A program made the translations under genes and the position numbers. From Bdellovibrionales bacterium (GTDB taxonomy: Bacteria > Bdellovibrionota > Bdellovibrionia > Bdellovibrionales > JAUICD01), in contig OZ253553.1 in the NCBI GenBank assembly GCA_965262715.1, positions 608,001 through 672,000 of the forward strand: a DNA stretch of 64,000 bases. Direction: 5' to 3'. The notes under the pieces were generated by a model that had not been told where the DNA came from, ran no database searches, and worked only from the letters and a program-made list of their open reading frames with translations. Positions 1-64,000 of the stretch are shown here, in pieces (position 1 is the stretch's first letter; each line of letters starts with the position of its first letter).

Positions 1-3000
1 CCTATTTCTTCCAGATATCTTTTAATTTGACCTTGGCAGTCTTTTTCATTATTTTTCCATGTTTCAACCGTACCAAACTCCCCATGAGTGTCTGTATTTG
101 TAGGTCCATCTGATCCAGAAAATCCTGCTTTTTCAAAAGCCTGTCTGAGAACTTCCTTTATAATAAGACGTCGAGCAATTTCCTGTCTGGGCATAGACAA
201 AAAAGGTACTGGAGGAGCATCATTTAAAATCTGTTCTGGGTAATGGAAGTAAAAATTATCAAAGCTATTGCCTCGACATAATGTTAAAGCAAAGGAAAAA
301 GCTTGATTTCTTCTACCGGCTCGGCCCACTCTCTGTTGGTAATTAAATCTTTGTGGAGGCATATTAGCTAAAAATACTGATTGTAACGGACCAATATCTA
401 CACCTACTTCCATTGTAGTTGTAACGCTCAATATATCTATTTCTTCTACAATTTTGTTTTTTGAGTCATCGAGGATTAAGCCACGAAAATGTCTCTGTCT
501 CTCTGGCTGTTTGTTTTTATCTGTTTGAGCAGATAATTCTTCACAGTGAAGACGAATAGGTTCTCTATTATCTTTAACAGACTTTGAATAGTAATTTTTT
601 TTGTACAAATCTTTACAAGTTACATTTGTTTCTTCTTCCAGCTTCGCAAAGCAGTTGCTACATATTCTACCACTATTATGCAAATGAGGTCGTCTACACT
701 TTGGACACTCCCAAGCAGGGTCATTTGGGTTAGCGATTTTTATAAAAAGGTTTTTTGACTCTAAAATCGCTTTTCTGTGACCTTGTTCTTCACAAACTAA
801 TTTCCAAATGATTTGCTCTAACTGATTTTCTTTAATTTGGTGAATTTCTGCACATTTTTTAATATATTCTTTTATCTTTTTTTTCAAATTACTTATAAAG
901 TCAACACTTTGAACTGGATAGAGGCTGTTTTCATATCTCCCGGCATCTCCAAGCATTCTTATAAAACTATTACATATTTCTTTTAAGGAGTTTGAGGACA
1001 AAGATGTATTTTTATCTAAAATTTCATTTTTTTGTTTCTCTATAATGTGATTTTCTATGTTGAGACAAGGAAATCCTAAACCAGAAGACTCAAAACCAAA
1101 GTAAAGCCTTTGAAATAGAGCTCTAAAAATTCTTTGTTTAATCTCATTTCTAAACTCTCCTCTTTTTTCTTTTAAAGTTTGAGAAACTCCATCATTCCAA
1201 ACTTGATATTTTGATGAGTTAAATAAATCATACCATGGATGTTCTTGATTATTTTCTGAATCCCAAGATTTATCTAAAGTATTACCAGCAGGATTGACAC
1301 CCATATTTTTTAGCCTAAGTAGTAATGTTTCTTCTGTGTTATCTTCAAATAAGATATTGATTGGAAGAATTTGTGTTTCTTTCATCCGTTTTATTCTATC
1401 TATTTCTTTCTGATATTTGTCTTTATTTTCTTTTAGTTCGTCAATTAAATCTGATTGTTTTTCACAAAATTGGATGTAATCAATATATTTTTTTAACTTT
1501 TGAAAATGCCCCGGATGTTGACTTTCATATCTTTTAGCCATATCACTTTTTGCCTCTTGATATTGTTCTAAATCTTCTAGAAATTCTGGCTCTCCTTTAA
1601 CAATCAGCTTAAGTTCAGTGTAAAGAATTTCTCTAATCAAATCTTGGTAATGACTTCTTTCAATACCATTAGAAACCCTTGCCGCTTCTTCACGGCTATC
1701 TGAAAAAACAATCATTTTTCTATTTTTTTGATTTAAATGGTAAAACATTTCTTTAGATAAAATCTGTATCATTTTTGAAAATCCTGTTCGAAATCCTTTA
1801 ACGGGAGTTTTTAATTTGCTCTTTTGATAGTTTGCTCCACAGCTTGGACAAATAGAGGATAAAGCCATTATTTTTGATAAATCATCCCTAGAATCAGAAG
1901 TGTTAAATAAATAACCATTGATACAATCATCTTCATGATTATGCTCAAGTTTAATTTTCCCTGATTTTTTATGCAGATTTGCTTTACTCCATTTGTATTT
2001 GGATCGAGATTGTTTCCCTGATGTGGTAGTTAAAGGTTGTGACCACGGTGGTTTATTCTCTATTTCTGAATCAATAGATTGTCCTTTAGGACAAGGCCAA
2101 AACAAGGCATAATCCTTATAACTTCTTTTTTCTACAAAAGGCGTGATCTGCTCATCTGGTATCTTTTCAATGTCTGAAGTGGTTTGCAATAATTCAAAGC
2201 CATTATGATCCTCTCTATTAAACCTTATGCCGCCAAAGAATAATGTGCCACATTGTTCACAGTAAAGGGATTCAAAGACTTTGTGTTGAGCCTTGCAGAG
2301 CAAAGGCGGGTCTTGCAACCATAATTTACCTAAAGAGTTGTTATCATTGTTTTGATCTCTATATTCTTTAGAACATTCAGGATGGGTACAAGCCCATAAA
2401 CCTTCTATATTTTTAAAAAACAAATGAAATCTAAAGGAAAGTTTGATCTGTTTATAATAATTGTGGATAAAGCAAAATAATCCTTCTATAGCTTTTACTG
2501 CATCTTGATCTTCACTAAATATTTTTTTTGAAAGTTCATCTAAAGCAAGAGCTTTTTTACTTTCTTTTTTGAAAATATGACGTATTAAAACATTTATAGA
2601 ATCAAAAATATCTTGGTCTTTATCCTTCTTTAAAGATTTTTTAAGCTCGTTAAGAATTTCTGTTGGTTTATCATTGTTTTTTAGAAAAACTTGAGATGAC
2701 AAGTTTTTAAGATGATGATCAGAAGTCTTAGGATCATCAATTTCACCACTGACGATTTGATCTTTTTTCCAATTTATTCCAAAGAAGTCTTTTAAAAATC
2801 TCAAGCTCTCTGACTTTTCAGGTTCTAGTGAAGCACTAGATGCCAATATTCTTAATTGTGGACTATCAGGTGATAAACCAAGCCTATAGAGAAGTAAACG
2901 AATCAAATAAGCCACTTCCGCACCAGCTGTTCCACGATAAAGGTGCAATTCATCCACAGTCAAATGAAAAATATGACTTGGATCTTTTTCTAACCACTGA

Positions 3001-3998
3001 CGAGTTTTTTTAAAAATATCTTTATCAACGTCTCTCATCATCATAATGCTAAGCATGCTGTAGTTGGTGATCAAAATATCGGGTGGGTGGTCCTGCATGT
3101 CCCAACGGTTTGTCATCTCTGCTCTGTTGATTGTTGAGAAAAAATATTGCAATTCTTTTTTTTCTTTTTGATCAGAATGTTTCTCTAACTGTTGTTGTGT
3201 TTTATCTGTTTCTTCTAAGAATTGAGTGAGTTTTTTCAATTTACTTGTTTTCTTTTCATGTCCTGGGACAGGGGTCATACCTGTATAACGACCAAAATAA
3301 AACCGATTGGAATTACGATTTTCAACAAACCACTTCTCTGCACTATCAGAAGTTAAAGCCTTTCTTAAACGAGAAAGTTGATCTTCTACAAGAGCATTCA
3401 TAGGATAAAGAATTAAAGCTCGAACAGCTGGATCTCTTTTTTCATGGTCCCTTTGAGAAACTCTATAACTTTTTTTTAAGCCTTTGTTATTTTTCTTTTG
3501 ACAGGATTTTTTCCAATCCTCATTTTTCCACCAGTCATTTAAATGAATATCAGGCTTGTCTGGCTTTTCCCAAGTGAAAGACTCTTTCACAAGACTTGCA
3601 AATAAAGGTAATAAAAAGGACTCGGTCTTACCTGAACCTGTTCCAGATGTGATCACTGTATTTTGACCTTTAAGACTTTTTGTCAACATTTCATATTGAT
3701 GTTGATAAAGTTCCATATCTTCTTTTAAAAATCCAGAATGAGCAAAAGCTTGAAAAGCCTTGACCTGATTGGGTGAGAAACCTTCCAAATCCTTTTCTGT
3801 TAAATCAGATATTGTTTTGTTTGATCCTTTGTATTTTTGGATCAATTCAATGTAGGGTTTTTGATAAAAAAGGCCTTCTTTGTCTAGAATTTCTGCTCTT
3901 TCTTTTTCAAATGAAGGAAATTGTGTAGCAAATCGAGTCTGCACATAAAGCTTAAAATTATCCCTGATTTCCTCAAAGGCTTTTATTGGATTACGCAT
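1..3998 (-). CDS. druE: Large SF2 DEAD/DEAH helicase, Druantia DruE-like (3' end beyond window)
   Basis: Hand translation from ATG at 3998 (MRNPIKAFEEIRDNFKLYVQTRF) gives Walker A SGTGSGKTESF, LYPMNALVEDQLSRLRKAL, motif II VDELHLYRGTAGAEVA, TTTMEVGVDIG and NMPPQRFNYQQRVGRAGRR; motifs II and VI were confirmed in frame with the start. Not in the ORF track because no stop lies in the window. Confidence 0.75.
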   Translation of the reverse strand, partial: MRNPIKAFEEIRDNFKLYVQTRFATQFPSFEKERAEILDKEGLFYQKPYIELIQKYKGSNKTISDLTEKDLEGFSPNQVKAFQAFAHSGFLKEDMELYQHQYEMLTKSLKGQNTVITSGTGSGKTESFLLPLFASLVKESFTWEKPDKPDIHLNDWWKNEDWKKSCQKKNNKGLKKSYRVSQRDHEKRDPAVRALILYPMNALVEDQLSRLRKALTSDSAEKWFVENRNSNRFYFGRYTGMTPVPGHEKKTSKLKKLTQFLEETDKTQQQLEKHSDQKEKKELQYFFSTINRAEMTNRWDMQDHPPDILITNYSMLSIMMMRDVDKDIFKKTRQWLEKDPSHIFHLTVDELHLYRGTAGAEVAYLIRLLLYRLGLSPDSPQLRILASSASLEPEKSESLRFLKDFFGINWKKDQIVSGEIDDPKTSDHHLKNLSSQVFLKNNDKPTEILNELKKSLKKDKDQDIFDSINVLIRHIFKKESKKALALDELSKKIFSEDQDAVKAIEGLFCFIHNYYKQIKLSFRFHLFFKNIEGLWACTHPECSKEYRDQNNDNNSLGKLWLQDPPLLCKAQHKVFESLYCEQCGTLFFGGIRFNREDHNGFELLQTTSDIEKIPDEQITPFVEKRSYKDYALFWPCPKGQSIDSEIENKPPWSQPLTTTSGKQSRSKYKWSKANLHKKSGKIKLEHNHEDDCINGYLFNTSDSRDDLSKIMALSSICPSCGANYQKSKLKTPVKGFRTGFSKMIQILSKEMFYHLNQKNRKMIVFSDSREEAARVSNGIERSHYQDLIREILYTELKLIVKGEPEFLEDLEQYQEAKSDMAKRYESQHPGHFQKLKKYIDYIQFCEKQSDLIDELKENKDKYQKEIDRIKRMKETQILPINILFEDNTEETLLLRLKNMGVNPAGNTLDKSWDSENNQEHPWYDLFNSSKYQVWNDGVSQTLKEKRGEFRNEIKQRIFRALFQRLYFGFESSGLGFPCLNIENHIIEKQKNEILDKNTSLSSNSLKEICNSFIRMLGDAGRYENSLYPVQSVDFISNLKKKIKEYIKKCAEIHQIKENQLEQIIWKLVCEEQGHRKAILESKNLFIKIANPNDPAWECPKCRRPHLHNSGRICSNCFAKLEEETNVTCKDLYKKNYYSKSVKDNREPIRLHCEELSAQTDKNKQPERQRHFRGLILDDSKNKIVEEIDILSVTTTMEVGVDIGPLQSVFLANMPPQRFNYQQRVGRAGRRNQAFSFALTLCRGNSFDNFYFHYPEQILNDAPPVPFLSMPRQEIARRLIIKEVLRQAFEKAGFSGSDGPTNTDTHGEFGTVETWKNNEKDCQGQIKRYLEEI

Positions 3999-4971
3999 TA
4001 TTTTTCCTGTTTTGAAACCTTAGTTTCTGTTCCAGTTTACAAGCGATAAGTTCCGCTATTTTATAAGGAACACTTTTGAAGATAAATTTTTTATTTTCTC
4101 TAATAGGAGGAATTCCAGAAAGCAACGTCAATCCTCTTTCAAAAATAGCTGGAAACCGAAGTTTCGAGCACAATTCAAATGTTTGTTTATCATATTCTAA
4201 TACAGGACAATTTGATTGCTTTGCCATAATAAAACGTCCCCAATCTAAATTGACTTTTGCTTTATCTTCGTTTGAAGACTTAAAAAGATAATATGTGTGA
4301 GATTTTTCATAATGTGATATTTTAACAAGAGATAAGTCATTTCTAAATTGCTCTTTTGATTCAAGGTTTTGAAACTTTAAGGTGCTTGTATCGAAAAACT
4401 GTTTAATATCTGATGTATTGCCACTATGCCATTCTAAAGATAAAGACTGCTCGTATTGATTTATATCTCCAGTAAATTCTAATATATCCCAAGCTATAGG
4501 ATGTTCACAAGCTTTTATATAACCTGATAACTTATTTCCTTGAAACGCAACTTTTTGTAGATGATCTTCCAAATCTTCTCTATTTTCAGGTTTTATCATC
4601 ACAGTAGCTGGAAGACATTTATGACTTGTTATTTCAGTTTGAAAATGAGATTTGATCGTTTTCAACAATTCAGGAATGCATGCTCCTGTCAGAAGAAAAA
4701 TAGGCGTAAGATAAGGCAGGGCCACCAGCATAGGTGGAGTTACTTTGATATATGTTTGGCTGTTATTTTCTCCTATGTCTATGTATCCTAAAGCACTTAA
4801 TTTTCTGGAGAGATTAAGTATAAAATATTTGTCTTTCTCTAAAGAGTCTCTTCCATAAAGAATCTCTACATACTTTTTGAAATCATGCCATCTCAAAGTC
4901 TTTTTTTTAGAGAGTAAATACAGCAAATAATGACCCGGTTGACCTTTAGACTTTAACATGTTCTGCCTCAT
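3991..4971 (-). CDS. Hypothetical protein, Druantia-like accessory subunit (DruG-like or C-terminal half of DruH)
   Basis: 326-aa ORF overlapping both the upstream ORF and the helicase start; assignment from context. Confidence 0.5.
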   Translation of the reverse strand: MRQNMLKSKGQPGHYLLYLLSKKKTLRWHDFKKYVEILYGRDSLEKDKYFILNLSRKLSALGYIDIGENNSQTYIKVTPPMLVALPYLTPIFLLTGACIPELLKTIKSHFQTEITSHKCLPATVMIKPENREDLEDHLQKVAFQGNKLSGYIKACEHPIAWDILEFTGDINQYEQSLSLEWHSGNTSDIKQFFDTSTLKFQNLESKEQFRNDLSLVKISHYEKSHTYYLFKSSNEDKAKVNLDWGRFIMAKQSNCPVLEYDKQTFELCSKLRFPAIFERGLTLLSGIPPIRENKKFIFKSVPYKIAELIACKLEQKLRFQNRKNNA

Positions 4972-7024
4972 TTAAAAGTTTTTTCCATTCTTGTTTTTGT
5001 GGTTTTGAATCAAGGTTAAGTTGAATACGTTTTCTACGATGCCAGATGATTTTTTTCCATTGATCGATTTGTTTTCTAGAAAATTTGTTATTTGTATCAG
5101 TAAGTGATGATTTGAGTACATTTCCAAGATAATGTGCTATAGCCTTTTTATGTGTCTTAAAATGAATCATCCAATTAGCAGTCCATTTTAAATCTGTCCA
5201 TGATACAGAAATTTGCCCTGGTGTATCTCCTATCCAATAAATTTTTCCATAAGTGGGTAATTCAATATTTGGAAACCTTGTATAATCCTCTTTATGTTGT
5301 AAATAAGGTCCATAAGTTCCTTGAAGAAGTTGATTATTTTCGTTTTCCTCTTTTAAATTTCCAAAACGATCCATTGCATACCCATTCGAATATTCATTAA
5401 ATTTCTCTAATTGAGTTTTTACAAGCATAAGATGTGATTTTGTTGGTAGTCTTGAATCGCTGCCTTTTAATATGATCTCAATCCGTTCATTATAAGGAAT
5501 ATCTTTAGGAAGTAAAAAAGAATAAGAGGATTTACCTGAAGGAATCAGCTTCTTTTCTTCATTATTGACTTTATAAAAAGTCTCTGGGTCTTGATCTCTA
5601 CATCCTATAACTTTAACTTGAGGAAGGGCAAAATCAAAAAATTGATTGCCTTTAGAAAGACGAATACCTCCTTCAAAATGAATTTTAGAATGTTCATCTA
5701 TGGCAAGAGCAGGTATGGAATCTTTAATCAGACTATCATTTTTTACGCCTTTTATTTTGAAAAGATGCCAATTTGTTGGCAGGCCTGTAAAGTCATTTAA
5801 TTTTTGAAATTTGTCACATTCTTTCTGACCCCATCTTTGGACTTTCTCAACAAGATCAGAATGAACAGCAAGATAAAATAATTCATCTGGCGTATATCTC
5901 TGACCTGATACCCATCCGTCTACTTCTAATTCACTACCCTTTGTGAATATTTTGTATTTTTCTCCTTTATAGTGAAAGTGATATTTATTATCATCGGTTA
6001 TGCTAGCAGAAAAATCTTTTGCCCAATCTTTAATGGAAAACTCTTGGATGAAACCAGATATAGTAGATGATGGGGATGGCACTTGCCATTCCTTATTTTC
6101 ATTTTTTAAAATAAAATCTTCATCAGGCAATCCATTTGCTTTTTTACACCTAAAAGAAACCTTAACAGTTTTAGCTGTTTGATCTATATCATTTAAACAG
6201 ATGAGAATTTGCCCTCTTTTTTGATGGCGGCCAGCTGATGTTTCTTCTATCTGATCTTCATCATAGTTTTTAAGTTCTTCTAAAAATCTATTACATAATT
6301 GAGAACGAAAATCAAGTCTGCCTTTTTCAATTCTTTTTTGAGTCCTATTTGAAAGCTTTTGTTTATATCTCTTTAAGGCTTGCAAAATCTCTGCTTCTGT
6401 GGGGATGGAATCTGAATCCCATCCCATTTTCCAAAATATTTCAGGAAGATGCTGTTGATCTTCTTTTGTAAGGACTACTTGATAATAAAGGATACCGACA
6501 TAAAGCCGTCCACCGTATATATCAAGATGAAACTCCCCAAACCCACCTTGTTTATCTTCTAAAGTCCATTTTTCTAAATCCTCCCATAAATCTGGTATGT
6601 TTTTAAAGTCTTGTGTTGAAAGGTTCTCTCCTATAAGCTCATTAAGTCTTGGATAATAAGCTATTTCAGAAAAATCTTCATTATTTCTCCCATGGCTGAC
6701 AGCTAATACAAATAAAGCTAAATAGGCGGTATAGGGTGGATATTTAAATTGACTTTTATCACTTTCCCACTTTTTAAATATCTTATGAGCTTTTTTACAG
6801 ACATTGTTTTGTTTTAAGTCATTTTTGATCTCATCAGGGCCTAATTTAACAACCTTTATAAATTCTTCAAAAGTGGTGTTGTTTTCTTTAGCAATTTTTC
6901 CTATTAAATCTTTTTCGGCAGAAAACCACATGCGTTGTCCGGACTTGTTCTCATTGAAAAAATAACTTGCAATTGCATCATTCCACTCCAGATACTTCAA
7001 GACAAAATCCTTTCTGATTTTCAA
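4946..7024 (-). CDS. Hypothetical protein, Druantia-like accessory subunit (DruF-like or N-terminal part of DruH)
   Basis: 692-aa ORF with TTG start; N-terminal YLEWNDAIASYFF...YPPYTAYLALFVLA resembles partners of DruE-type helicases; first gene of the operon. Confidence 0.5.
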   Translation of the reverse strand: MKIRKDFVLKYLEWNDAIASYFFNENKSGQRMWFSAEKDLIGKIAKENNTTFEEFIKVVKLGPDEIKNDLKQNNVCKKAHKIFKKWESDKSQFKYPPYTAYLALFVLAVSHGRNNEDFSEIAYYPRLNELIGENLSTQDFKNIPDLWEDLEKWTLEDKQGGFGEFHLDIYGGRLYVGILYYQVVLTKEDQQHLPEIFWKMGWDSDSIPTEAEILQALKRYKQKLSNRTQKRIEKGRLDFRSQLCNRFLEELKNYDEDQIEETSAGRHQKRGQILICLNDIDQTAKTVKVSFRCKKANGLPDEDFILKNENKEWQVPSPSSTISGFIQEFSIKDWAKDFSASITDDNKYHFHYKGEKYKIFTKGSELEVDGWVSGQRYTPDELFYLAVHSDLVEKVQRWGQKECDKFQKLNDFTGLPTNWHLFKIKGVKNDSLIKDSIPALAIDEHSKIHFEGGIRLSKGNQFFDFALPQVKVIGCRDQDPETFYKVNNEEKKLIPSGKSSYSFLLPKDIPYNERIEIILKGSDSRLPTKSHLMLVKTQLEKFNEYSNGYAMDRFGNLKEENENNQLLQGTYGPYLQHKEDYTRFPNIELPTYGKIYWIGDTPGQISVSWTDLKWTANWMIHFKTHKKAIAHYLGNVLKSSLTDTNNKFSRKQIDQWKKIIWHRRKRIQLNLDSKPQKQEWKKLLNEAEHVKV

Positions 7025-7298
7025 CTAACTGATCAATGGAGAAATAAACTTTTATCAATAATAATTTTGGATTATTCTAAAGAGATATCTTTAGATTTAT
7101 GTAGCTATAAAAAGGATCGGTAAAATCCTAATCAATCTTTAGGCCAAATAACTTTTTTTAAAATTTACTTTTTATGATATTTTGATACATGGCCGTTTCT
7201 AATTTTGAAATAAGGGTGTTAGATAAGAGAAGATAAAATAAAATAGATTCTTATGAGAAGTAGTCTGAGAAAATAGATATTGCATTTTACAATATATG

Positions 7299-7393
7299 TT
7301 CTAGGATCCGGCAGTCCGGCAATCTGGCAGCTGTGCCCGGAAGCCGTTCACGGAACCTGAATACCGGTTTGTCCGATTGACAGACCCCGGAAT
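7299..7393. repeat. GC-rich octamer-built palindromic repeat (REP-like family)
   Basis: GGATCCGG-CAGTCCGG-CAATCTGG left arm, ...GTCCGATTGACAGACCCCGGAA right arm; same modules recur across the window. Confidence 0.75.
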
Positions 7394-7429
7394 AAGAAAG
7401 GCTTAACTAATTATGAACTTACTTTATTA

Positions 7430-7816
7430 TCATTGACTTATGTATGCATCAGCTTCAATTTCAATCAGCATTTCAGGATTAATTAATTGCTTGACCTCAA
7501 CCATAGTTGTTGTAGGAGGATGGTTTTCAAAAAATTCTCTATGTGCTTTCCCAAATAATTCCCATTTTGAAATATCAGTTACAAACATTCTTGTCCGCAT
7601 AATTTTAGAAATAGGTACATCTAATTTAGCGAGAGTGTCTTCGATAATCTGTAAACATTTTTTCGCTTGTAAATAAGCATCATTAGGAGCAAAAACATGA
7701 CCATTGCTGTCAATAGAAGTTGTTCCTGTCACATATATATGATCACCAGCCTTCAACGCTCTACAATAACCTACTTTTTTTTTCCATGGCGTGTTTGTAA
7801 ATGTTCTTTGAAACAT
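7430..7816 (-). CDS. RidA/YjgF/UK114 family protein
   Basis: WKKKVGYCRA, IYVTGTTS, RTRMFVTDIS, PTTTMVEVKQLINPEMLIEIEADA motifs. Confidence 0.92.
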   Translation of the reverse strand: MFQRTFTNTPWKKKVGYCRALKAGDHIYVTGTTSIDSNGHVFAPNDAYLQAKKCLQIIEDTLAKLDVPISKIMRTRMFVTDISKWELFGKAHREFFENHPPTTTMVEVKQLINPEMLIEIEADAYISQ

Positions 7817-7952
7817 TATCTTTTCCTTTCTATTTTAAAAATTTATCTTTTTTATAGAGGTCAAAGATATGGGTTAAAATGTAAAATAAAAATATACTCA
7901 AGGCAAATTGAAAATATAGACTTAAGGTTTTTTGTGTGAAAATGTGACATAG

Positions 7953-8050
7953 AAGACACATAATCGGAATAGATGGAAGGTAGAAAGAACTTTTGCTTGG
8001 CTTCAAAATTTTAGAAGGTTAGTGACTCCATATGAAGTAAAAGACGAGAT
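7953..8050 (+). pseudogene. IS5-family transposase C-terminal remnant
   Basis: Translation from 7971 gives [22 protein letters not shown], the IS5-family C-terminal signature; in-frame stop at 7950 and no start. Confidence 0.8.
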
Positions 8051-8089
8051 TTTAAACAACCTTAGTTATAATAATTCTCCCAGAAATAT

Positions 8090-8541
8090 CTATGGAAGTA
8101 AATTTATATGTGTTTTATTTTTATATATATGTCCCCTAGGCTTATTGATTATTCGATGATCTGTGAAATCTTCATGTAAATCTTTATCCCCTTTATCACC
8201 ACCAAATAACAGTCTGGCCCTTCTCTCTACTAATGCTATAGCAAGAATATGTGTGTCATTGGACCTTATTGAAGTCTTGTTGATCTTACGAGTAAGATCA
8301 ATTTTTTCTTTCATCTCTTTTGATTCAACTCGATAAGTAGCTCTTTGTAACCTTATGATCATTTTTTTCATGTTAGGAGATTTTTTATTTCATCTATGCT
8401 TTTCTTATCATTACCATATACTAATGTTAATTTTTGTTTTTTAATACACTTATGAATAGGTACTGAATCTTCATGATTCATATCTACAAATTTGTGAAAA
8501 ACACTAGCATCAACAATTATTCCCGGCTTTGACAATCCCAT
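8090..8541 (-). pseudogene. PIN-like domain protein split by a 1-nt frameshift (or sequencing error)
   Basis: ATG 8541 gives MGLSKPGIIVDASVFHKF... to TGA at 8368; the 8090..8371 ORF continues with SNDTHILAIAL...DKDLHEDF. One extra A in the A6 run (T6 at 8381-8386) fuses them into about 150 aa with PIN-type acidic residues. Confidence 0.65.
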
Positions 8542-8583
8542 AATTCTATCCTATTTTTCTAAATTAAGATGTTGTAATAAAAC

Positions 8584-9867
8584 TTAATCTTCTAATCCTA
8601 ACAATTCATAATCTTCTTGTAAAAAAAAGTCTGTATAGCTGTCTGGTTGATTTTCAAGATTTCCGTTGGAGTCAATAGTGATTGGATGAATTTTAGTTGC
8701 TCCATTTTTTAATTCAAAATATAATATTAAAAAGGCTTCTGGCTTAAGATTTTTTTTCTTAATCTCAATACTTGACCTCTTAATGATATAATCACTATGA
8801 GTCTCACAGATAAATCTGTATTTTTTATCATGCTCATTGATCATATTGATCATATTGATCATATTGATCATAAGAGTTGCAAATTCAGCTTCTACCTTCG
8901 GATGAAGGTGAACTTCAGGCTGTTGTATCAAAAATGTATTGTATTTTTCTTGGTCTGAAATAAGCACGTTCCCCAAAATTGGCAAAAATTGATTGACTCC
9001 ATAACCAACATTTGTGATATCTGATTCTAATTCATCAACTTTAACTTTTATTGAAAATGGAGAGAACTTATCTTCTTTATTTAATATATGTATATCTAAA
9101 TCTTGAAAAAGGCTTGAATCTTTACCAAATTTTTTAAGCTTTTCTTCTATTTCATTCCAAGCTTTCTTTCTTTTCATCTGTGCCATCTCACATAAAACAT
9201 AAGATGAGTCTGTAGTTTTAATTCGACTAGGCTCATATTGTTTTTTCGGTTCCAGATGTATTGGGTTAAAAAGATTACAATTCATTTTTTTCCACTGTTC
9301 TTGAAGTTTTAATAAGTTGGTTATTTTTGAATGTAAAATTTTATTTTTTTCAAGAAAGTCTTTTGGATTATTAGATAAAAAAGAAATAATATGAAAAAAG
9401 TTAATATCAAAATCTAAAGGCATAGTGCCTTTATATTCCTCTTGTTCGTTCACAAGAATTCTTATCATAATATTTTCTTCTATGTTTATCTCTATATTAT
9501 CTTCAGAACAGTTTATCAGAATCCTGTTGCATATTTCCCCCTTTTTTATTGAATATTCTATACTCCATTTATCTCTACCAATTTGTAATGTTGCTCCAAT
9601 CTTTATTGTATTATCATCAGATTGCTGTCTTACAATGCTTTCAGAACCTCCAAGATATTTATATATTGGATCTTTCAATAAGTCTCCTATAGATAAGGGT
9701 TTTATAGGTTTGTCTTTATATAAAAGGTCATGGATGAGTTGATAAGAGGCTAAAAAGGTAGTTTTCCCTGTGTTATTTTCCCCTACAATTATAGTAATAG
9801 GACGGATGAGACTTTTTACTTCTGAAAAACATCTTAAGTTTTTTATTTCTAGACTGTTGATGACCAT
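8584..9867 (-). CDS. ABC-type/AAA_21-like ATPase (DUF3696-like C-terminus)
   Basis: Walker A GENNTGKT, signature VGYGVNQFLP, Walker B LIQQPEVHLHP, H-loop ETHSD; GGAGG RBS favours ATG 9867 over 9879. Confidence 0.85.
   Translation of the reverse strand: MVINSLEIKNLRCFSEVKSLIRPITIIVGENNTGKTTFLASYQLIHDLLYKDKPIKPLSIGDLLKDPIYKYLGGSESIVRQQSDDNTIKIGATLQIGRDKWSIEYSIKKGEICNRILINCSEDNIEINIEENIMIRILVNEQEEYKGTMPLDFDINFFHIISFLSNNPKDFLEKNKILHSKITNLLKLQEQWKKMNCNLFNPIHLEPKKQYEPSRIKTTDSSYVLCEMAQMKRKKAWNEIEEKLKKFGKDSSLFQDLDIHILNKEDKFSPFSIKVKVDELESDITNVGYGVNQFLPILGNVLISDQEKYNTFLIQQPEVHLHPKVEAEFATLMINMINMINMINEHDKKYRFICETHSDYIIKRSSIEIKKKNLKPEAFLILYFELKNGATKIHPITIDSNGNLENQPDSYTDFFLQEDYELLGLED
8836..8871. repeat. 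In-frame 9-bp tandem repeat x4 (MIN)4 in the ATPase
   Basis: (ATTGATCAT)4 read directly. Confidence 0.9.
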
Positions 9868-11303
9868 AATGACCTCCATAGGTTTAATAAAAAATCTAAT
9901 TTGTTTTCTTTTTTAAGTTGTTTATCACGTTGTAATACTTTGATAACTTGTTTATCACCCTTTCCCACAATGTTTGAAAAGTAACAATTTTTATTACATA
10001 GAGATTCATCTTTATTTATTGTTCCAGACAAGAAATTATATTCTAGTTTTTTTAATCTTGGCCACCAATTTTCAGACAAGATAAAATGTAACATCATTAA
10101 GACCTCTAGACTGGATAGGTTTTGACTAAAAGGGAAAATATTTGCATTTCCAAAACCTCTCTTTGAATGTAAATACTCAATATATGAAGGATTATCTAAA
10201 GAACCATCAAGTTCCATAGATACGTCTGAAGTTGTATATTGTTTTCTACATAGCATGCACTTATGTCCATAAGTTACGATGTGACAACCCCATCGAGCAT
10301 CAAAAAATTTATCATGCCTTTTACTAACAGCTATTCCTCCATCAATTACAGGTATCAAATAGGCATAAGCTATATGATTTAAAACATCTCTTGCCAAGGG
10401 TTTATCTACACAACTAAAAATGATATCACAGTCTAATACTGATCTAAAGGCAGATTGTGTTTGTATAGGCTGTATAATAGCTTTTACTTTTATCTTCTCA
10501 TTCACAGAATGTTTTAATATTTTTTCTTTGAAAAAATCTGCTTTAAATTTTCCAATATCCTTTCTAGTTGCATAAAGTAGCCGATCTAAATTATGCTCTT
10601 CAATTTTATCATGATCTATTAAAATAATATTTTCGATACCTATTCTAGCCAAATTTTCACTCACAATAGAACCTACACTGCCAAGTCCTACAATACCTAT
10701 TTTCATTCTGCTAATTTTTAACTGTTCCTTTAAACTCCAAGTCTCAATAGTCCTTCGTAAAATATTTTTATTTTGAGATTGATGATATAATTGCTCATTA
10801 AAAGTAACCTTAAATTGATTTCCTACAACTTTTACTTTATCACACCAGAATCGTTTAAACTTTCTGTTTTTCTGTTTTATCCAGAATCTGGCACTCCAAC
10901 TCTCATTTGTGCCTATTGTTAAACCTACCAAAGGCTTTTTTGTACTATTTGCTGGAGGTGCTATTCGATCTCTTTCAGCAATAATATCTGTATGACTCAT
11001 ATCTTGCCATCCTTCAGTAGGATGACTATGCATAAAGGCAAGTCCTGCTTTTTTCTCTATAGCTATTCGTAATGAGCGAGCTAAAAATTCGGGAGAAAAA
11101 CTTGTATTACCATGAAGATTTCTTTCACTTCTCTTAGGAAGAATAATTTCAGAAATAAGAGCTGTTGTTTTACTTTTTCCAATGCAAGGATTCCAAATTG
11201 CAAAACAGAGTTCTTCCTGATGTTTATCCTGTTTAAAATGAGAGAGTAAATGTTCAGAAGCAATTTTGTGGGCACTTTCTGTTAAAATAACTTCATATTT
11301 CAT
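9849..11303 (-). CDS. JAB/MPN peptidase fused to ThiF/E1-like adenylation enzyme (BubCD-like)
   Basis: N-terminal QEE...MHSHP...MSHTD JAMM motif; C-terminal GLGSVGS, DHDKIEEHNLDRL, SCVD, PVIDGG, CMLC and CNKNC zinc ligands. Confidence 0.88.
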   Translation of the reverse strand: MKYEVILTESAHKIASEHLLSHFKQDKHQEELCFAIWNPCIGKSKTTALISEIILPKRSERNLHGNTSFSPEFLARSLRIAIEKKAGLAFMHSHPTEGWQDMSHTDIIAERDRIAPPANSTKKPLVGLTIGTNESWSARFWIKQKNRKFKRFWCDKVKVVGNQFKVTFNEQLYHQSQNKNILRRTIETWSLKEQLKISRMKIGIVGLGSVGSIVSENLARIGIENIILIDHDKIEEHNLDRLLYATRKDIGKFKADFFKEKILKHSVNEKIKVKAIIQPIQTQSAFRSVLDCDIIFSCVDKPLARDVLNHIAYAYLIPVIDGGIAVSKRHDKFFDARWGCHIVTYGHKCMLCRKQYTTSDVSMELDGSLDNPSYIEYLHSKRGFGNANIFPFSQNLSSLEVLMMLHFILSENWWPRLKKLEYNFLSGTINKDESLCNKNCYFSNIVGKGDKQVIKVLQRDKQLKKENKLDFLLNLWRSLWSSTV

Positions 11304-11722
11304 AAGTTTTCCCAGAATCGTCTCAAATGCGATTCAAAAAAAATAAACAGATTTTTTTTTGAACTGTCTAAATCATCCCATATATCTTGAGGTGGCCTAC
11401 TCAACACTATCCAAGTTTCTTCTTCAATTATATATTTCTCATATATTTTACCTATCTTGCCTATGATCTCTTCATTAAACTCTTTTTTTTTGAGGTGTAT
11501 AAAGTGAGGAGGTAATCTAGGATAATCATTTGGAGGAAGTTCTATTCCAATAATAATTTTTTTCCTCTTTAAAGAGCCACAAGGAATAAGGTATTTGAAT
11601 AGGCACAATTGCCCCTCCCTTTTTGATTGAAGAGGTAGATTTAGCATATTTTTTATATCTTGTAGATTACAAGAAGGAATATTTTTTATTTCTATTTGAA
11701 TTTGTTGTTTTAAACTTTCCAT
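11300..11722 (-). CDS. Prokaryotic E2/UBC-fold protein with Ser at the putative catalytic position (BubB-like)
   Basis: IELPPNDYPRLPPHFIHL and WIVLSRPP..W motifs; lies between Ubl and E1 genes with ATGA overlap to E1. Confidence 0.7.
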   Translation of the reverse strand: MESLKQQIQIEIKNIPSCNLQDIKNMLNLPLQSKREGQLCLFKYLIPCGSLKRKKIIIGIELPPNDYPRLPPHFIHLKKKEFNEEIIGKIGKIYEKYIIEEETWIVLSRPPQDIWDDLDSSKKNLFIFFESHLRRFWENL

Positions 11723-11725
11723 TAA

Positions 11726-12196
11726 TTATGCCACAGGAGTCGGTCCAGAAGAAAGTGCCAAAAATTCATCCCCATTTTCAATTAATACTTTTTCATTTAA
11801 ATCTTTATAGTCCATGTTTGTTTTAGCATTAAATAATTTAAATTTTTCTACAGGTATAAATTCTGCCTTTTCAAGTATCTGTGCCACTGTTTGTTCATTA
11901 TTTGTAGCTAGAATTTCTTGATCTTCTCCATTAACAGTATAGTGAATTCTTAATTCTTGAGACTTGTAGTGAATAGTAAATTCATCTCCACTTTTAACTT
12001 CAATCTTTTGATGTAAGTGTTGTTCTATTCCGTTCCATACTTCTTCTTTTTCCCCACCTTGAATTCTAAAAATAATATAGACATTATAAGGTTCTTGTTT
12101 TTTCCCAATTTCTAAAATGTCTTTGGGTGTTATAAAAGGTTTTGACCATGGTTTTTCATGGTTGTCTATTTTTATATATATATCAGATATAGTCAT
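11726..12196 (-). CDS. Multi-ubiquitin (two beta-grasp domain) protein (BubA-like)
   Basis: Two related halves: IYIKIDN...ITPKDILE...IEVKSGDEF and IHYTVNG...TVAQILE...VLIENGDEF; tail SSGPTPVA; first gene of the E2/E1 operon. Confidence 0.75.
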   Translation of the reverse strand: MTISDIYIKIDNHEKPWSKPFITPKDILEIGKKQEPYNVYIIFRIQGGEKEEVWNGIEQHLHQKIEVKSGDEFTIHYKSQELRIHYTVNGEDQEILATNNEQTVAQILEKAEFIPVEKFKLFNAKTNMDYKDLNEKVLIENGDEFLALSSGPTPVA

Positions 12197-12441
12197 AATG
12201 AAAACATCCTTTTATAGGGTTAATTTGTCAAAGTAATTTGATTCTTAATGGTCAAATAACTAGAAGCGGTCTCAAAAATAAAAGTTTAATAAGTATTGCC
12301 AGAAATTCATAACTTTATCTAACTATAATATATCTCTGTGTTCACCTTCGTCTATAAACGTTTGTACCTATTACCTCTAGCTTCTTATATAAAAGAGCTG
12401 TCTTCCTCAAAATGAATCACGCCGCTGGCGTGCTTTCTGGC

Positions 12442-12474
12442 ACTGATCCGATGGTGAAAAACCATCGGATCAGT
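12442..12474. other. Perfect 14-bp stem hairpin at island edge
   Basis: ACTGATCCGATGGT-GAAAA-ACCATCGGATCAGT. Confidence 0.7.
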
Positions 12475-12831
12475 ACCTAGAAAGCCTATTCATTTTGAGT
12501 ACAAGCCATCTCATGAGTTGTTTTGTATAATGCAAAACTGGTATCTTTTTTAAAACTTTTCTCTCTAGGAGCATTTTTGAGATGGCTTTTAGCAAATAAG
12601 TTACCTAATATACCAATAGAGTCACAAATTGTTTTGGGCAACCCATTATAGATAATAGCATATCTGTTATATAATAACAAATCATAATAGATGGTGGCAT
12701 ATTTATCATTTTTGGGTATCAAGCAGAAAAAATGTTTATTTTAGAAACTTAAGCTTCTTCTAACACAAATAAAGAATAATCTACAAACCCTTCCCTATGG
12801 TTTTGCTGAACCTGTCAATAAGAGATGAAGA

Positions 12832-13413
12832 TTACTTTAAGCTATAGGGACTTTTCTGTGGAGATGTGACGATGTCTTCAATGATTTTACGGAACTCTTT
12901 ATACGAATCATCAAAATTATCGTTAACAATTTGATATTTATATTGATCTGCTAACTGCATTTCCTTTTCTGCATTTTTTAACCTCAATTCTAGAGAATCT
13001 GTCTTATCATCCCTTTTTTGCAATCTTTTTTTAAGTTCATCAATAGAAGGAGGTAAAATAAAGATAGTGTGTGCAAAAGGATAGTGCTTTCTAAGTTGAC
13101 TCGCTCCCTGCACATCAATATCCATAATGATCGTCTGACCCTTTTTCCAAGCGTTATTCAATTGCTCTTTTGAAGTGCCGTAATAATGGGAGTGCACCTT
13201 AGCCCACTCTGCAAAAAAATCTTTTTCAATCAAATTAAGAAATTCCTTTTCTGTGACAAAAAAATAATGATCGCCATTAGCTTCATTCGGACGAGGAATC
13301 CGTGTTGTATAACTAATACTATGAACAAGCGTTGGAAACTCGCTGAGAGCCTTATTACAAAAACTGGATTTGCCAGCTCCGCTTGGAGCTGAGACGATAA
13401 TTAAAGAGGTCAT
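12832..13413 (-). CDS. gmk: Guanylate kinase
   Basis: SAPSGAGKS, SISYTTRIPRPNE, EWAKVHSHYYGTS, DIDVQGA. Confidence 0.97.
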   Translation of the reverse strand: MTSLIIVSAPSGAGKSSFCNKALSEFPTLVHSISYTTRIPRPNEANGDHYFFVTEKEFLNLIEKDFFAEWAKVHSHYYGTSKEQLNNAWKKGQTIIMDIDVQGASQLRKHYPFAHTIFILPPSIDELKKRLQKRDDKTDSLELRLKNAEKEMQLADQYKYQIVNDNFDDSYKEFRKIIEDIVTSPQKSPYSLK

Positions 13414-14306
13414 TCTATATTTTGTACTTGTTCTTTTATCTTTTCAATAAGAGATTTTGATTCCACAACCAAACGACAAGTTTTAATATGAGAAGACTTC
13501 ATTGCAATGGTATTAACTTCCCTAAACATTTCCTGTGTATAAAAGTCGAGTTTCTTACCTTTTACTTCTTTACCAGTCTTGAGAGGACTTATTAGTTCTT
13601 TCTGAAAAGCATTAATATGCTCTTTAAGTCTTACAACTTCCTCTGTGATATCATACTTATTTATTTGAGAAAACATCTCTGCTGTCCATCTTTTTGGATC
13701 TGATTCATAAGAAAGAGACATTGACTTCAGTTTATCTTTAAGTCGTTTTTGTAAACTTTTTGGAGTTTGTTTTTCTAAAATTTCAATTGATTTTATACTC
13801 TTACTTAATAGAGATATAAGTGCTTTTAATTCTTTCAAAAGTGCTTTGCCTTCACGCTTTCTTTCAATATCTAGGGCAAGAAGTGCTTTATTGAAAGTTG
13901 CTAAAAACAGTTTTTTTTCATTGGGACGTATAGCAAGTTTTTGTGTGATCAAATGCTGAAAAGAGGATATATCTAAAGTCAATTTATTGCCTTCAGGTAA
14001 AGAAAGAATACGAGATATTTGCTGATAAGTTTCTGCCCATTTTCTGACTAAGGTTGGGTGAGTGGTCACTTCAATTAAGGCGGATTGAGGAGGTAGCTCG
14101 CAAGTGATATAGATATTTAAAGTTCCTCTTTGAATACACTCTTTGATCTTTTGTGTGATCTCTTTTTCAAATAGTTGGTATTCTTTAGGTAGGCTTTGTA
14201 GGTTTATACTTAAAAACCTTCCATTGTAAGCTTTTAAATGGATCTCTAATTCAATGTTTTTATTTGCAACCTTTGCAAGGCCAAAACCTGTCATACTCTT
14301 TATCAT
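13410..14306 (-). CDS. yicC: YicC/YloC family endoribonuclease
   Basis: MIKSMTGFG N-terminus, DITEEVVRL, GKKLDFYTQEMFREVNTI, EKIKEQVQNIE; upstream of gmk. Confidence 0.95.
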   Translation of the reverse strand: MIKSMTGFGLAKVANKNIELEIHLKAYNGRFLSINLQSLPKEYQLFEKEITQKIKECIQRGTLNIYITCELPPQSALIEVTTHPTLVRKWAETYQQISRILSLPEGNKLTLDISSFQHLITQKLAIRPNEKKLFLATFNKALLALDIERKREGKALLKELKALISLLSKSIKSIEILEKQTPKSLQKRLKDKLKSMSLSYESDPKRWTAEMFSQINKYDITEEVVRLKEHINAFQKELISPLKTGKEVKGKKLDFYTQEMFREVNTIAMKSSHIKTCRLVVESKSLIEKIKEQVQNIE

Positions 14307-14315
14307 AGTTCACCT

Positions 14316-15338
14316 TTATTGTTTAAGAGCCTCTCTAATATAAGTAGAGGCTGTATCTAAACTCCATACAGCAATGACAATCAATACTGTCAAACAGCCC
14401 ACTTCTCTCCAAAGTCCTAAACCTACAGATTGGACCAGCAAAGTGCCAATACCTCCACCTCCCATAATTCCAACAAGAGTGGCCATTCTTACATTGATAT
14501 CCCAACGGTAAATTGTAAAAGAAATATAAGGAAGTAACACTTGAGGAAGTATAGCAAACCAGATCACCTGAAGAGGCTTAGCACCAGTAGATCTAATTCC
14601 CTCTATAGGTCCTTCTTCAACACACTCGATCAATTCACTGTACAGTTTAGCAAGAGCGGCAATAGAATGAATCATTAAACCCAGCATACCGGCAAAAGGG
14701 CCAATGCCCACCCAAACTGTAAAAATAATTGCCCAAATTAAAGGTTCAATAGATCTTGTGATATTGAATATAGTTCTTAAACTGATATAAATCAAAAATC
14801 CAATCACACTAGAACCCATAATATTTTTTGCGCATAAAAAACTAACTACAAAAGCTAGAGGAACAGCAAGTAGAGTTGCCATAAAAGCAATGAAAATAGT
14901 TTCTAAAATCGCCTTAATACCTTCAGGCAAAATAACCCAATCAGGATTTAAAAGCGCAAGGGCAATTCTCTTCATTCCCAACATGCCATCAATATCTGTC
15001 AGTTCATAAAAGCTGATCTGAGACATATAACAACCCACTGTAAATGTAGTGACAAATAAAATAACTAAATGGATCTGCCAAAATTTTTTACGTAGTGATG
15101 TATCAGTTAATTGGGCTTTTCTGGATAAAGGGTCAAAAATCACTCTTCCTAAAGATAAGATGCCAAAATGAGATAAAAAGTAACTGATAATAAATCCTAG
15201 AATAAGAGCAATGGCAAGAAATAGAAACATCTGACGTAATTGCGAATAGATTTCATCTGATGGCTGAGAAATAACAATCAGAGCAATGATAAAAAGATAA
15301 CCAAATGAGATACTATCAAAAATTTTTACTTTGAGCAT
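14316..15338 (-). CDS. phnE: Phosphonate/phosphite ABC transporter permease
   Basis: RSIEPLIWAIIF, GIGPFAG, AKLYSELIE, YRWDINVRMATLVGIMGGGGIG. Confidence 0.92.
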   Translation of the reverse strand: MLKVKIFDSISFGYLFIIALIVISQPSDEIYSQLRQMFLFLAIALILGFIISYFLSHFGILSLGRVIFDPLSRKAQLTDTSLRKKFWQIHLVILFVTTFTVGCYMSQISFYELTDIDGMLGMKRIALALLNPDWVILPEGIKAILETIFIAFMATLLAVPLAFVVSFLCAKNIMGSSVIGFLIYISLRTIFNITRSIEPLIWAIIFTVWVGIGPFAGMLGLMIHSIAALAKLYSELIECVEEGPIEGIRSTGAKPLQVIWFAILPQVLLPYISFTIYRWDINVRMATLVGIMGGGGIGTLLVQSVGLGLWREVGCLTVLIVIAVWSLDTASTYIREALKQ

Positions 15339-16100
15339 TTAGTAAATATTCACTTCTTTAGCATTATTGCCATATATCTTTTTAAACCATGGTGGACCAA
15401 TATTGGGGCCTCCATCATAAATAACTTTTCCTTCTGCAAGGGCAATAACACGCATAGCATATTGCCTGACTAAACTCAAAACGTGTAAATTACAAATAAT
15501 TGTGATACCAAACTGCTTATTTATTTTCTCTAAGTAATCCATAATTGTATGACTCATTGCTGGATCAAGGCTTGCCAGAGGTTCATCTGCTAAGAGGACT
15601 TCAGGGCTTTGCATTAAGGACCTTGCAATAGCCACACGTTGTTGTTGGCCTCCAGATAATTCATTGACTCTCTCTGAGGCTTTACCAGCTATACCTAAAA
15701 TATTCAAGTACTCTAAAGCCCGATCTTTATCTTCTTTAGAAAATAAACCAAGAATACTATTGATACTAGTAATTTGAGAAAGGCACCCCATCATGACATT
15801 ACTAAGCACTGTATGGCCAGAAATCAAATTAAAATGTTGAAAAATCATTGCTATTTTTTGACGTAATAACCTTGCTGACTCATTTTTTAAATGGGTTATA
15901 TCTTTATCTTTAAAGATAATCTTTCCACTTGTTGACTCCTGAAGATGATTGATGCACTTTAAAACTGTTGATTTTCCAGATCCACTCAATCCTATAATAA
16001 CCAGAAGCTCCCCTTTATGAACATCAAAAGAGACATCTTTGAGGGCGTGTGTCCCGTTAGGATAGATCTTATTAAGCTTTTTTATAGATAAAATAGGCAT
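15339..16100 (-). CDS. phnC: Phosphonate ABC transporter ATP-binding protein
   Basis: GLSGSGKS, LSGGQQQRVAIAR, LADEPLASLDP, CNLH. Confidence 0.93.
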   Translation of the reverse strand: MPILSIKKLNKIYPNGTHALKDVSFDVHKGELLVIIGLSGSGKSTVLKCINHLQESTSGKIIFKDKDITHLKNESARLLRQKIAMIFQHFNLISGHTVLSNVMMGCLSQITSINSILGLFSKEDKDRALEYLNILGIAGKASERVNELSGGQQQRVAIARSLMQSPEVLLADEPLASLDPAMSHTIMDYLEKINKQFGITIICNLHVLSLVRQYAMRVIALAEGKVIYDGGPNIGPPWFKKIYGNNAKEVNIY

Positions 16101-16112
16101 TTGTTTTTACTT

Positions 16113-17042
16113 TCAGATGAAGTCTTCAGGTGACTTATTAAGTGTTTTTAACATCTTTCTTACATCATCATAGGTGCTATCAGAACATTTGACTAAACCA
16201 GTAGCTCTTACAAGTTCATGAAATATCTTTTTACCTTCTTTTGTAGACATATAGGATAAGAGACCATTGATAGTATCTTCTTTTAGCTTTTGAGGCATAC
16301 CTGCGCGAAAAACAATAGGATCATTTGGAACGTGATCTGTAAGGCTTATAATTTTAACCCGCTTTTCTATATCTGTGTATTGAGTTTGAACTAATAAACG
16401 TGCATCTTGCATTTTACCATTATGAGGTGGGGAGTGCCAGGTGGCACCTGCATCTACTTGTCCGTTGTACACCATGGTTACAACATTATCGTGTCTTTGA
16501 GCAAAAATTGTTTCTTTGGGTTTGATTTTGTTGTCAGTAAGAAGTTTTTCAGGCATTAAATATCCCGACAGGGACATAGGATCGACATAAGCAAACTTTT
16601 TGCCTTCAATATCAGCCAGTGATTTTATCGGTCCATCAGCCCTTGCAATAATTTGTGACTGATAAGTGATTGATCCATGTCTTTGGACAATAAGACGTGC
16701 CTCTGTTTTAAAACGATTATTAGCTAAGATATATCCAGGAGCATTAAGGGTAGCTACATCAGCTCTCTTTGCGCCAAGAGCTTCTACTACAGCAATATAA
16801 CTGGTAGGAACAGAAAATCTATACTTATAAGGTGTTTCAGCTTCTAGGTAGCGTTTAATAAAAGCAGCTGTGCTGGCTAGCACTCTCACATCTGCAGAAG
16901 GAAGCAGTATAAATTTAATAGGGTTTTCTTTTGACCCTAAAGGAGGTCTTTGTTGTCTAGTGCATCCCTCTAGTAAAAATAAAAAAGCAAGTAAAACCCC
17001 AACAAAAACACAAAGATTTTTTTTATTCTGAAAGTATGTCAT
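16113..17042 (-). CDS. phnD: Phosphate/phosphite/phosphonate ABC substrate-binding lipoprotein
   Basis: Lipobox LEGC; FAYVDPMSLSGYL, HDNVVTMVYNGQVDAGA, VPNDP. Confidence 0.9.
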   Translation of the reverse strand: MTYFQNKKNLCVFVGVLLAFLFLLEGCTRQQRPPLGSKENPIKFILLPSADVRVLASTAAFIKRYLEAETPYKYRFSVPTSYIAVVEALGAKRADVATLNAPGYILANNRFKTEARLIVQRHGSITYQSQIIARADGPIKSLADIEGKKFAYVDPMSLSGYLMPEKLLTDNKIKPKETIFAQRHDNVVTMVYNGQVDAGATWHSPPHNGKMQDARLLVQTQYTDIEKRVKIISLTDHVPNDPIVFRAGMPQKLKEDTINGLLSYMSTKEGKKIFHELVRATGLVKCSDSTYDDVRKMLKTLNKSPEDFI

Positions 17043-17364
17043 ATAAGATTCCTATTTTTGCTGACATGTGTGGTTGGCAATAACTCCTAAGATAAAATGG
17101 CTTAAGCTTTACTACTAAATATATCTATTAAGAAATGTGTGTCCTGTTGATAGTGCCCCTTCATATATATAACATATTTAATAATTATCAAACCCTATCT
17201 TTCTCTATTGTTTTATTTGTCACAATTCAATAAATAATGCCAAGCAAAAAAGTATTCCACTCAAGATATATTTATATGATTTTTCGTGGAGGTTTTGCTG
17301 AGTTCTTAAGGTTTTCTTCTATGCGTAGTTAAATAGCTAGAACTTAAGGTGAATTTAAGATCAC

Positions 17365-18711
17365 TCAATTGCGGTTTCTTTGCTTTGGTGGGGATATGAG
17401 TGGGTAAAAGTCAGAAGGGGTTAAAGCCTCAGCTTGTATATGTGTGGAAGCAAAAAACGCTAAGCTTTGACTTCTATCTAAGCCACCGTGGAGGCTTTTG
17501 ATACGGCCTTTTAACTTTGAAACAAGTTTAAGAAGAGGGTTTGCAAAAGCATAATCTTTATAAGTACTTACAAGCACAGAAGGGGACTGTTGGGCGTTTT
17601 TATAAAATCCTTCCCAAAGAGAGATAACTGCATAAGGGTACTGATTATTTAAGCTAAGATAGAAATATTCTTTCCAAGTCAGTGTTTTTGACTTTTGAAA
17701 ATACTTTAAATGTCCCAAAGGATCATGACCTGATATTAAAGAATACTGCAGAGTTTTTGAACCCTCATCTATCTGTATTTTAATATGCCCTTGGGTTTGA
17801 TGATGAGAAGACATTGAAGAGAAGATTTCTATTTCAGAACGGTTTTGAGAAAAGGCGGACAAATGCACTCCTTCTAATTGAGTCACATCTTTTGCTAAGG
17901 CTTTACGTTGAGAATCTTGACAATACAAGGCAGCAAAAGACAGAATTTCTGGTACGTGTAGGACAATATCTTTTAAATCTTTAAGATGATTTGAGAGGTT
18001 CCAGCCTTTCTCTGTCATTTTTTTATAATTGATAAATTTAGGTTTAACGTAAACATTTCCATGATCAGAAAATAAAGTGATTTTTAAAGGTTTTTTATGT
18101 TTTTTCATGATTTGTTTTTGAATTTGCAGCAGAGTTTGGTCTAAATGTTTGAGTAAATCCAGAATAAAACTTTCTCCTTTAAGATGTGCGAGGTAATCAG
18201 GAACAGAAAAATAAACTGCATAGAATTTTTGATCTTTTTTTAAAAAGTCCCTTTGAAAAATATCTACAAAATGCCGACTTGCAGTAAAACTCCATCCTAT
18301 AATAAATAATCTTTCTAAGGCAGTTTGAGGAATAAAATCAAAAAAATCATGCCATGAAAATTCTTGCACAGCTTTTAAGAGGTGACCTTTTATACGGCCT
18401 TTTCCATCAGCATAAGACTCACTCAAATCAAAATACTTATCAGTAGTAAAATCCTTAGTTACAGGTATTCGTAGTAGGCGGTTCCAATTAGGGCCAGAAA
18501 TTGTAGGAAAAGTGGATACCAGAGGCGCAAGAGTTACAAACTCTCTAAAGTATCCTCCCTTATACATCTTCTGAAAGGTTTGAAAGCCTATTCCATCTAA
18601 AGCAATTAACAAATGGCCAGATGTGTCATCTTCAGATTGAGATATAGGATTAGAGGCAAAAAGAGATAGGGAAAATATTGTTATAAAAAAGAGAATGAAT
18701 AGTGGTCTCAC
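17365..18711 (-). CDS. Secreted alkaline phosphatase/phosphodiesterase superfamily protein
   Basis: Signal peptide; IALDG, STFPTIS, DYLAH, FSDHG, SLHGGL metal-binding motifs. Confidence 0.8.
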   Translation of the reverse strand: MRPLFILFFITIFSLSLFASNPISQSEDDTSGHLLIALDGIGFQTFQKMYKGGYFREFVTLAPLVSTFPTISGPNWNRLLRIPVTKDFTTDKYFDLSESYADGKGRIKGHLLKAVQEFSWHDFFDFIPQTALERLFIIGWSFTASRHFVDIFQRDFLKKDQKFYAVYFSVPDYLAHLKGESFILDLLKHLDQTLLQIQKQIMKKHKKPLKITLFSDHGNVYVKPKFINYKKMTEKGWNLSNHLKDLKDIVLHVPEILSFAALYCQDSQRKALAKDVTQLEGVHLSAFSQNRSEIEIFSSMSSHHQTQGHIKIQIDEGSKTLQYSLISGHDPLGHLKYFQKSKTLTWKEYFYLSLNNQYPYAVISLWEGFYKNAQQSPSVLVSTYKDYAFANPLLKLVSKLKGRIKSLHGGLDRSQSLAFFASTHIQAEALTPSDFYPLISPPKQRNRN

Positions 18712-18835
18712 AATTTTTAGCTCCGCTTTTTGACAGACAAGTCCTTACTCACAGCTAACTTGTTTATCCGTAAGCTAACATATTTTATAATAAAGTATAC
18801 TTTTTAATGACATATTTTAAGTGAAATAAAATTGT

Positions 18836-20797
18836 TTATAGATTTGCAAGTTTTGCTTCTAATTGTTGTAACTGTAGAGCTCTTTTTGGAGATAGTTCTC
18901 CATTATAATTATGACGTCTCTTTGTATAGAAGAAGTGTATTTTGCAAAGTAGATTTGGACGAGTATCATTGTCATCTAGAAAATTTGAATCGTTATAATA
19001 ACTAAAGGGACATAAAAATTCATTGTCCCTGCTCAAATCGAGAAGTTCAAGTGCAACAACTTTTTCTGGTGAAGGAGGCTGGTCTTCTAATTGTCTTCTT
19101 CTAAAGTCAAAAAATCCTTCTATGATATCTAACGCGCCTGTATCTGGATGATCCTCTCCTTCTTCAACCATTAATCTATGTAGTTGTCTACTTACAAACC
19201 AGTAATCTACGAAGTACAAATCTATACGTATAGCTAGATCACGATGATTTGTATATATTTCATCAAAGAGATCATCTTCATTCAGATGATTTAAATCCCA
19301 TTCTTCAAATGTTCTTATCATACCTCTATATTGACTTTGACCAGATGTGATTGTATAGAAGAGGTGTGTTTTGCAGAGTAGGTTTGGATGGGTATCATCA
19401 AGGGTACCATCAAATAAATTGTTAAAACTACATAAAAATTCGTTGTTTTTTGTTAAATCGAGAAGTTCAAGCGCAACGGCTTTTTCTGATGAATGAGGTT
19501 GATTTTCTAATTGTCTTTTTCTACGGTTGAAAAGTTCTTCTATTGTGCGTAATGCCAGTGTGTCTGGGTGATCCACTTCTTTTGTGAGCCTTGATTCATT
19601 TAGTTTTCTGTTTACAAACCAATAATCTATGAAGTGCAAGTCTATATGTATAGCTAGATCACGATGATTTGTATATATTTCATTAAAGAGATCATCTGCA
19701 TTCAGATGATCTAAATCCAATTTTTCAAGTTTTCTTATCATACCCCTGTACCGATCTAGGTTACCTCCTTCTTCAGGTATTTTTATCATTGTATTTATAT
19801 ATTGAGTTGAATTGTCGCTTTCTTCAAATATTCTTATCATACCTCTATACTGACCCAAATCTCCTTCTTCAAATGTTCTTATCATCGTATTTATAGATTG
19901 AATTATATTTCCAGATTTAAACCACCTGCGAGACCATAATCTACCTATTGGATGATCCATTGTCTTTAAAAGTTCATCTGCAAAGCTTGTCATCTCTTCT
20001 TTTGTATATATTTGAACATTTTGATTTTCTTGATCTATTTGAACTCCGTGACCTACTGTAGTTACACTCAGTAGTGGGACACCTACAACACCTAAAGCAG
20101 TACGCGCTTTATTGTTTTGTACAAACTCAGCTTGTCTTTTTACAGCTTGGGCCCCTCTTGTTTGAGAGACAAACGATCTAACTTGAGGTGGTGTTAGTGC
20201 ACGGACGCCTGATCCTATCATACGGAATGTTCCAATAATCCCGCGAAGCACAAGGGGAAACACAAAGGCTGAAACTCTTTCGATAGCATAAAGTTGTAGG
20301 ATTCGCGCAAACCAGTTAGCTCTACTATCTACTCTTAAGATGGTGCTTCTCATGTTTTCAAGTAAATCTTCAAAGACTAAACCTCTCTCTTCTGCGCAAT
20401 CTCTTATAGCATCTTCAAATCTACTTTCATTTACGAACTCATTGACTTGGTTCATATTCGAAAAGAAAAATTTACGTTCACTTCCACCGCTAAAAATCCA
20501 ATCTTTAAAAGCACTGTATAAAGATATACGATCTATTGAGAGCCATGCGTCTATACCTTCTCGAAATCTGAAATCATCGATGTAGGGTTGTCTAAAAGTT
20601 GATGGCTGAATACGTTGGTCAAAATAGGAAGACTGATCTCTATAATATGTTGCTGCATAACAGAGTCTGTGAGCTATTCTATAAGTGGTCATTTGAGCGG
20701 ACTGAGAAAGTGACTGGCTTGCATGTGTAGAGTGAGAAGGGTAGAAGAAACAATAAATAATGAACAGTTTTAATATGTTTTTTTGATAATTTTTCAT
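18836..20797 (-). CDS. Hypothetical exported protein with a duplicated ~140-aa C-terminal domain
   Basis: 653-aa ORF; DDLF.EIYTNHRDLAI.IDL.F.DYWFV.R and EK.VALELLDL...NEFLC occur twice; DNA copies are offset by 420 bp. Confidence 0.7.
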   Translation of the reverse strand: MKNYQKNILKLFIIYCFFYPSHSTHASQSLSQSAQMTTYRIAHRLCYAATYYRDQSSYFDQRIQPSTFRQPYIDDFRFREGIDAWLSIDRISLYSAFKDWIFSGGSERKFFFSNMNQVNEFVNESRFEDAIRDCAEERGLVFEDLLENMRSTILRVDSRANWFARILQLYAIERVSAFVFPLVLRGIIGTFRMIGSGVRALTPPQVRSFVSQTRGAQAVKRQAEFVQNNKARTALGVVGVPLLSVTTVGHGVQIDQENQNVQIYTKEEMTSFADELLKTMDHPIGRLWSRRWFKSGNIIQSINTMIRTFEEGDLGQYRGMIRIFEESDNSTQYINTMIKIPEEGGNLDRYRGMIRKLEKLDLDHLNADDLFNEIYTNHRDLAIHIDLHFIDYWFVNRKLNESRLTKEVDHPDTLALRTIEELFNRRKRQLENQPHSSEKAVALELLDLTKNNEFLCSFNNLFDGTLDDTHPNLLCKTHLFYTITSGQSQYRGMIRTFEEWDLNHLNEDDLFDEIYTNHRDLAIRIDLYFVDYWFVSRQLHRLMVEEGEDHPDTGALDIIEGFFDFRRRQLEDQPPSPEKVVALELLDLSRDNEFLCPFSYYNDSNFLDDNDTRPNLLCKIHFFYTKRRHNYNGELSPKRALQLQQLEAKLANL

Positions 20798-21294
20798 AAA
20801 ATACCGCAGTTTATTTATAGCCTTCTGTAAGACATAGGATGCTTTATTAATTTTGTCAATGATTTCACCCTATTTGTAAGAATTACATATTCCTTTTGTA
20901 AGTTTTACATAGTTTTTACCTAATATGATTTTTGGTTGTCAAGGCAAGACTTTGTGTTAAAGATTTTCACCTAAAGCTTAATTAACTTGTACCTATAAAT
21001 AATGAATGGGATTTATTGATGGTTGCCAAGAGTTTATCTTATTTTTTTGTATTTCTTATTTCATGTCACAACTTTGTCTTTTAAAGTTATAAAGGTTGCG
21101 TAAGGTCAGTTATGAAAGTGGTAAAAGGTATCTTCACTATAGACAAAGGTCAGGTCTTGTGTCGATGTGAGCTTAATGTCAAAGTTCATATTTGTGTAGC
21201 AAATCTGCTTAAGCTATAGCATTGATATTTTTGATAAAGGTATATCACCGGTTAATCGACAGATAACTGCGTCTTTCCATCCTAATTTGTTTCA

Positions 21295-21439
21295 ATTTAA
21301 CATGTCGTAAAATTGTACATTTTTCAATTTCCAACTTAAGTTTTAGTGCGTCTTAACCGAAAGACTTTAATAGTGGTTATCTAAGCTAACAGATATGAAT
21401 AATAGAAGAGGCACTTGTGACGATAAAAAATACATTAAT
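21295..21439. repeat. Left 145-bp direct repeat (IS target duplication)
   Basis: Identical to 23396-23540. Confidence 0.92.
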
Positions 21440-23395
21440 CCTGAGTTTGACACTTAATTTGAATTTTCGTGATATTTTTTTCAAGGAATGTTGTATTTAT
21501 AGTCATTAGCGGTTATTGTGTTTGTATTTTGGTCAAAAAGTGTAGTGTACTTATTTATCATACACTACGCGTCATATACCTTATTTTCTTTTATTTTTTA
21601 TATTTTTCTTGTAATGTATTTTTATGTTCATAAGGTCTACAAGAAATCCGAGAGGAGACATATATTATCATCTTGTTGAGAGCTACAGATTAGGTTCTCA
21701 AGTGAAGCAAAGGATTCTAATGTCTTTAGGTAAAGCCGCGGATAAGGAAGTTAACTTGAAGAAGCTTCTAGAAGTATTATCTAAAGAGTTAGAGATAATT
21801 CCTGCTAGTAAGTTATTAAAAGAGATTGATGTTAAAGACACTTTTATATTAGGTCCCTTACTTATAATAGATGCTATTTTCAAACAATTAAATCTCTATG
21901 AATTATTAACAGATTTAAAACAAAAGCACCCTAAAGTACAATTTGATTTTGTTAAGATTATTTTTACATTGGTTATAAGCCGTTTTGTAGAGCCATGTTC
22001 TAAGCTTAAAGTATTTTCACACTGGCAGAAGTTATTTTACCCTGATTTTTTAGAAGAGGAGCTTCATCTTCAAGACATTTATCGTTCTTTAGATATTCTA
22101 AGTAAGCATAAGGAAGATATAGAGAAGACTCTTTATACACAAGGTAAGTCTCAGTTAAGTTTTTTCAATGAGTGTGATGTTATTTTGTATGATTTAACGA
22201 CATTGAGATTTGAGAGTACCCGAGAGGATTTAGATAATCTTCGAAGATTTGGTTATAGCAAAGAGAAGAGGAGTGATTGTACCCAGGTGGTATTTGGACT
22301 TTTAGTAGATAGAGAAGGTATGCCCTTAGGCTTTGATGTTTATCCTGGAAATACCTTTGAAGGTAAAACCATACCTTCAGTTATGGAGAAACTAAAAAAG
22401 AAGTTTAAGATCAGAAGATTTATATTAGTAGGAGATAGAGGTTTATTTTCTAATGAGAATTTACAATCTGTAAAAGCAAAGGGAGATGAATTTATAGTAG
22501 GATTAAAGCTAGGTTTATTAAAGGATCGTCATGCAGAGATATACAATTTAAAGAATTTTAAATTTATAAATGAAAATTTAGCTATATACGAGACGAGTTA
22601 TAATGATAATCGTTGTATAATTACCTGGTCAAGAAAGAGAGCAGAACGAGATAAGAAAGTAAGAGAAGATATTCTATCTAAGTTAGAAGATAAGCTTTCA
22701 AAATCGTCATCAAGCACAAAGGATTTTGTATCTAATAGCAATTATAAGAAGTATATTATTCATCCTAAGAGTAAAGGCAAGCCTACTTTAAATAAGTCAG
22801 CCATAGAACAATCAGAGAGGACAGATGGTTTTTTTGGAATCATTACAAATACAGATAGTTTAAGTTCTGAAGAGATTATAACGAACTATAAGCAATTATG
22901 GAAGGTAGAGAATTCATTTAGAGAATTGAAAGGTACATTAAAGACACGTCCTATGTTCCACTGGACAGATAAGAGGATCTTAGGACATTTAGTTGTGTGT
23001 TTTTTATCTTACTTATGTGAGGCTTATTTTTCAAAGAAGTTACATCAGAGAAACATCACATTAAAAGATAAAGCAATTACAGACAAGAGAATAAAGTCAA
23101 GGCCATTGAGTGTGGCAGAAGCTATGTCAAAGCTGAAAGAAGTACGAGCTATACCTGTGAGGGTAAAGGATAAGACACTTTGGATCAGAACAGATATTAA
23201 CGGTAACAATGCTGATGTATTTAAAGCTATAGGAGCAAAGATCCCATCAAAACAACTTAAAGTAGAATCTACTTAGACCTACAAACAATCTCTTAAATCT
23301 CTACCACAAAATCAAAATGTAGTGGTACAAAATCACACATCCACTGTAACTAACTAAAATAACTTAACTTTATTTTCGCAACTGTCAAACTCAGG
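21440..23395 (+). mobile_element. IS1634-family insertion sequence
   Basis: Perfect 13-bp terminal inverted repeats CCTGAGTTTGACA (21440) and TGTCAAACTCAGG (23383-23395), one transposase, long flanking direct repeat. Confidence 0.93.
21624..23276 (+). CDS. IS1634-family DDE transposase
   Basis: YYHLVESYR, LYDLTTLRFE, FGYSKEKRSD, VGDRGL, YKQLWKVENSFRELK, RPMFHW. Confidence 0.95.
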   Translation: MFIRSTRNPRGDIYYHLVESYRLGSQVKQRILMSLGKAADKEVNLKKLLEVLSKELEIIPASKLLKEIDVKDTFILGPLLIIDAIFKQLNLYELLTDLKQKHPKVQFDFVKIIFTLVISRFVEPCSKLKVFSHWQKLFYPDFLEEELHLQDIYRSLDILSKHKEDIEKTLYTQGKSQLSFFNECDVILYDLTTLRFESTREDLDNLRRFGYSKEKRSDCTQVVFGLLVDREGMPLGFDVYPGNTFEGKTIPSVMEKLKKKFKIRRFILVGDRGLFSNENLQSVKAKGDEFIVGLKLGLLKDRHAEIYNLKNFKFINENLAIYETSYNDNRCIITWSRKRAERDKKVREDILSKLEDKLSKSSSSTKDFVSNSNYKKYIIHPKSKGKPTLNKSAIEQSERTDGFFGIITNTDSLSSEEIITNYKQLWKVENSFRELKGTLKTRPMFHWTDKRILGHLVVCFLSYLCEAYFSKKLHQRNITLKDKAITDKRIKSRPLSVAEAMSKLKEVRAIPVRVKDKTLWIRTDINGNNADVFKAIGAKIPSKQLKVEST

Positions 23396-23540
23396 ATTTA
23401 ACATGTCGTAAAATTGTACATTTTTCAATTTCCAACTTAAGTTTTAGTGCGTCTTAACCGAAAGACTTTAATAGTGGTTATCTAAGCTAACAGATATGAA
23501 TAATAGAAGAGGCACTTGTGACGATAAAAAATACATTAAT
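23396..23540. repeat. Right 145-bp direct repeat (IS target duplication)
   Basis: Identical to 21295-21439; contains RBS and first codons of the downstream gene. Confidence 0.92.
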
Positions 23541-25584
23541 CTTTACTTTCATTTTTCTTGCTTTTTCTTTTCCTAATCAAGTTTCTGCACGCAGTTCTAC
23601 TTCTAAGATCAAAAAGCAGGTTAAAACTCAGAGCAATATATCTCAGAGGCAAATACCTTCTCATATAAAAAGAAAGGCTCTTGCACGCAGAGATCTAATA
23701 AGGAATTACAAAAAATTATCTGCAAAACAAAAACTGCACCTGCTTACTTCCATGGTAAGAACAATGGCTGCATTAGAGCTTGCACATAGCAGGCGTAGAG
23801 GCAGAGTTTCTACAAATTATCATGACTCTTTATTTCATCCTTTTTGGTCCTTATTTATTATGCGAGCTTATGCTGATGATAATAGCAATACCTGTTTTTT
23901 AGGTGGCCATTTGGTACCAACAAATGAGGGCGTTTGTGATTGGGGTGCTGCAAGGGCAGATGATCGTGTCAAATGTACATTCGGTGGAAACCCGGGGGTT
24001 AAATGTAATTCTGCTTTATTTCCCTCAAGCCCCTGTGTTAAAGACTTTAAATATGGACCGCGTATACTCAATTATAGTTCAACTCAAGCTTGTGCCTATG
24101 CTGATGCACATAATATTAAAAAGCATATTGAAGATGGTGGCAGAGATCTAACAAATATATCAGTAGACCCAAATATTGTATCAGAGCAATTAAATAAGCC
24201 TTCCCTTTGGGCATCAGCAAATCCAAATGTTTGGGTTGATGAGAGAGATAAACTATTAGATGGATATAAAGATGCATATGCATTACTTCTAGCAGGTCAT
24301 GATGATGGAGAGATTGTCATTCAGCTACAAGAAATTAAAGACAGATGTGAGAGTAATGTCTCTAATCGTTTTGAAAAGAAACATTGTGATGCTTTTGAAA
24401 AAGACTTAGATCATCTAGGCGTGATTGAATCAGAGCCATCTCCAGGTGAATCTGAAGATGATCCTTCACCAGGTGAAGAAGAGGGAAATGATGGGTGTTT
24501 TGCTTTTCATGAACTCCCTGGAGAGCACTTTTGTCAAGTGCGTGTAGCAACCGATCGTAGTCACAGTGAAAAAGATCATTTAATTGTCCGATTAGAAGGT
24601 ACTATCAATAATGCTGTTGCTGTGATAGACTCCCCTAGCAGAAATGCTGTTGCTGTGATAGACTCCCCTAGCAGAAATGCTGTTGCTGTGATAGACTCCC
24701 CTAGCAGAAATGCTGTTGTCTACCGTTTAGACAATGACAAATACTGTAAGGACTCTGGGTTTAAAGGTAAAAAAGCTTATTCTGAAAATACTTCAAATTT
24801 TTGGCACCCAAATGAGATATGTGGCGATGAAGCTTCTCACCCAGCATCCTTTTCTTATTTTGAAGTTAATCTTTCTATTGAGAAAAAGAATGGTAACAAT
24901 ATGTGTAAGTTTAATTTCTCTGACCATCAAGATGATCAACATTTATTGATCCCATTTAATCTAAGACTTTTAAAGGATTCCAGTAAGTTAAGTAACTTTC
25001 TTCCTGGTGTTAAAGTTCATTGTCCGTATATTAATATTGATGATGGTATTATTCCTAGAGGAAATGATACCCATATAAATTGTGCGCAACTTAAGAATAA
25101 GTTGAATGGTCCAACAAATGCTGATAAGTGTATAGATCCCGATGTAGTGGCCTTACGTGATGCTGCCAGCTCTTTGAAACACCTTGAGCAATGCAGTGGA
25201 GGACAAACCCTCACTATAAGGATAAGAAAAGGTAGAGGAGAATATCAACTATTAGATGATTGGTTGGAAGACCATCAATCTCTTGATGATGGGACATATG
25301 AAATAAAGATACAAAGAAAAAAGCCTGGTAGTAATAACACTTGGACAGGACATTATGAGTTTAATTCCCATCTTGGGGATACAGATGATCAATTTCCTCA
25401 TGGCCGAAAACATCGCACGATTTCAGATTGGCTTTATGGAAATGGAAAATCTGTGAATGATGCTGATGAAGGCGGTGGATTAAATGGCGTTGTCTCAGGA
25501 TTATGTCATCGACCACAGAGAACAAAGCTCCCACCACCACCATATCAAATTAGAGGGACTGGTAGTGGTGGACGTCCAGATTAG
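23518..25584 (+). CDS. Hypothetical secreted Cys-rich protein
   Basis: 688 aa, signal peptide, many Cys, GTG start with GAGG RBS. Confidence 0.7.
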   Translation: MTIKNTLIFTFIFLAFSFPNQVSARSSTSKIKKQVKTQSNISQRQIPSHIKRKALARRDLIRNYKKLSAKQKLHLLTSMVRTMAALELAHSRRRGRVSTNYHDSLFHPFWSLFIMRAYADDNSNTCFLGGHLVPTNEGVCDWGAARADDRVKCTFGGNPGVKCNSALFPSSPCVKDFKYGPRILNYSSTQACAYADAHNIKKHIEDGGRDLTNISVDPNIVSEQLNKPSLWASANPNVWVDERDKLLDGYKDAYALLLAGHDDGEIVIQLQEIKDRCESNVSNRFEKKHCDAFEKDLDHLGVIESEPSPGESEDDPSPGEEEGNDGCFAFHELPGEHFCQVRVATDRSHSEKDHLIVRLEGTINNAVAVIDSPSRNAVAVIDSPSRNAVAVIDSPSRNAVVYRLDNDKYCKDSGFKGKKAYSENTSNFWHPNEICGDEASHPASFSYFEVNLSIEKKNGNNMCKFNFSDHQDDQHLLIPFNLRLLKDSSKLSNFLPGVKVHCPYINIDDGIIPRGNDTHINCAQLKNKLNGPTNADKCIDPDVVALRDAASSLKHLEQCSGGQTLTIRIRKGRGEYQLLDDWLEDHQSLDDGTYEIKIQRKKPGSNNTWTGHYEFNSHLGDTDDQFPHGRKHRTISDWLYGNGKSVNDADEGGGLNGVVSGLCHRPQRTKLPPPPYQIRGTGSGGRPD
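24610..24718 (+). repeat. In-frame 33-bp tandem repeat x3.3 (NAVAVIDSPSR)
   Basis: AATGCTGTTGCTGTGATAGACTCCCCTAGCAGA, perfect adjacent copies with no spacers. Confidence 0.92.
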
Positions 25585-25677
25585 GATAGTGAAATAATAA
25601 AAATTCGATTTACAAAGGCTTTATTAAGAAGATATCAAAAGTTATCTTAAGAGTTTATCCTAAAAATAAGAATTTTT

Positions 25678-25783
25678 ATCTGGCAATCTGGTAGGCAGGA
25701 AATCCGGAAAACAGTTACCGGGAACTGTTTGCCAGAGTGCCTGTTTGCCGGAGTGCCTGAATGCCAGAAGCCATATCCCGGTA
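25678..25783. repeat. GC-rich octamer-built palindromic repeat (REP-like family)
   Basis: CTGGCAATCTGG...CCGGGAACTGTTTGCCAGA...ATCCCGG between convergent genes. Confidence 0.7.
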
Positions 25784-25800
25784 AAAAGAGTTCAAAAGTT

Positions 25801-27186
25801 TTATAAAGTATGGATGCTCAAAACATCTTCTGTTTCCATACCATAACGATAGGCAAGTTTTTGCAAATACTCAGCACTTTGCCCTGTCTCTTTTGACCAT
25901 ATAGGGATCATTTGCAAAGCTTTTTGAATTTGAGCAAAAGTGATTTTAGGATTGAGTGGTTCAAGAGTGCGAGAGTGTGTAAAGCCTAAACGATCCTGAA
26001 GAGGAAATGTTTTCAAAATATGATCTACAACATCTAAAGCTATTTTTCTATATGTTGTAAGTTTGCCTCCTGCTACAAAAGTGACATTTTGCAAATCCTG
26101 ACGATCTGTCCAAATTTTATGTCGACGACTTACCTGTGTTGAGATCATCTTATCATCTGCTTTAACCAGAGGTCTAATACCTGCATAGGCACCAATAATA
26201 TCTTTTCGAGTTACTTTCATCTTTGGAAAATAATTAATACATTGTGTCAGTAGATAATCAACATCTTCAGGTAAGACTTTTACTTCACTTGGGTCTTCCC
26301 GATAACTGGTTTCTGTTGTCCCAACAAGAAGAACATTGTCTCTTGGGATGACAAAGACAATACGAGAGTTCTTATCATCTGGTACAACCACGGCATGGTT
26401 GATGTTCAATTTTTCTTTTTTTAATACGATATGTACTCCTTTTGTTGGAAAAAGAGATGTTTTCCATTTTGCAAAGTTTTTTTGACCAAAAATATCTACC
26501 CATGGGCCCAAAGCTCCTACAAAATGTTTTGCGCGAACAATAAATTGTCTATTTGTTTTTACGCACCGCACTTGGACAGCTTCACACTGTTTATTTTTTA
26601 ATATGACTTTTTCTACAGAAGCATGTTGTAGACACAGAGCTCCTTGCCTTTGGGCAGATGTCATTGTCTCAATAGTTAATAGTTTGTCATCTGTATAGGC
26701 ATCTAAATAAATAAAGGAACCTAAAAGGTCTGTTTGCTTTAGAGGAACTTGGTAAAGAGTCTGTTTGACATTTAGCCTTCGATGTACAGCTAAACTCCCT
26801 CCGCCAAAGAAGGCTAATAGATCATAAAGACACATACCCACACTCATTTTGTTCATACCGATGCGAGATTTTTTATAAATAGGTACTACAAAAGGTAAAG
26901 GATGGACTAAATGAGGAGCAATTTCAAAAAGAATAGATCTCTCTCTCAAAGATTCTAATACCAATCCGATCTCTAAACGTTCTAAGTAGCGGATACCTCC
27001 ATGAATCAATTTACTGGATTTAGAACTTGTACCAGAGGCAAACTCACCTTTTTCAAATAGCGCAACTTTCATTAAGCGACTATTAGCATCTCTGGCAATT
27101 CCCGCTCCTGTAATCCCTCCACCAATAATGACTAAGTCAAAATATTGATCTTCAGCTTTAGAAATTTGTTTGTCTCTATTTTCCAT
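25801..27186 (-). CDS. glpD: FAD-dependent glycerol-3-phosphate dehydrogenase (possibly C-terminally short)
   Basis: IIGGGITGAGIARDA, SGTSSKSSKLIHGGIRYL, KGVHIV, AGIRPL, GGKLTTYR. Confidence 0.92.
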   Translation of the reverse strand: MENRDKQISKAEDQYFDLVIIGGGITGAGIARDANSRLMKVALFEKGEFASGTSSKSSKLIHGGIRYLERLEIGLVLESLRERSILFEIAPHLVHPLPFVVPIYKKSRIGMNKMSVGMCLYDLLAFFGGGSLAVHRRLNVKQTLYQVPLKQTDLLGSFIYLDAYTDDKLLTIETMTSAQRQGALCLQHASVEKVILKNKQCEAVQVRCVKTNRQFIVRAKHFVGALGPWVDIFGQKNFAKWKTSLFPTKGVHIVLKKEKLNINHAVVVPDDKNSRIVFVIPRDNVLLVGTTETSYREDPSEVKVLPEDVDYLLTQCINYFPKMKVTRKDIIGAYAGIRPLVKADDKMISTQVSRRHKIWTDRQDLQNVTFVAGGKLTTYRKIALDVVDHILKTFPLQDRLGFTHSRTLEPLNPKITFAQIQKALQMIPIWSKETGQSAEYLQKLAYRYGMETEDVLSIHTL

Positions 27187-27345
27187 AAAAATAGACTCAT
27201 CCTCAAAATCTGTAAAAAGTTGTATTCTAACTTTACAACCTCTTTACTTTATCATTATTTACTGTTAGGTTGCGTATCGAATTATAAAGACATAAATAAT
27301 ATAAGATTTGCTAGAAATACAACTAAAATTTATAAGGAGTGATAA

Positions 27346-28143
27346 ATGAAAATCATTTCATGGAATGTTAATGGAATTCGTGCTATCTATAAAAAAGGCC
27401 TAATGTCCTTTTTAAAACAAGAACAACCTGACATCTTTTGTGTTCAAGAGACAAAAGCGCATGTTGATCAAGTCCCAGAGGAGCTTAAGGATCACTCAAT
27501 GTTCTCTTATTGGTCAAGCGCAGAGAGAAAAGGATACTCAGGTGTTGCTACATTTTCTTTAGAAGAACCACAAAAAGTGATCTCACAAATCGGTAAAAAA
27601 CAATTTGACAATGAAGGCCGCTTCTTAATTAGTTACCACGGATACAGTTCAAGAACTCAGGTATTCTCAAAGGAAGATTTTGTGCTATACAATGTGTACT
27701 TCCCAAATGGAAGAAGTAAACAAGAAAGACAAATTTATAAAATGCAATTTAATAGAGAACTTTTAAATGTTCTGAAAAATGACATAGCATCTGGAAAAGA
27801 AATCATTATTTTAGGAGACTATAATGTAGCTCCAACAGAAATAGATCTTTATGATCCTGAAAAACATTGTCATGTGAGTGGATTTTTGCCGGAAGAAAGA
27901 GCTTGGTTTCAAGATCTACTCGACTTAGGTTTTATAGATATATTCAGACACTTCTTTCCAGATAAAAAAGATTGTTACACATGGTGGAGCCAAAAAGAAG
28001 CAGCCCGTCTTTCAAATAAAGGATGGAGAATAGATATTATTTGTATCACAAAAGGCTTGGTTGATAGGGTGTTAGGAGTTGATATTTTAGATCAAGCCCA
28101 AGGATCAGACCATTGTCCTATAGCTGTAGAAATTGAAACATAA
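27346..28143 (+). CDS. xth: Exodeoxyribonuclease III
   Basis: ISWNVNGIRA, CVQETKA, KGYSGVA, GDYNVA, YTWWS, GWRID, GSDHCP. Confidence 0.96.
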   Translation: MKIISWNVNGIRAIYKKGLMSFLKQEQPDIFCVQETKAHVDQVPEELKDHSMFSYWSSAERKGYSGVATFSLEEPQKVISQIGKKQFDNEGRFLISYHGYSSRTQVFSKEDFVLYNVYFPNGRSKQERQIYKMQFNRELLNVLKNDIASGKEIIILGDYNVAPTEIDLYDPEKHCHVSGFLPEERAWFQDLLDLGFIDIFRHFFPDKKDCYTWWSQKEAARLSNKGWRIDIICITKGLVDRVLGVDILDQAQGSDHCPIAVEIET

Positions 28144-28448
28144 GTTTCTATTAAATAACTGTGTTTGATGATTTTAAGGGGTTCATTTTTGTATAAATTT
28201 TTTATTTACATATAAGAAAATTTTATGGTATTAAAACAATATAATAATTAAAGTAAGCTTGATATAAAAAGTATAAGATTTTATATTAGTCTTTAAGGTT
28301 TTTTAATTAACTTTGATTTTTTAAAAAATATAGAAACATGACCTTTATTAAAGGCATTTTTAAAAAGCCAAAGAGGTAACAGTGTGAGTTAAGTTTAAAA
28401 TAATTTATTTATGTTTCATTAGACCATCATTAAAGAGGGGGATGTACA

Positions 28449-28817
28449 ATGAAATTACAAGAGAACTTTGTGAATCAATGTAAGCACAAATTATTACAAG
28501 AAAAAAGCAACATTATAAATCGTGTTCAATCTTACCGTTATAATTTATTTTCCTCTATAGAGAAAAGTGGAGATGAGGCAGATCAAACTTCGGCACTTTT
28601 GCAAGAGAAGGAAACTCTTTCTTTGCATGAGAGGCTCAAGTCAAAACTTATGGAAATTGAAAAGGCTTTAACTCGTATCGAGAGGGGCTCCTATGGAGTT
28701 TGTGAAGAAACAGAAGAGCCAATTGAGGTTGAAAGGCTGCGCACCATTCCTTGGACATCTTTGAGTATTGAAGGTGCTGAGATTAGAGAGAATGTCATGA
28801 AAAAGTACGCCAGATAA
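28449..28817 (+). CDS. dksA: DksA/TraR family protein (single-Cys variant)
   Basis: Coiled-coil tip GDEADQ; ALTRIERGSYGVCEETEEPIEVERL..IPWTSLSIE. Confidence 0.85.
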   Translation: MKLQENFVNQCKHKLLQEKSNIINRVQSYRYNLFSSIEKSGDEADQTSALLQEKETLSLHERLKSKLMEIEKALTRIERGSYGVCEETEEPIEVERLRTIPWTSLSIEGAEIRENVMKKYAR

Positions 28818-28823
28818 ATACAT

Positions 28824-28870
28824 AAAAGCTCAAGGTTTCTTTACTTAGAAGAAACTTGAAGAGCTTTTTT
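28824..28870. terminator. Probable bidirectional rho-independent terminator
   Basis: AAAAGCTC...GAGCTTTTTT imperfect stem between convergent genes. Confidence 0.6.
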
Positions 28871-28906
28871 GTGTTTTTCTTATCTTATATTACATATCTT
28901 TGATTT

Positions 28907-30736
28907 TTAGACTTGTACAATTGGGATTTGAAATTCGCTTTGCAGCTCTTTCATAAGATGACTTGAAAATTCTGAACGTTTACTTTTACCTAAAAGGATT
29001 GTTTTTATATCCATCTGTCTCTTAAGAATTCCGATACCTTCCAACAAATCACCAGGAAGTGTTTTAACTGTTAATACCATACTTCTAGAAGCATAAAGAG
29101 GAACAACTTGTTGCAAAATAATTCTTTGTAGAGATTCATAAAAGAAACCTTCGTTGTGTTCATCAACATGGAAGACAATAAGTTCAAAGGGATCTCCACG
29201 TTTATCTTTGAGAAGATAGTTAATGGCTTTAGTGATCAGGTATCTCATTCCTGTTCCTCCAGTACAAAGAACATATTTAGTAAGTTCTGTTGGAAGTTGT
29301 TTTTTTTGAGAGTAATCGCCCAATCCTATATGTAGATCTGAACGATCTTCTAATCTTTTTTCTAGAACACCCCATCTATAAAAGGCCATGACTAATAAAA
29401 TTCCTAGTAAAAGTTGGAGTCCCATCGCTTGTGCACTTGCAGAAGAAAAAAACATCAGGACAATTTGAGCTATTAAAAGTACAACTCCAGAAAAAAGAGG
29501 AATGACAGGAAAAATTATACCTTTAAAACTAAAGGTTTGCTTTGTAAGAAACTCTACTGGGAGGTGTCTTGGCTTTTTACGATTTCTGACTAGAATCACT
29601 CCAATCACAAAGCTAACCATGACACTTATAAAGGCCATTTCGTAAACTCTAGCAAGAACCTTAACCTCTCCGGGAACAATAGCGACCATAACCAAGGACA
29701 TAAGCATAAAAGGCAAGGCAATTAGAGGATAACCATCTATCCAAGCAAAATTAGGAGTCAATCTTTTCAATAACCATTGAGGCAAATTACCTTGTTGGGC
29801 CATGGTTTTGGCAAGACCAATAAAACCAACAAAGGCTGTATTCACTGCCGCAAATAAAGTCAAAGCAGCATCTATCACAACAGTAATCATAAGGGCTTGA
29901 CCGCCTAGTTTTAATCCAAAACTGGCTAAAAGAAAATCTTTACCTTCAACAATTTCACTTTCAGAAAGGATAGCTAAGCAAAGAAAAGAAATAAATGGCG
30001 CTGTAAAAGAGACAAGTAAAATCACAGTTGTGTAAAGCATACGAAGTGTATTGAGTATAGGTGGTTTTAATTCTTCTATAATTTGTGCAGCTGACTCAAA
30101 ACCTGTGATACCTAAAAAGGCTCCTGCAAATCCGTGCATCAACATAGCAAAGGTCAATTCAGAGCTAAGAGTTATTTTGCTCATTTTGGCAAAGTCAATA
30201 TCCTGCCAATTCCAAAAGATAAATCCTGTTCCCCAAATGACGAGTATAATGAGGAAGGCAAAATGTAACCCAGAAATACCAGTGATCAGTTTGGCAGGCT
30301 CTTTAAGACCTTTGCAGTTAAGAATACCAAATAAAATAATAGGGATAGCAGAAATCAATACAATACTATCTAGGGATATACTTTCACCCATAAGAGAAGA
30401 TATATAAAAAGCACCAGAAAGAGCGCTGACTGTAGCTGTTGCTAAATAAGAGAGGATTGTTAGCCCTCCTGCTAACACTCCAGACCTGCGTCCAATACCT
30501 CTTAAAATCATGGTGTATGCACCACCATTGTGAGGGCTCAAAGCCAATCCCTCTTCATAAGTTTTTTTGAAAGCCCACATCATTAAGCAGATGAGAAGTA
30601 TGAAAAAAGGAGATAAATATCCTACATAACCAAAAAGTAGACCCGTACTATAGAAAACAGATGTACCAATATCGGCACCTACAATCCCTGCCCCAAGAAT
30701 CCAACTCAATCCCGCATTATTTTTGGTGTTGTTCAA
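28907..30736 (-). CDS. APC-family amino acid/ion permease with soluble C-terminal domain
   Basis: GADIGTSVFY, NGGAY, FLGITGFESAAQ; about 12 hydrophobic segments. Confidence 0.85.
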   Translation of the reverse strand: MNNTKNNAGLSWILGAGIVGADIGTSVFYSTGLLFGYVGYLSPFFILLICLMMWAFKKTYEEGLALSPHNGGAYTMILRGIGRRSGVLAGGLTILSYLATATVSALSGAFYISSLMGESISLDSIVLISAIPIILFGILNCKGLKEPAKLITGISGLHFAFLIILVIWGTGFIFWNWQDIDFAKMSKITLSSELTFAMLMHGFAGAFLGITGFESAAQIIEELKPPILNTLRMLYTTVILLVSFTAPFISFLCLAILSESEIVEGKDFLLASFGLKLGGQALMITVVIDAALTLFAAVNTAFVGFIGLAKTMAQQGNLPQWLLKRLTPNFAWIDGYPLIALPFMLMSLVMVAIVPGEVKVLARVYEMAFISVMVSFVIGVILVRNRKKPRHLPVEFLTKQTFSFKGIIFPVIPLFSGVVLLIAQIVLMFFSSASAQAMGLQLLLGILLVMAFYRWGVLEKRLEDRSDLHIGLGDYSQKKQLPTELTKYVLCTGGTGMRYLITKAINYLLKDKRGDPFELIVFHVDEHNEGFFYESLQRIILQQVVPLYASRSMVLTVKTLPGDLLEGIGILKRQMDIKTILLGKSKRSEFSSHLMKELQSEFQIPIVQV

Positions 30737-31099
30737 AGTATCTTAAATTCCTTTTAAGTTAATTTTTTTTGACAGATAACCTGTTTTTAATAGAGTCATC
30801 TTAATATATATAAATTTTTTTGTGTGCCTATATCAGTTATAACCCATCATAATTGTGTAGTGATGTAGTATTTCTTAAAGATATGCTTAAATCTTACTTT
30901 TGTAAGGCTTATGATAAAAATAAGATAAAAGTCCTTGATTTAAATATATTTTAGTAATAACTAGTCACTTAATATAATAATTCATAATAATATCTTTTAT
31001 TATTGATATTTATTTTTAATGTATAAGGACATTTTTATAAAGATTCAAATAAAAAAATACAATAAATTTATTTTGGTATTTTTGATGAGGTAACATTTT

Positions 31100-32218
31100 A
31101 TGATTATTGGTATACCCAAAGAGATCAAATTAGGAGAAAGCCGTGTAGGAATCACTGAGTTGGGTGTTTTCCAAATGGTTAAAGAGGGGCATAGGGTTTT
31201 GATTGAAAAGGATGCAGGTGTAGGAAGTGGTATTTCTAACTCCTGTTATGAAGAAAATGGTGCTGAGATTGTAGAGACAAAGGCACTTGTTTACAAACAA
31301 TCTGAGATGATTGTAAAAGTTAAAGAGCCTATTTCTGAAGAGCATGATCTGTTACAAGAAAATCAAGTTCTATACTGTTACTTACACCTTGCTGCAGAGC
31401 CTGAACTTGCAAGTGTTCTTTGCCAAAAAAAAATAAAATCTATTGCTTTTGAGTCTATTGAAGATGATCAGGGAGGCTTACCTCTTTTAGTGCCTATGAG
31501 TGAGGTGGCAGGACGTTTGTCTGTTCAAGTAGGTTCTTATTTACTGCAAAAAAATAATGGTGGTAAAGGGGTTCTATTAGGAGGTGTGACAGGTGTACAT
31601 CCAGGAAAAGTCACTGTGATAGGAGGAGGAATTGTTGGTATCAATGCTATTCGAATAGCTGTTGGTTTAGGAGCTTCTGTCACTGTCTTAGATATTGACC
31701 ATAAACGCTTAGAATTATTAGATCACCTTTACAAAGGTCGTATTGTGACTTTATATTCCAATGAAAAAAATATCTTTGATACAGTGGTGCACTCAGATTT
31801 GGTCATAGGGGCTGTATTGATCCCTGGCTACAAATCTCCCCGCTTAGTGACAAGAAAGATGGTTGAGATGATGGAGGAAGGGTCTGTAATAGTAGATGTT
31901 GCAGTGGATCAAGGAGGATGTATTGAAACTTGTCGCCCAACTAGCCATGTCGATCCCACCTATGTTGTTAGTGGTGTTATCCACTATTGTGTGCCCAATA
32001 TACCTGGTATCACCCCTAGGACATCGACTTACGCTTTATTTCATGCCACATCTCATTACATGTCATTGATCGCTCGTGAGAGTATAGAGGGAGCTGTTAG
32101 GCAAAATCACTATTTGAAGAAAGGATTAAATACTTATGGTGGCCATATCACTTATGAACCTGTGGCTAAAACCCTCAATAAGAAATATATCTGTCCAGAC
32201 AAAATTTTCTCTAAATAA
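31100..32218 (+). CDS. ald: Alanine dehydrogenase
   Basis: [50 protein letters not shown]. Confidence 0.97.
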
Positions 32219-32577
32219 ATAGCTATTTTCATTTAAAAGCTCTAAATGAATTCGTAATGTAATTTTTACATACTTATTGTTCTTTAAAGACTGAATATCA
32301 TGTAAATATTATATATTTAGGATATTTTATTGTATTGGGAGTGTTTAATCATAGCCTAGTAGTAAAGAAAGATTGACAAGTAGGGTATCTATGGATATAT
32401 CGAGATAACTTTCAATTTTATAACTTGCGATATTTCACAATTCACAATATTGACTTAAGTGAAATATTGTTTTGGCTTAACAGTGAGGTTTACATCTATT
32501 TAATTAATTAATGAATTGAATTTTTAGTTCATGTGAAGATAAACAAATTTTTAAGTAAGTATTAAGGGAGGTTACAT

Positions 32578-33183
32578 TTGGACTCATTAAATGGTGAAAA
32601 AATGCAAGAAAATATATTGATTCGATCAAAAAGTCAGTTAAAATCTCAAAAGCAATTGCAATCTCAAAAGGGTTTATCGGGTACTGAGAACATCACTAAG
32701 GTGATCAAACGTTATCAAAATAGGAAGCTTTATGATACTCAAAAAAGTCGTTATGTCACTTTAGACGATATTGCTCGTATGATACGTGATCAAGTCCATT
32801 TAGTTATCATTGATAATAAAACTAAGGCTGATATTACTGGATCTACTTTAATCCAAATTATCTTTGATGCAGAAAAAAAGAGTGATATTTGCGCTCCTTT
32901 GTCTGTTTTGTATGAGATCATTCAGACAGGCAATGGTAGTATGTCTTCTTATTTTGCAAAATTAGATATTTTTGATCCTAAACAGGAAGCGCCTGTCCAA
33001 GAGTATGTTTATGATTTGATAGCAGAAAAAGGACCTCGCTCTTATGATAATAATAAAGCGTCTTGTTTATTAGGAGAAGTGCATGCTTCTGATCATCAGG
33101 AAACAACGGTTTTAACACCTGGTCATCAAAATCACTTAGAAAAAATCACTCCTCTTAAAAATAATACTCACCGTTCGTTTTAA
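32578..33183 (+). CDS. PHA-accumulation regulator (PhaR-like) DNA-binding domain protein
   Basis: IKRYQNRKLYDTQKSRYVTLDDI...IDNKTKADIT; GGGAGG RBS before TTG. Confidence 0.85.
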   Translation: MDSLNGEKMQENILIRSKSQLKSQKQLQSQKGLSGTENITKVIKRYQNRKLYDTQKSRYVTLDDIARMIRDQVHLVIIDNKTKADITGSTLIQIIFDAEKKSDICAPLSVLYEIIQTGNGSMSSYFAKLDIFDPKQEAPVQEYVYDLIAEKGPRSYDNNKASCLLGEVHASDHQETTVLTPGHQNHLEKITPLKNNTHRSF

Positions 33184-33275
33184 TAGAGTAATTGGGAGCT
33201 GTTTGCCTTTTAAGAGCTTATTTATATAAACTATGTCAAAATACTTAAGGTTTATTTTTGAGAGTATGGAAGTTG

Positions 33276-34370
33276 TTAATTAAATTGCCCGAGCAAGTTA
33301 TTTATAATACTTACAGCTTGCTCAGCCTGTGAACGTACTGTTGAGTTATGGTCTTGCTGCGCTATGTTTTCTAATTTAACCTTAAGGCGTCGATAGAGAA
33401 AAATATTTCCATCTAGATGAACATCATTTCTTTGTGCTGAGGCTCCTTGACGTTGACGGCTTTCTGCGACTGGATTATCATTTGGCCTAAGATTGGATTG
33501 TGCTGAGTCAACAGCTATTTTAATTGCCTTTAGCCTTACATCATCTTTTGGAGAATTAAGAGCGGCTTCAATTATACTGAGGTGACCTGGCTGTGTATAT
33601 GTATTGAAAGCATCGATGATTCTGAGTTGCACTCCTTCATGGTGATCACTGTCAGTAATATGAACAAGGTGGTCAAAACTTTCAAAACTTGGAGTTTTCA
33701 TAAGAGCTATAATACCATACTGTTTTAATTTTTCTCTAAAATTTGTGAGCAACTCTTCAATCACAGTGTAAAACAAGTCGCTTGAAATCTGTTGTGATAA
33801 ATAAGCATTGGTGAACTTATCTATACTTGCTAAGGAGTGAGCACTTACAAAATAGGCTATCCATTCTTCAATTGTAGCAAATTCTTCAGTAGTATTATTT
33901 TCTCCTGGTAGATGACCAGTATATAATGAGCCAGAAACTCCTGCTATTCCAGAAGAGTTGGGAGACTCGTTGTTGTATTGTTCTTTTGCAAGATAGGAAT
34001 TATCAGTTTCTATATCTGTATTTTCATTGTCTTCTTTGGTTTTCTCTTCTTCTTCATTTTCTTTTTTATTTTCGTCTTTAGTTGCATGTTCTTTGTTATT
34101 TTTTGTTTCTGTAGCAGCATTTTTATTTTGTGCTTTATTTTTCTTTCTAGCAGCCCTTTTGTTTCTATTTCTTGATCTAGGATCTTCTTTATTTCCGAGT
34201 CCTGTATAAAGTCCTAGTGGCTCATTTAAAAGCTTATCTGCACGTGTGTGTTCAACTTTTTCTTGTTGCTTGGAGGGTTCAGATGAAAGAAAGAAATTAA
34301 AAGTGTAAAAAGCTATCACTGTTAAAATGATGCCTGTCAAAATTCCTTTTTCTTGCTCATTTAAGTTCAT
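33276..34370 (-). CDS. Membrane-anchored protein with HEAT-like C-terminal repeats
   Basis: One N-terminal TM segment, charged linker, ALNSPKDDVRLKAI and DHNSTVRSQAEQA motifs. Confidence 0.6.
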   Translation of the reverse strand: MNLNEQEKGILTGIILTVIAFYTFNFFLSSEPSKQQEKVEHTRADKLLNEPLGLYTGLGNKEDPRSRNRNKRAARKKNKAQNKNAATETKNNKEHATKDENKKENEEEEKTKEDNENTDIETDNSYLAKEQYNNESPNSSGIAGVSGSLYTGHLPGENNTTEEFATIEEWIAYFVSAHSLASIDKFTNAYLSQQISSDLFYTVIEELLTNFREKLKQYGIIALMKTPSFESFDHLVHITDSDHHEGVQLRIIDAFNTYTQPGHLSIIEAALNSPKDDVRLKAIKIAVDSAQSNLRPNDNPVAESRQRQGASAQRNDVHLDGNIFLYRRLKVKLENIAQQDHNSTVRSQAEQAVSIINNLLGQFN

Positions 34371-34398
34371 AAGACACTCTCCTTTAATAAATATATAC

Positions 34399-34413
34399 GC
34401 AAGAACAATGCCA
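34399..34413 (-). promoter_or_regulatory. Sigma-54 -24/-12 promoter
   Basis: Minus strand TGGCATTGTTCTTGC (GG-N10-GC) about 30 nt upstream of ATG 34370. Confidence 0.65.
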
Positions 34414-34530
34414 AATATATAACATGCTAAAATAACTAAGTTTTTTCTATTTCGCCCATTTTTCTCACTGTCATATTTTTAGACACACTTAGGTATATAA
34501 AGGAATAGGCTTTGATAAAAGTGTGTTAAA

Positions 34531-35457
34531 GTGTATGGGTTTAGTGAGGAATTTGAGATGACAAGCCATGAAGTTCATTTAAAAGGGCTTTTAGAGCAAG
34601 CTTTAGAGAATATGGGGGCTTTTTCTAAATTATTGACAGAGATTGACAATTTAGGCGTGCATATTTTGGAGTATGAGCAATTGCTTCAGCCACCTAAATT
34701 GGCATTTCGTGTAGGGATAACAGGAGGCATGGGCGTAGGAAAGTCAGTATTGGTCAGTCGTTTTATAGAACATGCAAAGCAAGAAAAATTAAAAGTTGGT
34801 GTTTTAGCAGTAGATCCAACCAGTCCTTTTCGTGGGGGGGCTATTTTAGGTGATCGTATCCGTTTATCTTCATCTCTTCCTTTAAGTAATAATATTTTTT
34901 TTCGCTCTATAGGTTCAAGGGGGAGTTTAGGAGGACTCTGCGCTCAAGCTTACTTAATGTTAAGAGCTTTTGATTGGGCTGGATTTGATATTGTCTTCGT
35001 TGAAACGGTGGGAGTAGGGCAAACAGAGTGGGAGGTAATGAATGTTGCAGATGTTGTCACATTGGTTTTGGTTCCAGAAAGCGGTGATAAAATACAATTG
35101 ATCAAATCTGGACTGATGGAAATTGCAAATATTTTTATTGTTAACAAATCTGATAGGCCTGGAGCTGATTTATTGAAGACAGAAATTTTAAAAAATGCCC
35201 AATATGATGATAACCAAAAGGTCTTTTCAACAATAGCGATTAAGAACCAAGGAATAAAACCTATTTTCGATTATTTTTTAGAAATCAAAAAACAGGGTCA
35301 ATTTCAAAAGCAACGTTGGTCTAAGCAAAGACTTCAAGCAGAGGCTAAGGCTCTTTTACGTTTAAAATGGGAAAAGGAATTTTCTAAGTCTCTTTTGAAC
35401 ATCGCCACTTGTGAAGACTTAAAAACTGCTTTACTTAATCCATCTAATATAACTTAA
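34531..35457 (+). CDS. meaB: MeaB/ArgK family GTPase
   Basis: GITGGMGVGKS, AVDPTSPFRGGAILGDRIR, SRGSLGGL, ETVGVGQTE, NKSD. Confidence 0.92.
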   Translation: MYGFSEEFEMTSHEVHLKGLLEQALENMGAFSKLLTEIDNLGVHILEYEQLLQPPKLAFRVGITGGMGVGKSVLVSRFIEHAKQEKLKVGVLAVDPTSPFRGGAILGDRIRLSSSLPLSNNIFFRSIGSRGSLGGLCAQAYLMLRAFDWAGFDIVFVETVGVGQTEWEVMNVADVVTLVLVPESGDKIQLIKSGLMEIANIFIVNKSDRPGADLLKTEILKNAQYDDNQKVFSTIAIKNQGIKPIFDYFLEIKKQGQFQKQRWSKQRLQAEAKALLRLKWEKEFSKSLLNIATCEDLKTALLNPSNIT

Positions 35458-35599
35458 TAGCTGCTATTCATATATAAAACAGTTAAGTGATCTTATTGCA
35501 TGGATATCGAAGTTAACAGAGTTAAGCTTGCCCAGCTACTAAGACTTAATAAGATATATCTTGGAATTTCAACACTTTATCTCGAAATGGCAACAGCTC

Positions 35600-36463
35600 C
35601 TAGGTATTTCTTTTTCTGAAGATACCTTTAGACATTTTTTGTTGATCTTCTGAGGTCATTTCTGCACCGGATTCCTCTAAAAGTTTAACAATCTCTGGAT
35701 GAACTTTAAAAGTATACATCAATGCTGTCCAGCCATTTTGATCTCTTAAATGAACGTTTGCGCCAGATGAGAGGAGGACTCTAATAGCTTCTATATCACC
35801 TATTATGGATGCCATGATCAGAGCTGTTGTACCATGTTCATTTTGTACATCAACATCTGCATTATATTCTATTAAAAGTTTAATAGCTTTTATACTGCCA
35901 GCTATTATTGCTACCAATAGAGCTGTCACACCATGTTTATTTTTCTGGTTAACCTTTGCGCCAGATTCTACTAAAAATTCAATACTTGCTACATTATTAT
36001 TTCCTGCTGCTTCCATTAAGCTTGTTATAGCATTTCTATTTTCATAGTTAACGTCTGCGCCAGATTCTGCTAAAAGGCGAGCAATATCTAAATCATTTCT
36101 ATGAGTGGCATACATCAAAGCTGTCCAACAAGATCTTCTTCTCCGACTGAAAAATATATTTCTATCTTCCTGGTTTATATCTATATTGGTAGTGGTCAAA
36201 AGTCGAACAAGTTCTAAATCACCTTTTAAGACAGCTTTTATGAGATCATGTTTGCCTTGAAATTCACCATGAGTGAATACTTGAGTGAACAATTGATTTG
36301 GTTGAGAGGCGTGATTTCTTAATTGCTGACGTGGTTTTGTTTTTTCTTGAGTGAAAGCTTGCCTTGCTGATCGCTCTCTTATTATTGGGTTTCTCTGGGC
36401 TTGAGATGCTTCAGAGATAAAAAATAGTAAAACAAATACAATAAAATATTTTACAATATTCAC
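35600..36463 (-). CDS. Secreted ankyrin-repeat protein
   Basis: Signal peptide; repeated TALMYA...GADVN motifs. Confidence 0.92.
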   Translation of the reverse strand: MNIVKYFIVFVLLFFISEASQAQRNPIIRERSARQAFTQEKTKPRQQLRNHASQPNQLFTQVFTHGEFQGKHDLIKAVLKGDLELVRLLTTTNIDINQEDRNIFFSRRRRSCWTALMYATHRNDLDIARLLAESGADVNYENRNAITSLMEAAGNNNVASIEFLVESGAKVNQKNKHGVTALLVAIIAGSIKAIKLLIEYNADVDVQNEHGTTALIMASIIGDIEAIRVLLSSGANVHLRDQNGWTALMYTFKVHPEIVKLLEESGAEMTSEDQQKMSKGIFRKRNT

Positions 36464-36745
36464 AGTTGAAATCCTTTATTTAAAGATCATCACAATTCGA
36501 ATATTTGGGAGTGGCAATGTAAGAGCAATCAACATAGTTTATTAGAAAAAAGTATTTTTGTCAATTGAATGAATCTAAGGGACGAATTATCTCAAGATGC
36601 TTGCTATCTATTACCTTAGAAAAAGTGTTACTAAAAAGAGTTGGTCATGTAAAATCAAGCAATCTATAAGCCTGGCAAGCAAGAATTTAGGGGAAATCTT
36701 TATATAACAACACAGTCTGCTTAAGGTGTGTAAAGATAAAACAAT

Positions 36746-37600
36746 TCAATGGTTATACTCTGGAAGTATTCTTTCTTCGCGACTTTGTCGAATGATTTTA
36801 GCATTGGCAACCATTTGATAGTCTTTTTGACTAAACTCTGCTCCTCTACTATTTAAAAATTCAGTTACTTTTAAATGACCCTCAAATGTTGCAATCATAT
36901 ATGCTGTCCAGCCGTCTTGATTTCTTGCATTTACATCTATATTCAACTCATCTATTAGAAATTTAACAGCTTCCAATTTATTGTGACGAGCTGATAACAT
37001 AAGTTCTGTTGTTTTACTTTGATATATTGTAATATCATTACGATCTATTAAAAGTCTAGCAACGTCTAAACGATCTTCAATAATAGTCAAGGTAAATGCA
37101 GTGGTGCCAAAGTTATTTGTGACATCTATTGCTCCAGATGTTATTAGAAAATCAATAACTTCTATATCACTATAACGACTTGCTATCATGAGTGGTGTTA
37201 ACCCATATAGGTTTTGAAAATTAACATCTGTGTCGAGTTCTATTAATAACCTAACCATTTCTAAATTGTTGCCATGAAGCGCATACATAAGAGGTGTCCA
37301 AGAAGATCTCCTAATACGAGAAGAACTTATATAAGAAGCTATAAAACCATCTTGCACATTAAGGTTTGCACCGCGAGCTGCTAAAGATCTCACACGTTCT
37401 ACATCACCATCTATAACAGCTTTTATCAGATCATATTTGCCGTAATTTCGATCAGTAAAAAATCGAATTAAAGAAAAAGGACAATTGTTATGAATGGAAT
37501 CTGTTGTAGATCTTGCACTGTCAGTTGCTTCTGAAGGTGTTTCAAAAATAATAAAAAACAACAGAAAAGTTAAGGTAAAGTATTTCAAATAATAGTTCAT
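36746..37600 (-). CDS. Secreted ankyrin-repeat protein
   Basis: Signal peptide; WTPLMYA, LTPLMIAS, GWTAYMIA. Confidence 0.92.
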   Translation of the reverse strand: MNYYLKYFTLTFLLFFIIFETPSEATDSARSTTDSIHNNCPFSLIRFFTDRNYGKYDLIKAVIDGDVERVRSLAARGANLNVQDGFIASYISSSRIRRSSWTPLMYALHGNNLEMVRLLIELDTDVNFQNLYGLTPLMIASRYSDIEVIDFLITSGAIDVTNNFGTTAFTLTIIEDRLDVARLLIDRNDITIYQSKTTELMLSARHNKLEAVKFLIDELNIDVNARNQDGWTAYMIATFEGHLKVTEFLNSRGAEFSQKDYQMVANAKIIRQSREERILPEYNH

Positions 37601-37893
37601 AATGATGGTCTTTTTTTCTAGAGGTTGTTGGGAGGTAAGATATTGAAATTACAAACTATATTTTATTAAGCCTTTGTTTTAATCCGGCAATCAGTATCTA
37701 GTAACAGAATCTGTTTTTAATTTAGCTGAAAGTAGTGTAAAGTCAACATCAAAAGATTTAGATGCTGATTTAGAGGAGGACAGATTCAGTCTGTCTATTT
37801 TGAATAGAAGCTATCTCATTATAAAATAAGGTTTTACATTTACTTTGCAATTCAAGCAGTGCTATGAAACTTTACTTTTGAGATGGTTAGTTT

Positions 37894-38898
37894 CTAATAT
37901 GTCGTACGATCTATAAACATTATTCCTGTTTTATCATTACTGTATCGGTGAAGATTTCTTTCTATTTCAGCATTGTCAATAGTTTGATGGTCTCTTTGGG
38001 TGAATTTCATTCCAGTCTTCTGACTTAGGAAGTCAGTAATCTCTGTGTGGTGGTAAAACCTTGCTGTCATAAATGCTGTCCAACCAGCTTCGCTTCTCGC
38101 ATTAATATCTATATCTGGTACATTCTTTACTAGAAATTTAATGATATCTATATAATTATGATAGGCTGCTAATCTAAGTGCTGCTGAGGCATCTTTGATA
38201 ATTGTCTCTCTCATTAAGTCATCATGATTTTCTGCTGCCACTTTTAAATGATTTACTAATAGAAAATTAGCAATATCTGAACGACCTGCATCAACAGCAT
38301 GTAAGAATGCTGTTTTACCAGTGTTATCTCTGAGGTGAGTGGCTACACCAAACTTAGGGTTTAATAAAGTCCTAACCAATGGTAGGAGGCTATGACGACT
38401 TGCCAGCATAAGTGCTGTCATGTTATTTTTATTTTGAGAATTAACATTTACGCCAAGTTCTATTAATAACTCAGTCATCTCTAGGTCATTCATATAAACT
38501 GCATACATAAGAGGGGTCCAAGAAGGTACTCTAGAATAAGAGCTTATACGAGAAGCCATAAAACCATCTTGTATATTAAAGTTTGCACCGCGAGCTGCTA
38601 AAGATCTCACACGTTCTAAATCACCATCTATAACGGCTTTTATCGGATCATATTTACCATAATCTCGGTTAGTAAAAAGTCGAATTAAAGAAAAGGCGCA
38701 ATTATTGTGAGTGGAAAAATTTGCTGTAGGTTTTGCACTGTCAGTCGCTATTGCTGATGATTGATTTGATTGTACAGTGTTTGATGGAGTTTCTTTAGAA
38801 TCTCTATTTAGTACTTGCCATCTTAATTTTTCCGCTTGAGATGTTTTAAAAACAAAAAATAACAGAAAAACTAAGGTAAAGTATTTTAAATAATTCAT
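37894..38898 (-). CDS. Secreted ankyrin-repeat protein (paralog of 36746..37600)
   Basis: Shares KAVIDGD.ERVRSLAARGAN.N.QDGF with its neighbour; ankyrin motifs. Confidence 0.92.
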   Translation of the reverse strand: MNYLKYFTLVFLLFFVFKTSQAEKLRWQVLNRDSKETPSNTVQSNQSSAIATDSAKPTANFSTHNNCAFSLIRLFTNRDYGKYDPIKAVIDGDLERVRSLAARGANFNIQDGFMASRISSYSRVPSWTPLMYAVYMNDLEMTELLIELGVNVNSQNKNNMTALMLASRHSLLPLVRTLLNPKFGVATHLRDNTGKTAFLHAVDAGRSDIANFLLVNHLKVAAENHDDLMRETIIKDASAALRLAAYHNYIDIIKFLVKNVPDIDINARSEAGWTAFMTARFYHHTEITDFLSQKTGMKFTQRDHQTIDNAEIERNLHRYSNDKTGIMFIDRTTY

Positions 38899-39124
38899 AT
38901 TATAATCCTTTTGCTTTTATATGACTACAAAGATAACTTCCCCCTATTTTCAGTTAGTTAAGATGTTTGGCTAAAAGAACATCATCTGTCAATTATTTTT
39001 TATTTTTTTTTCAACTCATATACTTATATTATGCTTATTAATTAAGTAATTATGTAAAATTTACAAAAATATATAATTAAAGTTTTGTATTTTTTACATG
39101 AAAGTTACATAGCAAGTTATCGTT

Positions 39125-39415
39125 ATTCCGGGGCCCTAGCATTCAGGCAAACTGTTGCTGAGGTCTCGGGAAACTGGTGGAAGTTAATTAAAATACCTGA
39201 TGCCAGATATCAGATACTGGTGCCGGATTGCCAGAACCCTGGAAAATTATTAAAATAGATTAACAGATAAAATTATTTTTAACTATTTAAGAAAGTCTTT
39301 ATTGTTCTAGGATATGGGAGTCTATAAAACCGGTTTCTGGGAACTTAATTAAAATATCTGATGCCAGATCCCAGATACTGTTGCCCGAATGCCGGACTGC
39401 TAGAATCCCGGAAAA
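39125..39415. repeat. Two adjacent REP-like repeat copies
   Basis: TTAATTAAAATA.CTGATGCCAGAT..CAGATACTG...GCC.GA.TGC.AGAA.CC.GGAAAATTA occurs at about 39180-39248 and 39340-39418. Confidence 0.75.
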
Positions 39416-39419
39416 TTAC

Positions 39420-42400
39420 TCATACTTTATCATAAATCATAACGTCTTTCTCTAAAAGGTAAATAGCAACAAGTTTCTTTTTCTGTTTGTATTTTTCTGC
39501 TAATGCCTGAGAATAAAGCTGTAGCTGTTTAACTACTCTCTTATCACTTAATTTGCGACCTGTTTTGTAATCTATCACCCAAATGGTATCATCAATCTTT
39601 GCCCAAAGATCAATTTTACCTTCAATCATTTCTTCTCCCTTTTGATGTAAAAAGGGCCATTCTGCATATCCATTCATTAGAATATCTTTCATAGGAGGTT
39701 CTTTCAAAGATAACAAAAAATCTAATGATTGAATAATTTGCTCTTTTTTATCTTCTTGAAAAACATAAGAGAAATATTTGCTGATGATGTCCTTTGCTGG
39801 TTTTTCTATAAGATAAGGGTTGGAGCAAATGGCTTGTAAAACTTTATGGTAAGAAGTTCCTAGATCTGTTTTTATAACACTTTGTAAAAGATTATATTGT
39901 TGTTGACTTTTTATATCTTGTTGACTTTCTATAAGAGTCCTTTCTAACAAGTCACTTACACTCACACGTTTTATATGAGGCTTTTGATAAAGCTGTAGTC
40001 TTCCTTTGATTTGAGGTGGTAATACTTCTTGATGGGTTTTTAATTGGGGAATATTTCTATCAAAGTCTTTTACTTCATAATTGTAATTTGTTTTATTTTG
40101 CTTTCCTTTTTCTTTTATCCATAGATGACAAGCACTTCGACTTTGCCAATTTGTACTTTTGTTTTCAAAGTTATTATTAGAGCAAAAAAGGTGAACGGAC
40201 TTTTTAGCTCTTGTCATAGCCACATACAATAATCTATCTAACTCTTCTTTTTCTTTTTGTTTTATTTTATTGCTTGCTAAATCGCCTATGAAACAGTGTT
40301 TTTTAGAACCTTCTTCAAATTTAAGAGAAGTTTCCCATAGGTGATGATTTTCTTTTTCTAAAATATAGAAATTTTTTGTTTGAAATTTAAAGTCATTATT
40401 TAAGTGAGGGATCAAAACATGTTGAAACTCCAATCCCTTTGATTTGTGCACTGTCATAAGCTGTAATTGATTGACTTCTAAAGAAGGAGGGCTATCTGGC
40501 TCTAAATCACTAGGATCAATAATATCTGAAGCAAATTTGAGATAATTAAAATCAGGCTTTTGCTCTTCATTTTGTAATTTAGCAAAGTATTTCCATACAT
40601 AGGCTTCTAAGTTTCCAGAAGGATCATAAACTTTGCAAAAGTCAATCATTCCCATTTCTATACACGCTTTTTTAAGAGTTTCTGTTACTCCCATTTGATA
40701 CACATTTAAAAAAAGGCCTTTTAATTTTGTTTTCACCTCATGAAATGAATCTTCTTGAAAAGATAATAACTCTTGCCATAAAGAGTTTGGTTGGTTTTTC
40801 TGACTTTGTCTTACGAGTTGATAAAGATTTGATTTTGAAAATCCTAACCATGAAGAGCCTATAAGTTCTATAAAGTTAATATTGTCGTAAGGATTAAGTA
40901 AAAACTTTAGAAGCGCATTGAGCTGTCTTATTTGCTGAACAGGAGCTTTTTTTGCTGTAAATAATTGGTAAGGAATGTTTTTTTGACCTAATTTATAGGC
41001 TATGCGAGATAAGTCATCATTTGTTCTACCTATAATACAGATATCAGAGTAAAATGCTCCTTTATTTAATAAACTGATGACTTCTGCAATCACAGCATTA
41101 TCATGACTTTCATTTTTATCAAATAGATTATCATTTGAAATATCATCTTTCTGTGACTCTTGATAACAAATAAATGTAGCTACAGGATCAGAGGTTATAT
41201 TTGAATCTTTTGGAGCCATTTTAAATGGAGCCATTTCTAAAAACTCTTGATCCATATTTCTAAAAAAGTCATTAAAAAAATGTACTAAAGAGGAAGAAGC
41301 TCTGTAATTGGTATTTAAAAGCCGGATATCTTTTATAGCAGCTTGTTTACTTTTAAAAACCTCTGGCCTAGCTCCTCGAAAAAAATAAATACTTTGTTGA
41401 GGATCTCCTACAATAAACTCTTTAGAAGAGCCTCTAAATTTATTTAAAACCTCTGCTTGAAGAGGAGTGGTATCTTGATATTCATCAACAAGCCAATAAT
41501 CCCATTCGTCAGAAAAAGATTTTATAATTTGAGGTTTATCTCTTAATATCTTTATAGTTTTAAATTCTAAATCACGGATAGACATCAATCCTTCATCATT
41601 TTTAATCTTTTCAAAATCTTGAATAAACTTTATGGCAAATTCATCAAACAGTGAGAAATAATTAGCAAATTCATTTAGGTAATCTATTTGATAGAAGTGT
41701 TTATTTTTAAAAAACCCCTTACATTCTTTTACATCTTCATTAAACTGTTCTTTTAGTTCTTTTTTAAGCTTGATTTTATCGATATTTATTTTTTCAAATG
41801 CGTTTAAAAGTTCTTTGTAAAGATTGGATATGTTATTTTCTTTATTTAAAGACTGAAAACAACTTTCGATATGAGTTACTTCTTTTTTTATGATGTCATT
41901 TTCTATTTGGTTTAAAATGTCCCAATAACTTTTTATTTTGTTAACACTCATATTCATAAGATCTTTAAAAGAGGTTGGTTGTAATTTTTTAACATTGTAG
42001 AAAGATGACCTGTATTCAAAGCAAAGTTCTTGTAGGCTTTCAAATGTATTGTGATCAAATAGTTTTTGAAATTCAGGGGTTTCTTTTAATAGCTTTTTGG
42101 TCACAATAGAAGCATATTGTTCATTTGTAGCTTCATCTATCATTTGAAAATGCGGGTCATGCCCGGCATCAAAGGCGCATTGCTTTAAAAAATGAGATAG
42201 AAGTCCATCTATAGTGGAAATATGTATTTGATTTGAAAAAAGAAAGTCCTCTAGAAAAGATTTGTCTTCAGTATTTGTTTTTTCATTTATGTTTTTAAGA
42301 GCATGAGAAGTTAGCCTTTCTTTAAGCTCTTGTGTAGCTTTTCTTGTAAATGTGGTCACAACCATCTTTGGCCACTTTTGATGCTCTTGATAAAATGTTA

Positions 42401-42518
42401 TAGCGTAACTGTAAATCTGTTGAATCAAGCTAGTGGTTTTACCTGCTCCAGCTCCTGCCTTGTACAAAGTAGATTGAGTGATAATAGAAGGGTCTATATG
42501 AGATGAGGGGCTTTGCAT
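39420..42518 (-). CDS. addA: AddA-like UvrD helicase-nuclease
   Basis: AGAGAGKT, TFTRKAT.EL, VDEYQDT, VGDPQQSIYFFRGA, TVHKSKGLEF, YVAMTRAK, GKIDL...IDYKTG; GGAGG RBS favours ATG 42518. Confidence 0.9.
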   Translation of the reverse strand: MQSPSSHIDPSIITQSTLYKAGAGAGKTTSLIQQIYSYAITFYQEHQKWPKMVVTTFTRKATQELKERLTSHALKNINEKTNTEDKSFLEDFLFSNQIHISTIDGLLSHFLKQCAFDAGHDPHFQMIDEATNEQYASIVTKKLLKETPEFQKLFDHNTFESLQELCFEYRSSFYNVKKLQPTSFKDLMNMSVNKIKSYWDILNQIENDIIKKEVTHIESCFQSLNKENNISNLYKELLNAFEKINIDKIKLKKELKEQFNEDVKECKGFFKNKHFYQIDYLNEFANYFSLFDEFAIKFIQDFEKIKNDEGLMSIRDLEFKTIKILRDKPQIIKSFSDEWDYWLVDEYQDTTPLQAEVLNKFRGSSKEFIVGDPQQSIYFFRGARPEVFKSKQAAIKDIRLLNTNYRASSSLVHFFNDFFRNMDQEFLEMAPFKMAPKDSNITSDPVATFICYQESQKDDISNDNLFDKNESHDNAVIAEVISLLNKGAFYSDICIIGRTNDDLSRIAYKLGQKNIPYQLFTAKKAPVQQIRQLNALLKFLLNPYDNINFIELIGSSWLGFSKSNLYQLVRQSQKNQPNSLWQELLSFQEDSFHEVKTKLKGLFLNVYQMGVTETLKKACIEMGMIDFCKVYDPSGNLEAYVWKYFAKLQNEEQKPDFNYLKFASDIIDPSDLEPDSPPSLEVNQLQLMTVHKSKGLEFQHVLIPHLNNDFKFQTKNFYILEKENHHLWETSLKFEEGSKKHCFIGDLASNKIKQKEKEELDRLLYVAMTRAKKSVHLFCSNNNFENKSTNWQSRSACHLWIKEKGKQNKTNYNYEVKDFDRNIPQLKTHQEVLPPQIKGRLQLYQKPHIKRVSVSDLLERTLIESQQDIKSQQQYNLLQSVIKTDLGTSYHKVLQAICSNPYLIEKPAKDIISKYFSYVFQEDKKEQIIQSLDFLLSLKEPPMKDILMNGYAEWPFLHQKGEEMIEGKIDLWAKIDDTIWVIDYKTGRKLSDKRVVKQLQLYSQALAEKYKQKKKLVAIYLLEKDVMIYDKV

Positions 42519-45247
42519 ATATTCCTCCATTGGCATGTTTGACATAGGCTTTTATCTCTAGGACGAGGGAAAAAGTCTCCTTGCAAAATTAAAGATATGA
42601 TCTGTCCTATTTCTTTTTGAATATCTTGAAAAAAATCTTTTTGCTGATTCTTATTCATTTTATGAGAAGAACGATTATTAACATTATGGGCAGATCCATT
42701 ATATTCTTCTAATAAGAAACCCTTATCTCTTCTCATTTCTTTAATAGCAAAATAAACAGCAGAAGCCACATCTCCAGAAATACCTTCAAGACAGTTGTTT
42801 TTAATCATAAGAGCATAAAGCCCTAATTGAAGTTCACTATTTTTTAACCAAGTTTTGTAATTTGTCTTCTTATAAAATGAAGCTTTATAATCAATAATAG
42901 AAAAGGTATTATCTGCTACCTTATCCATGCGATCTAATCTTCCTCTAATAAGAACGGCTCCTTCAAATGGCTGAGGGGATATTTGGCCTTTAGAATCTAT
43001 ATAAGCTTGAATTTTAGATTCTCTTAAGAGAGTTTGAGTTTGTGGGAACTTTTTTCTCCAATCTTTTTCAAACTGAAGAAACTCTTGAAGTTTTTTTACT
43101 TGTGCTTTCTTAAAGGAAGTTTTAAATGCCGTTTCACCAAGTGATATCTTCTCTTTTACCAAATGGTCTTCTATAAGATCATCCAACTGCTGATCTGTCC
43201 AATCTGGACAGAAAGGTTCTTCAGTTAATGCAGCTAAAAGAGCATGCGTTAAACTGCCCTGAGTTAATGGGTTCATATCTATATCTAAAGTGACTGGACT
43301 TTTAACTTTTAAAATATCTTCCATATAGAAAACAAAAGGACATTTATGATAACGCTCTAAACTTCCTACAGATAAGGAAGAAGGAGTATAGGTTAAAGTT
43401 TCAGAATATCCTTTATCAGTATGGGTTTTATCTTGAAGTATGTTTTTTAAAATAGGGTTTATGTCTTGCTGCTGAATTTGATCTGATGTGAGTAAGGTAT
43501 TTGCTATTTTAAGATTTTGCAATTGCAATTGATCAACTTGAGTTGCATAAGGCCTTTGTGAAAAATTTGCTTCTTTTTGATAATTGTGCCATGAATGGTT
43601 AAGCCACAGAATGGATGGAGTTAAAACCTCTCCTATAAGGTTTGTTTCTGGAAAACTTATCACTTTATCTATTGATGGGTTTGAAATGATCCAATCGACA
43701 TAAAATTCTGAAGGAGATTTTTCTACAGGTTCTAAAAAAAAGCCTAATTGGTCATTGATGGATGAGATATCTAAGTTATTTAATAGTGAATATCTTTCAC
43801 CTTTTAACTCTTGTTCTGAAAGTCCCATCAGATAGACTTTTTTAGCAGATAAATAATTTGCAGTAGAAAAGTCAGAAAGGTAAATGCCCTCATAAGATTG
43901 AGGTGATTTTATATTTGTTGTTGATACGATGGATTCTAAAATCTCAAGCCAATAAGAGGCTTTAAGTGAAGATAGTCTTTTCGTATTTCTTATAAAAGCA
44001 TTTAAAATTTGGTGAACTTCTTCTATGGAGTTTTCGGTTTTATCCCAAAGCTGGCAAGCATATTTTAAAAACTCAAAAGCAGTTAGTTTTGTATCTTTTG
44101 AAATGCTTTCATTTTTAATAAAATTATTATAGACAATCTCAGATCTTTTGTAATCTTCAGGATCTAAGATTTGGCGGTAGAGATGGTGAAATTCTGTATA
44201 AATCATATTCTGAGTATTTTGATCACCAAAGACAGCTAACTCTAGGGCATAAGGTTGCACGTTGGACTTTAATTGCAGTTGAACTTTTGAGATCCATTGT
44301 GCGATGTTGGGTAGACTATGAGCTTCAGTGATAAAAGATTGGTTGTAGGGTATATTTTCAAATTCCAAATATGTCTTTAAAGCAGGTAGATAAGTTTTTA
44401 TAGAAGGGGCAGATATAACAATTTGATTTGGGTCTATACCCTGATCAATCCATTGACGGGTAGTGTCTACAGCATCTTTTATTTCAGTTAACATAGAGGT
44501 AAAGCGTTTGCTTATAATATTTTTTTTAGAAAGATTATGAGTGTCCATTAAAGGAGATATTGAGTTTTGATGATTGTAAGCAAAAAACTCATTAGGATAC
44601 TTTTGAAACCAAGAAGGGTTAGGGTGAAGGATCATAATATGATTATTTTTTGCTAGTTTTTCGAATATTTCCATTTCAGATGTCAGAAGATCGCATCCCA
44701 TATCCACCACAATTGTTTTCTGATGGATAGGAAGATCTTTATGAACAAGTAAGATTGGAATCCATGAAGGGATCACAAATTGGTTTTTAAGTTTTTTCCA
44801 AATTTTCATGGCTTCTAATAAATGTCTTCCCCATTTTTTTTTGATAGTGGTATTTTTTTGTATCAACTCAGAGAGGAGTTCTGGTCCTTCAATATGAGAA
44901 AAAATAGGTAGTAAATGTGATAAGAGCTTGAAGACAGTATGAGCAGAGCCTGAGAAATGATATTGCTTTTCTTGATGGGTTTTAAGTTCATTTTTGATAA
45001 AAGCTTGAATAATGTTTTCAGAGACAATTTGAATTTCTGGATAGCAAGAAAGCAATATTTCTTCTTGAAATTCTATCATTGTTTTAAAGGGATCTCCTAT
45101 CAAGTTTTTTTGAGAATTTATATAAAAATTTTGAAGATCGTGTTTGGTATAGAGATGAGGGACAATCCAAAGCCCTGACTCTATATCAAAGTTTTTAAGT
45201 AAGGCGATTTTCTCATTTGAGGTTTCGATTTTTTTAAATTCCAACAT
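42494..45247 (-). CDS. addB: AddB-like PD-(D/E)XK nuclease subunit with Fe-S staple cysteines
   Basis: SLERYHKCPF, GRLDRMD, IIDYK, CQTCQWRNIC; directly upstream of addA. Confidence 0.88.
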   Translation of the reverse strand: MLEFKKIETSNEKIALLKNFDIESGLWIVPHLYTKHDLQNFYINSQKNLIGDPFKTMIEFQEEILLSCYPEIQIVSENIIQAFIKNELKTHQEKQYHFSGSAHTVFKLLSHLLPIFSHIEGPELLSELIQKNTTIKKKWGRHLLEAMKIWKKLKNQFVIPSWIPILLVHKDLPIHQKTIVVDMGCDLLTSEMEIFEKLAKNNHIMILHPNPSWFQKYPNEFFAYNHQNSISPLMDTHNLSKKNIISKRFTSMLTEIKDAVDTTRQWIDQGIDPNQIVISAPSIKTYLPALKTYLEFENIPYNQSFITEAHSLPNIAQWISKVQLQLKSNVQPYALELAVFGDQNTQNMIYTEFHHLYRQILDPEDYKRSEIVYNNFIKNESISKDTKLTAFEFLKYACQLWDKTENSIEEVHQILNAFIRNTKRLSSLKASYWLEILESIVSTTNIKSPQSYEGIYLSDFSTANYLSAKKVYLMGLSEQELKGERYSLLNNLDISSINDQLGFFLEPVEKSPSEFYVDWIISNPSIDKVISFPETNLIGEVLTPSILWLNHSWHNYQKEANFSQRPYATQVDQLQLQNLKIANTLLTSDQIQQQDINPILKNILQDKTHTDKGYSETLTYTPSSLSVGSLERYHKCPFVFYMEDILKVKSPVTLDIDMNPLTQGSLTHALLAALTEEPFCPDWTDQQLDDLIEDHLVKEKISLGETAFKTSFKKAQVKKLQEFLQFEKDWRKKFPQTQTLLRESKIQAYIDSKGQISPQPFEGAVLIRGRLDRMDKVADNTFSIIDYKASFYKKTNYKTWLKNSELQLGLYALMIKNNCLEGISGDVASAVYFAIKEMRRDKGFLLEEYNGSAHNVNNRSSHKMNKNQQKDFFQDIQKEIGQIISLILQGDFFPRPRDKSLCQTCQWRNICKAPHLI

Positions 45248-45659
45248 ATTATTATTTATCCGATCTTTTTTAATTTTTATATTAATTTATCTTATTAACT
45301 ATATAGGATTTAGTTAAGTGGCAACATAGAAATTGAGTAACCAAGGCGAAAAGTTTATTTATAACTTATTTTGGATATCTTAATCTGTTTAGAAATTGAG
45401 TAGTCACCTCCCAGTTTCCAAGACCAGCTTGCTAGAAACCGGTTTCCCGGAATGCCCAGACACCTGATAAATAAAGAGTTTTTAATTAACGGTGTGAGCC
45501 ATTAGGTTGGTTTATTTTGAGTAGAGGCAATGAAGATCATGTCATTTTTATAATTCAGTATGTAACGCTTCGAAAGGCTCTTGTTTTTGTCTGTCATTTA
45601 TGTCAACTTGATTTAAATATATCTTATTGAAAAATAGAATAAAAATAGGGAATGGCGAA

Positions 45660-46646
45660 ATGAGGACATTAGTTTTATTTTTATTGATAATGATGTTAAA
45701 TGTTTATGCAAATGCCGATATTTGTGATCCTAATTGGCTTGCAGATGTTAATGGTTATCGTGTAAGAAATTTTATTAATATTAATGCTGGAATAGATATT
45801 AATAAGGCTTGTGACCTTGAAGGTAATCGTCCTTTGCATCGGGCGATATTGAGAGATGAAGTTGATCCGAGTGTGATTGAGGCTTTGCTTGATGCGGGTG
45901 CTGATGCTTATGCTGAAAATATTGGGAGAAGTACCCCTATGAACTATGCAGAAGATCGGTTTGGAAGAGCGATGGTAGGATTCCAGCAAGGTAGTAGTGC
46001 ATATCAGAGGGAAGAGGCAATTTATAATGCTATGATGGGGATGAGTTCATTGAGTGATACATTCAATGCTATAATGGATGCAGACAGTGATACATTCAAT
46101 GCTATAACGGATGCATACAGTAAGCTTTGTGATTTTGGTTGGTGGAGAGGTTTTAGCAGTGATCATGCGGTTCAATCACTTTTAAGTGTACCGGGAGTGG
46201 ATCCTAATCATATCTGCAATTCAAATAATGATCGTCCAATCCATTTGTCATTAAAGGTGCCTGGTGTTAGGATATTAAATGAGGTTTATTTTGGAATACA
46301 AGCTTTTATTGATGCAGGTGCCGATCTTGATGTTAGAAACGATGATGGTCATTCAGCTTTGGACCTTGCAGAGATAAGGTATAATGAAGTCGCAGATAGC
46401 ATAATTCAACATCAGATAGGTTGGTGTAGAGGTGAGGTAAACGCTAATCAATTTGGATATGAGGTTAGACAGACTGAATATGAGATAAATGTTTATGCTT
46501 ATATTAAAGCATCGGTTACAGAGCAAACTTTCTCTAGAGTGCAAGATGATTTGTTAGTAGAACTTTATAGATCTAGTCTTGAAGCTGGAAGATTAAGAAT
46601 AGATAAAGATATAATATGTCCTTATAGAGGGATTGATGTACAGTAA
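45660..46646 (+). CDS. Secreted Cys-containing ankyrin-like protein, paralog 1
   Basis: Signal peptide MRTLVLFLL; NRPLHRA...LLDAGAD, GHSALDLA; start moved from 45627 by paralog alignment. Confidence 0.8.
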   Translation: MRTLVLFLLIMMLNVYANADICDPNWLADVNGYRVRNFININAGIDINKACDLEGNRPLHRAILRDEVDPSVIEALLDAGADAYAENIGRSTPMNYAEDRFGRAMVGFQQGSSAYQREEAIYNAMMGMSSLSDTFNAIMDADSDTFNAITDAYSKLCDFGWWRGFSSDHAVQSLLSVPGVDPNHICNSNNDRPIHLSLKVPGVRILNEVYFGIQAFIDAGADLDVRNDDGHSALDLAEIRYNEVADSIIQHQIGWCRGEVNANQFGYEVRQTEYEINVYAYIKASVTEQTFSRVQDDLLVELYRSSLEAGRLRIDKDIICPYRGIDVQ

Positions 46647-46696
46647 TTATCTTTGTAATATTCATTAATAGTGTCAGAAGAAGATATATAATTTAC

Positions 46697-46960
46697 TTTC
46701 CGGGATCTGGCAGTCAGGCATGACCATTCAAGTTCAATTTTTTTATTTGCAAGCATTATATATAAATTCAAAAGAGATAAGTGGTGGCAAAAGCTAATGA
46801 TAGAAATGGGCAGAGGCTCGCCTCACGAGTCTGGCCTCAGGGCAATGATTTTGGATTTAAGAAAGAAATTGAAGGTCCAGCTCAATCTGGCAGTCAGTTT
46901 CCGGCATCTGTTTGCCGGTTTGCCAGACTGCCGGTCTTCCGGAGACGATATCCCGGATAG
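46697..46960. repeat. REP-like arms enclosing a ~165-bp conserved non-coding insert
   Basis: Insert 46719-46885 is a near-identical inverted copy of 56436-56588. Confidence 0.85.
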
Positions 46961-47027
46961 GTGAAGGTTCTTAAATAAGAAAGAATACTTAGTGTTACTT
47001 TTATCTCAATATATGTACACATATTGT

Positions 47028-47240
47028 TTATTTTTTAATTTTATTGAGTTGCTCAATAGAAAGACCTGTCAATTCCGCGATGAGTTGTAATTCCATATTT
47101 TGCTGCAGCATACGCAATGCAACCTCTTCTCTACCTCTTTCTATGCCTTCTTCTCTACCTTCCTCTTTACCTTTCTCTATACCTTTCTCTATACCTTTCT
47201 CTATACCTTCATTAAATAATCTAGAAGCTGTACTTATCAT
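47028..47240 (-). CDS. Stand-alone copy of the Rpn C-terminal region (RpnS-like, 70 aa)
   Basis: Near-identical to the 3' end of 47549..48634; AAGGAGG RBS then ATG at 47240 (MISTASRLFNEG); duplicated DNA extends to about 47345. Confidence 0.7.
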   Translation of the reverse strand: MISTASRLFNEGIEKGIEKGIEKGKEEGREEGIERGREEVALRMLQQNMELQLIAELTGLSIEQLNKIKK

Positions 47241-47548
47241 AACTTGATCCTCCTTATTTGTAATAACTTCTTGTTCAAGTCTATCAAAAACTGACCTCTC
47301 ATAATCCGTGCTTTGTAGCATATATCTACCTAAAACACTAGCATAAAGCGTTATCTATATCTTCTTAAATAAACTGTAAAACTATATGTCCAGAATGGAC
47401 TTCCCTGTTTCCGGCTCCCGGCGTCCGGTTCCCGGGATCCCGGTTTCCCGGTGGCCGGATCCCGGATAGGTAAAGGTTCTTAAATAAGAAAGAATACTTA
47501 GTGTATAAAATAAAAAGTATTACTTCTATCTCAGTATATACATATTGT

Positions 47549-48634
47549 TTATTTTTTAATTTTATTGAGTTGCTCAATAGAAAGACCTGTCAATTCCGCG
47601 ATGAGTTGTAATTCCATATTTTGCTGCAGCATACGCAATGCAACCTCTTCTCTACCTTTTTCTATACCTTCTTCTTTACCTTTCTCTATACCTTTCTCTA
47701 TACCTTTCTCTATACCTTTCTCTATACCTTTCTCTATACCTTTCTCTATACCTTTCTCTATACCTTTCTCTATACCTTTCTCTATACCTTTCTCTATACC
47801 TTTCTCTATACCTTTCTCTATACCTTCATTAAATAATCTAGAAGCTGTACTTATCATAACTTGATCCTCCTTATTTGTAATAACTTCTTGTTCAAGTCTA
47901 TCAAACACTGATCTCTCATAATCCGTGCTTTGTAGCATATATCTACCTAAAACACTAGCATATTCACGGTAGCCTGAGGAATCTTTACTATCCCTCTTGC
48001 ATAGCTCAAATACTGACTTAATATGATTCTTTGTCATATCTGATGCTACTTTTAATGTGTAGCATAAAGCTGAAGCAGTACCTGCCCTACTTTTTATATC
48101 CTCCTCAGACTCTTTCCTTAAATCTACCACATCTGGACTAAAATTTAAAGCAGATGCTCCAAATACCTGTTTTACCTTTGATGTTAAATCAAAAGCTGTT
48201 TGCAAATCCGAAGATATATGAATTGGAGCCTGTCTATGAAGTAACAAAACTGTCATAATAGGATAAATTCTCATCTCTAAAAGTGCTAGACTATATCTTA
48301 AAGCTTGAAGAAAAAGTTTCTCATTAGAGACTTTATGACTCTTATGCTCTACAATAATAGCTATTAAAGCATCAGTATGAAAGTTCTTAAGACCTACTTT
48401 AGCGATCACATCTGCATGACGCATTCGAAATTTTCCACTAATTTCTTTTTGCAGCACCTCTGTATCAATAAATTCTAATTGATTGAAGTCAATAGATTTA
48501 AACTTCTTAGAACTTAATCCAAATTTTAAAAAGCTTTTAAACCTTGTTTTATCTTTAAGACCCCATTTAGCAATTTGATCATGCTCTACTTGCAAAGATT
48601 TTATCGAATTCCTTTTAGTTTTGTTAAATGTCAT
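47549..48634 (-). CDS. Rpn family recombination-promoting nuclease / PD-(D/E)XK putative transposase
   Basis: HDQIAK, HADVI...IIVEHKS, QALRY, (IEKG)12 repeat and IAELTGLS HTH-like tail. Confidence 0.88.
   Translation of the reverse strand: MTFNKTKRNSIKSLQVEHDQIAKWGLKDKTRFKSFLKFGLSSKKFKSIDFNQLEFIDTEVLQKEISGKFRMRHADVIAKVGLKNFHTDALIAIIVEHKSHKVSNEKLFLQALRYSLALLEMRIYPIMTVLLLHRQAPIHISSDLQTAFDLTSKVKQVFGASALNFSPDVVDLRKESEEDIKSRAGTASALCYTLKVASDMTKNHIKSVFELCKRDSKDSSGYREYASVLGRYMLQSTDYERSVFDRLEQEVITNKEDQVMISTASRLFNEGIEKGIEKGIEKGIEKGIEKGIEKGIEKGIEKGIEKGIEKGIEKGIEKGKEEGIEKGREEVALRMLQQNMELQLIAELTGLSIEQLNKIKK
47678..47826. repeat. 12-bp tandem repeat x12 encoding (IEKG)n
   Basis: (TATACCTTTCTC)n read directly. 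Confidence 0.95.
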
Positions 48635-48688
48635 AAATATCCCTCCTTCATATCTATCTTAAAGAGAACAATTCTGTATGTAGATACA

Positions 48689-48704
48689 AGCAAAACAGAT
48701 GCCA
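48689..48704 (-). promoter_or_regulatory. Sigma-54 -24/-12 promoter of the Rpn gene
   Basis: Minus strand TGGCATCTGTTTTGCT, about 55 nt upstream of ATG 48634. Confidence 0.65.
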
Positions 48705-49048
48705 AAGTTTTGCTTAAATAAACGCAAATAAAAAGGGTTTAAGACTTTGAAATCTAAGTTTTGTCCGGATATCCGGATTCGAATCCGGATTTTAAGCATT
48801 TTTTATCTATGCCCCTTGCTTGTACCGTCCTCAGTTTCTGGAATCTGGTTCTCGAGATCCCAGATAAATAAAGAATTGTTTAATTAACATTGTGAGCCAT
48901 AAGCTTGATTTATTTTGAATATAGATAATGAAGATCATGTTTTAATATATAATGCTCCCAAAAGCCCTTGTTTTTATCTGTTCTTTATGTCAATTTTCTT
49001 AGAGATATATCTTACTTAAAAGATAGAGTAAGAGTGGGGAGTGATCAG

Positions 49049-49999
49049 ATGAAGATATTAGGCTTATTTCTATCGATAATGGTCGTCAGTGTTTTTGCAG
49101 ATGCTGATATTTGTGATTCTAATTGGCTTATCAGTGTTAATGGTTATCGTGTAAGAGCTTTTATTAATATGAATGCTGGAATAGATATTGATGAGGCTTG
49201 TGGCCCTAAGGGTAATCGTCCTTTACATCAGGCAATACTGATTGATGGAATTGATCCTAGTGTGATTGAAGTGCTTATCAGTGAGGGTGCTGATGCTTAT
49301 GCTAAAAATATTGGGAAAAGTACCCCTATGGACTATGCAGAAGATCGGTTTGGAAGAGTGATGGTAGAATTTTCGCGAGGTAGTAGTGCATATCAGAGGG
49401 AAGAGGCAATTTATAATGCTATGATGGGGATGGGTTCATTGAGTGATACATTCAATGCTATAGCGAATATGTATAATAGTAGGCTTTGTAATTTCGTTTG
49501 GTGGGGAGAGTCTAGTAGTGACGATGCAGTTCAATTGCTTTTGGATATGCCGGGGATATATCCTGATTATATTTGCAATTCAAATAATGATCGCCCAATC
49601 CATTTGTCATTAAAGGTGACTGCTATTGAGTTACAATATGATACTCATCTTGGAGTACGAACTCTTATTGATGCAGGTGCCGATCTTGACGCTGAAAACA
49701 ATGATGGTCATTCAGCTTTGGACCTTGTAGAGATAAGATATAATAAAGTCACAAATAGCATGATTCAAAGTCAAGTAAGTTGGTGTAGGGGTGAGATAAG
49801 CGATAATGAATTCGGATATAAGATTAGACAGACTGGACATGAGATAGATGTTTATGTTCATATTAAATCGTTAGTTACAGAGCAAACTTTCGCTCAAGTA
49901 AAAGAAGATATATTAGTAGAACTTTATAGGCTTGATTTTAATCAAGGGATGATAAATAAAGATATATTATGTCCTTATAGAGGGGTTGATATACAATAA
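49049..49999 (+). CDS. Secreted Cys-containing ankyrin-like protein, paralog 2
   Basis: MKILGLFLSIM signal peptide with GGGGAG RBS; highly similar to paralog 1. Confidence 0.8.
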   Translation: MKILGLFLSIMVVSVFADADICDSNWLISVNGYRVRAFINMNAGIDIDEACGPKGNRPLHQAILIDGIDPSVIEVLISEGADAYAKNIGKSTPMDYAEDRFGRVMVEFSRGSSAYQREEAIYNAMMGMGSLSDTFNAIANMYNSRLCNFVWWGESSSDDAVQLLLDMPGIYPDYICNSNNDRPIHLSLKVTAIELQYDTHLGVRTLIDAGADLDAENNDGHSALDLVEIRYNKVTNSMIQSQVSWCRGEISDNEFGYKIRQTGHEIDVYVHIKSLVTEQTFAQVKEDILVELYRLDFNQGMINKDILCPYRGVDIQ

Positions 50000-50040
50000 A
50001 CTATCTTTGTGTATTTATATACTCTTAACACATCTTTATT

Positions 50041-50433
50041 TTCCGGGATCTGGCAGTCGGGCAACAGTTCCCGGGACCAGTTTCCCGGTTTGCCTGACTG
50101 CCGGTTTCCCGGTGGCCGGGTCCCGGATAGGTGAAGGTTCTTAAATAAGAAAGAATACTTAGTGTATAAAATAAAGAGTGTTATCTATTATATTTTCTTA
50201 AATAAATTGTAAAATTATATATATCCAGAATGGATTTCTTTATTTCCGGGATCCGGTTTCCGGCGTCCGGTTCCCGGGATACCGGATTTCCGGATGCCAG
50301 ATCCCAGATAAATAGAGATACTTTTAAATAAGAAGTGGACCGTAGTATCATTCCGGGAATCGGGCAATCTGGCAGTCGGGCAATCAGTTCCCGGCAACAG
50401 TTTCCGGTTTCCCGGAATTCCAGATCTCGGATA
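50041..50433. repeat. Cluster of three REP-like palindromic copies
   Basis: TTCCGGGATCTGGCAGTCGGGCAA...TTGCCTGACTGCCGG...CCCGGATA and two variants separated by AT-rich TTAAATAAGAA spacers. Confidence 0.8.
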
Positions 50434-50747
50434 ATATAGAGATACTTTTAAATAAGAAGAGTATCAAAGTGTTATTTATAGGGGTATTAAGATGTTCTTA
50501 TAACTTTTGTCTTATTGTTGATTTAACTTCACCTGATCTAGATCAAAAGCTTGTTTTAGGCTTTGTATATAGATATCAGAATTCATATTTACGCAAATTT
50601 TACACAAAGGCTTATAAAAACCATGTAATCTTTACAATTCGCTATGTAATGTTTTCAAAGCCTCTTGTTTTTATTTTTTGTTTATGTGAATATGTTTTAG
50701 GTAAATGTATCTTATTGAAACAAAAAACAAAAATAAAGGAGTGTCAG

Positions 50748-51698
50748 ATGAGGATATTAGGCTTATTTCTATCGATAATGATGTTAAGTGTTTTTGCAAA
50801 TGCTAATATTTGCGATCCAGGTTGGCTTGCAGGCGATGATGGAAATGGTGTAAGGTCTTTTATAAGAGCTGGAGCAGATCCTAATCAAACTTGTAATGCT
50901 GCAACCCGTAACCGTCCTTTACATCAAGCGTTGCTTGATGACAGAGTTGATCCGAGTGTGATTGAGGCTTTGATTGATGCGGGTGCTGATCTTTACGCTG
51001 AAAATACTTATAGAGAGACTCCGATAGAATATGCCCAAGGTCGATTTAGTAGATTGAGAATAGCTTTTTCAGAAAGTGGTAATAGTGTATTATTACTAAG
51101 GGAAGAGGCACTTTATAATAGGATCATGAATACCTCTAGTGATGCATCGAGTGCTGTGGCAGATGCTCATGGTCAGCTTTGTGACTTAAATTGGTGGCGG
51201 CGTTCTGCCAGCGGTCCTGCTGTTCAGCAGTTGCTAAGTATCCCTGGAGTAGATCCTGATTACGTTTGCAATTTCAATAATGATCTCATCATCCACCAAC
51301 CCTTAAAGCTCGCCTCTTTCTCTCCTATGTTACCAGAAGGTGTTTTTTGGGGGATAAAGGCTCTTGTTGATGCTGGTGCCAGTCTTTCTGCAAGAAATGA
51401 TACTGGTGATACTGCAGTAAGCCTTGCAGGGATTCGATATGACCGAGTCACGGATAGAATGATTCAACATCAAATCAGATGGTGTAGAAGTGAGATCACA
51501 GGTCAACAACTTGAAAGTGAGGTAACGCAGAATATGTATGATACAGGGACTTATTTATATATTACATCTTCTGCTACAGGACAGTCTTATGATCAAGCAA
51601 AAGCAGCAATGATGATGGAACTTTATAGAATAGAGGGCACTAGTGGGTCAATGGATTATAGGGTATTATGTCTTGTTAGAGGAGTTAATGTAAGATAA
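50748..51698 (+). CDS. Secreted Cys-containing ankyrin-like protein, paralog 3
   Basis: AAGGAG RBS, MRILGLFLSIMM signal peptide; ICDPGWL, NRPLHQA, LCDLNWW motifs shared with the paralogs. Confidence 0.8.
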   Translation: MRILGLFLSIMMLSVFANANICDPGWLAGDDGNGVRSFIRAGADPNQTCNAATRNRPLHQALLDDRVDPSVIEALIDAGADLYAENTYRETPIEYAQGRFSRLRIAFSESGNSVLLLREEALYNRIMNTSSDASSAVADAHGQLCDLNWWRRSASGPAVQQLLSIPGVDPDYVCNFNNDLIIHQPLKLASFSPMLPEGVFWGIKALVDAGASLSARNDTGDTAVSLAGIRYDRVTDRMIQHQIRWCRSEITGQQLESEVTQNMYDTGTYLYITSSATGQSYDQAKAAMMMELYRIEGTSGSMDYRVLCLVRGVNVR

Positions 51699-51938
51699 GA
51701 TTATGAATGTTGTTGACTAGAGGACTCTTCTAGTCATCTGGTAATCAGGCAGTCGGGCAATCGGTATCGGGCAAACTGGCAACTAGTCTCTGGGACTTGT
51801 TTTAAATTCTCTCGGTCCAACTCAGGGACATAGTTAACACTTTCAGTTAACTTCAATTAAAATTTTACCTAAGACAATATCACTGAAAAGTTTTTAAATA
51901 TCGATAATAAATTGTTTATTTTAAGTAATAATTTATTC

Positions 51939-52086
51939 ATTGTGGCAGGCTTCTTCACTGGCCATAGGCAACCCCTGTTCCCTGTATTTCTGTGAATCTA
52001 TGATTTCATGATAGAATAAAATAATTTTTTATAAACCCTACTTTCTGAGGCACTGGCCTGAGCCTACTTCAAAAGCCTGCCACAAT
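51939..52086. mobile_element. 148-bp element with perfect 14-bp terminal inverted repeats (MITE-like or structured RNA)
   Basis: ATTGTGGCAGGCTT at 51939 and AAGCCTGCCACAAT ending at 52086; no ORF inside. Confidence 0.5.
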
Positions 52087-52278
52087 TCTCATAATCTCAC
52101 AATCATTCTACTAATACTTAAGGTTCTATTTATTGAACCCAAGTTTTAATATTTTGTTAATCTACCAACCTTAAAATTTAATAATATAAATTGTATATAT
52201 CCAATTTAATTTTTCTCAGTTTCCGGCATCTCGGTTTCCCAGAAACCGGATAAAAAACCTTCTTAAATAATATCAACT

Positions 52279-52578
52279 TTAAGTATTTTGACATAATTTA
52301 TACAAAAAAGCTCCTAATCTATCCGCCTCTTTAATGAATTCTTGATGACCAATGATATCTAATATAGCTTGCACCTCTCTTAAAGAGCCAAGACTTATTC
52401 TATAAAACTTCCTACGATCTTTTGCTGTAGGTTTCGCTGTGCCCTCGGCTAAATTAAGTACAATACTTAGTAATGCTCTTTGAAACTGATTTTTAAGTGG
52501 TTCTTTCAATTTTAAATCACTTGATTGATGATAGAATTGAATGGCTAAATGGTAAGTTTTAAATTTTTGCATCGTCAT
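52279..52578 (-). CDS. Four-helix-bundle protein (23S rRNA IVP / Avd-like fold family)
   Basis: LKNQFQRALLSIVLNLAEG...RRKFYRISLGSLREVQAIL signature. Confidence 0.92.
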   Translation of the reverse strand: MTMQKFKTYHLAIQFYHQSSDLKLKEPLKNQFQRALLSIVLNLAEGTAKPTAKDRRKFYRISLGSLREVQAILDIIGHQEFIKEADRLGAFLYKLCQNT

Positions 52579-52642
52579 AAAAATTTCCTCCTTTATTAAA
52601 ACCCGTCAGGGCTTGGGAGGAAATTTTTTAGATGCACAAATT
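52562..52642 (-). promoter_or_regulatory. Long hairpin occluding the RBS and start of the four-helix-bundle gene
   Basis: On the mRNA, AATTTGTGCATC-TAAAAAATTTCCTCC pairs with GGAGGAAATTTTTA-(TGAC)-GATGCAAAAATT. Confidence 0.7.
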
Positions 52643-52865
52643 CAAAACAGATTCAGTTGCCTGATACAGATTGCCTGTTTGCCAGACTGCCGGATTGCCC
52701 AGATCCCAGATAAATAAAACTGTATCAAAATAGATCATCCTCTCTCTTAAAAACTATAAAGAATATCTTTAAGTAAATATTCAATAATTATTCTTAATGT
52801 CCAAATTTTTGACTCTTTTTTTAATCATAGACACTTAAAATCCATTAAACATCTCTTTAGTGGTT

Positions 52866-52881
52866 AGGCATACCTCTTGCA
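52866..52881 (+). promoter_or_regulatory. Sigma-54 -24/-12 promoter
   Basis: AGGCATACCTCTTGCA (GG-N10-GC) about 35 nt upstream of GTG 52916. Confidence 0.6.
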
Positions 52882-52915
52882 TCTATTAAAGTGAATAGTT
52901 TGTAGGGGGTTTAAA

Positions 52916-54514
52916 GTGGAGAGGGTTAAAAAAATCTTTTTTAGCCAAAATTTATCTTTAGTAAATATATTTTTAATTTATATATTTTTGTCAGTGTTAA
53001 TACCAATACAAGGACAAGGACAAGGACGAGGACAAATAGATCCCTTGAGAAGAGAGACTGTGAGAGCAGGAGAACCCACTGAACCTTCTCCAGGTGGTGG
53101 TGTTGGAGCTTGCAGTGGGGCCTATGACTTTGCAATCGGTCAAGTTTGCAATGAATCCAAATGGTCCCATTTAAATAAAGCTGCTATCTCCTTTTCCTCC
53201 AAGCTTAATAGTGGCGATATTAAGGGTGCCTGTGAATCAGCAAAATCCCTTAACTTTCTTGGCGGGGGTATTAATACCCACTTTATGAACTCTTGTGGTG
53301 GTGCGCTTACAATTTGTATAAGTAAATGTACAGAAGAAATAGGGACGTTAAAAACTGTGTTAGACGCTAAAAAAGCGGCTCTTGTAGCAGGAGGAGCAGA
53401 TCCAGAAATAGTAAAAATTGAAGCTCAAATAACTCAAGCTAAAACAAATATGGGTACCTGCAAATCCAAGAAGACGTCAAATCGAGTGGGTGGTCTTGCG
53501 CAAATAGCTCAGAATGCAATAGCCTTCGAAAGCTCTGGAAAGTGCTCTGAGGATGTTACTGATGATGGCCCTTCTCTTGTTTCTACAACTTGCCAAAGTT
53601 TCCCTCCATCTTTGCAAGCTTTGTGCCATCAAAATGGCCCTCAAAGCCTCTGTCAACAACACCCTGATCTTGCTATTTGTAGAAGACTTCAACTAAATAA
53701 TCTAAATGATAATAATAACCCCGATCCAAATCTAGTACCTGAAAGAGAAAGATTCACTTCTGAAACTTGTCTTACAAATCCCTCAGCCTCTGGATGTAAA
53801 GGTACTATTTGCAACTCCCTTTCTTCAGCACCTTTAAGAGATGTTTGCAATACAGATGGTGTTGAATCACTTTGTAACAATATTCCAAACCTTCCTCAAT
53901 GTAGAAGTTTTACAAATCAGAGAGGTGGAAGTGTCAATTGTGGCGCGCTTCCTAGTGAAGGCCTTGCAGATGAATGCCGCAGTTTAGGAGCTGGTGATTT
54001 TTGCCAAAAACACTCACAGCTAACTATTTGTAAAAATCAAGATGGTCAAAATAAACTTGCCAACTTAGAAAAAGGCGGCGGTAGTGGCACTGGCACTGGT
54101 GGTGGATCAGGTTTATTTGGCGGTGGCTCTGGCGGTGGAGGAGACAATGGCTTTGGATCAGGTTCTGATGGTTTGGAGAGAGGTAGTCATCGTAGTGGTT
54201 CTGGCGGAAGAGTAGAAGCTTTAGATAGAATTCGTACTGGTGGCGGCGGAGGAGCCGGCGGTGGTGGCGGTTCTGCTGGCAGAAGAAGAGGTTATAATTT
54301 CTCTCCAGGGAAATTTAGACCTCCTAATTTTAAAAGCCTTTTTGGTAAAAAGAAGAAAGAGCAAGAGCGAAGTATTAGCTCAGTAAATTCAAGTAATAAG
54401 ATCACTAGTGCTAATGGACTGACAAACTTTCAAAAAGTCTCACGAAGCTATAAAGCAAGGTATCCAGTCTTTTTTGGAACAAAAACTCAACAACAAGCTA
54501 ATAAAACGTTCTAA
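52916..54514 (+). CDS. Exported Cys-rich, Gly-rich hypothetical protein
   Basis: Hydrophobic N-terminus, three 4-Cys repeats, poly-Gly tract, basic C-terminus. Confidence 0.7.
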   Translation: MERVKKIFFSQNLSLVNIFLIYIFLSVLIPIQGQGQGRGQIDPLRRETVRAGEPTEPSPGGGVGACSGAYDFAIGQVCNESKWSHLNKAAISFSSKLNSGDIKGACESAKSLNFLGGGINTHFMNSCGGALTICISKCTEEIGTLKTVLDAKKAALVAGGADPEIVKIEAQITQAKTNMGTCKSKKTSNRVGGLAQIAQNAIAFESSGKCSEDVTDDGPSLVSTTCQSFPPSLQALCHQNGPQSLCQQHPDLAICRRLQLNNLNDNNNPDPNLVPERERFTSETCLTNPSASGCKGTICNSLSSAPLRDVCNTDGVESLCNNIPNLPQCRSFTNQRGGSVNCGALPSEGLADECRSLGAGDFCQKHSQLTICKNQDGQNKLANLEKGGGSGTGTGGGSGLFGGGSGGGGDNGFGSGSDGLERGSHRSGSGGRVEALDRIRTGGGGGAGGGGGSAGRRRGYNFSPGKFRPPNFKSLFGKKKKEQERSISSVNSSNKITSANGLTNFQKVSRSYKARYPVFFGTKTQQQANKTF

Positions 54515-54579
54515 TATAATTTTTTTATCTGGCACTCTACCCCCAAGAAACCGGTTTCCATGAACCTGGAAATAAAATA

Positions 54580-54945
54580 TTATTTTTTGGATTCTTCTTG
54601 AAAATTACGGATTTCCTGTTTTGAAAGGCCAGTTATTTCAGATACCTTCTCTACACTCATATCAGCTTTAAGTAGTTTTAATATCACTTCCTGTCTTTCT
54701 TTCTGTCTTCCTTCCTGCATTCCTTTCTGTCTTCCTTCCTGCATTCCTTTCTGTCTTCCTTCCTGCATTCCTTTCTGTCTTCCTTCCTGCATTCCTTTCT
54801 GTCTTCCTTCCTGCATTCCTTTCTGTCTTCCTTCTTGCATTCCTTTCTGTCTTCCTTCTTGCATTCCTTTTTGCAGGCCTTCTTGTTCCCATGCTTGACA
54901 GTTTTTTTGAACAATTTCTGCTATAGTTAAATCAAGTTCTTTCAT
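54580..54945 (-). CDS. Stand-alone copy of the Rpn C-terminal region (RpnS-like, 121 aa)
   Basis: Starts exactly at the internal Met (MKELDL) of 54964..56067, has its own AAGGAA RBS and more QKGMQEGR repeats. Confidence 0.8.
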   Translation of the reverse strand: MKELDLTIAEIVQKNCQAWEQEGLQKGMQEGRQKGMQEGRQKGMQEGRQKGMQEGRQKGMQEGRQKGMQEGRQKGMQEGRQKERQEVILKLLKADMSVEKVSEITGLSKQEIRNFQEESKK

Positions 54946-54963
54946 GATATTTCCTTGATGATT

Positions 54964-56067
54964 TCAATTGTCACTTTTATTTATAGGTTCTTCTTGAAAA
55001 TTACGGATTTCCTGTTTTGAAAGGCCAGTTATTTCAGATACCTTCTCTACACTCATATCAGCTTTAAGTAGTTTTAATATCACTTCCTGTCTTTCTTTCT
55101 GTCTTCCTTCCTGCATTCCTTTCTGTCTTCCTTCTTGCATTCCTTTTTGTATTCCTTCCTGCATTCCTTTTTGCAGGCCTTCTTGTTCCCATGCTTGACA
55201 GTTTTTTTGGACAATTTCTGCTATAGCTAAATCAAGTTCTTTCATGATATTTTCTCCTCCTAGCTCTTCTGTGATTTCTTTTGAAACTTCATTTAACAAC
55301 CCCTTTGCTAGCTCTGGGTTGTATTGAAGAAGGTAGCTTTTTATACCCAATAGCACATTTATTATATACTCTTTTTCCTCACCTTGTAAGTCCTTTTTTA
55401 CTGATGACAAAATCTTATGTAATGCTGCTTTCTTCTCCTTTAAGCTCTTAAGTTTATTTAAAGACCAAATTTGTTTAAATGTATATAAAATTGGCCTTAT
55501 CCTCTTTATTGCCTTATTTTCTATATCAAATTCAGATAAATTAAAAAAATAAGGAGTGAAATTTATAAGATATTGAGAGATTTGCTCTAAACCTCTCTTT
55601 GAAAAAACTCCTCTAGAAACCCAATCTTCATGTAAAGAAAATAATGGGTTCCATTTTTTATGACCATGATAAAAAATAATAGTTAAAACTGGAGGTAAAA
55701 AATCTTCATCATCATCATAATGTTTCTCCATCATTATTAATTGGTATTTCAGTAATTGTTGTATGACTCTTCTTTCTGGCCAACTTTTATGATCTACAAT
55801 AAAAAGAATATCTGTTTCCTTTTTAGATTTTTTAAGTTTTACAGTTAAAATTAAATCGACTCTTATTTCTAAACTTTTAATAGCAATACTGTTTTCAATC
55901 TTTAAGGTAGATAAATCAAGAAGGTATAAAATAGATTGAGGTAAAATTGTTTTTAGTAATGCTATTAGCTCCTTGTTGCCAGAAAAAAGTCTTCTAAAAA
56001 ATAAATCGTGAGGATGCCCTCTAGACGAATTTATCTGTTTATTATTGTTATTGCGATGAACTGACAT
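54964..56067 (-). CDS. Rpn family recombination-promoting nuclease / putative transposase (Transposase_31-like)
   Basis: HPHDLFFR, LDLSTLK, RVDLI...IVDHKS, QLLKY, PVLTIIFYHG..KW, QKGMQEG repeats, VSEITGLS. Confidence 0.9.
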   Translation of the reverse strand: MSVHRNNNNKQINSSRGHPHDLFFRRLFSGNKELIALLKTILPQSILYLLDLSTLKIENSIAIKSLEIRVDLILTVKLKKSKKETDILFIVDHKSWPERRVIQQLLKYQLIMMEKHYDDDEDFLPPVLTIIFYHGHKKWNPLFSLHEDWVSRGVFSKRGLEQISQYLINFTPYFFNLSEFDIENKAIKRIRPILYTFKQIWSLNKLKSLKEKKAALHKILSSVKKDLQGEEKEYIINVLLGIKSYLLQYNPELAKGLLNEVSKEITEELGGENIMKELDLAIAEIVQKNCQAWEQEGLQKGMQEGIQKGMQEGRQKGMQEGRQKERQEVILKLLKADMSVEKVSEITGLSKQEIRNFQEEPINKSDN

Positions 56068-56347
56068 TAAAAAATACCCCTAACCTTTTCTCTAACTGTA
56101 ACTTCAATCCAAAAATGACTTTAGAAGTCATACTTCTTTATGCACATCACATTATTGATGATCGAAAATAATACATACAAAATACATGCCAACATTTTTG
56201 AAGCTAAAATGCTAATAAATGGTCTTTTAAGAGTTGAAAGTAAGATTTTGTCCTAAAGGTCGGACACAAAGCCGGATTTTACGGATCTTAAATAGAATAA
56301 AACTAAGTTTAAATAAAAGAGAAATATCTCTTTTTTATTAACTGTTA

Positions 56348-56611
56348 TGCCAGTTCATGAAATCCAGTTCCTAAAAATTCCGGATTTCCAGAAGACGGAT
56401 CCCGGAAGCCGGAAACTGATTGCCCGACTGCCGGATTGAGCTGGACCTTCAATTTCTTTCTTAAATCCAAAATCATTGCCCTGAGGCCAGACTCTTGCCC
56501 ATTTCTATCATTAGCTTTTGTCACCACTTATCTCTTTTGAATCTATATATAATGCTTGCAAATAAAAAAATTGAACTTGAATGGTCATGCCCGACTGTCG
56601 GTTTCTCGGAA
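56348..56611. repeat. REP-like arms plus inverted copy of the conserved non-coding insert
   Basis: Reverse complement of 46697-46960, lacking the GAGGCTCGCCTCAC mini-hairpin. Confidence 0.85.
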
Positions 56612-56620
56612 AAATAACTT

Positions 56621-57487
56621 CTAATCCCTTTGCCCAAAGCGTAATTTACTGCGAAGAATATCAAAGTAATCACTATCAGGGGGCATAATCATTTGAAGCT
56701 TTTTTTGAGCTTTTTTGATAATAATAGTGTCTTCAAATGTTAAGTCCTTCTCTCCTTGACCATCTACTAAAAAAACAGCCTTTTGAGTTTGATTTGTAAG
56801 TTTTATTTCAATAGTTTGTTCATTAGAAATAACTAAAGGTCTATTTGTTAAACTATGAGAACAAATAGGTGTGATCAATGTCACGGGAACCTCAGGATAA
56901 ACAATAGGTCCACCTGCTGCTAAGTTGTATGCTGTAGATCCTGTAGGTGTAGATACAACCAGGCCATCTGCCTTTAGCTCTGTTATAAGTCGACCGTTAG
57001 CAGTGATGGACATATAAATTAAACGACCTGATCCACTCCTTTCAAAAACAATGTCATTTAAAGCAAAAAAATGAGAAGGCTTTTTATTATTTTTTTTAAG
57101 CGCTACTTCTAAAAGAACTCTATTAGAGATTGGTAGTTTTCCTTTTAAAGCTTTAAGTAGATTGGCTTTGATATCTTTTTGTGGAGATTGAGTGAGAAAA
57201 CCAAAGGAGCCTAAATGTACTCCTAATATAGGTACCAGTTTGTCATGGAACATTCGAACTGTGTGCAGGTAAGTGCCATCACCTCCTAAAACTAAAGCAA
57301 AATCAAGTTTTGAAATATTTGATTTGTTAATTACCTTCGTTTGAGGGATGAGCTTTTGATCAGGATGGCTATAACATTCACAGTTCTTAGAAGAAAGCCA
57401 TTTCACAATATCAATGGCCATATCCCAAGCCTTCTTTTTACTAGGTCGATAAGTAACAGCAATTCTATGTACTTTATGATCTGTCAT
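56621..57487 (-). CDS. nadK: NAD kinase
   Basis: LGGDGTYL, LGSFGFL, ALNDI, ADGLVVSTPTGSTAYNLAAGGP. Confidence 0.96.
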   Translation of the reverse strand: MTDHKVHRIAVTYRPSKKKAWDMAIDIVKWLSSKNCECYSHPDQKLIPQTKVINKSNISKLDFALVLGGDGTYLHTVRMFHDKLVPILGVHLGSFGFLTQSPQKDIKANLLKALKGKLPISNRVLLEVALKKNNKKPSHFFALNDIVFERSGSGRLIYMSITANGRLITELKADGLVVSTPTGSTAYNLAAGGPIVYPEVPVTLITPICSHSLTNRPLVISNEQTIEIKLTNQTQKAVFLVDGQGEKDLTFEDTIIIKKAQKKLQMIMPPDSDYFDILRSKLRFGQRD

Positions 57488-57580
57488 AAACTCTCCTTTA
57501 ACCTTCTTAAGATACTCTTCTCTTATACACTCACCTTAAAAAAGTCAATCACTCTCACTTAAAGTGTTTTTTATAAATAA

Positions 57581-58549
57581 TTATTGATAAATAATATCTT
57601 CACAAATAGAAGCTTCCTTTTTTACATGGCAATTTGAAAGAATAACGCTATCTTGTACATAAATATTTGATTCTAATTTCACATTATCTCCTATCACACA
57701 ATACCCTTTTAAGTTCACATTCTCTTCTATACAAACATTTTGACCTAATAAAATATTAGAGTCAGTATGAGGTTCTGGTTTTAAATAATGTGATAGGATA
57801 TCTTGAAGATAAGAGGATGTTTTTTTTAGCTCTAATAAAGCCTTTGTTGTTTTTAAAAAATTAGTTTTATCACCAGTTTCAAACCAAGAGCCCTTTTCGT
57901 GAAAACAAAAGACATTCTCTTTTTTTATTATCAATTTTAGTAAAACATCTGTAAAAATATGAGTGTCAAAATTAGCAAGTTGAAGGTACTCAAAGATACG
58001 TTTTGATAGTATATAATATCCTGTAAAATGTTCTCCAACAGCAGAATCATTAGGATTTTGATGGCCAAAATCTATAATCTTATTTGTCTTTTTATCAAAC
58101 CAAACTAAAGAATGTTGATCTAAGTGCTTATAAGGTGTCAAAACTAATGTGGCTAAGGCATCTTTTAATTTATGTTCTTGATAAACTCTTTTTAAAAAAT
58201 AAGGATCTTCAGGAAGGAACACTGTATCTCCATTGACAACAAGAAAATGCTCTTGATCTTGAAGATGTTTTTTTGCATTGTAAATACCACCAGCTGACCC
58301 TAATAAATGAGGTCTTTCTTCACTGAAACACAAAGAGGCCTTATCTTTTAACCCATTAAGAGTCTTAGACATTATATGAGGCAGGTGATGTAGATTGCAC
58401 ACCCAATGTTTCATATCTGCTTTTAAAAGAGGGTGTAAGGCATAGTAGACGATAGGGATGTTTAAAAGAGGGAGTGCTGGTTTAGGTATGACATTTGTTA
58501 TAGGTAGTAGCCTTTTTCCTAAACCGGCTGTAAAAATAAAAGATTTCAT
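57581..58549 (-). CDS. Sugar-phosphate nucleotidyltransferase (MurU-like)
   Basis: AGLGKRLLPIT..IPKPALP, NLHHLP, LGSAGG, VVNGD; coupled downstream of an AmgK-like kinase. Confidence 0.8.
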   Translation of the reverse strand: MKSFIFTAGLGKRLLPITNVIPKPALPLLNIPIVYYALHPLLKADMKHWVCNLHHLPHIMSKTLNGLKDKASLCFSEERPHLLGSAGGIYNAKKHLQDQEHFLVVNGDTVFLPEDPYFLKRVYQEHKLKDALATLVLTPYKHLDQHSLVWFDKKTNKIIDFGHQNPNDSAVGEHFTGYYILSKRIFEYLQLANFDTHIFTDVLLKLIIKKENVFCFHEKGSWFETGDKTNFLKTTKALLELKKTSSYLQDILSHYLKPEPHTDSNILLGQNVCIEENVNLKGYCVIGDNVKLESNIYVQDSVILSNCHVKKEASICEDIIYQ

Positions 58550-59574
58550 TTGGCTTGATAAGTCCTATCGGCAAGTTGATGATCAATTAAAATAGATTTG
58601 AGGGTTGGGTATTTAGAAAAATATGATAAGTCATCTAAGACATTTTGTAATGTTTTTGAAATATATTTCAAATAGCTTTTATCTTTTTTTATATTATAAA
58701 AACCAGCAAAACTTCCACACATTTTAAAACACCTCTGAATACTGCAAAGTTGATAAAGCTGTATAAACTCATCTTTTGAAATATAAAAATCAAATTCTTT
58801 ACTTTTTAAAATATAATAGTCAATGAGTTTATTTTCCATCTTTTTTTCTATATTCACATAAGCGTCTTTTAATAAGCTGACCAAATCATATTGGCAAAGT
58901 GCCATTCTTGCATCTTGAAAATCAATCATATAAACTTTACCCTCTTTGATCATGAGATTGCGAGAATGATAGTCTCTATGGATCATGTATTTTTGTTTTT
59001 GATCTAATAGAGAGCAAAGGTCAGTAAAATCTCTATTTAAGGCTTTTGTAACTTTAGCTGAGAGTGGAATTTGACAATGATCTTCTAACAAGTGTTTTTG
59101 ACAGTAGATCATCTCGTCTACAAGTTTTTTGGTATCAAAAATGACCTGTGAAGCCATGCAAGACAATTGATTTGATTTTTTATGATGATGGATTTTAACA
59201 AGTTCATCAGTAGCTTGTTGATAAAATGTAAGAAGATGGGGTGACTTTTTCCAGAATATATCTTCAAGTGTGGTATCTCCTAAATCTTCTAATAAGATCA
59301 TACCTAAGGTTTCTTCATAAAACTTAATTTTTGGAACAGTGATTTCATTTTGTTCAAAATATTTTTGAACATTTAAAAAAGAGGTAAAAGACGGAGAGGG
59401 TTTTTGTAGCTGCATTAGAATAAAAGAATTTAAACCTTGAAAAACACGAAAATAGAGCCGATCAGATCCATCTCCTTTTATAGCTTCAATAGATATAGGT
59501 TGTTTGTTAGAAGATTTAAGAGCTATCTTTAGAAACTCCTGTTGTTTAGGTGCTTCTGCAATGCCCTTCATCAA
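58546..59574 (-). CDS. APH-family phosphotransferase (AmgK-like anomeric MurNAc/GlcNAc kinase)
   Basis: GDGSDRLYFR, LLEDLGD, HRDYHSRNLM, IDFQDA, YDLVSLLKD. Confidence 0.85.
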   Translation of the reverse strand: MMKGIAEAPKQQEFLKIALKSSNKQPISIEAIKGDGSDRLYFRVFQGLNSFILMQLQKPSPSFTSFLNVQKYFEQNEITVPKIKFYEETLGMILLEDLGDTTLEDIFWKKSPHLLTFYQQATDELVKIHHHKKSNQLSCMASQVIFDTKKLVDEMIYCQKHLLEDHCQIPLSAKVTKALNRDFTDLCSLLDQKQKYMIHRDYHSRNLMIKEGKVYMIDFQDARMALCQYDLVSLLKDAYVNIEKKMENKLIDYYILKSKEFDFYISKDEFIQLYQLCSIQRCFKMCGSFAGFYNIKKDKSYLKYISKTLQNVLDDLSYFSKYPTLKSILIDHQLADRTYQAK

Positions 59575-60701
59575 TTGGACTTTGTCAATGCCTTAGGTTT
59601 CATAAAAATCACGTTATCCATTGCATTTTCTGTATGAAAAAGGTAGCGAATAAGGTTTTGAATATCTTTAGAGTCTTGAAGTGGCTGAGTGTGACCTACA
59701 TTAGTGTGATTCACGCTAGTTTGGTTGACATGACGGTGAACACAATTTTGAAGCGTGGAAGTGTGAAGCACACGAGACCTTACAAGATGACATAAAAGAG
59801 GTTTGTAGATGAGTTTTTGATCTATAAGGCGTTGCATTTCATCTAATTTGCAGATGGGTTGTGTTGTTGCAACTATAATGCGTGGACATGTAAATTTTGC
59901 ATGTTGATAAAAAGATTGAAAATACTTTTCAAGAGATTTTTGCAAGGTTAAAGGTAATTTTGTGATTTCAGGAATATAAACAGTTACATGACCTAAATAG
60001 GAGATCAATTCAGGATAAAGCAACTGATCTTGGTTGAGCTGGCCAATATGAAGAAATTGAAGCAATTGAGACTGAACATGTATATTATAACCTTCTTGAA
60101 TAGCTGCCTTTTTATCATGGGCTAAAATAAAAACAGGGTACCTTGGATCAATAGATACAGCATTTGATAAAGAAAAAACTTTATCCTCGTAAGAATTAGT
60201 AATAAGTGTTGGGTTTTGAGGTGGTTTTTTGCTTTGCTTTTTCATCAACTTTACTTGCTGGGTTAAAAAAGTTTCAATATTGCTTGTAACTTGCTTTTTG
60301 TGTTCAGCTAGTAAAACAGATCGAATGAGTAAGTCGATCAACATTTGAATCTTTTCTATCTGGTCAGGAAGTAATTTGATGCCTTTAAAAATTGAGATGT
60401 ATCCATAAAGATGACTTCCATCTAAATGGTCTCCATCGAGATGGTCTTCATTTAGAGGGTCTTCATTAGGGAGGGGGTTATGGGGACGATTTTTGTCCAT
60501 AGTGCCATTTTTTGTAATGGGGAAGATGAGATCATCTTGTATAAAGATGATTCGAGCTCTTTTATGTTTAATGACTGCTTCTAGTATTTCTTTTTTAGGA
60601 AGCTTTTTAGAATTTAAAAAATGGGTGAGACTTGTATGACAACCAAACTGTCGGTAGACTAAACCTGAAAAATGATCCCAAACAGTTTGTATTCGTTTCA
60701 T
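59571..60701 (-). CDS. Hypothetical protein with a degenerate sigma-54-activator-like AAA segment
   Basis: TVYIPEITKLPLTLQKSL...PRIIVAT resembles TLFLDEIGELPL.LQ.KL...RIIAAT; no Walker A or GAFTGA. Confidence 0.5.
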   Translation of the reverse strand: MKRIQTVWDHFSGLVYRQFGCHTSLTHFLNSKKLPKKEILEAVIKHKRARIIFIQDDLIFPITKNGTMDKNRPHNPLPNEDPLNEDHLDGDHLDGSHLYGYISIFKGIKLLPDQIEKIQMLIDLLIRSVLLAEHKKQVTSNIETFLTQQVKLMKKQSKKPPQNPTLITNSYEDKVFSLSNAVSIDPRYPVFILAHDKKAAIQEGYNIHVQSQLLQFLHIGQLNQDQLLYPELISYLGHVTVYIPEITKLPLTLQKSLEKYFQSFYQHAKFTCPRIIVATTQPICKLDEMQRLIDQKLIYKPLLCHLVRSRVLHTSTLQNCVHRHVNQTSVNHTNVGHTQPLQDSKDIQNLIRYLFHTENAMDNVIFMKPKALTKSN

Positions 60702-60923
60702 AGTTAAAATATCCTTATTTTTTAATGATCTTATATATTATGTAAGCAATTATTATACCTTTTTTACATAATTTTATAAATTATGCATTATTTTTTTTAA
60801 GGCTATCCATAAAAGGCATTTTATCATACTCTAATGCTGTGTTATTTACGAGGTTTAAAACTTTTATTTTATAGAAGATTATTTTACTTTTTAGATTAAA
60901 CTTTATAATACAAAGGGCATTTT

Positions 60924-62987
60924 ATGAAGAAATCAGATATAGAAGCTAAAAATTCAAGTGAAAACCCATTTTTTCAACGTTTTGAGGGCTTTGATGACTC
61001 GATCCCTTTCGATAAAATTCAATTAGAGCACTATCAGACGGGGTTAGAGAAGGCTATAGAGCTAGCTAAGTCTCGCATTCAGACTATTAAAGAAGGCCCA
61101 GATCCAACATTTGAGAACACCATTGAAGCCTTAGAGGTATCTACGGAGCTGATGCACCTTGTTTGCGGTGTATTCTTTAATCTTTTACACTCTGATGCCA
61201 CTGATGACTTGCAAGCTTTAGCCCCTCATATCTCTTCTCTACAGGCTTCTTTTCAGAGTGATGTCTTATTAGATGAACAAATTTTTGACAGAGTGAGAAT
61301 AATTTACAAGGATGACCTTCAATCATTAAACACAGAGCAAAAGCGTCTTACTCAGCAAACCTATAGGGGTTTTGCGAGGAATGGGGCACTACTTTCTTTA
61401 GAAGACAAAGAGAAAATTCGTATAATAGATCAAAAGTTAGCTAAACTCTTACCGCAATTTTCAGAAAAAAACATAAAGGCTATGGTTGCTTTTCACCTGC
61501 ATATTGAGAATGAAGATGACATTCAAGGGTTACCTGAGTCTGTTGTGGCAGATGCAGTTGCAAAAGCAAAGGAGAAAAATATTAAAGGATGGGTTTTTGG
61601 CTTAGAAATGCCAAGTCACATTCCTTTTATGACCTACTGTTCAAATCGTAATTTAAGGTATAAAATGTGGAAAGCTTATAGCAGTCGTTGTGTGGGCGGG
61701 GAACTTGACACTTCAGAAATCATCAATCAGGTTGTTCAACTCAAGCATGAAAGGGCAAATCTTTTAGGATATAAAACCCATGCAGATTATGTTCTTGAAG
61801 AAAGAATGGCAAAATCTATTGATGAAGTCGATACTTTTTTAGAAGAGCTTGTCTCAGCTAGCTACTCTGCAGCTCAAAAAGATCTAAAGAGTTTAGAAGC
61901 TTTATTTCATGTTGATTGTCCAAATGAAAAAATTCAACCATGGGATATTCTGTATTATCAAGAAAAACTTAAAGCCAAAAATTTTGCATTCACTCAAGAA
62001 GATCTACGTCCTTATTTTCCTCTCAATCAGGTTCTACAAGGAGCTTTTGATCTTGCAAAAAAGCTTTATCGCATCTCTTTTAAAAAGAGAGACGATATTG
62101 TGAAATATCATCCTGAAGTAGAAGTTTATGAAGTAACAGATAATGTGACTGGAAAATATATGGCTTTGTTTTATGCAGACTTTTTCCCTCGTGTCACTAA
62201 AAAGACAGGCGCATGGATGACCACTTTTAGAAGTCAAGGACTTTTAGAGGGTGAGGTGAGAAGACCTCATGTGAGCATTGTTTGTAATTTTGCAAAGCCA
62301 ACTGATGATAAGCCTTCATTGTTAACATTTGAAGAAACTGAAACACTTTTTCATGAATTTGGACATGCGCTCCATGCGATTCTTTCCAATTGTCGTTATA
62401 CAAGTCTTGCAAGTCCTAACGTGTATTGGGATTTTGTAGAGTTACCTTCTCAGTTTATGCAAAATTGGCTTATGGAAAAAGAAGTTTTAGATACTTTCGC
62501 TAAGCATTATCAAAAAGGCCATTGTATTCCTGACGACTTATTTCAAAAGATGGTAAGAGCACGCAAATACATGGCGGGGTATCGCAGTTTAAGGCAATTG
62601 AACTTTTCTATTTTAGATATGGCTTGGCATGCTCAAAATCATGGTTATGTGAAGGACATTGTGCAATTTGAACAAGACAGCACTCAAAAAACATCTCTTC
62701 TGCCGACTCACAAAGGTGTAAGTGTTTCGCATGCTTTTGCTCATATATTTGGTGGTGGTTATTCTGCTGGCTATTATTCTTATAAGTGGGCAGAAGTTTT
62801 AGATGCTGATGCCTTTGAGTATTTTAAAGAAAATGGTTTATTCAATAGTGAAATAGCTGATTCTTTTCGTAAAAATGTTTTAGAAAAGGGAGGGACAGAG
62901 GAGCCTATGGATCTATATAAAAAATTTAGAGGTAAAAAACCTGATCCAAATGCCCTGCTAAGAAGAGATGGGCTTATAAACTCTTAA
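60924..62987 (+). CDS. M3 family metallopeptidase (Dcp/oligopeptidase A)
   Basis: FHEFGHALH, WDFVELPSQ, GYSAGYYSYKWAEVLDADAF. Confidence 0.95.
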   Translation: MKKSDIEAKNSSENPFFQRFEGFDDSIPFDKIQLEHYQTGLEKAIELAKSRIQTIKEGPDPTFENTIEALEVSTELMHLVCGVFFNLLHSDATDDLQALAPHISSLQASFQSDVLLDEQIFDRVRIIYKDDLQSLNTEQKRLTQQTYRGFARNGALLSLEDKEKIRIIDQKLAKLLPQFSEKNIKAMVAFHLHIENEDDIQGLPESVVADAVAKAKEKNIKGWVFGLEMPSHIPFMTYCSNRNLRYKMWKAYSSRCVGGELDTSEIINQVVQLKHERANLLGYKTHADYVLEERMAKSIDEVDTFLEELVSASYSAAQKDLKSLEALFHVDCPNEKIQPWDILYYQEKLKAKNFAFTQEDLRPYFPLNQVLQGAFDLAKKLYRISFKKRDDIVKYHPEVEVYEVTDNVTGKYMALFYADFFPRVTKKTGAWMTTFRSQGLLEGEVRRPHVSIVCNFAKPTDDKPSLLTFEETETLFHEFGHALHAILSNCRYTSLASPNVYWDFVELPSQFMQNWLMEKEVLDTFAKHYQKGHCIPDDLFQKMVRARKYMAGYRSLRQLNFSILDMAWHAQNHGYVKDIVQFEQDSTQKTSLLPTHKGVSVSHAFAHIFGGGYSAGYYSYKWAEVLDADAFEYFKENGLFNSEIADSFRKNVLEKGGTEEPMDLYKKFRGKKPDPNALLRRDGLINS

Positions 62988-63028
62988 GCTCTATTCTTGA
63001 TAAGAAAACTTTAAATAAACAAAAAACT

Positions 63029-63361
63029 ATGGCAAACGATAAATTATTGGCTGAAAACATTCGGCTTATTCTTTCAAGACGAAAGGAATTTTTCTCTGAA
63101 AGGAAAATGTTTGGTAGTGTCTGTTTTATGCTCAATGGCAATATATGTGTTGGAACATGGAAAGGGTCATTGCTTGTCCGATGTGATAAAAAGAAGCACG
63201 ATGAGATACTTACAGAACCATATACCAGGCCTGCTAATATGAGTGGTCGGATAGTGAAAGGGTGGGTAGTTGTAGATCCAGAGGGTATTGAATTTGAAGA
63301 AGACTTAACAACATGGGTTCATAGGGCTATCGAGTTTACAAGCTTACTTTCTTCTAAATGA
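63029..63361 (+). CDS. TfoX/Sxy N-terminal domain protein
   Basis: ERKMFGSVCFMLNGNIC, KGWVVV, LTTWV.RA. Confidence 0.85.
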   Translation: MANDKLLAENIRLILSRRKEFFSERKMFGSVCFMLNGNICVGTWKGSLLVRCDKKKHDEILTEPYTRPANMSGRIVKGWVVVDPEGIEFEEDLTTWVHRAIEFTSLLSSK

Positions 63362-63528
63362 TCTTTCTTTCAAATCCATGATTTTGACATGACCATTTAA
63401 GTTCAATTTTCCAATTTGCAAGCATTATTTATAGATAGATTCAAAGTAGTACAAACAAAAAATCTCTTCAATGTATAAAGTCTTTTGACACAATTTATGC
63501 AGAAAGCCATCAAAATTTTCATTTAGTG

Positions 63529-63556
63529 TTGACAAATGTACTATATATAGTACACT
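63529..63556 (+). promoter_or_regulatory. Sigma-70 promoter with embedded 18-bp palindromic operator
   Basis: TTGACA (63529) N16 TACACT; perfect palindrome TGTACTATATATAGTACA at 63537-63554. Confidence 0.7.
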
Positions 63557-63562
63557 TATAAA

Positions 63563-63850
63563 GTGATATTTGATGTATAGCAAACTCCAGAATTTGAAAA
63601 GTGGTTTCACAAGTAGAGTTTAAAGACTCAAACCTTAGTTAGTGATCGAATTGGGCGTCTTATAAGTTCAGGACATATGGGATATTCTAAGGCTTTAGGG
63701 ATGGGTCTGTTTGAATTTAAATGGAAAAATGGTCTACGTATTTACTTTGTTTTCAAAAAGAAGAAATTAATTCTTTTAAGTGGAGGTAGTAAGAATGGTC
63801 AAAAAAAGGATATCGACAAAGCAAAAAAAATTAAAGAAAAATACTTATAA
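63563..63850 (+). pseudogene. RelE/HigB-type addiction-module toxin with two in-frame TAG stops
   Basis: MIFDV*QTPEFEKWFHK*SLKTQ...RIGRL...GHMGYSKALGMGLFEFKWKNGLRIYF...LLSGGSKNGQKKDIDKAK; TAG at 63578 and 63614. Confidence 0.85.
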
Positions 63851-64000
63851 ACTAAAAAAATTTGACCCTCAAAAAACTTTTCGAGAGATGAAACCAAGGG
63901 ATCTCTCTAAAATTCTCTTTGAAATTTGGATGGACCGAGATATTGATTCCTTTAAAAATGTTCTCTCCACTTATTTAGAAGTACATAATAAGCAGAAAAT
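63849..64000 (+). CDS. Probable cognate antitoxin (partial; original start apparently lost)
   Basis: Open frame KLKKFDPQKTFREMKPRDLSKILFEIWMDRDIDSFKNVLSTYL immediately after the toxin; first in-frame ATG at 63888. Confidence 0.55.

Follow-up and report, generated by a model that had tools for sequence, protein, structure and literature searches.

Does a bacterial protein-tagging pathway control the nuclease encoded behind it, or do the two merely travel together? The question is raised by five genes in the window, by which we mean the whole 64,000-nt stretch of DNA analysed, whose positions serve as coordinates throughout. Three of the genes resemble a Bub-like conjugation pathway, and the other two encode an ABC ATPase and a PIN-family nuclease. 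The reading that we tentatively favour is that the ATPase–PIN pair is a plug-in kill module guarding the Bub-like tagging pathway, which would make the whole a composite immunity or stress operon.

Layout and recurrence of the operon

The five co-oriented genes of the original prediction and their junctions were confirmed from the ORF coordinates (Table 1), and its domain calls were supported. A 3-nt gap separates the Ubl and E2 genes, E2 and JAB–E1 share an ATGA overlap, JAB–E1 and the ATPase overlap by 19 nt, given the ATG at 9867 behind a GGAGG that we chose as the ATPase start (the longest start of the ORF finder is at 9879), and a gap of 42 nt precedes the PIN gene. This spacing suggests one transcript for all five genes; promoter and terminator scans of the locus stayed at chance level, with 36 promoter sites against 31 ± 6 in shuffles.

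Table 1. The five genes of the operon, in window positions
Gene	Coordinates	Strand	Product
Ubl	12196-11726	-	156 aa, tandem two-domain ubiquitin-like protein
E2-like	11722-11300	-	140 aa, BubB-like E2
JAB-E1	11303-9849	-	484 aa, JAB peptidase-E1 fusion, BubCD-like
ATPase	9867-8584	-	427 aa, OLD-type ABC ATPase, NsnB-like, DUF3696-like tail
PIN-like	8541-8090	-	PIN-family nuclease gene, 452 nt, split into two ORFs

The neighbourhood survey found the triplet with the ATPase–PIN pair in six other genomes of the class, as had been anticipated. Five of these loci (L001–L005) carry all five genes in the same order within different flanks (5/5), showing that the order is not due to chance, and in them the ATPase gene overlaps the E1 stop; the sixth is L064. 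Among 29 distinct metagenome loci with the triplet, four have the five-gene order, one of them ending inside the ATPase; in five others a DUF2971-like gene lies convergent to the triplet, in 15 neither partner was seen within 1–6 kb, and five are too short to call. The five genes thus form a genuine operon that recurs in other bacteria. Comparison with PADLOC and NCBIfam bore out the expectation that no named defence model covers the whole locus, and the five-gene operon was not found in the literature searched; PMC13069673 makes no mention of ubiquitin, ThiF, PIN, JAB or AAA.

The neighbour of the operon is a Druantia type IV locus (PADLOC models DruF4, E = 5e-123, and DruL4, E = 2e-34), which had been read as support for a defence role. 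The neighbour is present as described, but neither DruF nor DruL has a match in L001–L005, so the adjacency is not conserved, a fixed tie of the operon to Druantia was rejected, and the adjacency points only weakly to a defence island. The surroundings also bear on whether the operon serves a stress pathway not directed at phage (DNA damage or dormancy), in which tagging would mark damaged proteins and the PIN arm would arrest growth. IrrE/ImmA-type peptidase genes lie upstream of triplet relatives (L026, L028, L029, L035, L041 and one on a Nocardioides plasmid), and Bub operons, which gave no phage protection, are often under DNA-damage regulators, as parts of PMC11601596 and PMC13373217 report. 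We nevertheless regard this explanation as very improbable, because the patchy spread (11/301 genomes of the class, and not found in the one same-genus genome), the varying insertion sites and the presence of Druantia and restriction genes nearby fit conflict systems.

The conjugation triplet

The JAB–E1 fusion matches ThiF (E = 4e-35), and its best PDB match is BubCD, with E = 2e-22 for the single sequence and E = 3e-28 as a profile; it is only 26% identical to a canonical BubCD of the same order. The JAB residues E30, H92, H94 and D106, the adenylation residue R241 and the Zn cysteines 349, 352, 436 and 440 are all present, so that the JAB metal site is intact as in Type I Bub. H92, H94, D106 and R241 are conserved in 37/37 loci and E30 in 35/37, the two remaining rows being truncated. 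The crossover-loop Cys is absent in 36/37 loci, and Tyr374 is conserved in the same proportion (36/37), with Y356 likewise conserved (34/37). We infer that Tyr374 is the probable equivalent of BubCD Y370; the PDB alignments stop before the crossover loop, which is shorter here than in BubCD. A family search gave 3712 matches at E ≤ 0.001, other ThiF-like proteins included, and no relatives of JAB–E1 were found in the viral contigs or phages searched.

The single-sequence PDB search with E2 returned nothing relevant, and its family profile found Citrobacter BubB as the best match (E = 4e-7); Prok-E2_E matches were found in its relatives. The putative catalytic residue Ser108 aligns to the Ser of the BubB WSRH motif, at the S333 position, and is invariant in 20/20 aligned sequences and in 120/120 further homologues. 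The helper residues of BubB are not kept, with His73 at the position of Asp299 and a Pro at that of His335. For the Ubl, neither single-sequence nor profile PDB searches gave anything relevant, and as a single sequence it matches Multi_ubiq below cut-off (E = 0.001). Its homologue in L057 contains two Multi_ubiq stretches (E = 1.5e-9), and its top ESM Atlas matches are Multi_ubiq clusters (0.88–0.89), which serve as a lead only. The protein ends in GPTPVA, without the exposed C-terminal glycine of Type I Bub Ubls. T-P-V-A is invariant in 16/16 aligned Ubls, and all 22 listed ends are Ala or Ser, having been picked with a motif that required one of the two.

As judged from sequence, the triplet is an undescribed, putatively cysteine-free sister family of Type I Bub. 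It would form a Bub-like conjugation pathway, in which Ubl precursors that carry an extension or a fused E2 would be cut behind PTPV(A/S) by the JAB domain; E1 may then adenylate the Ala/Ser terminus, the Ubl would be handed on via oxyesters at E1 Tyr374 and then E2 Ser108, and E2 would attach it to lysines of targets. ATP-dependent conjugation via oxyesters is thus predicted by homology to Bub. The system offers a way to ask whether conjugation is possible with an Ala/Ser-ended Ubl and a rearranged E2 site.

The kinship to Bil and Bub that was originally proposed holds for Bub and not for Bil. Type I and II Bil (described in part in PMC11601596 and 10.1101/2024.11.21.623966) also bring Ubl, E2, JAB and E1 together in a single operon, and Type I Bil shares the two-domain Ubl, but in Bil the JAB and the E1 are encoded separately, the E1 has a catalytic-cysteine domain and the E2 a catalytic cysteine. 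Here JAB and E1 are fused, and Tyr and Ser occupy the catalytic sites, which rules out Bil membership.

The ATPase–PIN pair, with and without the triplet

The ATPase matches AAA_15 (E = 9e-22) and AAA_21 (E = 3e-14), and DUF3696 below cut-off (E = 0.002). Its description as an ABC ATPase stands; the likeness to PARIS or Gabija gives way to Menshen, since the best PADLOC model is NsnB (E = 1e-36), before AriA (E = 4e-27) or GajA. It carries a Walker A GENNxGK, a GxG signature, an H-loop and an atypical Walker B, QQPE, the QQP being found in 31/31 family members. ATP hydrolysis is uncertain because Walker B reads QQ, which counts against the favoured reading.

The PIN gene is broken into two ORFs, 8541-8368 (57 aa) and 8371-8090 (93 aa). 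It is one base shorter than in five relatives, the missing base falling in a homopolymer run at about 8381-8386, and is whole in close relatives (146–168 aa). Among the pieces listed from four public runs none crosses the frameshift, which has no bearing on whether the break is genuine. Unless the assembly is wrong at this point, the copy in the window probably makes no functional PIN, and a broken PIN beside an intact triplet also speaks against a guard. Across the family, the four acidic residues are conserved: D11, D99 and D122 in 101/101 homologues and E51 in 97/101 (L001 numbering). Pfam PIN matches 35/101 members (best E = 3e-8), and a PIN cluster scores 0.92 in ESM Atlas, again a lead only. 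No PIN was found by the profile search of PDB, none of the whole PINs matched PADLOC better than E = 3e-4, and no whole-PIN match was found in plasmids; the Ubl, E2 and both PIN halves have no PADLOC family and no relevant NCBIfam family. By homology, the PIN is a probable RNase. In this second arm, the C-terminal tail of the NsnB-like ATPase would hold a catalytically intact PIN RNase silent, the binding of the two being predicted by analogy with Menshen models.

Both halves also occur apart, which counts against a guard and leaves the claim that they are joined as one system without general validity, as neither needs the other in all genomes. Two stand-alone ATPase–PIN pairs are present in the genome of the window itself, and a search of 109 genomes from one family gave 22 PIN matches, of which 16 do not follow a triplet; upstream of these 16 other pairs, no Ubl, E2 or E1 was found (0/16). 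It seems that the pair is a two-gene module, widespread, as yet unnamed and related to the Menshen core. These observations lend weight to a serious possibility, short of probable, that the operon holds two biochemically independent defence layers under a common promoter in a mobile cassette, with the triplet on its own tagging phage or stress substrates and the ATPase–PIN pair sensing its own trigger in a PARIS- or Septu-like manner. Such layers agree with the size of the PIN family, which spans 1369 clusters at E ≤ 1e-10, with the lack of a pair in most metagenome triplet loci, and with a midpoint-rooted FastTree in which window-type and stand-alone PINs are neighbours. On the other side, 5/16 other pairs sit within or directly beside type III restriction-modification genes, which counts for the favoured reading: the pair would be a plug-in module that docks into type III restriction loci as well.

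Linkage of the two arms and comparison with known systems

Where linked, the two arms are co-inherited: E2 and PIN divergence correlate (Mantel r = 0.90, above all 5000 permutations) over 21 pairs inferred from contigs of equal size (0.35 expected by chance), one of 22 matches having been left out because its 578 nt could not hold both genes. Physical linkage by itself produces such co-inheritance, which is no sign of interaction and counts against a guard. The order, held at E1 identities down to 45%, counts for one, as does the Ubl terminal-domain tree, in which both ATPase–PIN-linked clades group together (support 93), apart from DUF2971-linked and other triplets, so that Ubl type follows partner type. 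This correspondence also argues against independent layers, together with the kept junction (the E1 stop overlapping or near the ATPase start), though the ATPases are only about 20% identical (19–28% between the two linked clades), and with the position of linked ATPases outside the clade holding 19/20 stand-alone ones (support 94). The AU test does not reject linked ATPases as a single clade (p-AU 0.62), and it gave no support to two independent captures of the pair, which identities and a FastTree had suggested. In the E1 trees, which are quick trees with long-branch and composition warnings, the window clade is sister to the DUF2971 clade (94–96) and linked monophyly has p-AU 0.046, suggesting more than one loss or gain of the pair, which again counts against a guard.

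The match of Ubl type to partner type would also suit an unlikely alternative, in which the Ubl is attached to the ATPase or the PIN and in this way primes or silences the nuclease, much as CBASS is primed when Cap2 conjugates its CD-NTase (parts of PMC11601596 and 10.1101/2024.11.21.623966). With no BubE beside the operon, such marks may be long-lived, but stand-alone pairs have the same catalytic residues with no triplet nearby, and there is no invariant lysine in the 101-row PIN alignment. Under the favoured reading, the ATPase of the five-gene lineage would most likely be a guard sensing the first arm (free Ubl, conjugates or a phage inhibitor), and on release by it the PIN would cut RNA and stop the infected cell. 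The original prediction that conjugation gates an ATPase–PIN effector is upheld as far as the modules recur together; the gating itself we infer, and genomics alone suggests both the coupling and an antiphage role. It is conceivable, if doubtful, that the operon is an immune system in which a glycine-less Ubl tag passed via Tyr/Ser oxyesters is the signal that switches the ATPase-held PIN RNase, a DUF2971 ADP-ribosyltransferase-like gene taking the slot in a sister lineage.

Type I Bub (6E.1; Citrobacter BubA/BubB/BubCD/BubE; described in part of PMC11601596) shares the Ubl–E2–JAB/E1 order, an E1 with a conserved Tyr and no crossover-loop Cys, and Ser at the E2 catalytic position; separate Ubl and E2 genes occur there too (Table S1 part 1). 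The operon differs from it in the replaced E2 helper residues, the shorter crossover loop, the appended ATPase–PIN pair and the absence of BubE/DUF6527 at the locus. That source states that 'All Bub operons possess bubE', and its catalogue was seeded on DUF6527; the triplet family falls outside it. The only DUF6527 gene of the genome, about 550 kb off, belongs to its own Type II Bub-like operon, so that a BubE supplied from an orphan gene was rejected. The chemistry of Bub is solved, but what it does for the cell is still open, since in the parts of PMC11601596 and PMC13373217 concerned no Bub operon protected E. coli from phage, which also counts against a guard. The operon gives a testable clue to the role of bacterial tagging pathways: with a Bub-like triplet tied to a toxic nuclease, PIN-dependent growth arrest would be a direct read-out of the role of conjugation. 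If a glycine-less tag does switch the PIN, this would be the first case of a Bub-type pathway coupled to an effector that kills the cell.

Menshen (NsnA–NsnB–NsnC; PMC12065111, in part) shares an ATPase of the AAA_15 type, with a GxG signature and a DUF3696-like tail, and behind it a PIN-fold protein. In AlphaFold 3 models in that source, the NsnB DUF3696 tails sandwich the PIN-fold domain, which counts for a guard. In Menshen, Walker B reads EN instead of QQ, and NsnC joins an inactive PIN to a C-terminal nuclease, whereas here a single-domain PIN of ~150 aa keeps D-E-D-D; the NsnC model is absent among the 11 PADLOC families matched by the 101 PIN members. NsnA (ParB-DUF262) is absent here, with no PF03235 match in the genome of the window (92.7% complete) and 0/18 PF03235 matches within 20 kb of an ATPase–PIN pair in five related genomes. 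Membership of Menshen is ruled out by the lack of NsnA and the intact acidic quartet; if the tag does switch the PIN, the inactive-PIN adaptor of Menshen may descend from an active form like the PIN partner here. The logic of module uptake is also that of PrrC, which lies inside a type I restriction locus. Retron Ec78 with PtuAB (Septu) is a precedent that counts for the favoured reading, as a stand-alone ABC ATPase–nuclease has been co-opted there and is controlled by another defence apparatus (PMC12819146, in part). In contrast to both retron Ec78–Septu and PrrC, the partner here is a protein-conjugation pathway, and the nuclease is a PIN and not an HNH or HEPN protein.

Layout and surroundings of the operon

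The original prediction described five co-oriented genes (Ubl, E2, JAB-E1, ATPase and PIN-like) joined by a 3-nt gap, an ATGA overlap, a 19-nt overlap and a 42-nt gap, and this layout was borne out, with all genes on the minus strand; the 19-nt JAB-E1/ATPase overlap holds for an ATPase start at 9867. Compared with five relatives, the PIN-like gene lacks one base of a homopolymer run near 8381-8386. In the nearest recorded relatives (E1 92-96% identical), contigs of matching size encode PINs of 146, 147 and 125 aa, and two near-identical proteins span the break uninterrupted. As the closest relatives' PINs read through, the lesion is private to this strain or assembly. The ATPase gene carries an in-frame expansion of a 9-nt unit directly after the Walker B region (MIN four times, compared to twice in relatives).

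A Druantia-like neighbour had been taken to support a defence role. Druantia type IV genes are present, after a RidA-family gene, and include a 1879-aa helicase-like ORF that is presumably DruE; however, none lie near the operon at five other genome loci with the same gene order (0/5 of L001-L005). Directly upstream of the Ubl gene lies a MITE-like element of 333 bp that carries terminal inverted repeats, has 7 near-full-length copies in the genome (87-100% identity) and may have altered the operon promoter. Elsewhere on the contig, about 14 near-identical 257-bp units, including part of the MITE, stand in tandem, with no open frame >52 codons in this array. Transposase-like ORFs similar to the DDE_Tnp_1 gene in the window flank the L001 operon.

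Coordinates of the operon and associated features (window positions unless a locus is named; G000, the window's own genome; C1, its contig)
Feature	Position	Strand	Remarks
Ubl gene	12196-11726	-	
E2-like gene	11722-11300	-	
JAB-E1 gene	11303-9849	-	484-aa product
ATPase gene	9867-8584	-	start is the ATG behind GGAGG
PIN-like gene	8541-8090	-	452 nt, reads as two ORFs
MIN repeat expansion	about 8835-8872		in ATPase gene
Druantia type IV locus	1-7024, running on into L070 8360-13999	-	DruF4, DruL4
MITE-like element	12260-12592		
DDE_Tnp_1 transposase gene	21624-23276		
257-bp tandem array	G000:C1:558700-562400		outside window
Type II Bub-like operon	L077 6496-8432 (G000:C1:1165.5-1167.4 kb)		
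JAB-E1 homologue locus	L105 3753-6497		Halanaeroarchaeum plasmid

Recurrence and history of the link

The joining of a conjugation triplet (Ubl, E2 and JAB-E1) to an ATPase-PIN pair, first read from a single locus, recurs in order and at different sites in all of L001-L005 (5/5). The E1 has matches in 11 of 301 genomes of the class Bdellovibrionia. The 11 places outside the window comprise six five-gene loci (including L001-L005, counted once), four triplets beside which a DUF2971-like gene runs convergently, and one canonical Bub operon. The 39 metagenome triplet loci reduce to 29 distinct ones, with the ATPase next in four (three with PIN, one ended by the contig edge), a convergent DUF2971-like gene in five, neither partner in 15, and five too short. 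The ATPases of a second linked clade (clade 2) are only 19-28% identical to those of the window clade. In clade 2, 22 of 120 PIN homologues lie on a contig equal in size to that of one of 120 E2 homologues, compared to 0.35 expected by chance, among the matches listed (120 of 131 and 120 of 319). The 21 usable PIN-E2 pairs inferred from equal-sized contigs gave a Mantel r of 0.90 over PIN identities of 29-88%, and 51 of 73 clade 2-type PINs on contigs >4 kb are unmatched to an E2 among the matches listed. The link is long-lived and not obligate.

The ATPase-PIN pair is also a module in its own right. The window's genome has two further copies, and in 109 genomes of one family 16 of 22 PIN matches are not behind a triplet, all 16 with an adjoining ATPase; no Ubl, E2 or E1 was found near any of these 16 pairs, fetched with flanks. 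The PIN family comprises 1369 clusters at E <= 1e-10. Type III restriction-modification genes surround or adjoin five of the 16 stand-alone pairs (17 chosen neighbours scanned); in L106, L108, L111, L112 and L116 the pair lies between or beside Mod and Res genes, which we take to be a PrrC-like arrangement.

The trees partly conflict. In the E1 tree the window clade pairs with the DUF2971 clade and clade 2 lies outside them, with p-AU 0.046 for linked monophyly, and window-type PINs are placed near stand-alone PINs; the Ubl terminal-domain tree joins both linked clades (support 93), and a single clade of linked ATPases is not rejected (p-AU 0.62). The most economical history is that of a single old five-gene lineage, in whose sister DUF2971 took the place of ATPase-PIN, with two separate captures of ATPase-PIN by triplets as a possible alternative. 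In the sister clade, the convergent gene occurs at nine distinct loci (L006, L009, L012, L023, L029 and L057-L060) and overlaps the E1 3' end by about 20-40 nt in eight; it is possibly an alternative effector or a source of antisense regulation. Its Pfam matches fall below cut-off, hence "DUF2971-like"; the accessible text of PMC12522546 gives DUF2971 as a predicted DarT-like ADP-ribosyltransferase family.

Effector arm and proposed working

The ATPase is of the AAA_15/AAA_21 type with a weak DUF3696 tail, and its Walker B is QQPE in 31/31 family members. PIN acidic residues D11, D99 and D122 (L001 numbering) are present in 101/101 homologues and E51 in 97/101, while the Pfam PIN model matches 35/101. 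The top defence model for the ATPase is Menshen NsnB (E 1e-36). In Menshen, as far as the accessible text goes, the NsnB tail is modelled sandwiching a PIN domain that is inactive and joined to a nuclease, downstream of a DUF262 sensor (PMC12065111). In contrast, the operon's PIN is single-domain and apparently active, judging from its residues, and no DUF262 was found near the ATPase-PIN; an identity with Menshen was therefore rejected.

We tentatively favour a guard model, in which the ATPase would hold an active PIN, a predicted RNase, and release it once the tagging arm either signals infection or is itself inhibited. We propose this because the module docks into other defence operons, Ubl type tracks partner type, and retron Ec78 sets a precedent by co-opting PtuAB (accessible part of PMC12819146). 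Close behind is the possibility that the two arms are independent layers, merely co-transcribed.

Conjugation arm and relation to Bub

The closest solved structure to JAB-E1 is Citrobacter BubCD (E 2e-22 by sequence, 3e-28 by profile). The JAB ligands, adenylation arginine and zinc cysteines are conserved over 37 JAB-E1 loci, in 36 of which the crossover loop is without cysteine, with window Tyr374 likewise in 36/37. The E2 profile matches BubB best (E 4e-7), with window Ser108 aligned to the catalytic serine. These E1 and E2 residues agree with the oxyester chemistry demonstrated for Bub, as described in the accessible part of PMC11601596. That the Ubl is conjugated directly to the effector seems unlikely. 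A non-phage stress role appears more doubtful still. The accessible texts of PMC11601596 and PMC13373217 give no demonstrated phage protection by Bub pathways to date.

The triplet differs from Bub in its Ubl, which ends in PTPVA (16/16 aligned), and in its E2 helper residues (Asp299 to His, His335 to Pro). In relatives the Ubl runs on past this motif by a short extension, or continues after PVS into a fused E2, which points to the JAB cleaving Ubl precursors behind the Ala or Ser. The triplet is not alone in lacking a glycine end: the genome's separate Type II Bub-like operon (L077) encodes an 85-aa Ubl-like ORF ending in Ser, a DUF6791-ThiF fusion and DUF6527, and is adjoined by an AAA_15 ATPase gene on the opposite strand. 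No bubE was found at the operon locus, whereas it is present in all Bub operons according to the accessible text of PMC11601596, whose catalogue took DUF6527 as its seed (Table S1). The E1 of L067, a canonical Type I Bub of the same order, is only 26% identical to the window E1. As its E1 and E2 are Bub-like while its Ubl end, E2 helpers, missing bubE and E1 identity set it apart, the triplet is a sister family of Bub, probably similar in working and falling outside Bub itself. The family is widespread, with Actinomycetota plasmids among its carriers. The haloarchaeal plasmid locus L105, where a 26% JAB-E1 homologue follows two small coupled hypothetical genes, is possibly an archaeal version.

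Neither PADLOC nor NCBIfam has a model for the Ubl, the E2 or the PIN, in line with the expectation that no named model would match the locus in full. We found no description of the BubE-less, Ala/Ser-ended family or its ATPase-PIN link in the accessible literature. In the accessible texts, both Bub types are defined with BubE (10.1101/2024.11.21.623966), and class 6e of a 2006 survey includes a metal-binding protein and no ATPase (PMC1779556). The five-gene operon is real and undescribed, assembled from two known types of part.
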